A stretch of DNA of 64,000 nt, from positions 356,438,001-356,502,000 of the forward strand of contig OZ024740.1 in the NCBI GenBank assembly GCA_964016885.1. The letters run 5' to 3'. Numbering within the stretch: position 1 is the first letter of the stretch; each line of letters begins with the position of its first letter. Of the stretch, positions 1 through 64,000 are shown in pieces. A model generated the notes under the pieces. It did not search any database, had not been told where the DNA came from, and saw only the letters and a list, made by a program, of their open reading frames with translations. This DNA is from Eledone cirrhosa (taxonomy: Eukaryota). The position numbers and the translations under genes were made by a program.

Positions 1-109
1 GTTATTTTACTGCTACGAGTACTGCAAACAAATTGTGTTCGGAGAACATATGGTCAAATGTGTATATATTTACATTAGTATGAAAGACATGATTTTATCT
101 TCTAAATAA

Positions 110-211
<102 letters not shown>

Positions 212-474
212 GATAAAATTTTTAGAAGATAAAATATTTACAAGATAAAATATATATATATATATATATAAATATAATTGGTGTTGGATGCTTAAAGCGT
301 CCGTATACGGTAGGCCGTCTGATTCGTAGAATCAAGACGTATGTGAGGACCTTGCGATTTTCAGAGTCAGGTTCGATCATCACATCGATCGTGCCTCGAG
401 CTGGCCGCCAGAGAAACGATTGTAATATGTCCAATAAATTCCATTCGTCGCAACACTGATTCTCTTTCTTTCTA

Positions 475-505
<31 letters not shown>

Positions 506-552
506 CTAATCCAAACCAAACAGTGAGTGTGTTTTATTATTATTTCTGGCAA

Positions 553-771
553 AAGGATGGTTGATTGGCTGTATCGGTAGTGAGTCGGACACCATGCTTT
601 GCAGCATAGAGTTACGGCCCTTTACGGTCTGAGTTCAAATCCCGCCGAGGTTGTCTTTGCCTTTCATCCTTACGAGGTCGATAAAATAAAGTACCAATCA
701 CGCACTGGGGTCGATTTAATCGACTTTCCTCTACCCCAGGATTGCTGGCCTTGTGCCTATATTAGAAGCCC
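553..771 (+). mobile_element. tRNA-derived SINE with 16-bp TSD
   Basis: A-box-like TGGCTGTATCGG, B-box GAGTTCAAATCC, conserved body CTTTGCCTTTCATCCTTACG(A/G)GGTCGATAAAATAAAGTACC; TSD TTATTATTTCTGGCAA at 537-552 and 772-787. Confidence 0.9.
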
Positions 772-843
772 TTATTATTTCTGGCAATATTATAACGATA
801 TCATCCTCCCCAAATATATATATATATCACTGTTGTAACTAAT

Positions 844-953
<110 letters not shown>

Positions 954-973
954 TAAATATATATATATATATA

Positions 974-1364
974 TTGGTAAACGGAATAGAAAATGCTGAC
1001 AAATTGTTCACAGTTGAAAAATGGTTTAATTAGGAATAAAAGAGTATTAGTAATTGTATGGATTAGTATTCAGTTGTGGTTTTAATTTTTTTAAAGTTTT
1101 TACCGGTTGCGCATTTCTAGATGCTTTTCAAAAATAATTTTGAGATAGAGCGTCCGTGATGTTTGCTCTGATCTGAGCAAAAATCAGAGCAAACATCACG
1201 GACGCTCTATCTCAAAATTATTTTTGAAAAGCATTAGAAATGCGCAACCGGTAAAACTTAAAACCAAAACTGAATACTAACCAATACTATTACTAATTCT
1301 CACTTATTCCTAATTAAACTATTTTTCACTGTGAACAATTTGTCAGCATTTTCTATTCCGTTTA

Positions 1365-1368
<4 letters not shown>
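974..1368. repeat. Fold-back inverted repeat (about 190-200 bp arms) between (TA)n tracts
   Basis: 974-1172 is the approximate reverse complement of 1183-1368 with small indels. A longer single-arm copy lies at 2512-2880. Confidence 0.9.
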
Positions 1369-1412
<44 letters not shown>

Positions 1413-1627
1413 AATATACACGCATATATATGTATATATATGCGTGTATATAGGTGTGTGTGTGTATGGTCGAATCGTAGGTTGGAATCGTCGGGGTGAC
1501 GTATTGACACACGGTGACTTTGGAGCATTTTAAAACATGATAGAGCCCATCTCCTTTTTAGGAGGGGAGGTAGTATTAGAAAGAAAATGAGAAAGATATA
1601 TAGAGCAATAACACGCACACACACACA

Positions 1628-1779
<152 letters not shown>

Positions 1780-2320
1780 GCATATATATATATTTATGTT
1801 TGCATGTGCGTGTGAGCCGGCGTATGTAGGTGCCTTCGGACGATGACACGTATAAACCAGTAAACACGAGGGACAAAGTTAATTGAACCTAACATCACCT
1901 ATTTCAAATATATTCCTCTCTGAAATGTATTTATGTAAAATTGTTCCAGTGGAGAAAATGTATCGTGTAAACTCTCTCCTTTCGTTTGAAACTGTAATTT
2001 CAACTTTCTAAAACTATTAGAATACGTTTCCCAAACTGGAATATTATGAATGCCCAAAAGATGTATATAGAATATTAGATATATTTTTTTTATATTTCCT
2101 ATTATAGGTATATCTGTAACATTATGTACATGATAGATATTATAATTTTGTTAATCTATTATAGCCAAACCCGCGACAATACAACAAAAATCGATAATAC
2201 GAAAAAACAGAAAACGTTGCACACAACATTCAGAAATATAGTGTTTGTGTGCAGAAAGCAAATATTTTTGACGTGCTCTTATATTCGTACATATATGCAT
2301 TCTTTTAAGCATCCATCCAT

Positions 2321-2397
<77 letters not shown>

Positions 2398-2456
2398 TAT
2401 GTATATACGTATATACGTATATATATATGTGTATATATATATATATATATATACTC

Positions 2457-2511
<55 letters not shown>

Positions 2512-2515
<4 letters not shown>

Positions 2516-2880
2516 TAAACGGAATAGAAAATGCTGACAAATTGTTCACAGTTGAAAAATGGTTTAATTACGAATAAAAGAGTATTAGTAATTGTATGGG
2601 TTAGTATTCAGTTGTGGTTTTTAAGTTTTTAAGTTTTTACCGGTTGCGCATTTCTAAATGCTTTTCAAAAATAATTTTGAGATAGAGTGTCCGTGCTGTT
2701 TGCTCTGATCTGATTAGTTTTGGGAATTCTACCTGTTTTTATGTTAAAGAAGTGGCTCCAGCGTTACTTTGGTGTTGCAAAAATTCTTGTGGTCAAAACA
2801 ATTTTGATTAGTCGGTAGAGGTCATGTGAATGTAAAAAATTGATTTTGCGCCAAGATTGAGAAATGACTCTTTCACAACA
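2512..2880. repeat. Second copy of the 974-1368 repeat family, abutting (TA)n
   Basis: TTGGTAAACGGAATAGAAAATGCTGAC... nearly identical to 974-1172, then continues into unique sequence. Confidence 0.85.
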
Positions 2881-2953
2881 AATATGTGTGTGTGTGTGTA
2901 GTAGTAGTAGTAAGGTGTTCGATGTTGTGATAATGGTTAGCAGGGATAAGTGT

Positions 2954-2994
<41 letters not shown>

Positions 2995-3444
2995 TGTGTG
3001 TGTGTGTAGCAGAGTAATTCGTGGTAGCAGGGATGGTCAGTAAGAATGTGTCTGAAAGGGGTATTTTAGCATGTCAAAAGATATTTTTCAGCTTTTGTCT
3101 TATACGGAGAAGTGCGTGTGTGTGTATAAGTCTCTTTGTATGTTAATGTACGCGTGTGTATGTGTGTGTGTATATATGTGTGTGTGTGTGTGTGTGTGGG
3201 TGGGTGGACCAGTATTTTTTCCCCCTGGTAAAATGGTGTACATTATTCGATTTTTTCAGTAAAATCGGTTCTCTTATTAGAACATCAAAAATCTTAACAA
3301 TAAAAGGTGTGAAATGATATTCACTATATATACATACACATACATATATTCACTACATATATACACATATATACATACATATATACACATATATATATAT
3401 ATACATATATATATATATTTTTTTTTTGTGTTGCACCATAGAGC

Positions 3445-3478
<34 letters not shown>

Positions 3479-3479
3479 G

Positions 3480-3537
<58 letters not shown>

Positions 3538-3607
3538 CATATATATTCGGATCTAGCTGTCGAAACGGCCGGAGCTCAGCCGTCGATGTCCTGATTCTCT
3601 CTCTCTC

Positions 3608-3680
<73 letters not shown>

Positions 3681-4323
3681 ATATATATATATATATATAT
3701 ACATATATGCCCATAGTTTATTAATGTGGACATAGTAGTCTGTTAATCTGGATCAACTATAATAAATTATTAATCCCTACTATGATAGTGTCTGTAGATT
3801 GAAATTTCATCTCACTATGTTTACTGAACCAGTGTACAGTTTTCAGATACGTGTAACTTACACATCACTACTGCCACATGCATGGCGTTTGGAGAATTTA
3901 ACTATGGAAGGTTTGCTAGGTAAAATAACCTGTTATCAAAGGGACAATTATATTGTATATCACTGGAATTTCAGAATATCGCCCAAGGCTATGTATGTAC
4001 TGTGAATTATTGAATTAATCCACGGTGAAACTGCATAGATCATAATGCGAATTACATTGAGCAATTTAGAGGAGTTTAGTTTTTATTCATTATAAATAAC
4101 TATAAGCTATTTATCTCGCGATGGACGATATATACATATATTTTATTTGAGGAAGATCTGAGGTCTTACAAGATTAAATTTTATTAAGATCCTTCGCAAT
4201 TTTTCTGCTCGCAGTTTGATGTTAAAATTGTATGATTATGAAAAATGATACTACTTATATTTCAAATTATCCGAAATTATGGTATCGGGCATTATAAACC
4301 GTTACATAGGAACGCAGTATATA

Positions 4324-4382
<59 letters not shown>

Positions 4383-4387
<5 letters not shown>

Positions 4388-4660
4388 GGAGGTGAGTTTT
4401 ATTGTAGTACAATAAAGCAATGCAGATATCGGATAAGAAGCACTCTACAGTTTGTAGGACTGGAGTATACATAATATATAAGATCAAAAGATGGTTGATT
4501 TAAAACTGCACTATCCACAAGTGTTTTTAACCTTCATATCATGTCCTCCTATTTTATCTGATGAAAACACAAATGTTATTGCATGATGATATTTGTTTTT
4601 GAAATGCGCATAATAAAATACATGGAACTCATTTAACCATCTTTTGATCTTATATATTAT
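4383..4660. mobile_element. Family-A hammerhead-bearing (Penelope pLTR-like) fragment: inverted tail plus forward segment
   Basis: 4383-4495 is the reverse complement of about 15258-15370; 4494-4660 matches 15117-15281 and 33715-33873; flanked by (TA)n. Confidence 0.75.
4550..4620 (+). ncRNA. Type I hammerhead ribozyme (family A)
   Basis: Stem I TATTTTAT/ATAAAATA; CTGATGA 4558-4564; stem II CAAATGTTATT-GCAT-GATGATATTTG; GAAA 4601-4604; palindromic stem III TGCGCA; AUA cleavage triplet. Confidence 0.85.
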
Positions 4661-4787
4661 ATATATATACATACAAAATGCTTGGGATAAATTTAATAGA
4701 GTCTAATTCTTTAATTGGTTTTTCGATATCCTCTTGTATCTGGGAAATTGTACGGCATTGTGAAACTTAATCTCTTCAATTTTAAAG

Positions 4788-5612
4788 ATGTCAAAATTAA
4801 CTGAATTAGACAAGTGGAAACCACCTGAATATTGGAAAATGGTAACCTGGATCATAATGATTCGTGCCGGGCATCAAAATTCCGACATCACGACAGCTGC
4901 TCAATGCTCTTTGAACACTGTGAAAGCAATAAGACGTCAAATGGAGAACTGCAACGGGGTCTACGAGGACATGGCTAGTTGGAAGGAACACAGCAGATGT
5001 TCTGATTGCCTCCGTACACCAGAATTTATCCAACCACTGCAGGAGAAAATCATGGAACACTCAGGCAAGAGAATTTGAGCTTTAGCGCGAGAAGTGTTGC
5101 AGCTTCCACCATGAAGTTGGCCTTGAATGTGAACCTTCGATACCACTCATGCAAGAGGCTCAAGAAAACCATCTGACAAAACAAAGAAACTCCTGATCAA
5201 AGTGAAACATCCTGTTGAACCAGGGATAATCTGGATCTTCTCTGATAAAAGGAAGTTTATCAGGATCAGGTGCACAACATCCAGAACTACAGATTCCTTG
5301 CCTACAATCCCTATGACGTTCCTCATGTCAGGAAGTTTCACCAAACTGTAATAGTGTTTAGATAAGTATCCAGTGAGGTTGATGATATGCCACCTCACAT
5401 CTTTCAAGAGGGTCTCAGGCTCAATTTGGCTAGCTATGTGTAGTTGCTGGTTACCGAGGTTAAGCCTTGTTTGGAGAGGGTGGCTTCTGGAAGATTATAT
5501 ATATAGCAGCAAGTTCCAGCTCCCTGCCACACCTCTGGTAGACACATAAATGGTTTTCAGAAAATTCTTACGACTTCACTAGCCCCAACCTTTGGTCCCC
5601 TAACTCTCCTCA
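4788..5612 (+). pseudogene. Decayed Tc1/mariner-superfamily (maT-like) transposase
   Basis: N-terminal HTH-like ORF 4788-5078, then broken frames with WIFSD, QQ-x-PAPCH and W-S-P-N-S-P-like DDD/E motifs; stops and frameshifts. Confidence 0.7.
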
Positions 5613-5638
5613 TTGCAGAGGGGATGGCTGGATATATA

Positions 5639-5780
<142 letters not shown>

Positions 5781-6911
5781 AATACCTATTTTCAAATACC
5801 TTCTTCAAGTCCCTATAACAAATTTTCTCTCTTCTCCTCACACTCAATGATCTGCAACAAAACCGCAAATGACCAAAAATATTCAACTGAACACTAACAA
5901 CAAAAACGTTACTCTCTAAAAGAAAATTCAACTAAACAAACAAATATATAGATTTTCCCGCACTGTCGATTATTTTTCTCAACATTTCTTAACGCTGGAC
6001 TAATTGAAGAATGATAAATAAACAAATCGAAATTCTTTCACTAGATCTTGCCCACCACTTCTATTAATATTGTACTACTTCTGATAGTAACTTGTCAACT
6101 TAATATAAAATCTCCCACTACAAATCAATCGGTTATCAGATATACATACACAAACATAAACACACACATACACATATGGTAAACTACCACAAACAGATTT
6201 CCCATCTATCCTTCTACCAACAAAAACCTAAACTGGCATAACGGTTTTTAGAAATGCCTGATCCCACAATAAGACGCAAACAGATGAAGGGATCAAGCTG
6301 AAACCTCGAAATCTCTTTCATTCTGTTACTCTGAAAATTCAATTTACACTCTACTTACACGCACTGCGTGTTCTTTCAGATATTTTACGTATTGTGATAT
6401 TTTAAACATGTATATATGAATGAATGTGTGTACCACTGATTTTATGTACATATTAATCGTGTGAAAGACACGTAGTATCTTATGTTTCATTATGTAAATC
6501 TTTATATTTAATAATCTCCCGTTGGGTTGAGGTGCAATTGGGCGATATTGGGCTGCGCTTTCTAGCAACCAGCCTACCCGCTGTAAGCAACTAATCACAT
6601 TCTTTCTAACTTGACCACTGCCACGTCACGATTCTTAGCCATTTTCGAATCTATTTTTGGCGCGATCGCTTTGGAAAATTAACTGTCCAACTGAGTTTGT
6701 CTCCCGAAGAGTCTGTTACTCTAGATTCATCCTAAAAATAGGATATCTAAAAATACGGGCGAAACCATGGTAGAGATGTACTTACGGTATGTACACGTTT
6801 CTTCTAAGTTTAAATTTACACCTAATTGTGTATGATTGACGGTATATTTAGTCAGTTTCTACATGCTGTTGAAATGTTGGGTAAATACTCTATTGCGGTC
6901 ACCGCGAAGAT

Positions 6912-7661
<750 letters not shown>

Positions 7662-8479
7662 CATACATATATTTATATATAAGAAATGCATTTCGGAAAT
7701 GTAATTGCATTCTATTAAATCGAAATTGACATGCAGTATTGTTCTATTCTTACTTGCATAACATTATTTGTATAGTTAAGTTAATATACACGCTTGAATA
7801 TCACACTAAACTGGTTTCAACGGTTTCCTTATCGTGAAATCTTGTTGCAGATTCAATCTTAGTTGCATTAATATTTTTAATAAGCGAACAGTTTCCTGAA
7901 TGTGCTAAACTGAATATCAAATTTGATGGAAATTTGAAATAAAGATAATGCTCACGTTCAGTTCCTCCCTTGATATATGTTATCTTAAATGTCAATTATG
8001 TTGGATAGGACATACAAACAAACTGAATGCTGATGGAAAGACAATTTTCAGGATATCCTCGAGCAGACTCAATCCAAATCAACGCTCTCTGGATAGTTGC
8101 AAATGCTAGAATTAAAGTAGCTAAAAAATCTGTCCATCAACAATTTATACCACAAATCCAGTCCCATGGAGCAACATGGCTATAATGTGCATACCATAAC
8201 CTATTCAATCATCAGGGTATACTGCATAAGTATTACCGTATCAGTATCACAAGATGCCTTCTGTAGATTATTTTTGGATACGATTTTCAGAATTATATTC
8301 TCATAGACTCCATAATTATATCCTTGAAGTTGAATTTTGAATCATTTTCGGCAATGAAATACATTTCAAGAGTTGCCTTTTCTGTGAAATGCAGTATATC
8401 ATCAAATGGTAAGATCACTCACACTTACCTGAACGACGACAGAAACGGACTAAGTTATATTTCTCAACTGAAACCTTAG

Positions 8480-8848
8480 CGCAGTGGTTTGGCAATCTCA
8501 ATAAAGCATCAGACACCATGTTCTTTGTGGTATATCGTTACGGTTCTTTTATAGTCTGAGTTCAAATCCCGCCGAGGTTAGTTTTTACTTTAATCCATAC
8601 GGGGTCGATCAAATACAGTACCAGCAACGCATTGGAGTTAGTCAATTTGATAGACTTTCCCTCCTCTTAAAATTGTTGGCCTTGTGCCTAAATCAGAAAC
8701 CATTATTTTAGGATGGCTTAATGGCAGTATCGTTAGAGGGTTGGACAAAGTGCTTTGTTTTTACATCTATTTACGTTCTGAATTTAATTTCTAGCCGAGG
8801 TTAGCTTAGTCTTTCATTCGTCAGGGTGTCAATAATATAAAGTACAAG
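8480..8848 (+). mobile_element. Two adjacent degraded SINE copies
   Basis: GAGTTCAAATCCCGCCGAGG and GGCCTTGTGCCTAAATCAGAAAC (8480-8700); a second head TGGCAGTATCGTTAGAG and body (8710-8848). Confidence 0.7.
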
Positions 8849-11737
8849 GTAGTAGTGGTGTGGGGCTTTGGCCAAAGTTGGCAATAGGTTTTGTGACCAG
8901 AAATATGGAATAAGTGAATCCAAAGCCCCTGTGTGCGGTAAAGCTATTATGCTAGTGATGTGTACTTTCCGAAGTCAGATAACACTCAAACATGAAACCG
9001 TCTTCCATAAATATGATATATCTCATTTAAGGTTTTAGCAATTACTGAAACATTGATTTAGGAAGTGTTATCAAAAGGTATATAGTCTAATTGGAATATT
9101 GCCATACACAGTATATAAAACTTGAAACATAAGGTAAAGCACAAACATTTCCTCTATATAAGTATATATACTTGCGATGATTTTTAGTTCTTTATAATTT
9201 ATAATTGCATATTTTATTCAAGAGCGGTGCACCGGCTAAATCTGTACAATTTCGGGGTTTGAATATATGTGGAAATCATAGCATACTTTTTACAGAGTCC
9301 GTCAAAGAAGTAAGAGAAGAGCACACAACTCATTTAAAGGATTCTGAATTTTGTAAGAAGGAAGCGTAAAGTTATATTAAGACCTAAGATATTGACGAAT
9401 GTTTACAGCAGAAGGGACTACGTTAAATATATCCAATGGCCGTGTGAAGGTGTTAAACTAGATGACAAAAGTCTCAGTGACACCCAATGGGCTGCTGAGT
9501 CGGACCGAATATTTTCTTTCTGAATTCAAAGTCTGTTATGACTGAATTTAACTTTCATACGACACAATTATATAATGGCTGGTATAGATTTAATCAATGT
9601 TATCTCTCTCGCGAACAGTGTTTGTCATCACTTACATTTTATGTTCTTTACAGTAAGTTTTTGCATAAATAGTTTTAAACAATTTACCAAATTTTAAACT
9701 TTTATTTTAGAAATGAACGGATCCATACTTTGTCTGCAGAATCAGTGATGAGAAAATAAAAAAATTAAAAAAAGCCAACATCCTGGTCTACACTGAATGT
9801 AAATCATGTATACATATATTTTTACAAAGATCGAATACAATTTATCGGAATTTACGAGCTTACGTATGGTACATAAAACTCACATTCTGCATATAGAACT
9901 CTATTTAAACATTTAAGGAGAAACACATGCATGATGATTCGTGTATTCAATTCATGAGTTCAATTTCTGCCGGCATGTTGTGTCCTTAAAATAGACACTT
10001 TTAAAAAATTTGATCCACTCTTCTCAGCTGGAAAAAAAGGAATTGTACTTCTAATACAAAGGACCAGCATTACTACATTGAGAATTATGTTAAAGGTACA
10101 CATGTTTGTGGAATGCTCAGTCACTTACTCGCTAATTTCATGAGAAGTACGTTCCGTTGATCAAACAATTGTAACTGACGGAGGGTCAACAGATAAAATT
10201 GAACTGCGTGTTTAAATGATGACTGCGTTCTTCTTCATGGCCCATTAAACAACAGTAATTTAGATTATTTTTCATCTAATCTCTAAATGTGTTATCATAA
10301 AATTGGGCATGCGCTATAAAATGAGAAACGCATTTTGAAAGATTTAATCCATTGTTCCGAGCCGATGGATCCTTCCATTAATACTGGAATCTTGAGCCTA
10401 ACATATTGCTATACATTAACAATGTTTACGCTACATTGATAAGTGCCGTAGAACATATTAAAATATCACGTTGAGTTAAATGTGGGAGTTATGTTTCATT
10501 CTTATTAGTAGGTCATTGTCTTCACTTCAATTCCTAATGCTTTCTAGAATTACATGACTTTCGTTCCAGCAGAGTGAAATTAGCATATATCAGTATACGC
10601 ACTATATCTAATGCTATAAATACAATTATTTATAAAATAAGGTTCCTGAATACTATCTGTTCTTCGTCGGTTGAGACCTACATCTTATTTAAAAGTACTA
10701 TTGTAAGAATTCCCTCAAGACAATGAATTAGAAGAAATTTTAAAAATTCAATTAGTGTCTCATGTGATGAACATCAATAATGCTAGGTCAAAGTAAAGTT
10801 GATCTCTGAGCAACAAGGTTAGTGTTATTTTTATCTTTGAAAATTACGTTCTCTACTTCAAAAGAACCAGTAAAAATAATTGGTACGATTTTTAAGGGGA
10901 ATAAAGTTACAAGAGTCTAAGAATTATGTTACATAAATTATTTCTTTGAGTCTCCATTAAAATGAATCTCGATATCTAAACAACGGGCTGGTTAATGTTA
11001 CCTGTCATTTTCTGGAGAGAATACGCAAATTTGATTTAGTGTATCTAGGTAAAAATCAACTTGATGAATTTTAACTTTATGGAAACGGAATCTATATTAA
11101 GTTCGCAAAGCAGCTACACAAACCAACTAAAATACTCATTAATTATACAACTCATATGATGCATACAAAGATACAGGCTCTTCCGTTTACACAATGCAAT
11201 GACAGCTACAAGATGCTGAATATCAATTCCTCAACTTAAAAATAATTGCCCCACCCTATTTATTCAGTTATGTGTTGCTGGGAGATTATATTTGGAAAAA
11301 GATAAAGAGCTTCGCGTTTCTTTACTCTTGAGAGTTGTAACCGGGTAGGAGAGATAAACGGTTTGACTGGGCAATTTAATTTTCTTAATCCACGATTTCG
11401 TTCCTAATACTAGAACATTAGAAAACAATAACATTAAATAGACAAATAAAACAAGAGATTAAGAGATTGTTTGAATAGGAAAAAATCTGTTAGAAAACTA
11501 AAATTCGTTTGCCGTGAGGTGAAGTGAATATTTCTAGCTAATCACTTCGTCGAAAAAATTGCGAAGTGGCTTGGGTTCCAGATAACATTATATAATCCAC
11601 GTTTCAAGAACATTGCATACGCTTATTTAAACGAAAACATTAGTCATAGTAACATGGGAGAAAGATATGTAGACTGTTATATTAGTAAGCGAGATTAAAC
11701 TATACTGAATATAAACGACCACCTTCTCTAAACTCTA

Positions 11738-11797
11738 TTTATTCTACTTCGAATGCCTTTATTCTACTTCGAATGCTTTTATTCTACTTGAATGCTA
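11738..11797. repeat. 20-bp tandem repeat x3
   Basis: TTTATTCTACTTCGAATGC(C/T) repeated three times. Confidence 0.8.
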
Positions 11798-12371
11798 CTC
11801 ATTTTATCCAAAACTGAGGAATGGAGACTTCTTTATACATGTTACAAATGTCAAATCTCTCTCAAATTAAACAGCATACATTTGAAAACAAAGAGTTATA
11901 TTAGTCCTAGACAGGCAATGACGAATAAGATGACGGATAGAAGAATATGAGGATTATGGCTGTAGGCGGGGCTATTTGAGAATAATAACAAGACAGAGAC
12001 AATTGCTGCAAGATTTGCGCTCATAAGGTAAACGAAATTAATTAAGTGATACTATGGTTTTGTCAATCGCTTCAGTGACACACAAAATACACTGTTCAAT
12101 GTTTAAAATACTATTTTGCAGCATATGGAAAATATCACAAATGTTGAGAGAAAAAAAAAAACATTAGATTATTTGAAAGGAAAATATTTTATGGAGAGAA
12201 AATTCGACCATGGTGAGATTTCAGCCAATCGACACGTGCCTTATTTGAAATAACAGTAATAATAATAGACTAATGATTTTTGAATGTGGCACTAAAGGCA
12301 TTTCAATGGAAGAGGAAGTAGTAACTAGAGATAAAGTAAAATATAATTAGTTATTAATATTTACGAGGTGA

Positions 12372-12730
12372 GGGTGGTGGCTTAGCAGAATTGGTAGATT
12401 GTTGAATAAACTGCAATTACGATATTTGTCCTGTTTCTTTACATTTTGAGTAGAAAGGTGAACTTTGTTTTTTATCATTTTGGGATCGATAAAATAAAGT
12501 ACTAGTCAAATAATTGTTTATACTTTAGGCACAAGGCCAGCAATTTGAAGGGGAGGGAAAGTCGATTAAATCAACCACAGTACTCACTGGTGCTTTATTT
12601 TATCGTCTCCGTAAGGATGAAAGGCAAAAATTAACCTCGGCGTGATTTGAACTCAGAACGTAAAGGGCCGCAACTCTATGTCGCAAAGCATGGTGTCTGA
12701 TGCTCTACTGATACTGCGAATCCAGTGCCT
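12372..12730. mobile_element. Two SINE copies in opposite orientation (degraded + copy 12372-12505; - copy 12524-12730)
   Basis: GATCGATAAAATAAAGTACTAG on plus; AGGCACAAGGCCAGCAAT...GGATGAAAGGCAAAA...GATTTGAACTCAG (reverse copy). Confidence 0.75.
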
Positions 12731-13493
12731 TGTACTATCGATTTAATCAACTTTTCCACACACCAAATTAATATTTATCAGATGAGGATGATGTGTGAAT
12801 ACGTTTTAGATTAGATGTTGTACGGGTCGAGTAACATGTTGCCATAAAGGATGTCCGTCCATACATGATTGCCTCTAAACGTATTCAAGGATGAGTATAA
12901 AGCTTGTCTGAAGGCTCTCAAAACTAACCTCTGTGTTTGTAGGGAAAATGACCTTTAAGAAATTGTTGTTGTTTGTTTTCTTATGAAGTGAGTAGAAAAC
13001 ATCTCAGTGACATCTCAATGAATGAACATATCTAAACTTGATGTAGGTTAAGTACAAGCGACAATTTTGGGTATGTCGCGATCGTATTAGTCCTCTTTAG
13101 CGAAATATTAATCTTTCTGTAATTTACAAACTTTTTGCTTCTTAGAAAATTGTTCAACCATCGCACTGCTCATTGTTACTATTACAGTGAACGTTATATA
13201 TTAATGGGTTTTTCTTGACACACAAGGTTCCTATAGACATAATTTGATACCTAACGGTATTATTCAATAAAATCAACTTGTCTAGCTAATAAAATGTAGC
13301 TCAACTACGTATATTACGTTTGTTAAATGCTTCTTTTAATGCAGAAATAAATGTAGTACATACTTATTGATATAAAAGAAATCGTATTGGTATGCCAGGG
13401 TAAAAAAAATCTTGCATATAAAATTGAAGACATTTAAATATGAACAAACAATAAAACTCCTCATAAAAGTTTAAATCATTCATGACTTTCATT

Positions 13494-13673
13494 AGATTGG
13501 CAGTATCGGTAGAGAGTCAGACGCCATGCTTTGACGCATTGAGTTATGGCCCTTGCCATTCTGAGTTCAAATCCCGCCGAGGTTAACTTTGCCTTTCATC
13601 CTTTCAGGGTTGATAAAATAAGGTACCAGTAATACACTGGTGTAATAGCTGACCTTGTGCCAAAAGTAGAAAC
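13494..13673 (+). mobile_element. tRNA-derived SINE
   Basis: TGGCAGTATCGGTAGAG A-box, GAGTTCAAATCC B-box, 3' end GTGCCAAAAGTAGAAAC. Confidence 0.9.
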
Positions 13674-13859
13674 AATTATTAATAACTATTATATTGACGA
13701 GGAATTGGAAGTTACATAATCCTCCATTTTATCATTATCACAGCTCGAGTTTATATTTGTATTGACAGCTACGTACCATGCTTGTTTGTGTGTGACTGTC
13801 TGTGTATATATATATATATATATAATATAAGATCAAAAGATGGTTAAAAGAGTTCCAAG

Positions 13860-13930
13860 TATTTTATTATGCGCATTTCAAAAACAAATATCATCATTAG
13901 ATGATATCTGCGTTTTCATCAGATAAAATA
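13860..13930 (-). ncRNA. Type I hammerhead ribozyme (family A)
   Basis: Reverse complement of 15174-15244 with an intact core. Confidence 0.85.
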
Positions 13931-15173
13931 GGGATACATGATATGAAGGTTAAAACCACTTGTGATTAGTGAAGTTTTAAATCAACATATGAAAAATAAT
14001 TTAAGATTGATGTGTGATATTGGGAAAAAGTGAGGGGAGGGGTTGGAAATGGTGAGAAAGAGGAGGAGATGAGAGTAGAGAATGGTGGGGGGAGGAGTAT
14101 AAGAAGGAAGGATGAGAGAGGAGTAGAGATGGGTGATAGAGAGAGAGATAGCCTGTACAACTGAGAAAAATATATATTGTCTCACAGAGAGAAGTTAAAA
14201 AGCCGTTGGAAGATAATAGATAATTTAAAAGAATTTGAAATTAAAAGTTGATGAAGAGAAAGAGGGGGGTTAAGAATAATATTAAATTAAGGTTTGGATA
14301 TTGAAGGGTTTAATAATATGTGTGAGGAAAAGAAATTGTTAATATGAATTATTAAAATAAAAATATTAATGTTATTGAGGATATACTGTGAAAAGAAGTA
14401 GAAGAGTGGATGAATTATGAATTTAGAGGAATTATTTAGTGTTTAAGTTTGTTTTTATGTAATGTAATATGTGTGCGTAATATGTGTGTAATATGTGTGC
14501 GTAATATGTAATGTAATATGTGTGCGTAAACATATATTTTGATGTTAGATTTTTTTTCTTTCTTAAACATTATTGTCTTCTTTGTTTTCTGCGCTCATTT
14601 GTAAACAAACTATTTACATATATTACGCACACATATTACATTACATAAAAACAAACTTAAAAACTAAATAATTCCTCTAAATTCATAACTCATCCACTCT
14701 TCTACTTCTTTTCACAGTATATCCTCAATAACATTAATATTTTTATTTTAATAATTCATATTAACAATTTCTTTTCCTCACACATATTATTAAACCCTTC
14801 AATATCCAAACCTTAATTTAATATTATTCTTAACCCCCCTCTTTCTCTTCATCAACTTTTAATTTCAAATTCTTTTAAATTATCTATTATCTTCCAACGG
14901 CTTTTGAACTTCTCTCTCTGAGACAATATATATTTTTCTCAGTTGTACAGGCTATCTCTCTCTCTCTATCACCCATCTCTCCTCCTCTCTCATCCTTCCT
15001 TCTTATACTCCTCCCCCACCATTCTCTACTCTCATCTCCTCCTCTTTCTCACTCTTTCCACCCCACCCCCCACTTTTTCCCAATATCACACATCAATCTT
15101 AAATTATTTTTCATATGTTGATTTAAAACTTCACTATTCACAAGTGTTTTTTAACCTTCATATCATGTATCCC

Positions 15174-15244
15174 TATTTTATCTGATGAAAACGCAGATAT
15201 CATCTCATGATGATATTTGTTTTTGAAATGCGCATAATAAAATA
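15174..15244 (+). ncRNA. Type I hammerhead ribozyme (family A)
   Basis: TATTTTAT-CTGATGA-AAACG-CAGATATCATC-TCAT-GATGATATTTG-TTTTT-GAAA-TGCGCA-TA-ATAAAATA. Confidence 0.87.
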
Positions 15245-15563
15245 CTTGGAACTCTTTTAACCATCTTTTGATCTTATATTATTTATACTCCAGTCCTACA
15301 AACTGTAGAGTGCTACTTATCCGATATTTGCATTGCTTTATTGTACTACAATAAAACTCACCTCCTACATATATATATATATATGGATGTGTATGTATGG
15401 GTGCATGTCAGTTTGTGTATATATATATATTATGTGTATACACGCGTGCACCATATATAAGTGTGTGTGTGTGTGTTTGTGTACATATAAAAATATATGC
15501 GACCACGCGTGTTTTTCTAATCAAGATAAAAATAATGAAATTTATGAACGTTTCCTAAATAAT

Positions 15564-15742
15564 TGCTTCTACTTTAGGCACAAGGCCAGCAATTATCCAG
15601 TGCATTACTGGTACTTTATTTTATCGACCCCGTAAGGATGAAAGGCAAAGTCAACCTCGGCGGGATTTGAACTGAGATCGTAAAGGGACGTAACTATGCT
15701 GGAAAGCATGGCGTCCGATCCTCTACCGATACTGCCAATCTA
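15564..15742 (-). mobile_element. tRNA-derived SINE with 13-bp TSD
   Basis: Reverse copy of the SINE; TSD TTTCCTAAATAAT at 15551-15563 and 15743-15755. Confidence 0.9.
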
Positions 15743-16086
15743 TTTCCTAAATAATGTCTGTCTATGTATGTGGCAATACAAAGTACTATTTAGTACAACG
15801 TCATACTAGGTGCTTTTAAAGACAAAATTGTGTATAGATATTACCTAGGATTTCTACCATACAAACTAAAGATAATTAAATATGCTCAATGATAGGTTTT
15901 CTTCAGCACAATATATTTAGCTACACGAATCTTCAGACACGTTTTCTTTTTTTATTTTGCTATGACTGTTAGAACCCCTGAAGAATGCGAGGGGAAGGAA
16001 AGGTTAGCCTTGGAATGTTTGCAACGCAGTTAACTCTGCCTACCAGATACTCAGTTAATACCCAAGCCTAGTGCTAACACACGCAG

Positions 16087-16187
<101 letters not shown>

Positions 16188-16445
16188 CAATCCCTTCAAT
16201 AGGCTGCTGGACAATATTCATTTGTTAATTCTTACTCATAATGCACTGGTGGTGTACGGAAAGTGGCGAAATATTTAAGAATACATTCGTCGACATAGGT
16301 ATCACGTAACCTTAAATTTCTCTCAGCATCTATGTCGAAGTGACCCGATATAGTAAACATTATATTTTATAATTTAAATATCATAATTGATATTATTTTC
16401 AAGAGTCTATTCCTATTACTTCAATAATTATAGTATTATATATAT

Positions 16446-16625
16446 GGTGAATTGGCAGTATCGGTAGAGAGTCGGACGCCATGCTGTCCAGCATAGTTAC
16501 GTCCCTCTACGGTCTGAGTTCAAATCCCACCGAGGTTCACTTTGCCTTTCATCCTTATGGGGTTGATAAAATAAAGTACCAGTAATGCACTGGTTATTTG
16601 CTGGCCTTGTGCCAAAAGTAGAAAC
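16446..16625 (+). mobile_element. tRNA-derived SINE
   Basis: A-box, B-box and body as in the other copies. Confidence 0.9.
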
Positions 16626-17159
16626 ACATATATTATTAATGTAAGTTTGATTTTTGAAACTTTTGCGCGTTTTGCACCGAACGTATGTTTCCAGATTAGC
16701 AACATATCCGTTCAAATATCTTGGTTTTAGTTTTGCAATTAAACCCCAATCAGAAACATTTTGCACAGAAAATTACAGAGTTTCTGAGATTCGGTTATAA
16801 CCCGTTATTAGCAAGGAACACATAACCAGTTTCAATAAAACAAAAAAATGTTGAAAACCTTTAGATGTTACTGGAAACGTGAGGTTTAGGAGGTTATATC
16901 ATATTTCTTTGGTCCTTTATTTTATTTGATTTTTCCTATACGCCTATGCATCGTACAATGCTTTTGTACAAAGATTAAAATTCAGAAACAATAATTTAAT
17001 ACTCTGTTACATCATCTTGATCGAAAAAATTAACAGAAAAGAACATACGTAACGTGATTCATACGAGAAATAGTACATACACACATGAACACATACGTAT
17101 ATATATATATACATATACATATACACACACACAAACACACACACACACACACACACACG

Positions 17160-17225
<66 letters not shown>

Positions 17226-17411
17226 CCAGGGAGTATAACTTGAAGTTACTGTAGGGATTCAATCAGGTGAGCACTCGATGTTTAGATTCATGTCTGTAGC
17301 GAGGTGTAGAGCTAAACAGTGTAAATATAATAATACAAGGACGATGAAAGCTTAGCATATCATCCTTATATTATTATTATTGTTATCATTATTATTATTA
17401 TTATTGTTATT

Positions 17412-18079
17412 TGAGTCTCAGTCATTGATGTTATTTAACTGGAAAGTTTTTTGAAATGAATATGAAGCCGCTACCTGCAGCCTCGGATATTCAGGACGTA
17501 TCGGAGGGTTCTTGCTGTTCCCAGCAAGCATGCCTTTTGAAGTGCTCTAAAAAGCGGGGCTGGACTAATCTTCTTTAAAACCATCCTTGGAAACTCTTTG
17601 AGATAGTACCTAATCCACCTATGGCAATCGGAACTACCTTGATTTCATGGCAGTTCCAAATCCTTTTTAACTCCCACTTTAAATCCTGGTATCGGTTAAT
17701 TTTCTCCCTCTGCTTTTCTTGCACTCTCGTGTCAAATGGGCTGGCTACATCTACAATCAGGCACGATCTTTTTTCCTTGTCCAAAACAACAAGGTCAGGC
17801 TTATTTGTTAGCTGGAGAAAATTAACCGATACCAGGATTTAAAGTGGGTGTTAAAAAGAATTTGGAACTGCCATGAAATCAAGGTCATCCCGATTGTCAT
17901 AGGCGCACTAGGTACTATCTAAAGGAGTTTCCAATGATGGTTAAAGAAGATTAGTCCAGCCTCGCTTTTTGGAACACTTCTAAAGGCATGCTTGCTGGGA
18001 ACAGCAAGAACACTCCGATACGTCCTGAATATCTGAGGCTGCAGGTAGCGGCTTGATATTCATTTCAACAAACTTTCCA
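17412..18079. mobile_element. 3' fragment of an R4/Dong-like LINE (family B) with inverted duplication
   Basis: The minus strand encodes the REL end (PDLVV..KEKRSCLIVDVASPFD...KINRYQDLKWE...PIAIGGLG); 17814-18079 is the reverse complement of about 17440-17707; flanked by (TAA)n-like tracts. Confidence 0.85.
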
Positions 18080-18104
18080 CATGAATAATAACAATAATAA
18101 TAAT

Positions 18105-19476
18105 AATGCTTTCTTTATTAACCACAAGGGTTTTCACAAAATAAGACATTAAGGACAGTACAAGACAATACAGGACAATACAGGACGGTATAAATGGGCA
18201 TTTCTGCATGTAAAAAAAATAAAAACAGAGGATGTAACAAAAAAGGAACAATGAAAAATTCCCCAATAGGGGGAGACTTCCGAGGGCCATCGTAGAGAAC
18301 GCCCATTAAAAAAAGGCACGGTGATCCTGAGCACCAGGGCAAGTGCCCTCTCCCAGTTTTCCACCTTCAATTTACAAGCACATACTCAGAGTAGGCCCAT
18401 TCACTCTGGCCATTCTTGCGTCTCTCACCCATCTTTCAACAAAATCCTGGGAAGAGAGCTCTTCTCTCTCTACTCTGATTTTCCTTTTCAAATGAAATTT
18501 GAAAAAGTTAATCAGGGCATCACCGAAGAGGTAAGTGCTCATCTTCAGCCCTTTCAGACGCGTCCACCATACTATCTCTTTCGCCATGGCCACCAGACAG
18601 ATAAAACTGCCAGCCCTTCCCGGCTAAAGGAAGAAGGTGGGGCAATCTTCACGATGGACTCAGCTGATAGCCGGATCGGTTTTACACGCGACAGCAGGTG
18701 TCCGACATAAACCCACAAGTCAGCAATTTTCGGTCACTGGACGAGTAGTGCAGGATGGTTTCGTCGCCCTGCACGCATCTAGGACATGCCCGGCTGAAGG
18801 CACTTCCATTGCCACTTCGGGATAAACTCTACAGGCATGGAAGTGCCGTCAGCCAGGCATGGCCGAGATGCGCGCAGGGCAAAGGAACCGTCCTGCACGC
18901 ACTCGTCCAGTCTCCGAGCATTACTGAGTCCATCGTGAGGAGTGCCCCACCCTCTTCCTTTAGCAAGGAAGGGAAAGCAGTATTTATCTGTCTGGTGGCC
19001 ATGGCGAAAGAGATAGTATGGTGGATGCGTGTGAAAGGGCTGAAGACGAGCACTTACCTCTTCGGTGATGTCCTGATTAACTTTTTCAAATTTCATTTGA
19101 AAAGGAAAATCAGAGTAGAGAGAGAAGTGCTCTCTTCTCAGCATTTTGTTGAAAGATGGGTGAGAGACGCAAGAATGGCCCGAGTGAATGGGCCTACTCT
19201 GAGTATGTGCCTGTAAATTGAAGGTGGAAAACTGGGAGAGGGCACTTGCCCCGGTGCTCAGAGTAACCATGGCTTTTTTTAATGGGCTTTCTCCACGATG
19301 GCCCTCGGAAGTCTACCCCCGATTGGGGAATTTATCATTGTTCCTTTTTTGTTACATCCTGTTTTTTTTGTTTTTTTTTCACACGCAGAAATGCCATTTG
19401 TACCGTCCTGTATTGTCCTGTATTGTCCTTAATGTTTTACTTTGTGTAAACCCTTGTGATTAATAAAGAAAGCATT
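18105..19476. mobile_element. Head-to-head pair of L1/Tx1-like LINE 3' ends
   Basis: Both arms (18105-18809 minus; 18810-19476 plus) encode an ORF2 C-terminal zinc-binding region (LPLRDKL..CPRC..ETILH..VWW.R..ERW) and share a 3' UTR with AATAAA ending in (TTA)n. Confidence 0.75.
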
Positions 19477-19651
19477 ATTATTGTTATTATTATTATTATT
19501 ATTATTACAGTTGCATTTATCTTGCTTTATGTTCATACGAGTTATCACCAAGTCACAACCAGTGACCTCAAGAGACAACAAGGTCCGCCATGTTCAAGAA
19601 AGAACATACATACTCACACATGCATCTTTAGTGTTTAGACTTGTGATGTAC

Positions 19652-20011
19652 TTATATTGACAGAATCTTCCTTAGTATATGGGCAGTTCCCATTAGTACT
19701 ATCTTTTGTATTTCTCCTATACGCGGGTTTCCTGGGATTTGCGATAAGTAATCATTAGGCCCCTTAGGTATCATTCCCAGAGCGCCTACAACCACTGGTA
19801 TTGTTTTAGTTCTCAATTTCCACATTTTTCCAATTTCTATCTCCAGGTCCTTATACTTGCTCAATTTTTCAAATGTTTTTATAGATACATTCTTGTCTAT
19901 TGGAACGGACATATCAATTAGCAGGCATACCCTCTTTTTAAAGTCCTTCAATATTATATCAGGTCTATTTGCATCTATTTTTCGGTCTGTTTGGATGCTA
20001 AAGTTCCACAA
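19652..20011 (-). CDS. Restriction-enzyme-like endonuclease domain of the LINE (fragment)
   Basis: WNF.IQTD...NRPDI...IDMSVP.D...EK..KYKDL...PVVVGALG. Confidence 0.85.
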   Translation of the reverse strand: MWNFSIQTDRKIDANRPDIILKDFKKRVCLLIDMSVPIDKNVSIKTFEKLSKYKDLEIEIGKMWKLRTKTIPVVVGALGMIPKGPNDYLSQIPGNPRIGEIQKIVLMGTAHILRKILSI

Positions 20012-20461
20012 GATTTAGATGTGATCTTTTTCAAGTATGGGAGGTGGTTGATGCTCCCACCAATTCTTTTGATGGGGCAGGTCAAAATGCTTACACATTA
20101 TCCAATGTATGTATTGTGCAGCTCTGTCATCCCTGTTTAGGTATTCGGTTGGAGCTATAGGACTGCACATTGAAATTATATGGTCAATGGTCTCTGGTTG
20201 TTTTTTGCATACACGGCATAATGGGCTGCATCCATTTTTTTATTATGTTGGCTTGGTAATTTTTTGTTGGCAGACACTGATCTTGTGCTGATATAATCAG
20301 TCCTTCAGTCTCCGATTTCAGTCCAGAGGATGCCAACCACTGATGGGTTAAAGTTTTGTCAACATCAGGATTGTTAGCTCGTTCTGGGTATTTTCCATAC
20401 AGAGGCTTTTCTTGCCATTTCTTAGCCAGTTTCTGTAGCAGTTCTTTCTTTGCAGTTAATT

Positions 20462-22435
20462 TTACCTGCTTTGCTTTCCTGTGTTTTCCATTTCAGCAGT
20501 AAATGGGACTTCTGAAATTTGTAGTCCATTACTGTATCTTTGTGCATCTTTTGTAATGGAATATGATCTTTTGATGCTTTCGTGTTTCAAAACGAGTTTG
20601 ATCATCCAATCATGTGATTCCCTTAGATATGAAGATAATCCAATTGTTGCAGTTTTCAACGCAATGTCTAACTGGATTAACCCACGTCCTCCTTCTTTCC
20701 TAGGGAGATATATTCTATCTGTATCTGCCTTAGGGTGATGCATTCTGTGCATGGTTAAGAATTTTCGAATTTTTGTATCGAGCCTACGGATCTCTGTGCT
20801 TGACCAGTTGATGACATTGTAACTGTAGGTTACTACTGGTATGGCAAGCGTGTTTATGGCATCGATCCTATTCCTTGCATTCAATTCCGTTCTTAAGATT
20901 GCTCTTACTCTGCGGTAACATTCCTTCCTTATCCTTTCCCTCATTGTCGAGTGCTTGATTCCGTCTCCTTCACAAACACCTAGATATTTGTAAGTTTTTT
21001 CTTGATCAAGTTCTCTTATCACGTTCCCCCGATCAAGATTAATGTCTGAACTCTTCAGCAGCTTTCCTCTGGTGAACGTTGCTTTGGCGCATTTGTCTAG
21101 TCCAAACTCCATTTTAATGTCATCACTGAACTGCTCCACAGTGGATAATAGCCCTTGCAATTGTTCATCATTTTTTGCAAATAGTTTCAGGTCATCCATG
21201 TAGAACAAGTGATTAATGGTTTTGTCATAGACTTTATATCCATGTTTTGTTTCATTGAGCATTTTACTTAATGGTATAAGTGCGATGCAGAATAAAAGCG
21301 GTGATAAAGAGTCACCCTGAAAAATTCCACAATTAATATTAACTTCTCCAGCTTCCAGTGATTTTGTTTCACTATTCAAAAGGAGTGTCGTTTTCCATGT
21401 CTTCATACTGAATGACAAAAACCTCCTGACAACGGAGGATATTTTGAAAATCTCTAAACATTTTTCAATCCAACTGTGTGGCAAACTATCGAATGCTTTT
21501 TTATAATCTATCCAAGCAATCGATAGATTTTTGTGTCTATTATGACAATCTTCCAGTATCATTTTGTTAACCAGAAGCTGATCCTTACAGCCATATGAGC
21601 CTCGTTTACACCCTTTCTGCTCAATGGGAAATAGGTCATTTGTTATCAGGTGGTCATATGTGTATTCAGTTAGGACTGATGTTAAAATTTTATACATTGT
21701 GGTCAAGCAGGTTATCGGTCTGTAATTTTGGGGATTGTTTGTCTCATCATTCTTCGGTAGCAGGAATGTAATGCCTTTAACTAGCCATGATGGTATCTTT
21801 TCTGGCTCCTTAACTATTTCATTGTAAAGTTGGGCTAACAGCTCATGAGACTCTGTGAAGGCATTTATCCAAAAGTTTTGTATTTTGTCTTTTCCTGGGG
21901 ATTTCCATTTGCTGGTTTTTCTTAGAGCCAAGCGCAACTGTTCAACTGTTATATTTTCCCATATTTGTTCCTCAAGGTGAGCTGTATCTTTCATTTGTCT
22001 GTCTATCCATGAGGCATGTATGTTATGAACTTTTTCTTCGGCCCAGATCTTTTCCCAGAATTCTTGCACTTCCTCCTTGGGTGGTATTGATTTAGCAGTT
22101 ATTGTTGACTTACCAATTTTTCTGTAGAAGTTTCTTTGGTTGTTTTTGAACATATTATTGTCCTTATAGAATCTAGATCGTTTTTCAAAGCGCCTTATAC
22201 GAGCAGCTTTGGCCGACACTTTTTGTTTGATTATTTCTATCAGCATGTCTATGTCACTTGTTGATTTTATACTGTACTTTTTTTTCAATTTTCTAAGTTT
22301 AGTTTGTTTAACATGTTTACCTACTTTATAGTTTGTTAAAATGTCTATATCAGATCGGAGAAGGTTTATTTGGCGATTGATGTTCTCTTGCCAAGTAGAT
22401 TTCTTGTGGGAGTTCCTTTGTTTTTTCATCTTCAC
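20462..22435 (-). CDS. Non-LTR reverse transcriptase (fragment of the disrupted single ORF)
   Basis: [58 protein letters not shown]. Confidence 0.92.
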   Translation of the reverse strand: MKMKKQRNSHKKSTWQENINRQINLLRSDIDILTNYKVGKHVKQTKLRKLKKKYSIKSTSDIDMLIEIIKQKVSAKAARIRRFEKRSRFYKDNNMFKNNQRNFYRKIGKSTITAKSIPPKEEVQEFWEKIWAEEKVHNIHASWIDRQMKDTAHLEEQIWENITVEQLRLALRKTSKWKSPGKDKIQNFWINAFTESHELLAQLYNEIVKEPEKIPSWLVKGITFLLPKNDETNNPQNYRPITCLTTMYKILTSVLTEYTYDHLITNDLFPIEQKGCKRGSYGCKDQLLVNKMILEDCHNRHKNLSIAWIDYKKAFDSLPHSWIEKCLEIFKISSVVRRFLSFSMKTWKTTLLLNSETKSLEAGEVNINCGIFQGDSLSPLLFCIALIPLSKMLNETKHGYKVYDKTINHLFYMDDLKLFAKNDEQLQGLLSTVEQFSDDIKMEFGLDKCAKATFTRGKLLKSSDINLDRGNVIRELDQEKTYKYLGVCEGDGIKHSTMRERIRKECYRRVRAILRTELNARNRIDAINTLAIPVVTYSYNVINWSSTEIRRLDTKIRKFLTMHRMHHPKADTDRIYLPRKEGGRGLIQLDIALKTATIGLSSYLRESHDWMIKLVLKHESIKRSYSITKDAQRYSNGLQISEVPFTAEMENTGKQSR

Positions 22436-24464
22436 TCCACATAAGTGAGTGGTGACTTTAGCCGATGCATAATAGAGATGATTTAAATCAGTAATGTTTA
22501 GTTTGTTTGTGATGATAATGTTTTTGAGAATTATATTAGTCTTGTGTTTTTATCTTTTGGTTCTGTTTGGAGTTCTGGATCTTAGGGAGGGTGTCTCATT
22601 GCCCCATGTCAGATTCTTTCATTTTCATCCATTCGATCATAATTTCATCCTTCAAGTTGGCAAGTTCATTCTCATTCATTTCTTTATCATTTACGATGTC
22701 ATTATTTTCATTTGGAGTTTCATCTTGAGCATGCACTCCCTCCACTTTTTCGATCCTTTCTTTAATTTGTTCTGTTGCCAGTGATTCCGCCCCAACCCTA
22801 GGATTCGAAGTGTTACAATTTACCTCGTTTTCACTGACACATGTTTCATTTTCCCTTCGCTGACTTTGTGCTAATAGCTTGATCTGATCAATTTCTATAT
22901 CAGTTAGTAACTTTTTTCTCATAATATTTCTTCGTATATTGGCTAGTTTGTTGCTGTCAATATAGCCTCTGTTTTCGGGATGTTTCTTTTTCCAGTTGAT
23001 ATATGTCTGTTCTGTATTCGATGTATTTGATGGGTAGTTCATGGCAGTGTAGAAAGCCTCAAGGACTTCTTTATTATCTTCCCTTGACCATTTTTCTCTC
23101 TTTTTCTTTGGATTTCTTGGTGGTGAGCATGGAGGGCCAACAGTAGGAGTATTCCGGTTATGGGAGGTCTCCAGCTCCGAAGTGATGGGGAGGTTTGAAC
23201 CATTAGCTAATTTTTCGACCCCAGTCTGGTTCCTCTCTGAGGGACGCGGCCCTTTTTTACCCGGGTGACGGCTGATAAGGTATGAGATTTTATCATTAGA
23301 TATTTACTTTATTTTGTCGCGTTTTATCCTTATCCTCCAAGGGGTAATCATTTCGTGTTACCACTTCTAGAACGAGTGTCAACCAAGACTAGAGGGGTCA
23401 TTCTCCCCTAGAGACACGGCTATTCCCCGCCGGCCGCCATCCCGGTATTTCTTGGTCACGGGGTTTTCTTTTTGTTGTTTTTTTAAAATTGTTATTATCA
23501 TGAGTGGTTCCTTAATGTGAGCATTGCGTGGCTTAAGAATGAAATTATTAATAATTGTCTCCACTCCAGGCACAAGGCCAGCAATCACCCAGTGCATTAC
23601 AATAATATAATATACTTTTTGCTGAAGTTGCCTGTTATTGTTGTTGGCTATGTCGGTGGTGGTGCTGGGGATTTTTATATTGTTGGTGAGGAAGGGGTGA
23701 GCCAGCAGTGCCATAGTTGTTGATGTTGACGTTTGGCCGGTGGCCAGGTCACTAAGTCAATCTATTTATATCTTTTGCTAGCTTCTCCCTTGTCTAGTGA
23801 TACCGCCACCTTCCCCTTTCTCTCTAAAGTTAACAGGGGAATAGTGGTGGGAATAGTGGCAATGAAGAAGTGGTGGCGGCGGTGATGGGATAGTGGTAGC
23901 AATGATGGATAGAGTGGTGGCGGCGGTGGCGTTGACGTTACTGAGTTTTGTGATATGTAGTATATATGAGTGTGTGTCGCGTATGTTTAATATATATTGT
24001 GTTGACATATTCCCGTAAAATTGGAATTAAACATTTTGTTAAAACTTGAGACAATAATAATAGTAATTATTATTATGATGCTGGGATTGGTGGTGGTAGT
24101 GGTGAAATTGCCGTTATCTGGCTGTTATATTTAGTGTGATGGGGTAGGTTGTGTATCAAGTTTCTGGTGTTGGTGAAATTGCTGTTATTTGGCTGTTCTA
24201 TATAGTGTAGACAGAGGGTGTTTTCTTCCATTTATAACCATTTTCTTTTTTGAATACAAAATATATAATACAAAATTGAATATTTGAGCGATATAACAAT
24301 ATAATATGGATCCGAAATTTTATGGGACTTGACTCGGTGGTTTATGCAACATTTGTACTAAGAATTGTTATTTCACAATTGATTTAAATATGTTAAAAAT
24401 CAAAAACTTACGGGAGCGATTTCATGACCTTCTACCACCTCATGCGTCTTCTTCCCTTATCTTA

Positions 24465-24497
<33 letters not shown>

Positions 24498-24506
24498 GTT
24501 GTTATT

Positions 24507-26566
24507 CCTTGAATCTCAGTCATTGATGTTGGTTAACTGGAAAGTCCGTTGGATTGAATATCAAGCCACTACCTGCAGCCTCAGATATTCAGGACGTATC
24601 GGAGGGTTCTTGCTGTTCCAAGCAAGCATGCCTTTTGAAGCGTTCCAAAAAGCGTGAAGGGGCCGATTTTCTTTAACCATCCCTGGAAACTTTTGGAGAT
24701 AGTCCCCAATGCGCCTATGACAATCGGGATCACTTTGACTTCATGGCAGTTCCAAATCCTTTTCACCTCCCACTTTAGGTCCTGGTATCGGTTAATTTTC
24801 TCCCTCTCCTTCTCTTGCACTCTCGTGTCGAACGGGCAGGCCACATCCACAATCAGACACGATCTTTTTACTTTGTCCACAACCACCAGGTCAGGTCTAT
24901 TGTGTTCCAGTTTTTTGTCCGTCTGTATCCTAAAATCCCACAGCACCTTCACCTGATTGTTCTCCATCACTGCCTCTGGCCTATGCTCATACCATTTCTC
25001 AGAATGTGGTAAATTGTTTACTTTGCACAGGTGCCAGTGGATCACCCTGCCCATCACATCGTGTCTCCAGCCCTTATAGTGGGTCTGGGCTAGGTGTTTA
25101 CACTCGGACACAATGTGAGCCACAGTCTCCTCTCTCTCTCAACAGATCCTGCACAGTGGGCTAGCCTCCTCCTTGTAAATATGGTGCTTCAACCACTTCG
25201 TTTTGAGGGCCTGCTCCTGCGCAGCCATTAGCATTCCTTCTGTAGCCTTTTTGAGGTCTCTTCTTCTCAACCAGTTCCATGTCTGTGGATCTCTAAATTC
25301 AGTTTTCTCAAAGAAGGTACTATGAAGGGATTTTCCCTTAAGGCTGCTCTTCCTCCTTGATGTTATTTCCTCCTTGGACATCCCCTGGCCTACTGTCCCC
25401 TCCTTCAGTACAGCTCTGAGCATTGGCTCCTTACTATAGGTCACGTATTTGTATAGGTTGTTTTTCTCCATCTGAACACAGTCCTCTATGCTGATAAGAC
25501 CTCTTCCACCCTCAGATCTCCTTAGGTAGAGTCTATCGACATCACTCCTCTTGTGGAACATGTTGTAGATAGTCAATAGCTTCCTAGTCTTCCTATCCAT
25601 TTCTTTTTGTTCAGCAACATTCCATCTCAGAATTCCCGCACTGTACCTAATAATAGACACAGCTCGGGAATTTACTGCGCTTATGGCATTTCTGCTGTTC
25701 AGATGTGACTTCAATACGCTCCTTACTCTCCGAATGTATTCAGTTCTTAACAATTCCTTCATTTTTTTGTTCTTTATGCCATCAGCCTCCAGAACGCCCA
25801 AATACTTGTATCCTTCCTCAGAGTCAATTTCCTTTATCATCTCACCTGTTGGTATCTGGATCCCGTTACTTCTGCTCAACCTACCCCTCCTCATCACAAT
25901 GACTCCACATTTACCAATACCAAACTGCATACATATATCACTGCTGAAAATACGGACAGTGTCAACAAGCACATCCAACTCCTTCTCACTTTTCCCGAAG
26001 AGCTTAAGATCGTCCATGAAGAGGAGGTGATTGATGGTAAGCCCTCCCTTTTCCAACCTGTATCCTGCTCTCACTTTTCGCAGTACACTGGTCAGGGGCA
26101 TCAGGGCAAGGACAAACAGCAGAGGGGACAGACTATCTCCCTGGAAGATACCTCTCTTGATCTTCACGCTTCCCAAGGATTCTCCAGTTGATGTTAACTC
26201 TGTTTCCCAGGACTTCATACTTTCGTCCAACAACTGTCTGATGTTATCTGCCACCTTGAAGATTTCCAGGCTTTTGGTGATCCAAGAATGAGGCACCATG
26301 TCAAATGCCTTTCTGTAGTCTATCCATCTCATGGCAAGACCAGTGTGTCTCCTCCTGCAATTCCTCATTACCATCTTATCAATAAGTAACTGGTCCTTTG
26401 TACCACGTGACTTCTTTCGGCATCCTTTCTGTTCGTCCGGTAACAAGTTGTTTGTGTGGAGGTGATGGTAGATTTCCTCACACACAATGCTCGTCAACAG
26501 TTTCCACATTACGGACAGACATGTGATAGGTCTATAGTTGGTAACATCATTACCCTTGATTCGGTC

Positions 26567-26568
<2 letters not shown>
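24507..26568 (-). mobile_element. 5'-truncated R4/Dong-like LINE (family B), copy 1
   Basis: RT ORF 25139-26509 and REL ORF 24581-25123 share a frame, separated by one TGA inside the CCHC knuckle (CRIC*ER); (TAA)n on both sides. Confidence 0.92.
24581..26509 (-). pseudogene. RT + CCHC + REL polyprotein with a single nonsense codon
   Basis: [45 protein letters not shown] motifs. Confidence 0.9.
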
Positions 26569-26639
<71 letters not shown>

Positions 26640-28676
26640 TCTTTGAGTCTCAGTCATTGCTGTTAGTTAACTGGAAAGTTTGTTGAAATGAATATCAAGC
26701 CACTACCTGCAGTCTCAGATATTCAGGACGTATCGGAGGGGTCTTGCTGTTCCCAGCAAGCATGCCCTTTGAAGCGTTCCAAAAAGCGTGTAGGGGCCAA
26801 TTTTCTTTAACCATCCCTGGAAACTTTTTGAGATAGTGCCTAGTGCGCCTATGACAATCGGGATCACTTTGACTTCATGACAGTTCCAAATCCTTTTTAC
26901 CTCCCACTTTAAGTCCTGGTATCGGTTAATTTTCTCCCTCTCCTTCTCTTTCACTCTCGTGTCGAATGGGCAAGCCACATCCACAATCAGGCACGAATTT
27001 TTTTCTTTGTCCACAACCACCAGGTCAGGTCTATATCCTAAAATCCCACAGCACCTTCACCTGATCGTATTTCTATCACCGACTCCGGCTTATGCTCATA
27101 CCACTTCTCAGAATGTGGTAAATTGTTTACTTTGCATAGGTGCCAGTGGATCACCCTGCCCATCACATCATGTCTCCAGCCCTTATAGTGAGTCTGGGTT
27201 AGGTGTTTACACTCGGATACAATGTGAGCCACAGTCTCCTCTCTCTCTCCACAGATCCTGCACAGTGGGCTAGACTCCTCCTTGTAAATATGGTGCTTCA
27301 ACCACTTCGTTTGAGGGCCTGCTCCTGCACAGCCATTAACATTCCTTCTGTAGCCTTTTTAAGGTCTCCTCTTTTCAACCAGTTCCATGTCTGTGGATAT
27401 CTAAATTCAGTTTTCTCAAAGAAGGTACTATGAAGGGATTTTTCCTGAAGGCTGCTCTTTCTCCTTGATGTTATTTCCTCCTTGCACATCCCTGGCCTTG
27501 TGTCCTCTCCTTCAGTACAGTTCTGAACATTGGCTCCTTACTATCAGTCACGTATTTGTGTAGGTTGTTTTTCTCCATCTGAACACAGTCCTCTATGCTG
27601 ATAATACCTCTTCCACCTTCAGATCTCCTTAAGTAGAGTCTATCGACATCACTCATCTTGTGGAACATGTTGTAAATAGTCAATAGCTTCCTAGTCTTCC
27701 TATCCATTTCTTTTTGTTCAGCAACATTCCATCTCAGAATTCCCGCACTGTACCTAATAATAGACACAGCTCGGGAATTTACTGCACTTATGGCATTCCT
27801 ACTGTTCAGATGTGACTTTAATACGCTCCTTACTCTCCGAATGTATCCAGTTCTTATCAATTCCTTCATTTTTTTTGTTCTTGATGTCATCAGCCTCCAG
27901 AACACCCAAATACTTATATCCTTCTTCAGAGTCAATTTCCTTTATCATCTCACCTGTTGGTACCTGGATTCCGTTACTTCTGCTCAACTTACCCCTCTTC
28001 ATCACAATGACTCCACATTTACCAATACCAAACTGCATACATATATCACTGCTGAAAATACGGACAGTGTCAACAAGCACATCCAACTCCTTCTCATTCT
28101 TCCCGAAGAGCTTAAGATCGCCCATGAAGAGGAGGTGATTGATGGTAAGCCCTCCCTTTTCCAACCTGTATCCTGCTCTCACTTTTCGCAGTACACTGGT
28201 CAGGGGCATCAGGGCAAGGACAAACAGCAGAGGGGACAGACTATCTCCCTGGAAGATACCTCTCTTGATCTTCACGCTTCCCAAGGATTCTCCAGTTGAT
28301 GTTAACTCTGTTTCCCAGGACTTTATACTTTCGCCCAACAACTGTCTGATGTTATCTGCCACCTTGAAGATTTCCAGGCTTTTGGTGATCCAAGAATGAG
28401 GCACCATGTCAAATGCCTTTTTGTAGTCTATCCATCTCATGGCAAGACCAGTGTGTCTCCTCTTGCAATTCCTCATTACCATCTTATCAATAAGTAACTG
28501 GTCCTTTGTACCACGTGACTTCTTTCGGCATCCTTTCTGTTCGTCCGGTAACAAGTTGTTTGTGTGGAGGTGATGGTAGATTTCCTCAGACATAATGCTT
28601 GTCAACAGTTTTCACATTACGGACAGACATGTGATATGTCTATAGTTGGTAACATCATTACCCTTGATTCGGTCTT

Positions 28677-28677
<1 letters not shown>
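26640..28677 (-). mobile_element. 5'-truncated R4/Dong-like LINE (family B), copy 2, frameshifted
   Basis: Colinear with copy 1 (ORF pieces 27799-28605, 27471-27935, 27038-27301, 26715-27020); FMDD is mutated to FMGD; internal deletions; (TAA)n flanks. Confidence 0.92.
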
Positions 28678-28756
<79 letters not shown>

Positions 28757-29764
28757 TAATTATTATATATATATATATATATATATATATTCACTATTAA
28801 ACAATATCTTCCGTTAGTTATGTATAGACATGACGTACAATGTTGGTTGCTGAACTTCAGACTTTTAAAGTTACCATTCGTCATTTGGCAACCTTTCCCG
28901 AGAATAACATTTTCTAAAGAGATTATCTTTGAAAATTGGCGTTGGTAGGATATTACCCCACTTTGTTTGGAGAGAAAATATCCTGCCTAAATCTGTTTTG
29001 AAACACCAAACTGTTATGGGAAAGGTCTGTTTTGCCTCCTGTTTCTTCTATTTCTCTATATCTCATGGTTGAAATTCTGGCAAACATCTGTAGTAGACAT
29101 TTTTGTATAAGATATGTGAATCAATAATGTCATACAGTGTAGTTTTCATTCCTTTAAATATTCATTTTCTATTGTAAACTCACTATACTATTGATATTTC
29201 GATGTAAAAAGCCATATCCGGATTCAAATATTGTTCACCAAATTTGCGTGAGAATAAACACCTCTAAACAGGTTTTCCTTGCAAATTGTTGTTGGAAATA
29301 TCTTTTCAGCAAACTGGCTGTTGAATGGCAGTAAACATGTTTGCTTTCTTCTTCTACACTTCTTTTCCTTCCCATCTGGTTAAATGGGTATTAGTATTTT
29401 CTTAAAAAGCTGGCGCATCTTGTAAAAATAAGCTTTATACAAGATAAATCTATTAATAATGCCATACTGTATCGTCTTAAATGAATAAAATCCATAATAC
29501 ATTATCTACACCACTCGTTGCTTCTGAAACCTTAATTTGCTTGCGACTTCTTTTTAATAGCCACATGTTTTTTTAAACTCTCCTTCAGTGTTATGAAGTT
29601 TATTTATTATTTATAAACTCCACATGTGAATATATCAAACAAATATTGCTAATAACAAACTAAAACATAGTAAACCTTAAACTGCATATGGAAGATCAAC
29701 GCACTCATATCTATGTAATCATAATGGTGATGATAATAATGATAATAATAATATTGATAATAGT

Positions 29765-30330
29765 AATAAACTGGACTAAAAGCTGAGACGGAAGGATTTC
29801 TAATTGCAGCACAATACAAAAGCCTACCCACCAGAAACTACCAGGAGTTCATAATGAAACAAAGCACCATAAATAACTGTAGAATATGTGGAGATAGGGA
29901 AGAAACAATCAACCGCATTGTTTCTGGTTGCTTTAGAAAAAAAGGCATGATAGAGTTGGGACCTTCATTCACTGGAAATACCAACCAAAAAATGATAGTA
30001 CTAACACACACCAGAAAAAGTGTCAGAGAATGACAAAACAACCATTCTCTGAGACAGAGATATCAGAGCCAACCGACCAAATATTATAGTCAAAGACACA
30101 AAAAATGCCTTCTCATAGATGTATCAATCACCACAGACGACGATATATCTTCCAAGGTAAAAGAGAAACTCTCCAAATATAAATATCTAGAGATAGAAAT
30201 AACTCGAATGTGGAAAATGAAACCTATAATAGTAGTGTTCTGGGAATGATAAAAAAATCTCACAGACAAATGCATAACCATAACTCCAGGCCTTACGTGC
30301 ATACAAAGATAGCACTACTATGCAGATTAC
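29765..30330 (+). mobile_element. Degraded R4/Dong-like LINE 3' fragment
   Basis: Translates in pieces as LKAETEGFLIAAQ, CRICGDREETINRIVSGC, HDRV, CLLIDVSI, KEKLSKYKYLEIEITRMW. Confidence 0.8.
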
Positions 30331-30599
30331 CATAAATATATATAAAAAGGGGAAAAGGCTACTATTGATAATTTAGGTATTATTGCGAATTCTAATTTCA
30401 CATTTAGCTAGAAAATGTATTAAGTTTGAGAATTCGATTGCATGACAACACTACCAATTATGCTTGAGAGCGTTCATCGACTGACTCTTCAGCTGTTCTG
30501 ATTGAATTAGATTTCAGTACAATATACAGTTGTCTATGTAAGACAGAAAATATTTTTGAAACTGTTTAGACATAATAATCCTAATCTGGCTTATTGAAT

Positions 30600-31150
30600 A
30601 GTCAAATTATTTTCGCAAAACAAAATCACCAATCCATGAAATTTCAAATTTATAATTTTCTGCTTCATGGTTTCAGAAATATGTTTTCGCGAGCGCTTCC
30701 GAGTTAATATCCAACGTGAAATTGCTTATGCATTTCAAGTCGAGATATCTTAGGTTCATGCAGCTTCTCAAATATATCTCACAAAAGACACAATTGTCAA
30801 AGCCAATTCACATAATATAAGAATTATAAAAAGTTTGAATTTGTGTCAACAAAAGCATTTATTCACTTCTTTATTCTAATAGTTGTTACAAAGCTTGTCT
30901 ATTTGAAAGCCATTGCATCTCTCTATTTCCTGAAATCAGATGATTTTAAATGAAGTTGATTAACACACTTAACTCTTAAGAACTTTCTAGACGCTAATAC
31001 CTATTGACGAAATATTCAACGTGTGGAAAGCGTAGGTGTATTGCATAAGGATATCATTTTGCGTTGAATCATACATATGTTCTCGTTATTGCTGCTGCAC
31101 ATTTGATACATAAATTAAAGCAATTATACCCTTCCTGATATATCTCCTTG
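30600..31150 (-). pseudogene. Possible highly degraded hAT transposase fragment
   Basis: Minus-strand pieces resembling 'AAA..G', 'PYAIH..FHTLN' and 'RLKC.S..RW' appear in hAT order; heavily disrupted. Confidence 0.3.
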
Positions 31151-31542
31151 AAAAATGAAACCACCTTCAGGAAAAAAAAATCTTCTGTTTTACGCTCATC
31201 TCAGAAACGACATATCACTAAGGCCTCACGTAGCCAATATTCATATGGATATCAAACAAATACGAATAGAGGAGCTGCAAATCTAGTACTTTCTTTGAAT
31301 TTCTTCATTCCCTTTACAAATCGTATCATTTGACAGCAGTATTCTCTTAGTTCGTTCGTAAATTCATTCCCTGAAAGATTTCTGGGATTATACCTTCCGC
31401 TGGCAAAATTCTTCACCAATCATGTAGAGTTTATTTGAGTTAGTATTTATTTATGAGTACTCCTACAATGCAATTTACTAGTGGTCTTGAACCAGTGTAC
31501 GTTCCTTTCAAAAATAACTTTTCGTACTTCCAACGATTTTGG

Positions 31543-31615
<73 letters not shown>

Positions 31616-31858
31616 CATATATATATGTATATATATAAGATTTCAAGTTATCAATAATGTAGTGATAATATATCGTCACATTAGAGTGAACAGCGTACCT
31701 GTAGGTTTGCTCAACGAGTATAATTATATTCCGGAGAAAATGTAGAAAAGATGAATATAAAATGAATGTGCTTTTATAAAAGGAATTTATTAGGTATTGA
31801 CATATGTTTCTGTAACAGACGGAATACCTATGTATCGATGCTTGCGTAATCATATAAT

Positions 31859-32040
31859 TGTTTCTACTTTAGGCACAAGGCCAGCAATTACCCAGTGCAT
31901 TACTGGTACTTTATTTTATCGACCCCGTAAGGATGAAAGGCAAAGTCAACCTCGGCGGGATTTGAACTCAGATCGTAAAGGGACGTAACTATGCTGGAAA
32001 GCATGGCGTCCGACCCTCTACCGATACTGCCAATCCCTAC
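31859..32040 (-). mobile_element. tRNA-derived SINE inserted into a Penelope pLTR, 14-bp TSD
   Basis: TSD CGTAATCATATAAT at 31845-31858 and 32041-32054. Confidence 0.92.
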
Positions 32041-32497
32041 CGTAATCATATAATATTAGCAAGTAATCGATAGCAAATGTATAATCAGTTGTCACTTCTT
32101 CAGAGATATTGGATAAATTGGAAAAAATCAGAAAAATCAAAGTATTTATAGGAGGAAGTTATAGTTCACTTGAAGCATTGCGTAATGAGGTATAAACGTT
32201 TGTATATGTATAATAAAGTCAAAACAATGCAGGTATGGACATAGAATAAAGAATGCAAATGCAAAAGATATTTACCTTAGATTTATTTAAATGTCCTTAA
32301 TTTTCGAGATAATATCTCTTCTTTGGAGGGAAGTAAAGCGTTTAAACCAGTGTTCTAAATAGCTTGCCAAGTCATGCTGGCAGGAAATGGTATAGAGTAT
32401 CTGTTCTATCTCTAATGTCAAAGAGTTAGGTTAGGTGGAAGTATTTATATTTATATTTAACTCTGTCCAACCAGGATAAAAAATCAAAGTATTTATA

Positions 32498-32900
32498 TGT
32501 AACTGTGTCCAACCAGGATTGTGTCCGTTGAATAATCAGTGTCTTGAACGCAACATCATATACAAATGTACTATCGAATCGGGTAACCAGAAGTGGTACT
32601 ATGTGGGGTCTACTGCTACCTCCTTCAAAGCTCGCCTTTATAGACATCGTTATTCGATAAAACATGAAAACCAACGTTATGTAACAACACTCGCAGACAA
32701 GGCTTGGCAGCTGCGCGAAAATAACCAACAATTTAACCTAAAATGGGATAAAATAGTGTCACCCCGGCGTAAACCAAGGACAGAAATTTTGTAGATTGTG
32801 TTATATGGAAATGTTTTGTATTATGAAATTCAAAAATATTTTATTAAATAACAGAATAGAGCGATCGTTATACTGTAACCATCGCTTGAAATCTACATTT
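32498..32900 (+). pseudogene. Penelope GIY-YIG endonuclease fragment
   Basis: CNCVQPGLCPLNNQCL..NIIYKC...YYVGST..SFKAR..RH...TTLADKAWQL. Confidence 0.85.
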
Positions 32901-33408
32901 TCATATTACAAACGCTACCAGGATTGAACGCCTGTCTCCATCCCCGTTTGATTGTCAAAATACATATTAACATTATCTCTATTAGTTTTAATTCTATCAA
33001 CTCTTCTATTCTTTATTATTTAATATAAAATGCTATAGATAAAATAAGATTTCTCAATTCAATTCCCTAAAGCATATACCAACGGACTACCAGCATTGTT
33101 GTTATACAGTAGTAGTGAAAATCTCTCTTCCTTACTTGACACCTTATATCTGTATTAATACTACCACACCAAGCCACCAGCCCTGTCCATTGTTCAACTG
33201 GTCAAATATAAATTAAAATCGGCACTCCCAAAAATTCTTATTTAGATAAAATAAGCCATATACACATTGTATTCTCATTAAATACCTTCTATATACTTAT
33301 TTACCAGCAAATTGAATTGCCACCTGTCATATACTTTCCCATCTCCTCTTCCTTTCTTACGACTAATATAAATACTTTGATTTTTCTGTTTTTTTCCAAT
33401 TTATCCAA

Positions 33409-33525
33409 TATCTCTGAAGAAGTGACAACTGATTATACATTTGCTATCGATTACGTGCTAATATTATATGATTACGCAAGCAGCGATACATAGGTATTCC
33501 GTCTGTTACAGAAACATGTCAATAC
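33409..33525 (+). ncRNA. Putative type I hammerhead with a long stem II insertion (family C)
   Basis: CTGAAGA 33414-33420; stem II base GTGACA/TGTTAC; GAAA-CATG-TC 33511-33520 (CATATG in the inverted copy). Stem I is weak. Confidence 0.5.
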
Positions 33526-33680
33526 CTAATAAATTCCTTTATAAAAGCACTTTCATTTTACATTCATCTTTTATATATATATATACATACACATATACAT
33601 ATACATACACATATACATATGTATATATATATATGTACGTATGTATGTATTTATGTGGGTATGCATGTATTTATGTATGG

Positions 33681-33711
<31 letters not shown>

Positions 33712-33714
33712 TAT

Positions 33715-33869
33715 GTTGATTTAAAACTGCACTATCCACAAGTGTTTTTAACCTTCATATCATGTCCTCCTATTTTATCTGATGAAAACACAAATGTTAT
33801 TGCATGATGATATTTGTTTTTGAAATGCGCATAATAAAATATATGGAACTCATTTAACCATCTTTTGAT

Positions 33870-33873
<4 letters not shown>
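33715..33873 (+). mobile_element. Solo family-A fragment between (TA)n tracts
   Basis: Near identical to 4494-4652. Confidence 0.85.
33771..33841 (+). ncRNA. Type I hammerhead ribozyme (family A)
   Basis: Same sequence as 4550-4620. Confidence 0.85.
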
Positions 33874-33918
<45 letters not shown>

Positions 33919-34049
33919 AACGAGGAGAGAAGAATACTGCATGGTTGCATGCGATGAAATACCAATGATGGTTGGCAAATCACTGATGAGGGACTAATTT
34001 TATATGTAATCCATGTGCAACCATGCAGTATTCTTCTCCCCTCGTTTTT

Positions 34050-34195
34050 CCTAGCTGGGATCTCCCAGTGTAACTTATATTGGGTGTGGTTGTCTTTTAG
34101 ACTCCAGATATAAGCTGAAAGTGACGTCATATTCCTTCTTAGTGGGTAACGGAAAGAATGTTTTGGTGACTTAAGTCTCCGAAGATTCGTTTATT
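34050..34195 (-). pseudogene. Penelope GIY-YIG C-terminal fragment
   Basis: RNMTSLSAYIWSLKDNHTQYKLHWEI resembles the T.LS.YIW.LK....I.W.I motif of Penelope endonucleases. Confidence 0.6.
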
Positions 34196-34451
34196 TACAT
34201 GTAGGTATGTGTGTGCGCTTGTTATATACGTTTATATAATTATTTATTTATTTGTATACACGCATACACACACACACATATTTATATGTGCGTGGTTTTG
34301 TATACCTATGGTAATTGTTTTGCGTATGCTTGTGTATGTACGTATTTATTTGCGTGTATGTATTTATTTATTTCTATTACTTCTGTATTGTATTTATTTA
34401 CTTTGTTCTTAACTCTGTAGCGGAGATTCATTCGGTCTCCTAGTTGGAATT

Positions 34452-34725
34452 TTAGTCTACGACTTCTGCTATACCATTTACGTGGTTTTGTCTTTGCGTG
34501 CTATTGTTCTCCACGCTCCACATATGACGTATTATCTTCGTTTTTTTCGTTCATTGCCAGAGAACGTCACTATGAACCACCTAAGAGAACATTAGTCTAC
34601 GACCTCTTTCATACCATAAACGTGGTTCTGTCTTTGCGCGTAATTGTTTTTCACCGCTCCTATTAATGACGTATTATATTCGTTTTTTCCCGTTCTTTGC
34701 CAGCGAACGTTTCCACGAACCAAAG
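34452..34725. repeat. Diverged tandem duplication, unit about 139 bp
   Basis: TTAGTCTACGAC...TATACCAT..ACGTGGTT.TGTCTTTGCG...ATGACGTATTAT...TTGCCAG.GAACGT at 34453 and 34592. Confidence 0.8.
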
Positions 34726-34867
34726 TATCGTCTTCCTGTCTTCCTCCGGTTGCAACGTTTTTTGAAATATCCACTTCTGCGTTTACAGATTGACTTTGTT
34801 AGTTTCAGAAGATCCCGTTAAGGGTGAAAGCAGCGATTCTTTGCTTAAACTTTAATCTGTTATTTTA

Positions 34868-34919
<52 letters not shown>

Positions 34920-35330
34920 TTAACTCAGTTGAAAGGACTTGACTGTTATTTCTAGTTGACGATAACTTTTTCACGCTACTGGTGGGACAAAGCTGGTACA
35001 ATGTGTGTATTTTTAGTAAATACACCACGTGTTACTGGCCAGTCGCTGATTTGAATTTGATGCGTAAACACAGATGATTGGTCCTCTTCCTTGTTGAAAA
35101 TCAAGGATCTGGCTACTGTCGTTTACCAATCGATTAATTAGTAAAATATATTTCTTTAATGGAATATATACAAGGAAGATTAATCAATTTATAAGGTATC
35201 TATTTTTGAAGTTCTGGTTAAACATTATTTAGTTACCTACCTAGCTATGTGTGCTTACACACTTTTACCAATTATCCCCTGTGATTGTTTCATATGTTTA
35301 TTTTAGATATATTAATATGTCAAGCAATTT

Positions 35331-35751
<421 letters not shown>

Positions 35752-35825
35752 ATCATACTCTGCTCTGTAAGAGCATATAATACTCAACCGGCATACCGCC
35801 TATGGAAGCATCTTAGCTACCATCA

Positions 35826-35915
<90 letters not shown>

Positions 35916-35998
35916 TATATAATTAAGTAGATATATATGGATATATGTATATATATATATATGCATGTATACTTATATATATATATACATATATACAC

Positions 35999-36031
<33 letters not shown>

Positions 36032-37342
36032 CACGCGTGAGTGTGTGTGTGCGCGTGCGTGTGTGTATGTGCACGCGTGTGCGTCTGTAAGTATGTGTGA
36101 GCGTATGGGTGGGTAATAAACAATAAAAAACATGTAAAACATCATTTATATGGATCATCAGTAGGAATTCGTTACATAATGAAGTACGGAATTCCGTACG
36201 CATTACATTTCTAATTTATTGAAATTTCCATCTAAGTCGGAGAAAATCTAAATACCTAGCGGCAATTTTTAAGCAACTCTGAAAGTGAAGAATAGATTAT
36301 TTCAAGAAATTTAAAAAAATATTTGTGAGTAAGTAAGTAAGTAAGTACGTAATTATGTATGTTTGTATGCATGTATGTATGTGTGTATGTATGTATGTAT
36401 GTGTGTATGTATGTATGTATGTATGTATGTATGTATGTATGTATTAACATAATGAACAAAAAGCTGGAATTTTGTTGAAGCTGTATTTATACAATGCTTC
36501 TTGCAAATGCCTCAAAATGCCACATGATCAGCGTTTCGATGCGTTATTTCCTTCCTTTTGCGAACGTATTTGAAAACCGGAGGGAGCCGACAGCCAGTTC
36601 GAACAAAGCATGTTTCTGTGGGTCGCAGAATCGTCATAGAAATGTATTTGAAAACAGAATGCGCAAAGCTAGGATAGATATTGCAAAGCATCCTTCTAGC
36701 TCGTTGACATTTCTGTCAATTCATCGCTTATGGATTTGATCTTTACTTATTGACCCCCAAAATTGAGAGAAAATGTTGAGCTCGTTACAAAGACAGAACA
36801 AGACAAATATATATATATATTCCATATTGGAGAGGGTGGGTACTTCGGAGGTTTCAACGTAATTGGCATTTAAAATACTATGGTAGAGCATAGAGCCGTT
36901 TTCAAAATCTCAAATTAGATTTATAGAAAATGAGGAAATATTAAGATTAATGAGATTTATATTTAAACAACATCACTTATGTTTCATGTATATATATATA
37001 CCATGAAACATAACATTATACTCATATACATCCAAGTGTAAAGTCAAATAACTAATTCTCCTGTTTAGTAATCAATAACATTCTTCCTTAATTCTACTTT
37101 TATTATCAATATTTCCATAGTTGCATTATCATTACTATTTCTAAGAAGAAATGATATAATATTATTCAGTGATTAAACATCGATTAATACATTGACACAC
37201 AGACAGACAGACAAGCAGGCACACAGACACACAAACACACACACATATATTTACATAATTATATCTGTGCGTGTGTGTAAATATATTTATATACATATAT
37301 ATATGTAAATACATACATATATATATATATATATATACATAC

Positions 37343-37378
<36 letters not shown>

Positions 37379-37387
37379 TTATATATG

Positions 37388-37461
<74 letters not shown>

Positions 37462-37464
<3 letters not shown>

Positions 37465-40317
37465 TGAAAAATTGAACGGGAACAAAACAAAGAAGCAGTC
37501 CGAACAAAGGTTTATTAATTTCACGCTCTTGAGAGTGAGGCGGGGTGGGGAACGACGTTTCGAGCATAAGCCCTTCTTCAGGTGAAAAGTGTGTGGGAAG
37601 AGAGTTCAAAGGGTATGTAGGGGGGGAGACATATAGCAAAAAGGGGTGAGAGGAAACGGTGCAAATGAAATTAAAAATAAAGGCATGATCAAAATAAAAT
37701 TAAAATGGGGTAAAACAGGTGGTGGAAGAGTGTGGGGCGTGTAGGGGTGGTTGCGGGTGGAGTGGGTAGAGGGAGACGGGGTATCCGAGCGGGGAGGGCT
37801 GAAGGTGGTGTACGTGTGTGTGTGTGTGTGTGTATGTGAAAGCAAGGGTTGGGGGAAGAACGGGGTTGCATGTTCAGGAAGAGGTGTGTGTGGGGTGGGG
37901 TGTAGGTCGGAGTGTGTGTGCGTGTGTGGATAGAGGGGTGGGGGAGAGGATTCCGGAGGCTGAATGTGTAAATATGTGGTGGTACGCACGTGTGTGTGTG
38001 GTGTTTATGCGTGTTGAGGATGTAGGTGGCGTGTGGGAAAAATTTTTTTTTGGGTGTGTGTCTGGGGTGAGTCGTAAAGGTAATTCCGTATAAAGATGTG
38101 GTGGAATGCTGAGTAAAATTCTGGGATGCGGTAGATTCTCGGGATCAAGGTTCACATATGTGTAATCCGTGAAGAGATTGGTCGGAAGAGGGGAGATGTG
38201 GGGTGCGCGCGCAACAGAAAGTGGTCAGAGGGTCAAGGCAGGAGGAGGGTTGTGTGTCTGTGTGTGCGGGGAGGTAGTCAGAGAGGCATAGCAGCAGTAG
38301 GGTAGAATGGTAAGTGAAGGTGTGTCAGTGTGTGCGGAGGTGCGGTGGACAGGGGAGAGGATGGGTAGGTGTGAAAGTTGGAGTGTGGAGGGTGTGTGTG
38401 TGTGTATTAGTAGAGGTGTTAGTGGGATGTGTGAGTGTTTGAGAAAGGGTGTGGTGGCCGATGGAGGGAGTGTAGTGTACTGGTGTGTGTGTGTGGTGAA
38501 GGGGGTGTTAGTGGGTGTTAGTATACTGGAGGTGGAGAAAGGGTTGAATGCGGGTGTGAGTGGGGGTCAGTGGTGGTAGGGTGTGTAGAGTGGGTGGTGT
38601 AAGAGGGGGTGTGTGTGTTCGTGTGCGTAGGGTTGGGAGGTGTTAGTGATGTTAGTTGCGTGTAGAGTGGGTGGTGTAAGTGGGTGTGTGTGTTCGTGTG
38701 CTTGGGGTCAGGGGGTGTTAGTGATTTTAGTTGCGGGGTGGTGGGGTGGATGTGTGGGGGTGAGGGTTAGTGGTGGTAGTAGGGTCTGTGTTTAGAGTGA
38801 GCGCGTGTATATATGTACCGCTGGGTGTGTGCGTGTGATAAGAAAGGGGGGGGGATAAGGGAGGGATGTTAGTATGTTAGTTGGGGAAGGGTCTTCGGGT
38901 GTGGGGTGGAGGTGTTAGTATTGTTAGTTGTGGGATGGGCGGTGAAAAGAAGGGGTGTGTTAGTGGTGTTAGTGGGGGATATGTGTGGGGGTAGAACGGC
39001 GGTCGAAGGCTAAAGGAATAAGGGTGGGGAGTTCAGGCCGGGGGGAGTGTGGGTCTGTAGGGTGAAGATGGTTCGTTGTTTGACTCTTAGGAGATTGGCG
39101 GGTGTTCCGTGGCATTGGAGTAGGCCACAGACTGTGAGGTGGTGTGCGGAATGTCCAGGGGCACCAAAGTGGTGGGCGATGGGGGAACTACCACCGAGAC
39201 GAATATCCCGGAGGTGCTCAGTAAATCTGTCCGCCAGGCGACGTCCAGTCTGTCCGACGTAAGTCGCGCTGCACTCCGTGCAGCGAAGTCCGTAGAGTAG
39301 GTTGGAGGAGGTGCAGCGGAAGGCATGCCGGACAGAGAGAGAGAGAGAGTGGCCGTTGGGACCCTAGAAGGTGGTGGTGTTGGTGATGTGGGGACAGGTG
39401 TTGCAGCGGGGCCTAGAACAGGGAAAGGAACCGGGGGGGGAGAAAGCGTGGGTTGGGGGGTAGGGAGCTGTGGACGAGGAGGGTGCGGAGATTGCGTGCG
39501 CGTTTGAAGGAGGGGAATGGTGGGGCTGGGAAGATGTGGGAAGTGGAGGGGTCGGACTGGAGGCGTCGGAAGAGGCGGAGGATGGTGCGATAGAGGTGTA
39601 TGTTGGAGGGGTGGTAGGTGATGGGGAAGGGGGACGGTGGGTGGGTGTGCGGTGGCGTGGGTGAGGGTGGTGGAGCGGTGGACAGCACGGGCGCGGGTGA
39701 GAGGGGTGTGGACGAGGGGGGGGGGGGGGGGGGGGGGGGTAACCTCTGCGGATGAAATGGCTGACTAGGGAAAGGGTCTGGGACTCAAAGTCAGCATCTC
39801 GGCTACAGAGGCGGCGGATCCTGAGGAGTTGGGAGTAGGGAATAGAGTGTTTAGTGTGTGTGGGGTGGGAAGAGGTGAAGTCGAGGTAGGAGTGGGAGTC
39901 GGTGGGTTTGAAGAAGGCGGAGGTGACGAGGGGAGTGGTGGGAGGGGTCGAAGGCGACGGAGATGTCTAAGAAATGGACGTGGGTGGTGGAGATAGAGGT
40001 GGTGAAGTGGAGGGAGGGGTGGAAGGAGCAGAAGAAGGAGAGAAAGGAGTCGAGCTGTTCTCGGGTGAGGGTCGTGGCTCCGATACAGTCGTCGATGTAA
40101 CGACCGTACAGTTCGGGCGTGGGGCCGGTGTACTGGGCAAAGATTTGGGTCTCAACATAGCCAACAAAAAGGTTGGCATAGTTTGGGCCCATTCTTGTAC
40201 CCATGGCTACCTCCGTGACCTGTTGGTAAAACTCACCCGAGAAGGAGAAACAGTTGAGGGTGAGAACCAGCTCGGCGAGGCGAAGGAGGGTGGGGGTGGG
40301 GGGATGGGGGAGGGGCA
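37462..40317 (-). mobile_element. 5'-truncated Penelope-like element (RT C-terminal half, GIY-YIG, long C/A-rich 3' region, terminal hammerhead)
   Basis: RT: VLTLNCFSF.GEFYQQ...AMGT.MGPNYANLF...RYIDD (39851-40318). Endonuclease: CTSSNLLY.LRCTEC.ATYVGQTGRRLADRFTEHLRDI...PIAHHF...GLN (about 39030-39325). 3' end in (TA)n. Confidence 0.9.
37551..37587 (-). ncRNA. Minimal hammerhead motif at the Penelope 3' end (family D)
   Basis: Minus strand CAC-CTGAAGA-AGGGC-TTAT-GCTC-GAAA-CG-TC-GT, followed downstream by AATAAA; very short stems I and III. Confidence 0.7.
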
Positions 40318-40990
40318 TATATATATACGTGTGTGTACATGTGTTTATGTGTGTACATGTGTTTATGTGTGTATTAATCGATATGTAATGTTGTAATAAT
40401 ATATATATATCTATAGATACACAGATATGTTAAACTACTGTAGTAATAAACCTATTAATCAATTATATTCACGTTATAGGTTAATGACCGTAATAATCCT
40501 ATTTATATGTTTGTATCTAATTATGGGTAATAATAAAAACAACAAAAACGACATCATCAACAAATACAGCAGCAAGAACAACAGCAATAGCAACAATAAC
40601 AATATCATTATCATTGATATTAATAATGATATTTGAGCGAAGGAATGGCAGTGTCGGTAGATTTCTGGCATCATTGTAAGGTGGTCGTATTGTGCTAATA
40701 TATATAGAGAGATTTGGTCATTTATTATCCAACAACGCAACGTTTTGGACACCCTGTAATTTCGGCAAAGAAATGGTCTGTATACTTTATGATCAATAGC
40801 TCCTCTTATTCCAAAGAACCCTCCTCTCATGATAGAACAAGTTCTTTCAATATTGGTTATTCCAATAATTTGAAATAATTGGCATTGTTTTTTTGTTCTA
40901 GAAACCATGGTAGTAAGAAGATTATACGAGTTAGACTCACTTATTTTAGTCAGTCTGACTTTTACTCCCGAGATTTTGGTATAAGTGTAA

Positions 40991-41060
<70 letters not shown>

Positions 41061-41123
41061 CGCGCACACATAAGGGTGAAAACAGCGATTCTTTGCTTAA
41101 AGTTTAATCTGTTATTTTAATAA

Positions 41124-41197
<74 letters not shown>

Positions 41198-41363
41198 AAT
41201 TTATATCTAGTAACATTTATATACACAGAGATGCACATCAATGCTAGCAAATATATAGGTTTTGTCTTATTAACAATGTGGTTCAATGCATGGGGTTGCA
41301 GAACAATAATATGAGAGACGTAAAATAAGAAAATTATAAAATTAACTTACTTACTAAAAAATC

Positions 41364-41447
41364 ACTTCCAACTAATTAGTTTCTGGAATGGAGTAAATAT
41401 ATTTTTCCGAAGATACATATAGAAAATCATTCCGTCATCAGGAAAGT
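41364..41447 (-). ncRNA. Type I hammerhead ribozyme (family B)
   Basis: Reverse copy of the motif at 42570-42652 with an intact core. Confidence 0.85.
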
Positions 41448-42046
41448 CTTTTTCCGCATAGGTCTCCAGGCATAGCGAGGACATTGGAAACTTATTAAAA
41501 AAAATAATTCAGTGGAATGGAAATAGCTAAGCGTGGACTGGATTCCAAGCCATTGAGAAAATCACTGCCTCTACGTCTGTGGCAAATTCAAAAAGAATCA
41601 ATCACGTGACATCGAGGTCAATCAGTGGAAAGCGAGTGGTTATTAAGACAGCGGCCAGCTTACTACCATAGTAGCAGTCATGGCCAAATATTGCTCGACA
41701 AATGAATTGGAGATAATTATAAGGAATTTATATCTAGTAACATTTATAAAATGTTACTAGATATAAATTCCTTATAATTATCTCCAATTCATTTGTCGAG
41801 CAATATTTGGCCATGACTGCTACTATGGTAGTAAGCTGGCCGCTGTCTTAATAACCACTCGCTTTCCACTGATTGACCTCGATGTCACGTAATTGATTCT
41901 TTTTGAATTTGCCACAGACGTAGAGGCAGTGATTTTCTCAATGGCTTGGAATCCAGTCCACGCTTAGCTATTTCCATTCTACTGAATTATTTTTTTTAAT
42001 AAGTTTCCAATGTCCTCGCTATGCCTGGAGACCTATGCGGAAAAAG

Positions 42047-42126
42047 ACTTTCCTGATGACGGAATGATTTTCTATATGTATCTTCGGAAATATTTACTCC
42101 ATTCCAGAAACTAATTAGTTGGAAGT
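42047..42126 (+). ncRNA. Type I hammerhead ribozyme (family B)
   Basis: ACTTTC-CTGATGA-CGGAATG...CATTCCA-GAAA-CTAATTAG-TT-GGAAGT; predicted cut after 42120. Confidence 0.85.
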
Positions 42127-42569
42127 GATTTTTTAGTAAGTAAGTTAATTTTATAATTTTCTTATTTTACGTCTCTCATATTATTGTTCTGCAACCCCAT
42201 GCATTGAACCACATTGTTAATAAGACAAAACCTATATATTTGCTAGCATTGATGTGCATCTGTGTGTATATAAATGTTACTAGGTATAAATTCCTTATAA
42301 TTATCTCCAATTCATTTGTCGAGCAATATTTGGCCATGACTGCTACTATGGTAGTAAGCTGGCCGCTGTCTTAATAACCACTCGCTTTCCACTGATTGAC
42401 CTCGATGTCACGTGATTGATTCTTTTTGAATTTGCCACAGACGTAGAGGCAGTGATTTTCTCAATGGCTTGGAATCCAGTCCACGCTTAGCTATTTCCAT
42501 TCCACTGAATTATTTTTTTTAATAAGTTTCCAGTGTCCTCGCTATGCCTGGAGACCTATACGGAAAAAG

Positions 42570-42652
42570 ACTTTCCTGATGATGGAATGATTTTCTATAT
42601 GTATCTTCGGAAAATATATTTACTCCATTCCAGAAACTAATTAGTTGGAAGT
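42570..42652 (+). ncRNA. Type I hammerhead ribozyme (family B)
   Basis: ACTTTC-CTGATGA-TGGAATG...CATTCCA-GAAA-CTAATTAG-TT-GGAAGT; predicted cut after 42646. Confidence 0.87.
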
Positions 42653-42697
42653 GATTTTTTAGTAAGTAAGTTAATTTTATAATTTTCTTATTTTACG

Positions 42698-42750
<53 letters not shown>

Positions 42751-44923
42751 TTCAACGTTAAATAATTCAGACCCTGTTAAAGCCAGTTATTACATAATTG
42801 TATTTATTTGGGTATACGTATTTCAGTGACACCAGTTTTGAGCGGTTATATAATCATTACAATACCCTTCGGCACCGATGTAACACCATAAGATGATAAT
42901 TTGTGAAAATCCAGTGAGCATATGACTCTCCACTTGTTGTTTCTTGAATTTTCTCTCTTGTAATTTCGATTTCCTCATTGGTGAATTCTCTAAACACTAG
43001 GACGTTTTGATTAATCTTAGTTTTGTCAGTTAATGTATGGCATTTATTTTCATATAAGCCTTATTATTTTTGCCAAGTCTGTAGCTTTAAAACGTCCAGT
43101 TTATTTTATTATCACCTCAGCCTTCAGTCACTCCTTGTACGTGTATATTCGTGTGGCGCTATCATTTATCTATAGTTAGCAAACATTTCTGTTCCAGTTT
43201 TACCCTTCCGATAGACACATATACACCCACCCACTCCTAATACACACACATCATATATTATAACCACATTTTCATTTTCTCACGTTTCACGCGATAGAGG
43301 TAATCGTCAAGTATGAAAGATGAAATATTCATAATGCCAACAAAAATTAAAAATTATTATTGGCGTTCAGAGGCGTTATATAATGTGCTACAAATTTCAG
43401 TTGATTCTATTCTTTATATTTATTAGATCATTCTGCTTCTATTTCGCTCATGTAATTTAAGAAATCTTGTTAATGTTAGTATTAACATATCACAGTATTT
43501 TTGTGTTATTATATATACTCTTACATGCCACCGCTCACATGGCATTTTCCTGTTGAATACATGTAGTGGATGTAATATTTGATGATCGACGTGCTGGTCT
43601 CAAAATGGTCAATAGGTTTTCATGTGCCATTCTTAACTGGATAAGGCTATTGGATTTCTCTTTTCCTCGTCTCTTACTGAGAATTTATTCAGGAAATAAG
43701 TGGGAGATTTTTGCGTTACCATGCTATCCATCTGACATACTAGCTTTGTTTCGTTGATATTTTCTTAAATGGGTAAGGAATATTTATTGTTACAGGGTGT
43801 GAAATATTTCTAGTTACGATAGACAGGATAAATTAGTGGAAATCAGATTCTGTTGTATTTTCTATGTTCGTTTCCAGTTCTGGATTGAGCAAGAAACTGA
43901 TTCTCTTATTTACACCTGCTTATTTTTGAAATTATTATTGAAATTTGCAATACCAGGGTATATGTTGAATATTCTTTTACTTATGTAAACTATGTTTTTT
44001 TTTAGTATATGAGAGGATGATTAGAATCTATTACTATTGATGCTTCTTGTTGATCAAATCAAAAGGCCTTGCTGAGAACGGTTCCGGAAATTGCCGGATA
44101 GAATTATCTGATGTCACATAAAGTGAACTTGCATCAAATCAACTATTGCTGTTGATGGGATTTAAACACGCAACCATGGCAATGCATTTATTATATTGTC
44201 AGAGCTTGTTAATTTTGGCGTTCATAAAATTCAGAATATTGCTACCTATAACAAGTTCACTATATGAAGGAGCTATCAAACAGTACCTTTTTTATTCATC
44301 ATTTAGGGAAAATAAATTGGGTTCATGACTATTTTCAGGGCCTGTGAGACATGTAGGGGTGAGTAAAGATGTATGATCCAGAGCAAATAAATCAAGAAAA
44401 TAAAGCTGATTCTCTAATGATTCAACTAATTCATCTTGGGATATTCTGGCGAATTCTTCTTGTAGTTTTGCATGTTATATTTACCTCCTGTTTAGCAAAG
44501 CAGTCTACCCTGTTATCGACTAAATATCTTGAAGCTGGTGTCGTGGCATGACAGCATACAAACAACTATATTCAATATTACATTTCATGATGTAACTCAG
44601 TTTGTTGTGCGACCCCTCTCCCTTAGTGCTTATCGTTGGGCCATTGGAATATTCTAATGCTTTGTTTCATTGCTTAACCAAATTTAACACTTGCCATGAC
44701 ATCTCACATCACTCTCAACTATCACCCCCCCCCCCCCCCCCCCCCCCTGATAATTTTAATGAATATTTTGAAGAACAATTTATTTACTACCACTATGTTA
44801 GTATTCTATTCTATTCTAAATATTACTAAGATATATAATCCCCAGTTCTCCACTACTCTCTATTCTGCTGCCTGATTCTTTCTCTTTTTCTTTCTTCACC
44901 CCACCTCCATACCTATATCTATC

Positions 44924-45055
<132 letters not shown>

Positions 45056-46260
45056 TATATATATAGCCCCACAATATAACCGTTGAAGTTAAAAACAATT
45101 TTCCATACAGGAGTAAATTGAGGTATTGATCTTTTAAGGCCCTGCTCTACTTTTTCCCTATTTTCATACAACGTATCTCGAAGAATATTATCTAATGGTA
45201 TCAGTTTAAATGTGGGATATTATTTGCTTTTTTTAGTAGATCAAACAGCTACTTAGAGGCTTGTGTAAATAAAAGTTGATTTTGCAGTGTGGTACGCTGC
45301 CGTTCTTTTATTACTGATTCACATTTACTGCTACTCTTCGACTTTGCCTCTATATTCTTGTTTATGAAGATATGTATCTATTTCCACAAAGGTAGTAGCA
45401 TATAATTAAATATTAGCTAAAATCCCTTGTTAAAGTTGGTTGATATGAAATTTGCAAATAACCACTACTCTACACTAATAAACTAACGAAATACTCGCAT
45501 TGTAATATCAAGAAGTCATTGCGTTATTAACTCATTGCTTCCACCCTCTTCACATTGATTGACTTCATGTAATATAATCGTAGGGAAGTAAGTTTGTAAA
45601 AGGCAAAGTAAATTTTGTAGACATGAGTTGCATATCAAGATTAAATGGAAGCAAAATGAATAGATATCTATTGTCAACGAGGGATTAACATGAATTTGCT
45701 GCAAGACTAGTGATTCGGAAAGCATTAAAGATCCGTTTTGTAATTGTATAAGTGTATTCGTGATTATGCTACTGTTTATTGATATTAGATATATGTTTAA
45801 ATCTCAACAAGACGATAAATATTTCTCAAATGTACGCACAATGCATCTATAATAGCATTCAGCTACGTTCTAAATATATATAGATTGAAGTCATAATCTA
45901 TTACAGATGCAACATGTATATTATTCGTTAGACATTAATAATCTATGGAAGGAAATAAATGATGCAATCTATTATAGATACATGTATATTATTTGTATTA
46001 TACAAAACACAATTGACTTTTATATATTTTAAGTTTAATATGATATATATATATGTGTGTATGTGTGTGAGTGTGTGTGTGTGTGTGAGAGAGAGATTGT
46101 GTGTGCGTAAGTATGTCTATGTCCGTTTCTCATCCCATCTCTCATTTTTGTGTAACAATCACATATACTTTCAAAGCTGCCTCATTTTAGACTCCATGTA
46201 TTTTAACTGTTTTCCCATTCCTCATTCTATTTGATTAATCATTCTCTCTCACACTTTCTT

Positions 46261-46336
<76 letters not shown>

Positions 46337-47248
46337 TCTCTCCCCCCTCTCTATCTCTCTCTTTCCATCTCTCGTTATCGTTATCTCTTTGATATGGACA
46401 TAAGGATGCTGTTGAACATATTTAAATGTGTTAAAACTTCCCCAACGAAGGATTACCGTTGCATAATGATATTGTAGAGAAAAATATCAGCGGCATTATA
46501 TAGTTAAGATTTTATGTTTCCTGATGTGACGATACCAATAATAGATAACAGCTCAGAAGGAATTAGCAGTTACATGTTTATAACAAAAGAAATACTTTTG
46601 AAAGATATTTTTTCCTATGACTATACATTTTATCTCAATGTTCATGTTACGTTCTGAAACTAGATGAATAATCGTCACCTCTTAAGCCACGCAACCAATT
46701 AGTCATGATGTGTTAAAGGAAATATAATTAATTGGCTTTCATTTTAATCGTTAGGAGCAGAAAATAATAGCAGAAGAAATTGTCATACAACAGCTTTTAA
46801 CGTATTGCAGACTCTCATAGCATTTTACTTTTTACTTAAGATTCTTCAATGTGTCACTACTGCCAAGATGTACATCATCATGATGCCGAAGCAAATTATT
46901 ATTATCTGACAATGTCTCCACATTTTCTACCCAAATATAATTCAAGGTTCATCTGAGAAGAAAAAACAAATCTTTGATTATGGGTACCTCAAACATCTCA
47001 AATATGTGAATATCTCTATCAGCATTGTCTTCATAAGAGATCGAAACTTTTGTTCAATTCTTAGCCGAGGTAATGCTGAATTCCTCTGGCGTATATGTAT
47101 ATATATATATATATATATAGGCGTATATGTATATATATATATGAGGGCGGTCGACCGTGGTAGGAGCTGCTAAATGTTCGGTCGCCCTCATGTCTCTGAT
47201 TTTCAGCCCCATGAATTTTGTCTATTATATTCCTTTGTTATATTTCAA

Positions 47249-47305
47249 ATACCTGATGATGTCACCGGATTCACACTGACCCGGTCATTGAAATGATCAT
47301 AGTAT
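47249..47305 (+). ncRNA. Type I hammerhead ribozyme (family E)
   Basis: ATAC-CTGATGA-TGTCACCGG...CCGGTCATT-GAAA-TGATCA-TA-GTAT, immediately followed by AATAAA. Confidence 0.8.
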
Positions 47306-47512
47306 AATAAACCTTTTAAGGAATAAACCTTTTAAGTCCAGCCTCCTGTTATTTTATAATAATTAACTCCGTACTCGCACCACCAACTACACAAACGAAG
47401 ACGGGTGAGTTGCATTACGTTGAGTGCTCTCCATAATATTACATCGACGTTGACCATACGGAATGACTAGTTCTATCCAGTGGTGAGCCAACAAACCTAA
47501 ATAAATGAATAA

Positions 47513-47551
<39 letters not shown>

Positions 47552-48040
47552 GTATATTTACAATATATATTATTTCCCTTGATGGGGAAAAAGCACGTGA
47601 CAGTGAAACAGTGACCGCTGCTATTAGTAGCGGCCTACTGCAAAACTTCACGCCGGATTGAGGCACAGAACGGAAACCTGTCGATAACGTGAGTCCGCGT
47701 TTGGTCTTCAAATACCACAAACTTGCATATTGCGCAAGTAGGATGGTTAAAATTGAATTTATAGAAACCTATCGGAGGTACTGCATAATATCCTTCGATC
47801 GGTCCAGGTTTGTTATCTAACCTGATTGTATTTTCGTTGCTTTGGAGTATTATGTGGGTAGGCGCCCTTGCCGCAGTTTTCAATTTGTCACGCTATCTAA
47901 CGTATGTTAATTACTCTAAGGTGCAGCCTATCAATTCATCGATGTATCCTTATTGAGTGCTTTTGTGCAAACCTAATTGTATCTCGTTAGCTTGCCACCG
48001 CCATAACTTCGATTTTACTAACCTTCTATTTGTGTATATG

Positions 48041-48076
<36 letters not shown>

Positions 48077-48118
48077 GTCATCTCCGATTGAACTCGGGCG
48101 GACACATACACACATACA

Positions 48119-48187
<69 letters not shown>

Positions 48188-48381
48188 TTCAGCACATTGA
48201 ATTTGATGAATATTTCGGAATTGAGAATCAATTTATTTATAATCTACTGATATACTTTCGCACATTTCACTGAGAGTCAACTATAACACAACATGATTAG
48301 CAAATATTCCACAAAAACGAAATCCTTCAGTTTAAATTGTCCAAAGCCAATATATTCCTGATTCATTATAAATATTACAGA

Positions 48382-48568
48382 AGGCGGTGAATTGGCAGTA
48401 TCGGTAGAGGGTCGGATGCCATGCTTTCCAGCATAGTTACGTCCCTTAACGATCTGAGTTCAAATCTCGCTGAGGTTGACTTTGCCTTTCATCCTTATGG
48501 GGTCGATAAAATAAAGTACCAGTAATGCACTAGGTAATTGCTGGCCTTGTGCCAAAAAGTAGAAACGG
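48382..48568 (+). mobile_element. tRNA-derived SINE with 16-bp TSD
   Basis: TSD TTATAAATATTACAGA at 48366-48381 and 48569-48584; A and B boxes present. Confidence 0.92.
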
Positions 48569-49190
48569 TTATAAATATTACAGATCGTAAATTTCTGACT
48601 ATTTTCGTATTTTTCTTTGACTTACAAGTTCTCCACACTTTCACTTCCACTTTCAAGATCTCTAGAGGGTTTAAACATTCTCTCTGACTGGGAATACTAT
48701 AGAAAGGAATTCGTACACCATAGAAATATTTTGTTCTCAGAACATCAACCAAACAAATACCAATCGATCTCAAGCAAAGGTATTCCATAAAATATGGGAA
48801 ATAGATTTACTCTTATCATCTTGTTATATCAAACGTCATACACACTCGTTATCCCTCCTACCTGTCATTAAAAGCGGCTTAAGACTGTTAGGTATTGGAA
48901 AATCTTTATGACTCATTGTATTAGATCTTTCATTAAATATTTGGCCAAATCTTGTTTATGTATAAGCATGATATCGAAATCTTTGTTGCCATATACATAT
49001 TAATTATATAAGAACTATATATGAAGGTATTTCAGGATTATACGCCAAGAATATATGCAAAGACTCAGACATATATATATATAGAGAGACAAAAAATAGC
49101 TAATTAGTTGACACAAACACACCTGCAATATATTCATGTACGTACGTGCATGTATAAATACGTACACAGCTACACACACGCACGCACGCG

Positions 49191-49222
<32 letters not shown>

Positions 49223-52021
49223 ATATATACACACACACACACACACACATATGATATTACATGTGTGTGTTTGTGTGATTGCCTGCGAACATGTTTGTGT
49301 GTGTGTATTTATCATCTTCTAGGAAATCTTTTAAAATAAACAAGAAGATTGACCTAGTCTTCTTATTAATGACCAACGATGCTTTCTAGTACGTCTTTTT
49401 ATAATGAACCATGTTACAGATAATGAAACGTATTGAAAGCATGCGTTCTCTCCATTCAACGTATATTATGTTCAATCATCGATCAGGTTAAACGTGCTAA
49501 TAGTATGGCTGTTTGTATATGTATTACAAAAAATGAAAGTGCCCAATAGACGAGGTAGGGTGTAGAAACAGTAACCAAAACGTTGACGGTTAGTACTTCC
49601 TCAGTGTTACTGCACGCTTGTATGTAGAAATCAAAACAACCATATTTCCCTTGTGTGATGAATAGTTAAAATGGCGCCGATGCAGGTCATCGATGTTACA
49701 GTTTATATTTAGATGGAACGAACAGAACTTTGTTCAAATCCTATAATAAACCCATAGAAAGAAACATGTAGTTCCTCTAAGACAACCCTTTAAAATATCG
49801 TATATTTCGTTTAATTAGTGGTGTATAATAGTTTACCGGTTGTTAAACATTTTTGGTTGAATGCATTGTTTTACCCTAAGTGGACACTCTAATTGTCAAC
49901 AAAGAATCACGAAGACAGTGGAAATGATAATGGAAGCAGTAGTTACGATAATAACAGTGATAAGGATAATGGAGACAGTGATAAGGATAAGGAAAGCATT
50001 AATTAGGATAACGAAAGCAGTGTCGACATGAAACTAAGAAATAGTGTTCAGTGTGTAACTCCAGACTTACTCCAGTCTTGTGAAACTTTGAAATGTTTCT
50101 TAAAGAGGTTCCGTTTATTAAAGAGAATACTAGAAAACGTTTATATTACTTCTCTGTAAAAATGTTAATTTTAAGGTAGGGGTGGAATGGGGTGTTGGCA
50201 AATCGGAAAAGCTGAGTGCAGCATACCTAATCACGATTTTTTCCGTATTTATCTACGTTCTGATTTCAAGTATCGATTATTCTACTTTGATCTTCATCAT
50301 TTCCAAGAAAAGAAAATACATATAGCTAATGTAGTTGGGCATGGCATCCATTTCAATATACTGCTAACTTGAAATATATGGTTTTATAAGTATTATTATT
50401 TGAAAGTCCAATGACAATTGAAAAAAGCGAAAGACATATAAATGCTTTAGAATTAATATCGTTTAAAATAAGTTAAAATCCTCATGGGGTCTGATTCAGT
50501 AAGTACATGCCTTGTATTATAGTTGATTCTCATTACAGTTGTGTGGACATTTTCTACTGTAATAAATTAATATTTGTCAGAACGTCTAAACACTTGACGA
50601 ATCACACGTGTCCATAAGGCTATAATTCAACTCCTGTTTCCCCAGTCTTAAGAAGAATACAGATTGCGCTACTCCTCTGCAGCACGATAGACCATTGTAT
50701 GTGACTCTCACAGGAAAATATTTCTTAATAACTCTTCGTAATTCTAAGTGAATTAGTGTAAGATAAATTTACGCGTGCAGAAACAAAACTGTATCTTCAG
50801 TGGATTTGCACTGGTGAATGATGATTTGACACATTCATACTTACTACAATCGGATATTTTGCCTCTAGATGTGTATAAAACAACGAAAGCGAAGTGTAAT
50901 GATATGTGGCTTCAACCCATGAATATTATACTTATTTTTCTGTCAAACTTTGTACAGAAAGACATAGGTTCTCTGAATTCAGACACTAGGACGCTTCAGT
51001 AAAACTCGAATGAACCGATCTCATTTCAGTGAACCATTATTTCACTTGAGAAAAGATATGCACATGGCAATGCTTCACTTATCATTGTTATTTTCACATA
51101 TCAATTCCGCCAATAAACAAAACATCGAATTAGTATTGTATTTGTCTCACCCTAGAAATATACAGATACAAGAAGAGCAATTTGCCTAATCATATATATC
51201 TGATCCAAACTCTAAAAATCCAAACGGGGAATACCATGAAAAAAAGTGACACAAAATTGGGAGAAATGAGGCAAAATTGAGAGATTTCACATAATGAAAG
51301 CTATACATGTTCACAAGAGAAGACATCTCTCACTTACCCCAAAGTGGGTGGGAAATCTCCACGTCGGACAGGGAGGATTCACAGGTCTGATCTGATATTA
51401 ATAAATGGGTATTATAATATCCATATTTTTACCAGAAACATTTGTTTACAAACGAACTATTCGAGACGAGAATCGAAATTACTATAGACTACAGTAATTT
51501 CGGTGACGTAATGAAATTGTTTCTCTTATATAAATATATTAATGCTTTTATTTTTTTGACTGAGCACAGCATTCCTTTATTTTAGGGGCAAGGACGAGAA
51601 TCTGTTTCGCTCATGGTTATGCTAATGTGGAATTAAATAAAATCAAGCAATATTTAAAATTGGCCTCTGTTACTCCCATCAACAAATTATCTCATCATAT
51701 GCGATTGTCACCACTCAACAACTAAAGCAGGTTATAATATTCCGAAATATGTTCCGTAGATTTTAAAATAATTAATTATCAACGCATATAATTTAGGATA
51801 ATAATGATAAACACATAACAGGATAATTTTCATGCGCACGTGCACACGCAAGCGCACGCGCACAAACATACCTTTGAATAAAAATTGTCTCATTTAGATG
51901 TATGCGCACGCGCACAGAAACAGATGTGTGTTCGTGTGTGCGTATGTTTACAAATGTTAACATCAAGTTCTTCGTCGCTATATTTATCTATCTATCTATC
52001 TATAATATATCTATCTATCTA

Positions 52022-52105
<84 letters not shown>

Positions 52106-52672
52106 GAGAGAGAAGAGGGAGAGGAAGTAAAAGAGACAAAGGAAGAAATTGGAACGGCAAGTAAATATGTTTTTTAAAAAACACCATGGCATTGTAGAAA
52201 AAATTAAGATACATATATACCCATCAGAGGGACGTGTTTCAGAACTAATAGAGTATGTAAGTGAAATAGCTAAGTAGGAAAGCAATAACACCTAAATACA
52301 GAGGAATTGTATAATTTAAAATGAGCTAGTAGTTAGATCGAAGACAAACAGAGATGGTGGTCATGTTATTGATGATTGTTTTAAGTTTAATAATGTATAA
52401 ACAAAACTGAGAGTGTAAAATGATTAAGGCCGACAATATATGGGAATCATTAAATAATAGTGAATTTATGTATAACGAATCCAATTTTTATTGCAAATTT
52501 TCTCTCTAATTGAACATTTTACGCTGATAATATTGCGATTCCTATATAAACCAAAATTGGAGTTAAACCTGAATCGAAATTCAAAAAATGAACAAATGCA
52601 GAAATGATATACAGGGAAGAGATAGGTAGTTAGATAGTTAAGATACATATTTCCATAGCCCACATGTTGGTG

Positions 52673-52708
<36 letters not shown>

Positions 52709-52815
52709 GTATATATATATATACACGCTCGCGCGCGCACTACATACTCATAGACACACACATACACACACAAATATATATATATATATATATACACGAA
52801 TATCTGTGAAATAAT

Positions 52816-52912
52816 TGTTTCTACTTTTGGCACAAGGCCAGCAAATTCCCAGTGTATTACTGGTACTTTATTTTATCGACCCCGTAAGGATGAAAGGCAA
52901 AGTTAACCTCGG
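52816..52912 (-). mobile_element. 5'-truncated SINE
   Basis: TTTCTACTTTTGGCACAAGGCCAGC...GGATGAAAGGCAAAGTTAACCTCGG. Confidence 0.85.
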
Positions 52913-53470
52913 GGCAAATAATGTTTCATTATATGTTACAAAAAAGAAATAGAAATTAAGTCAGGAAAATGATATAAAGTTTAGTTTAGTCCAATAAAGT
53001 ATTGTAATGCGTTAATACCAGTTAAGAGAAACAGTAATATATCAAACACACACGCACCCACACGGAATGGAATGGATCTCCATCTGCTTCGCCGATGAGT
53101 GCTCTAGTTATGTTATCAATGAAATAACCTGCCCATGAAATTGACACATAACTAGAAGAGCATTCCATAGACATGTGCACCCTAACATAATTGTCATGAG
53201 AAATGGACGTGACAATGTATGAGGGGGACACTACTTGGAAATACATGTACAGTCCACCCGACGGGTTTTGAAAGGAGTTTCGCTTACCCAATTTTATTTA
53301 CCGGAGGCTATATTAAATAACACTGGCCCACGATACCATGTAGTGAGATCAAACATGGGACCTGATACTTGCGAAGCAAACTTCTGGACCATTCGGCCAT
53401 GCAGCATCTACACACACACCCACACACCCACACACACACACACACCCACACACACCCACACAAACATACA

Positions 53471-53504
<34 letters not shown>

Positions 53505-55962
53505 AACACAATTAGTAATTGAGCTGAAAAGAATAATGTATCGGGAGAATTTTTTTTTTTTGTTGAAATGTGAAATTCAAAAGAAAGATTTTGGTTAAAA
53601 TATTTTATTCGTCTTTTTTTTTGTTCAAAATCTTCACCCAACCTCCATACACAAATTATGAAAACAATAACATAAGTGAAAGTACGGAACGTAAATCAAA
53701 AACTTACTTTTCCAGTTTATGAAGATGATGCATGCGATGAGTGGTAGTTGTGCTTTCTCTATTACTTTTCTCATTTGATAATGCATCGGTCATCTGTCCA
53801 ATCAACTTGTCACTTTCCATTGATTTGGCCATCATTGAAATATCCTTTTGGGGTAGTTATAGTATCAATTACAGATAATAATATATAACTTAGGTACACC
53901 CACTTTTTCTTTAAATGACACTACGTTTTCGCGTTATTATATGAAGTTATAAGCTGGTATAATTACCAATAACTCTAAAGCCTAATACAGGCACTTAGTG
54001 TTAATATAGCTTCGTTTGTATCTTTTTAATAGTTTACACACAAATACTCATATTATACCTAGCAATACTATATAGAAATATTGCTGTATAGTTATATCAA
54101 TATTTCTCCGTGTGTTCGTGTGTAGGTGCGCGCGTTTGTGTGTTTGTGTGTGCGCCTTATCTCTGTGAGTGTATGAGAATAACCGTAACGTTTTTGTTTA
54201 TGAGACAACGTACGCTAGGCTTTCTACAAAATTGCTTATAAAATAAAATCACAAATTAGTTTACATACGTTCTAAGACTTTTTTTTTTATTATTTAGTAA
54301 TAAAACCTACTGTCTGTAATATCAACGTTTCCCTTTCTTTCTTATTCTGTTAAATTTTGATTTACTTTCTGTAGCTTAGTAACTCGCGACAGGTAAGTAG
54401 AAGTAAAAGTCTTCCTTAAGTGATCTTTGCGTGGTCAGTGCGTAAAGTGATGTGGGAGAAATGAAATTGCAGTGCAGTGTAAGTACGATGCGACGCATAT
54501 ACATGAACTATTGGGAAATCCCAGAAGCACATATACCTACAATGACGTAGTGGAGTGGCTGATAATATGGGCGGTCGGCGATATGAGTAAAATACTATAT
54601 TATAACCCGCCTTGTTCAATACTTAAAATACTGGAAATGCCAGGATATTGACATAGTTCCGTAAATATTACACACGCCACTTAAACAATATCAATAAAAA
54701 CATGCTGCCCACACATGCACATACACTTATAAATGTACACGAGTGTGTTCACTGTGCATGGAAGAGTGGGCATTTATGAAAACACTCGTACCCATAAACT
54801 TACAAATACAAGACATACACATCCTCACACACAAATGCAGTCGCACACGCTCAAACACACATCCTCATCCATAAACATCCATATACGTATCCCCGCACCC
54901 ATGCACACACACAAACATATGCACACACATATACACGCACATGTAGTGTATTTGTGTGTGTTCGTTGTCTCCTTTTCAAATAATTAATTAGACAACATAT
55001 TCATTAAAGGCTTATATTATTACGTTTTCTCAACATTGTTACAAATATTGTTGCTGTGTTTCCTAATGGCACACGGGTATAGTCAGTAAAGCGAATAGGT
55101 GCTAGTTAAATATCAAGTCACCTGGATTCACACCAATGGTGACCTACAACGTAAACAGATCAGGTAGATTCTGCATTTATCTTATGTGGGCATCAAGAGA
55201 CACAATGATTGGGGTTACTGTGATTATTACTGTTCTGTTTTAGTGAGTATGTTTTTATTCGGTTTTAAAGAAAGGGTGTGTTTGTATTATGATTTATAAT
55301 AAAGTTTATGAAATGCTGTAATGGGTCTGTGTTTTTAGAGTTGATTTAAGCTTGTGTGACAAGTAAGATTGATTGAGGTTTGCTGCATTAACACGCGGAG
55401 GTCCACACATATCTAGGTGTTTATATTTTCATTTATTTCTGTTTCATTGTGTAGATCTGATGATATTGTATGGTACAGACTGTGCTTTCAGTGTGTCCCG
55501 TTGACATCTCTTGTGTTATGTTTTGAAAAGTTTATATTAGATCAATCTATGATTGATCTAATATATTTTTGTTATTTGCTTTTTTTATAATCACTATTTT
55601 GGTCAAAGTTGGTGGTTTGAAGGGCGTTATGTTTACTTGAAACTAGTTTTGCTTTTTTCTATGAGTTATGTAAATACTATAGGTAATGTATTTTACTATT
55701 GCTTTCTGTATTAGCAGTATGCTTACATTGTGAATATATATGGTGTAGACCGTAAGGAGGGAATTTGTAGGTGATGCTTTTAGTCTGTTTGTTTGCTGCC
55801 AGGTTTCTCGTTGATTGATGTCGGTTTCAAGTACTTGTCTAGCTCTCTCTAAGAAGCGGAGGGAATGGGTAAATTCGACAGCGTGTTGCTACGTTAGCAA
55901 TTTTGTTATCGATATTTAAATGCACACACAGACACACACTCAAACACAGGTGTGTACGTATT

Positions 55963-56011
<49 letters not shown>

Positions 56012-56233
56012 CTACGATCATCATCATCACGGTGACATATATACATAAACGAGTGTGTCTCTGTGTTTGTGTGTACTAAAATATTGGTGGCAATATTGCT
56101 AGTGTAAAACTATACTGTCGCAGCGTTGCTATATTAGCAATTTTGTCCTCAATATTTACACACACAAAACACACAGACACGCACGACACATGTATATATA
56201 TATATACACACGCAAACACGCCCAACACACGAG

Positions 56234-56265
<32 letters not shown>

Positions 56266-56342
56266 ACGAAGGGGGTGTAGTAAGGAACCAGATGGACCAT
56301 AACGCACCAGAGTACTCAATACTTAGGGTAGTAGAGTGGGTA

Positions 56343-56486
56343 ATAGGAAAATGTTTAACCCCGACGGCCGAGCTCAAGCCGTTTCGACGGCTATTTCTGG
56401 ACCAATTTCTGGACGGGTATTTCTGGTTCCAGAAATAGACGTCGAAACGGCTTGAGCTCGGCCGTCGGGGTTAAATATTTTCCTAT
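56343..56486. repeat. Short fold-back (about 59-bp arms) of a repeat also found at 3553-3590 and 62291-62350
   Basis: GTCGAAACGGCTTGAGCTC(G/A)GCCGTCGGGG motif; arms 56343-56401 and 56428-56486. Confidence 0.85.
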
Positions 56487-56592
56487 ATATATATATATAT
56501 ATATTACATGTAAACCGATTCTACTTTCAATAAAATATCGAGTACCAAGTCGAATAAGGATTTCGCTCATTGATTAACTAGTTAGATCTTAT

Positions 56593-56630
<38 letters not shown>

Positions 56631-57107
56631 ATGTGTGTGTGTGTGTGAATATGTGTACATATTTGTGCCTGTGTCTTTGTGTGTGTGTGTGTCAGTATGT
56701 CACAGTGTGTGCGAAATGGTACTTACCGACGAACATTTATTTATATTTACAGGTACGAGGGAATGCACTTATATGCGGGTTCATTTTGCAACATTCTGCT
56801 AATTAAACAGTAATATTTCTTTATCAAGTAAATAATAATGTGTATTTAATTTCTGAGTTCAAATAAATGTACTTTATTTAGACAGTTTCTTTGTCAACAA
56901 AAATAGTTTTTTTTTTTTACTGTATATTATGGATAACTTAAAAGTAAACAGATGAGGTTGTTGTCGTTTTCTGTTGTTCCATAGAAGACTATAAAGCAGT
57001 GTTGAAAAAGTTACTTATATTGTCAGGTGATGGTACTGAATAAATGTTATACAAAAATATACGAATTTCAATTTAAGAAGTGAATACTTTCATACAGTTA
57101 TTTGAGC

Positions 57108-57244
<137 letters not shown>

Positions 57245-57251
57245 CAGGCTC

Positions 57252-57282
<31 letters not shown>

Positions 57283-57327
57283 AATATTTATTTATATATA
57301 TAAATATTTATTTATATATATAAATAC

Positions 57328-57388
<61 letters not shown>

Positions 57389-59222
57389 TATGTATATGTA
57401 TGTGTGTGTGTATGTACTAAGAGTGAGAAATGAAATTTCTTTTTTTTACATTTATATATATATATATATAAGAGTGGTGTATGTGTTCGTGTGTGATTGT
57501 CCTGTATGTTTTTGTGTGTCTTTGCAAAGAAGCCTCAACATCATCATCTCCATAAATCAATTAACCAAATGAAAAATTAATAAAACAATGTGGTTCATGT
57601 TCTAATCTTTACAGTTTGTGTGTACACAAAGAACGCGCAAAATTCGGACTACTACTAGACGGTTAGGATGTGAAATAGTAGCTTCTCGTTGCACAGATAT
57701 ATCTTTGATGACGCCAGAAAAATCAATACAAGAGCGCTGATGATAACAACCTCTCAATGAAGCAATATGTAAATATTATTTGGATTCTATGTGACACAAA
57801 ATTATAAGCTACCTCCACGTGATAATGTGATGATACCGTGATGAATGGATAAAAGAGACACTTTGTTTGGAAACGAGTATTTACTATTTGAAGGAAAATA
57901 TAAAAGTTCGCACAGATTGAATAGTTAATACAAGAGTATAGCATTTTTTAAATATTCTATCTTTCAATTATGTTATTTAAGATATTCAAATATTTACTGA
58001 ATACATTTAGGCATATGAAATACCACACTATGGTGTTTCATCCTACCAGCAGAGCTATTGTGAGTTACTTCATTTGAGAATGTATCAGAATAGAGTAGAA
58101 AGCATGTTAAAGAGGAATGGAAATTTCATTCATCGCCAATATTCGCTGATATATTATACCTGTTAAGATAATATTGATTATTTTGACTAACTACAGCCAC
58201 AATTTTCGCACAGTAAGATTTTAGTCGATCTAATGTCATTTAGTCTGACGTGAAATATCTATCTTAGTTCTCATCCATTCCTATTCGACAAAATTAATAT
58301 CAGTAATGTGCACGAAAAACTATTTTTTCTAAAAATAGACAAGGATTGTGTGAATTGTAAATAACTCAATAAACATTTTAAATGTGTCTAATAGCAGTGC
58401 TATAAAGATACTGTTTTAATAAACCAGTAAGGGGAATTGTGGAGGGCTTTTAGAATTGTTAAGATGTTGCCCAGTTTTCAGATTCTTGTTACGATTCATT
58501 CCTTCAGGCACATATATTTAGTTGTATGTTTGTGAATTTTTGCGTCTCTGAAACTTTTAAGTTTCTGGGATGTCCCTACTACGCTTTGAAGTTCAGACCA
58601 CAATCATGGAGCGTGCAAAGAGCACACTTTCATTTGTATTCCTGCCTTTTATGTGTGATTTTCCTGACAATGGTTTAAAGCAGTCATCGGAAAACTGCAG
58701 CCTTTCTGATTGGCACGCCTAATTTCAAAACTGACTTGAATATTTTTATTAGTGCGGCCCGCCATAGTATGAAACACTCGAAAAAGTTTGTCCATGCCTG
58801 TTTTAAAGAATGTTTGGTGTGCTCGTTTATTTTATGTTCGGGTTTGGTGGTGAGGTCATTCTTGATGATGATAATGATGATGATGATGTTGATGATGACA
58901 TGGGTTTTGAATGTATCTAAAATAATATGTTATAGGTGTGATTTCAATAGTTGTATTGGAGAGTGTGACGTTGTTGAAGTCTTCGAGCCATGATTCTCTT
59001 TATTTTGTTCGTTGATGCTTTTCAATAAGATGGGTAGGGAGTTAAAGGAATGCTACGAGACTGACTTACCTTGGTGGTGGATAAGTACACTTCGTTGGCC
59101 ACTGTTGTAGATGGTGCAGCTGGAATAGCTAACATGGACGGGTATGCGCAAGGGTTGGTGGATGTAGGTTGTTTAGGATGCAGAGAACATTTTGAGTTTT
59201 GAGTTCATTGTATTATCTAGTG

Positions 59223-60972
59223 CAGGGGTTCTCAACCTGGTCCATGTGGACCACTAGTGGTCCACAGAAAATTTTCTGTGGACCACCTGAAAAATTTAAA
59301 TTCTTCCGTACACCCACACGTCACACAAACGAAACACGCCTAATCACACCTCGCACCTTCGAAATTATTGTATCATCAAAACCAAATCCATCCCGATTTA
59401 TATGGCAAGCCTAAGAAGTACTTCGAAGAATATCTTCGCATAAAAAAGCGTCATCTGCATCACTGAAAATGTTCCTATCCCATTCTAACAACAGTTCTGG
59501 TCTGCAAGCGTCCTATAACATTTCGCTCATGATAGCAAAACAGGGTCGCCCACATACCATTGGCGAAGATCTGATTAGGCCCTCAATACTTGAAGGATAT
59601 AAAGTTGCTAATGTGTCGAACGCTGCCTCAGTTTTAGCAACTATTCCACTTTCCAACAGCACGGTATCTTCCCGCATTTCTGAAATGGCTAAAGATGTCA
59701 AATCTACAGTTGTAGAAGAATTGCGACACTACAGATTTTCGTTGACGGTGGATGACAGCACTTTTGACAACCAATGTGTTGTGCTTGCTTTTGCTCGCTA
59801 TGTAAAAGGGACCACAGTTTGTGAAAACCTACTTTTTATGACAAGTGTACTGAACAGCACTGGAGAGATGATCTACAATGCAGTCATGGATTTTCTCACT
59901 AAAAATCACATTGATCCCCACAACATCATATCAATATGCAATGATGGATCAGCCTCTATGGTTGGAAAATCCCAGGGTTTTGTTGCAAGATGGAGAGAAT
60001 TTAATCACATCTTCACAAGATGTACTCCATCAAGAAAATTTAATTGCAAAAAAAATCGGAAGTTATACCTTTTCTGAAATCTTTAACACAATTGTTTCCG
60101 CAGTCGACAAGATCAAAAGATCTGGTCTTCGGGACAGGCTTTTCCAAGAAGCTTGTAAAGATGAAACGTTCAACCGTCTGTTGTATTCGACAGATATACG
60201 CTGGCTATCAATGGCAATCTGCCTTGGACGTTTTGTTGCACTCTTCGATAAAGTCATAGAATTTCTTCAACAGACTGATCCAATTATGACAGCATCATTT
60301 TCTGAGAAAAAACCCGCAATTTTGTACTTACATGAGATCTTTCAAAAACTAAATGATCTCAACCTTTCTTTGCAAAAGCAGAACATCAACGTTGTACGTG
60401 CCAAACACTTGATAAGGGCTTTCATGAATAAGCTCGTTCTATGGAAAATTCAAATTGAAGATCATAACTTTTCGCAGTTCGAGAGCTTAAAAACTGTTGT
60501 AATAGATAATGACTTGCACAAATCTATAATCGAGCATCTATCTTTCCTTCACGAAAACTTCAATAATTGTTTTGAAGATCTTTTGGCTTTAAATATCCCA
60601 ATTTTGGTGGATTCTCTTCACACAATGTCTATGAACGACATACTTGTTCAACCAGAATGTCTTCAGATGGAACTCTGTGAGGCGACGGTAGATGATAATC
60701 TGCGTAAATTTTCTGAACCTAACTGGGTCGAGGCATGGTTGAATCATTGTCAAGAATATCCAAAGCTGTTTGAACAAGTCGAGCCTTTCATAATAAATCT
60801 CCCTACATCTTACTTGGCTGAAAAGGGATTTTCCATTGTCCTCCACACATACACAAAGCAGCGGAGGCATTTGATCCTCGACAACAATGCCGATTTGAGA
60901 CTTCGCTTGAGCCACATAGAGCCGAGGATTTCTAAACTTGTGGATCAAAAACAAGCACAAGGGTCTCATTGA
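59223..60972 (+). mobile_element. hAT DNA transposon (Buster/Charlie-like) with a disrupted transposase
   Basis: 5' TIR CAGGGGTTCTCAACCT preceded by ATCTAGTG (NNNTANNN). Overlapping ORFs 59469-60077 and 59878-60972 contain PHTIGE.LI, PLSNSTVS.RI, DDST, DGSASM.G, LHQENL, RWLS, TSYLAEKGFS and QAQGSH. No 3' TIR seen. Confidence 0.9.
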
Positions 60973-62257
60973 CAGTTTTTTGACGTGTTGTCTGATGACT
61001 TGGCATAATTGTGTTGTCGTTGACATTTTAAATTCAATTCAATTTGTATTCCCTCAAACGTTTACACGACCTTTTGTACTGATCCCAACTTAAATCTTCG
61101 CATTTTTTTAACTTACCCTACACATTATCATATTTAAACTGTACAGCTTTCCATTTCATCTGAATGATAGGGGTGTTTTCCAGGACTCAGTAACCTTTTT
61201 CTACTCGATTCTATCAAATAAAGCTTTATTGATAAAACAGACATTTTCAAATTGGTTTTCGTATTGGTGTTCTCATTTGTTTGTTTTCTGTCGTCTTGGT
61301 GCTTAAAACATGTCCCTGAGGGGAACATTAAAGGAACTTTCATTGCAAAGTGAAAATGGTATTGACCAATCAAATCGATCTTACCAATTAGAAGTAGAAA
61401 CTTATTCTCAACATCAATGCTTCATATTTGTCGCTGAGATATGTAATCGAAAAAATTCAAAAAATATCGAATAAGTTATGCATTGGTTGGTGCAATAGCA
61501 AATTATTTTTTGATCCATTAGTGCCTTTTCTGTTTGAGTAACTATGGCCTCTTCAGCTCGTCGGGTCCGATGGGACACATTTTTTTTCTTTACGTTTTCT
61601 GCTAATATTTGCGGTAGCACCATTACTGCTACCTTCCTGCATTCGAATTTGATTATTTCTTTGGTCTGAACCAATTCGACAATTTTGTTTTCCAGTGTTA
61701 ATACAAACATTTTTTAATATCTGCATTTGCGAGGTCCGAGAACGTCTTTGTTGTTCTCTTGTTAGAGTAATTAATTTTTTCATTTGTTCTGTTGTTGCTG
61801 TTGTTTTTGTCACTGCTGTCGTTATTGTTGATATTCATGTTGTCGCTGGTGCTGTTTCTGTTGTTTATAGTTTTGATATAATTATATCAAAGAACCAACA
61901 AGAAACAAGTAAATAAACACATAAATAAATAAATAAATAAATAAACACACACATACACACACACGACAGTAATACGTGCGCAAACCAAGCACACATCACA
62001 CAACACACAAAAACAAGATAGTTTAGGACAGAATAAGAAATCAGTTTGAGAGGAGGTCACAGAATGTGTGACTTTAATAATATATAAACAACCATCCGGT
62101 TATTGAACCAACCAACCGGAAATGTATAACAAAACTGAAGTGTAAACCAAGAGATACGTGTTTTTATTGGCAACATAACCCTCCCAAAGTATAAAAATAT
62201 CTGTTTCAACACACCTTTTCAGATAAGAAATCTTGCAAAACCAATTCAAAAACGAAG

Positions 62258-62289
<32 letters not shown>

Positions 62290-62348
62290 TAGTCCAGAAT
62301 TAGCCGTCGAAACGGCTTGAGCTCAGCCGTCGGGGTCTTACTTGTTCC

Positions 62349-62411
<63 letters not shown>

Positions 62412-62540
62412 GAATGTAAATATAATGTATTTTGAATGCACTGTATGCTTAATTAAAAGCATTTTGAAGACCTTACGCTATTGTTTTAGAGTAGTGACAG
62501 CCTCACTTACTTTAAATTTTCAGCAAACAGGGGGAGATAA

Positions 62541-62585
62541 AGCTGACATAGCTCTGTTTCGTAGTATTTGGTACTTATCAAAGCT
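62541..62585 (-). ncRNA. Hammerhead with U3-A8 variant core (family F, slightly degenerate)
   Basis: AGCT-TTGATAA-GTAC-CAAATA-CTAC-GAAA-CAGAGCTATG-TC-AGCT. Confidence 0.6.
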
Positions 62586-62862
62586 AAGTACTCTACCTGT
62601 CTGCTGAAAATCATGAATGTTTGATTCTTATGGAATTCTAGTAATAATCAAGAACTGATTATATAGAGCGGTTGCCGGTCAAGCAGAAACTAAAAATTAA
62701 ATTGGTGCTCTGAAATAACGATATATATATATGAATGTAAATATAATGTATTTTGCAACACACTGTATGGTTAATTAAAAGCATTTTGAAGCCCTTACGC
62801 TATTGTTTTAGAGTAGTGACAGTCTCACTTACTTTAAATTTTCAGCAAACAGGGAGAAATAA

Positions 62863-62907
62863 AGCTGACAGATCTCTGTTTCGTACTATTTGGTACTTAT
62901 CAAAGCT
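62863..62907 (-). ncRNA. Hammerhead with U3-A8 variant core (family F)
   Basis: AGCT-TTGATAA-GTAC-CAAATA-GTAC-GAAA-CAG-AGAT-CTG-TC-AGCT; all three stems pair; GUC triplet. Confidence 0.75.
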
Positions 62908-62925
62908 AAGTACTCCACCTGTCTG

Positions 62926-62988
<63 letters not shown>

Positions 62989-63074
62989 GAAAGTTATATT
63001 TAAAATTGTTGGGTTACAACTAGTAAATATTTATAACTGATATAAAAGCACTCGACAAATATTTGGAGTATATT

Positions 63075-63419
63075 TACAATATTAAATAAATGGAAACTAT
63101 ATTTATAAAACCATATCTATTTCATTATATATATTTCGGGGATATCATATTAACAATATGCTATGTCTTCCTCAGACAAAATACAATATAAACAGTTTTA
63201 TAGATAAATAGATTTGACATACCATAATAACACCGACTTAACCTCTTCAAATGCAAGTCGGTGTTATTATGGTATGTCGAATCTATTTATCTATAAAACT
63301 GTTTATATTGTATTTTGTCTGAGGAAGGCATAGCATATTGTTAATATGATATCCCCGAAATATATATAATGAAATAGATATGGTTTTATAAATATAGTTT
63401 CCATTTATTTAATATTGTA
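63075..63419. repeat. Near-perfect palindrome (165-bp arms, 15-bp spacer) with a hammerhead in each arm
   Basis: 63075-63239 is the reverse complement of 63255-63419; ends in (TA)n. Confidence 0.95.
63311..63376 (+). ncRNA. Type I hammerhead ribozyme (family G); mirror copy at 63118-63183 on minus
   Basis: TATTTTGT-CTGAGGA-AGGCATAGCATATT-GTT-AATATGATATCCCC-GAAA-TATATA-TA-ATGAAATA. Confidence 0.8.
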
Positions 63420-64000
63420 TATATATATATATATATATAATAGTACAAATTTGGTATAACCCTTTAAGTACCGGTACATGTCACTGTTGTGACTAATTAT
63501 TTATAATTTCATTGAGCGTGGATTGTATTTACTTCCAGTGTAAGGTTAGAAAACCTTTACACTTTTGTATATTTTAATTATATATTGAATATTGATTGAT
63601 CGGTTTTATGTTGCAAACCAGCCCTTGCATATGTCTATGTATTTCTATATATATATATACATGTCTGAAAATGAATGGTGCAATTCTTTGTTGGCGCAAA
63701 TTCTAGTTGTTTGAATTCTGCCAACCAATCAGTGTGATCTTTCAACGACTGTCTGCTTCACTTTTGGAGTTCACGTGAAAGCACGATAGGTAATTGCTAA
63801 AATCGGAAAGCTTATCATCTCGCTAATCGTTTACTCCCAATAGATCGATATGTTATTGTCGAGCATCCTACTCATGAGTCGTCATTAGCCCAGATTCCAT
63901 AACATTTATCGATGTTACCTATTCGCCTGCATATGACAGTTCTAATAACTATTATAGGCGAATGATGGCGATGAAAAGAAATTCCGCCCGGGAAATAGAT

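Follow-up and report, generated by a model that had tools for sequence, protein, structure and literature searches.

Animal non-LTR retrozymes have been described as tandem non-coding units of 170–400 nt, each carrying one type I hammerhead, with thousands of dispersed copies and a self-paired monomer (Cervera and de la Pena 2020, PMC7229834; for this and the other papers cited, our comparison covers part of the published text). The family described here is alike in all these features and differs from them in its U3-A8 core and long self-complementary helix III; it is known here from the genome alone. In the part of PMC7229834 available to us, Penelope-like elements (PLEs) are only proposed as the mobiliser, whereas the present family shows a PLE insertion footprint. 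For frog retrozymes, considered as non-autonomous PLEs, the same partnership has been proposed in a 2026 preprint (bioRxiv 10.64898/2026.07.22.740005), the available part of which rests on co-occurrence and pLTR homology, whereas we analysed insertion ends and core variants; only one of nine frog dimers was reported there to cleave.

The hallmarks of PLEs, in the portion of Craig 2021 consulted (PMC8557442), are partial tandems, a 5'-truncated copy in inverted orientation and a one-ended tail of 30–40 bp. For the Poseidon element PAc of Anolis (Frangieh 2024, PMC11167929, likewise in part), the purified PLE protein is described as cutting both strands of AT-rich DNA, with two internal RNA start sites bounding the tail, and the hammerhead as dispensable for insertion in vitro, unprocessed RNA being the main substrate. 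The family resembles Neptune-clade PLEs and PAc in its partial tandems, 5' truncation, inverted 5'-truncated arm, one-ended tail, AT-rich or (TA)n target and two internal 3' end sites. Unlike PLEs, it lacks an ORF, shows no detectable likeness to the sampled pLTRs and has a tail of only ~28 nt. Furthermore, its two sites are paired, one per arm, whereas the PAc experiments in vitro, as far as the available text goes, gave no strand difference in start site.

The compensatory 3-8 swap itself is identical to that of natural U3-A8 hammerheads (Perreault 2011, PMC3088659) and of the minimal hammerheads of the Schistosoma Cercyon PLE (~1,300 matches, PMC4209133; both papers in part). The novelty given to the core in an earlier note on this DNA is therefore overstated, and non-LTR retrozymes and their proposed PLE link are also already in print (PMC7229834, bioRxiv 10.64898/2026.07.22.740005). 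However, the Schistosoma cases, as presented in the available text, are minimal, heterogeneous and mostly single motifs, whereas the present family has a full three-helix ribozyme in a tandem unit, has C3-G8 sisters close to it and belongs to a superfamily with two or more switches. The full-text literature searched, with most subscription papers and supplements outside it, yielded no description of a tandem retrozyme with U3-A8, of a family whose 3-8 pair had switched repeatedly or of retrozyme insertions in which a long end is paired with a short one.

Tandem units and hammerheads in the window

The window (the whole 64,000-nt stretch of Eledone cirrhosa DNA analysed) carries on its minus strand a pair of type I hammerheads, each with the core UUGAUAA, spaced by 322 nt and flanked on both sides by (TA)n. 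The array comprises 1.6 units: one full 322-nt retrozyme unit (62606..62927, minus strand), assigned to subfamily A1a, and a 207-nt partial unit (62400..62605, minus strand; unit positions 1–207), 94% identical to it, that ends at the short 3' end site defined below. The internal UA run of the partial unit merges with the TA target, and unique sequence ends at 62412. The (TA)n target tracts lie at 62349..62411 on the 3' side and at 62927..62985 on the 5' side of the element. In the full unit, the internal UA run (62721..62732, minus strand) corresponds to the short 3' end site of family insertions, a putative first priming site, and is followed by a tail of ~28 nt (62691..62720, minus strand), the end of which (unit 226–237) corresponds to the long 3' end site, the putative second priming site. 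The window copy is a one-armed insertion with a short end. The tandem units of about 322 nt with a U3-A8 hammerhead core reported in the earlier note were borne out, the hammerhead being of type I, and the minus-strand string it gave is present as written, with the core common to both units; the second of its two units proved to be only the 207-nt partial one.

Each unit opens with the hammerhead, in the order long stem I, UUGAUAA, 4-bp stem II, GAAA, helix III and GUC. Hammerhead 1 (62843..62927, minus strand) has an extended stem I with an internal loop, and its core bases and stems are all intact: stem I at 62907-62904, the core U3-U4-G5-A6-U7-A8-A9 at 62897..62903 (U3 at 62903, A8 at 62898), stem II at 62896-62883, GAAA at 62882-62879 and C17 at 62867, with the cut predicted between 62867 and 62866. 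Hammerhead 2 (62521..62607, minus strand) also has an intact core, with U3 to A9 at 62575..62581, starting 322 nt after the first core, and a cut predicted between 62545 and 62544; it carries a C.C mismatch in stem II (62564), and its fourth helix III pair is damaged, a change private to unit 2.

The structure is that of a type I hammerhead, with three helices around the core and the stem I ends open, the strict core bases U4, G5, A6, A9, G12, A13, A14 and A15.1-U16.1, a Watson-Crick 3-8 pair (U-A), and, in both window units, the NUH cut triplet GUC. C17 was found in 104 of 104 A1a copies, the search pattern having admitted only A, C or U at this position. The stem I internal loop and the A-rich 6-nt loop II are HH9-like, and a tertiary contact between them is a candidate. 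When searched with a type I descriptor that accepts either C-G or U-A at 3-8, the window gave exactly two matches, copies of one another and not independent events, as against one match in 100 dinucleotide-shuffled whole windows. The only Rfam model to match the 519-nt stretch was HH9 (RF02275; 19.9 bits, E 0.026), far below the gathering threshold of 52, and this match was absent from the 150 Rfam matches listed for the whole window; those matches were rejected as real RNAs and attributed to microsatellite and hairpin noise.

The minimum-energy fold predicted for hammerhead 1 is the hammerhead (z -3.3), and hammerhead 2 is predicted to favour an alternative fold. The monomer is predicted to be highly self-paired (-74.7 kcal/mol, z -5.0, 321 of 322 nt folded), none of 100 shuffles being as stable. 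In five of the six sense-strand hammerheads folded, the core was predicted to be trapped against helix III.

Family size, subfamilies and the 3-8 pair

Searches of the genome (3.0 Gb, 1,796 contigs) with the unit yielded 3,348 first-look candidates, 40 of which were scored, and a 19-mer from the 3' part of the unit had 4,129 exact matches (control, 0). The family thus has the features of non-LTR retrozymes: a short non-coding tandem unit, one type I hammerhead per unit, dispersal and high copy number. In 28 distinct top-scoring loci, all 71 hammerheads were U3-A8 (six rows from two overlapping loci having been dropped). A genome-wide pattern for the window's subfamily group, which fixed stem II and U7 and is hence blind to the C3-G8 subfamily A2, gave 911 matches, 891 of them U3-A8 and none C3-G8; the remainder comprised 7 non-U3 matches, all with A8, and 13 U3 matches with non-A8. 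Single changes of 1–2% at positions 3 and 8 would be expected from decay after insertion. The fixation of U3-A8 in genomic copies, proposed as a check in the earlier note, therefore holds for this group. A second sample used only the 3' motif for selection (63 loci, accounting for 95 of the first 100 matches, on contig C1); its 82 hammerheads comprised 65 U-A, 13 C-G, 2 C-A and 2 U-G, and subfamily A2, with the core CUGAGGA, surfaced in it. The units inside one insertion differ by ~5%, and most copies therefore seem to be old. The core pattern had no match in metagenome contigs, and for one run of unknown kind, in which strand and circles are invisible, the contigs list no 3/8 variant at the 10% level, a result given no weight here.

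A related lineage B, with a 315-nt unit, was spotted beside a GIY-YIG frame and is represented by 2,718 candidates; 240 of 308 aligned bases are identical to the window unit. The related C3-G8 subfamilies are 74–86% identical to the window's subfamily. A lineage B pattern matched 443 sites, 370 with C3; by hand count, the 73 others include 54 U3-A8 matches (subfamily B3), 8 U-G, 7 G-G, 3 A-G and 1 A-A. Among the first 100 lineage B rows, the 84 C3 matches had G8 in 77 cases, A8 in 2 and U8 in 5, and these last five are possibly a small subfamily. In one lineage B copy (L107:1954-2041), the hammerhead core is locally inverted between palindromic flanks.

A tree built on 229 columns from 64 of the 164 usable copies, after masking of stem II and positions 3, 7 and 8, separated A from B (support 100), A1 from A2 (99) and B3 from B1/B2 (85). 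Since a single clade of all U3-A8 subfamilies was rejected (AU p 0.0005), the 3-8 pair appears to have switched at least twice, barring very short recombination of the core. In a column count, 14 columns favoured A1+A2 versus B and none favoured A1+B3. Either direction of switching fits the tree, which has no outgroup. A single switch, as in earlier trees lacking A2, is superseded by the trees including it. No subfamily with mismatched 3/8 was seen among those found.

Pairing changes were also seen elsewhere in the ribozyme. Stem II occurs in five versions (GUAC/GUAC, GCAC/GUGC, GCAU/AUGC, AUAC/GUAU and ACGC/GCGU) that differ by two-sided changes. In an alignment of 50 copies, pairing holds in 93% of the cells (slid controls, 17–49%) and two-sided changes affect 9 of 17 pairs; five rows with mismatched 3/8 were excluded and the rows are related, so these figures are descriptive only. 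Pair 10.1-11.1 is a fixed U.U in B1, a known tolerated variant according to the available text of PMC3088659, and a fixed A.A in B3, so weak ribozymes may be tolerated. The nine strict core bases are invariant across subfamilies, which alone is not significant (~20% of columns differ; 0.8^9 = 0.13). Perfectly palindromic forms of helix III occur in 64 of 104 A1a, 11 of 18 A1c and 16 of 28 B3 copies, in four spellings; in A2, B1 and B2 helix III is near-palindromic, with no perfect copy. Its paired changes extend to positions unable to pair in a hairpin, and they fit the double-hammerhead fold described in the accessible part of PMC4209133; template switching while copying can be another route to perfect palindromes.

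These data modify several earlier readings. The double change shared by the two window units had been taken to argue against random decay. That two-unit argument is weak, because both units were likely copied from one template, and it is the family counts and the C3-G8 sisters that provide real covariation. In the window, stems I and II do have palindromic 4-mers, which the sister subfamilies do not conserve; their weight was overstated, and we rejected them as a family feature. A search restricted to CUGANGA would miss A1, as anticipated, and B3, and would find A2, B1 and B2. Censuses based on CUGANGA or on the Rfam threshold miss most copies of the family (65 of the 82 sampled cores are U-A), together with two autonomous PLE families of the same genome.

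Insertion anatomy

From the motif-picked sample, 69 blocks were scored, including a few small fragments and one pair (L209/L210) that looks like a single duplicated segment. Two arms in opposite orientation were found in 41 of the 69 insertions, with the 3' ends outward in all of them. The 110 arm ends fell at unit 196–207, in the internal UA run (53 ends), at unit 226–237 (50) or elsewhere (7), the exact position of the short end being blurred inside the TA run, and 85 of the 110 arms run into a TA tract. Among the 35 scorable two-armed insertions, 34 had one short end and one long end, ~28 nt further (p 2e-9 versus 50:50); six further two-armed insertions, outside the 35, had an unclassed end. 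Lineage B insertions, from loci picked by score or core pattern, likewise had a short and a long end in 26 of 30 cases, with nine unclassed. The tail, of ~25–30 nt, is present at one end only.

The median insertion is ~450 nt, most are under two units and there is no poly(A). The ribozyme cut site is spanned by 81 of the 110 arms, and no pile-up of 5' ends was found at the cut among the scored arms, the 5' ends being spread along the unit; a linear monomer was rejected as the template on this ground. Opposite arms of an insertion shared 0.49 rare variants per 100 nt, versus 0.03 between insertions (~16x), and tandem units shared few (0.24 per 100 nt). The partial tandems, 5' truncation, inverted 5'-truncated arm, one-ended tail and (TA)n target are those expected of a non-autonomous PLE.

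Two unusual arrays were also observed. The first (L098:1244-9168) extends over ~8 kb and contains over 20 family units, with inversions, in a higher-order pattern that combines three full units with one ribozyme-less unit. The second (L229) consists of four tandem 166-nt sub-units (unit 118–283) with no hammerhead.

Penelope-like elements of the same genome

A GIY-YIG search gave 10,597 candidates genome-wide, 150 of which were scored. One locus (L080:3772-9814, minus strand) contains a full-length Neptune-type PLE, with a 938-aa frame that includes an RT, a CX4CXXC linker and, at the C terminus, a GIY-YIG domain, flanked by direct-repeat pLTRs that are 97.8% identical, both of which carry a minimal U3-A8 hammerhead. 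In this predicted protein, the linker and the order of the domains point to the Neptune clade under the scheme of PMC8557442, in the available part of which Nematis has the linker too. A second autonomous family (L051, L061, L072 and L097) likewise has U3-A8, and a third has C3-G8.

Neptune-type elements end in TA, and four inverted pairs had a long and a short end 55–67 nt apart, giving tails of ~55–67 nt versus ~28 nt in the retrozyme; two inverted pairs of another family showed no long/short difference. The unit had no sequence likeness to 48 GIY-YIG loci (of the 10,597 candidates), except for retrozyme copies inserted nearby. A terminal CUAAU before the TA run, common to one Neptune family and the long end of the retrozyme, was considered too short to count. 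Two further short elements, seen at L059, L082, L096, L099, L072 and L076, have C3-G8 minimal hammerheads with a long stem II and end in TA tracts; at L099, the long and short ends are 59 nt apart.

Proposed mechanism of mobilisation

The dispersed non-coding tandem of ~322 nt is a non-LTR retrozyme, likely mobilised by PLEs, and we are confident that its predicted hammerhead is functional within such a PLE-mobilised element. The anatomy, counts and trees are observed, whereas cleavage, circles and the enzyme involved are inferred, and the full chain, in which cleavage and a circular template are followed by Neptune-type PLE copying into (TA)n, seems to us probable. A tandem copy would be transcribed by read-through, and the hammerhead would cut the multimer after GUC, acting as a monomer or as a double hammerhead, the latter possible because helix III is self-complementary, to release monomers. 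These may be circularised by a host ligase, by analogy with the literature on other animals. A Neptune-type RT/GIY-YIG protein would then cut both (TA)n strands, and both ends would prime on the RNA, one at the internal UA run and the other ~28 nt downstream, at sites 145–175 nt 3' of the ribozyme cut. The cDNAs would pass the ribozyme site, up to many units, and would be joined 5'-to-5', yielding partial tandems with an inverted arm. Selection would act on a few source copies, the genomic copies then decaying neutrally. Weighing against this chain are the dispensability of the hammerhead in PLE insertion in vitro, the ribozyme-less tandems (L229, L098), the trapped core predicted for typical copies, the failure of eight of the nine frog dimers to cleave, the age of most copies, the mismatches fixed in B1 and B3, and the autonomous elements sampled, which differ from the unit in sequence and tail length.

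The genome data fit a circular template and an uncut multimer alike. The same element and PLE enzyme could therefore use an uncut linear multimer or read-through RNA as the template, the hammerhead being active and selected for another step, for instance releasing the RNA from host transcripts or removing it once copied. The arms that cross the cut site are equally explained by uncut RNA, tandem units share only 0.24 rare variants per 100 nt, and hammerhead mutants left insertion in vitro unaffected, according to the text available for PMC11167929. Furthermore, ribozyme-less tandems (L229, L098) exist. However, the occurrence of an array of more than 20 units (L098) in a family with insertions mostly under two units is simple to explain with a circle, and coral, mussel and axolotl retrozymes are mainly circles in the part of PMC7229834 available. 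We therefore regard an uncut template as unlikely, while taking it seriously.

Spread at the DNA level or through a non-PLE enzyme, as a satellite, a MITE or a LINE-driven SINE, is improbable. A satellite or foldback element could look similar in tandem layout and inverted arms, one array reaches ~8 kb (L098), and no related PLE partner was found in the 48 loci; however, the 3' ends are fixed far from the ribozyme cut, the 5' ends are random and poly(A) is absent, and the long and short end per insertion, TA targets and median of ~450 nt match PLE insertions as described in the available text of PMC8557442. Least credible of all is a dead relic, in which drift produced U3-A8 in a source copy and the element spreads without ribozyme activity: the private damage in unit 2, the predicted alternative folds, the fixed mismatches at 10.1-11.1 in B1 and B3 and the non-significance of the core invariance alone would suit it, but it is at odds with the double switches at 3/8, at least two in number and accompanied by no observed subfamily with a mismatch, with five paired stem II versions and with the activity in vitro that the available text of PMC3088659 states for U3-A8.

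Returning to the preferred reading of cleavage, a circular template and Neptune-type PLE copying, the repetition of paired switches argues for selection on catalysis. We tentatively suggest, as an idea somewhat short of probable, that the repeated core-pair flips represent a two-mutation valley crossed under selection, such that self-cleavage would be needed for amplification in vivo, and that a dimeric PLE enzyme primes each of the two cut strands at a different fixed site on a single small circular RNA. If true, required self-cleavage in vivo would contrast with the dispensability of the hammerhead for PLE insertion in vitro, and two fixed priming sites, one per strand, would account for the tail being one-ended in all PLEs. 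The question of which enzyme moves animal retrozymes becomes testable on a 322-nt RNA, with the PLE footprint available in hundreds of scorable copies. The question of what PLE and retrozyme hammerheads are for becomes testable too, the natural U-A and C-G sisters constituting a ready-made allelic series.

Other features of the window

Three RVT_1 reverse transcriptase frames (20462-22549, 25139-26566 and 27799-28611, minus strand) are likely LINE fragments; as candidates for a linked partner of the retrozyme, these frames were rejected, since they lie more than 30 kb away, and no link was made. A 366-aa open frame (59872-60972, plus strand) has no Pfam match, and we take it to resemble the C-terminal part of a DNA transposase. 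Long near-perfect hairpins at 1122-1233 and 41707-41787 scored below threshold against several microRNA models and are probably repeat ends. A short GC-richer stretch (62290-62345), the end of another common repeat, adjoins the TA tract and also occurs beside L089 and L011. Finally, a MITE-like foldback element is present at 63069-63425, with 171-nt arms that are 98% complementary and 15 nt apart.
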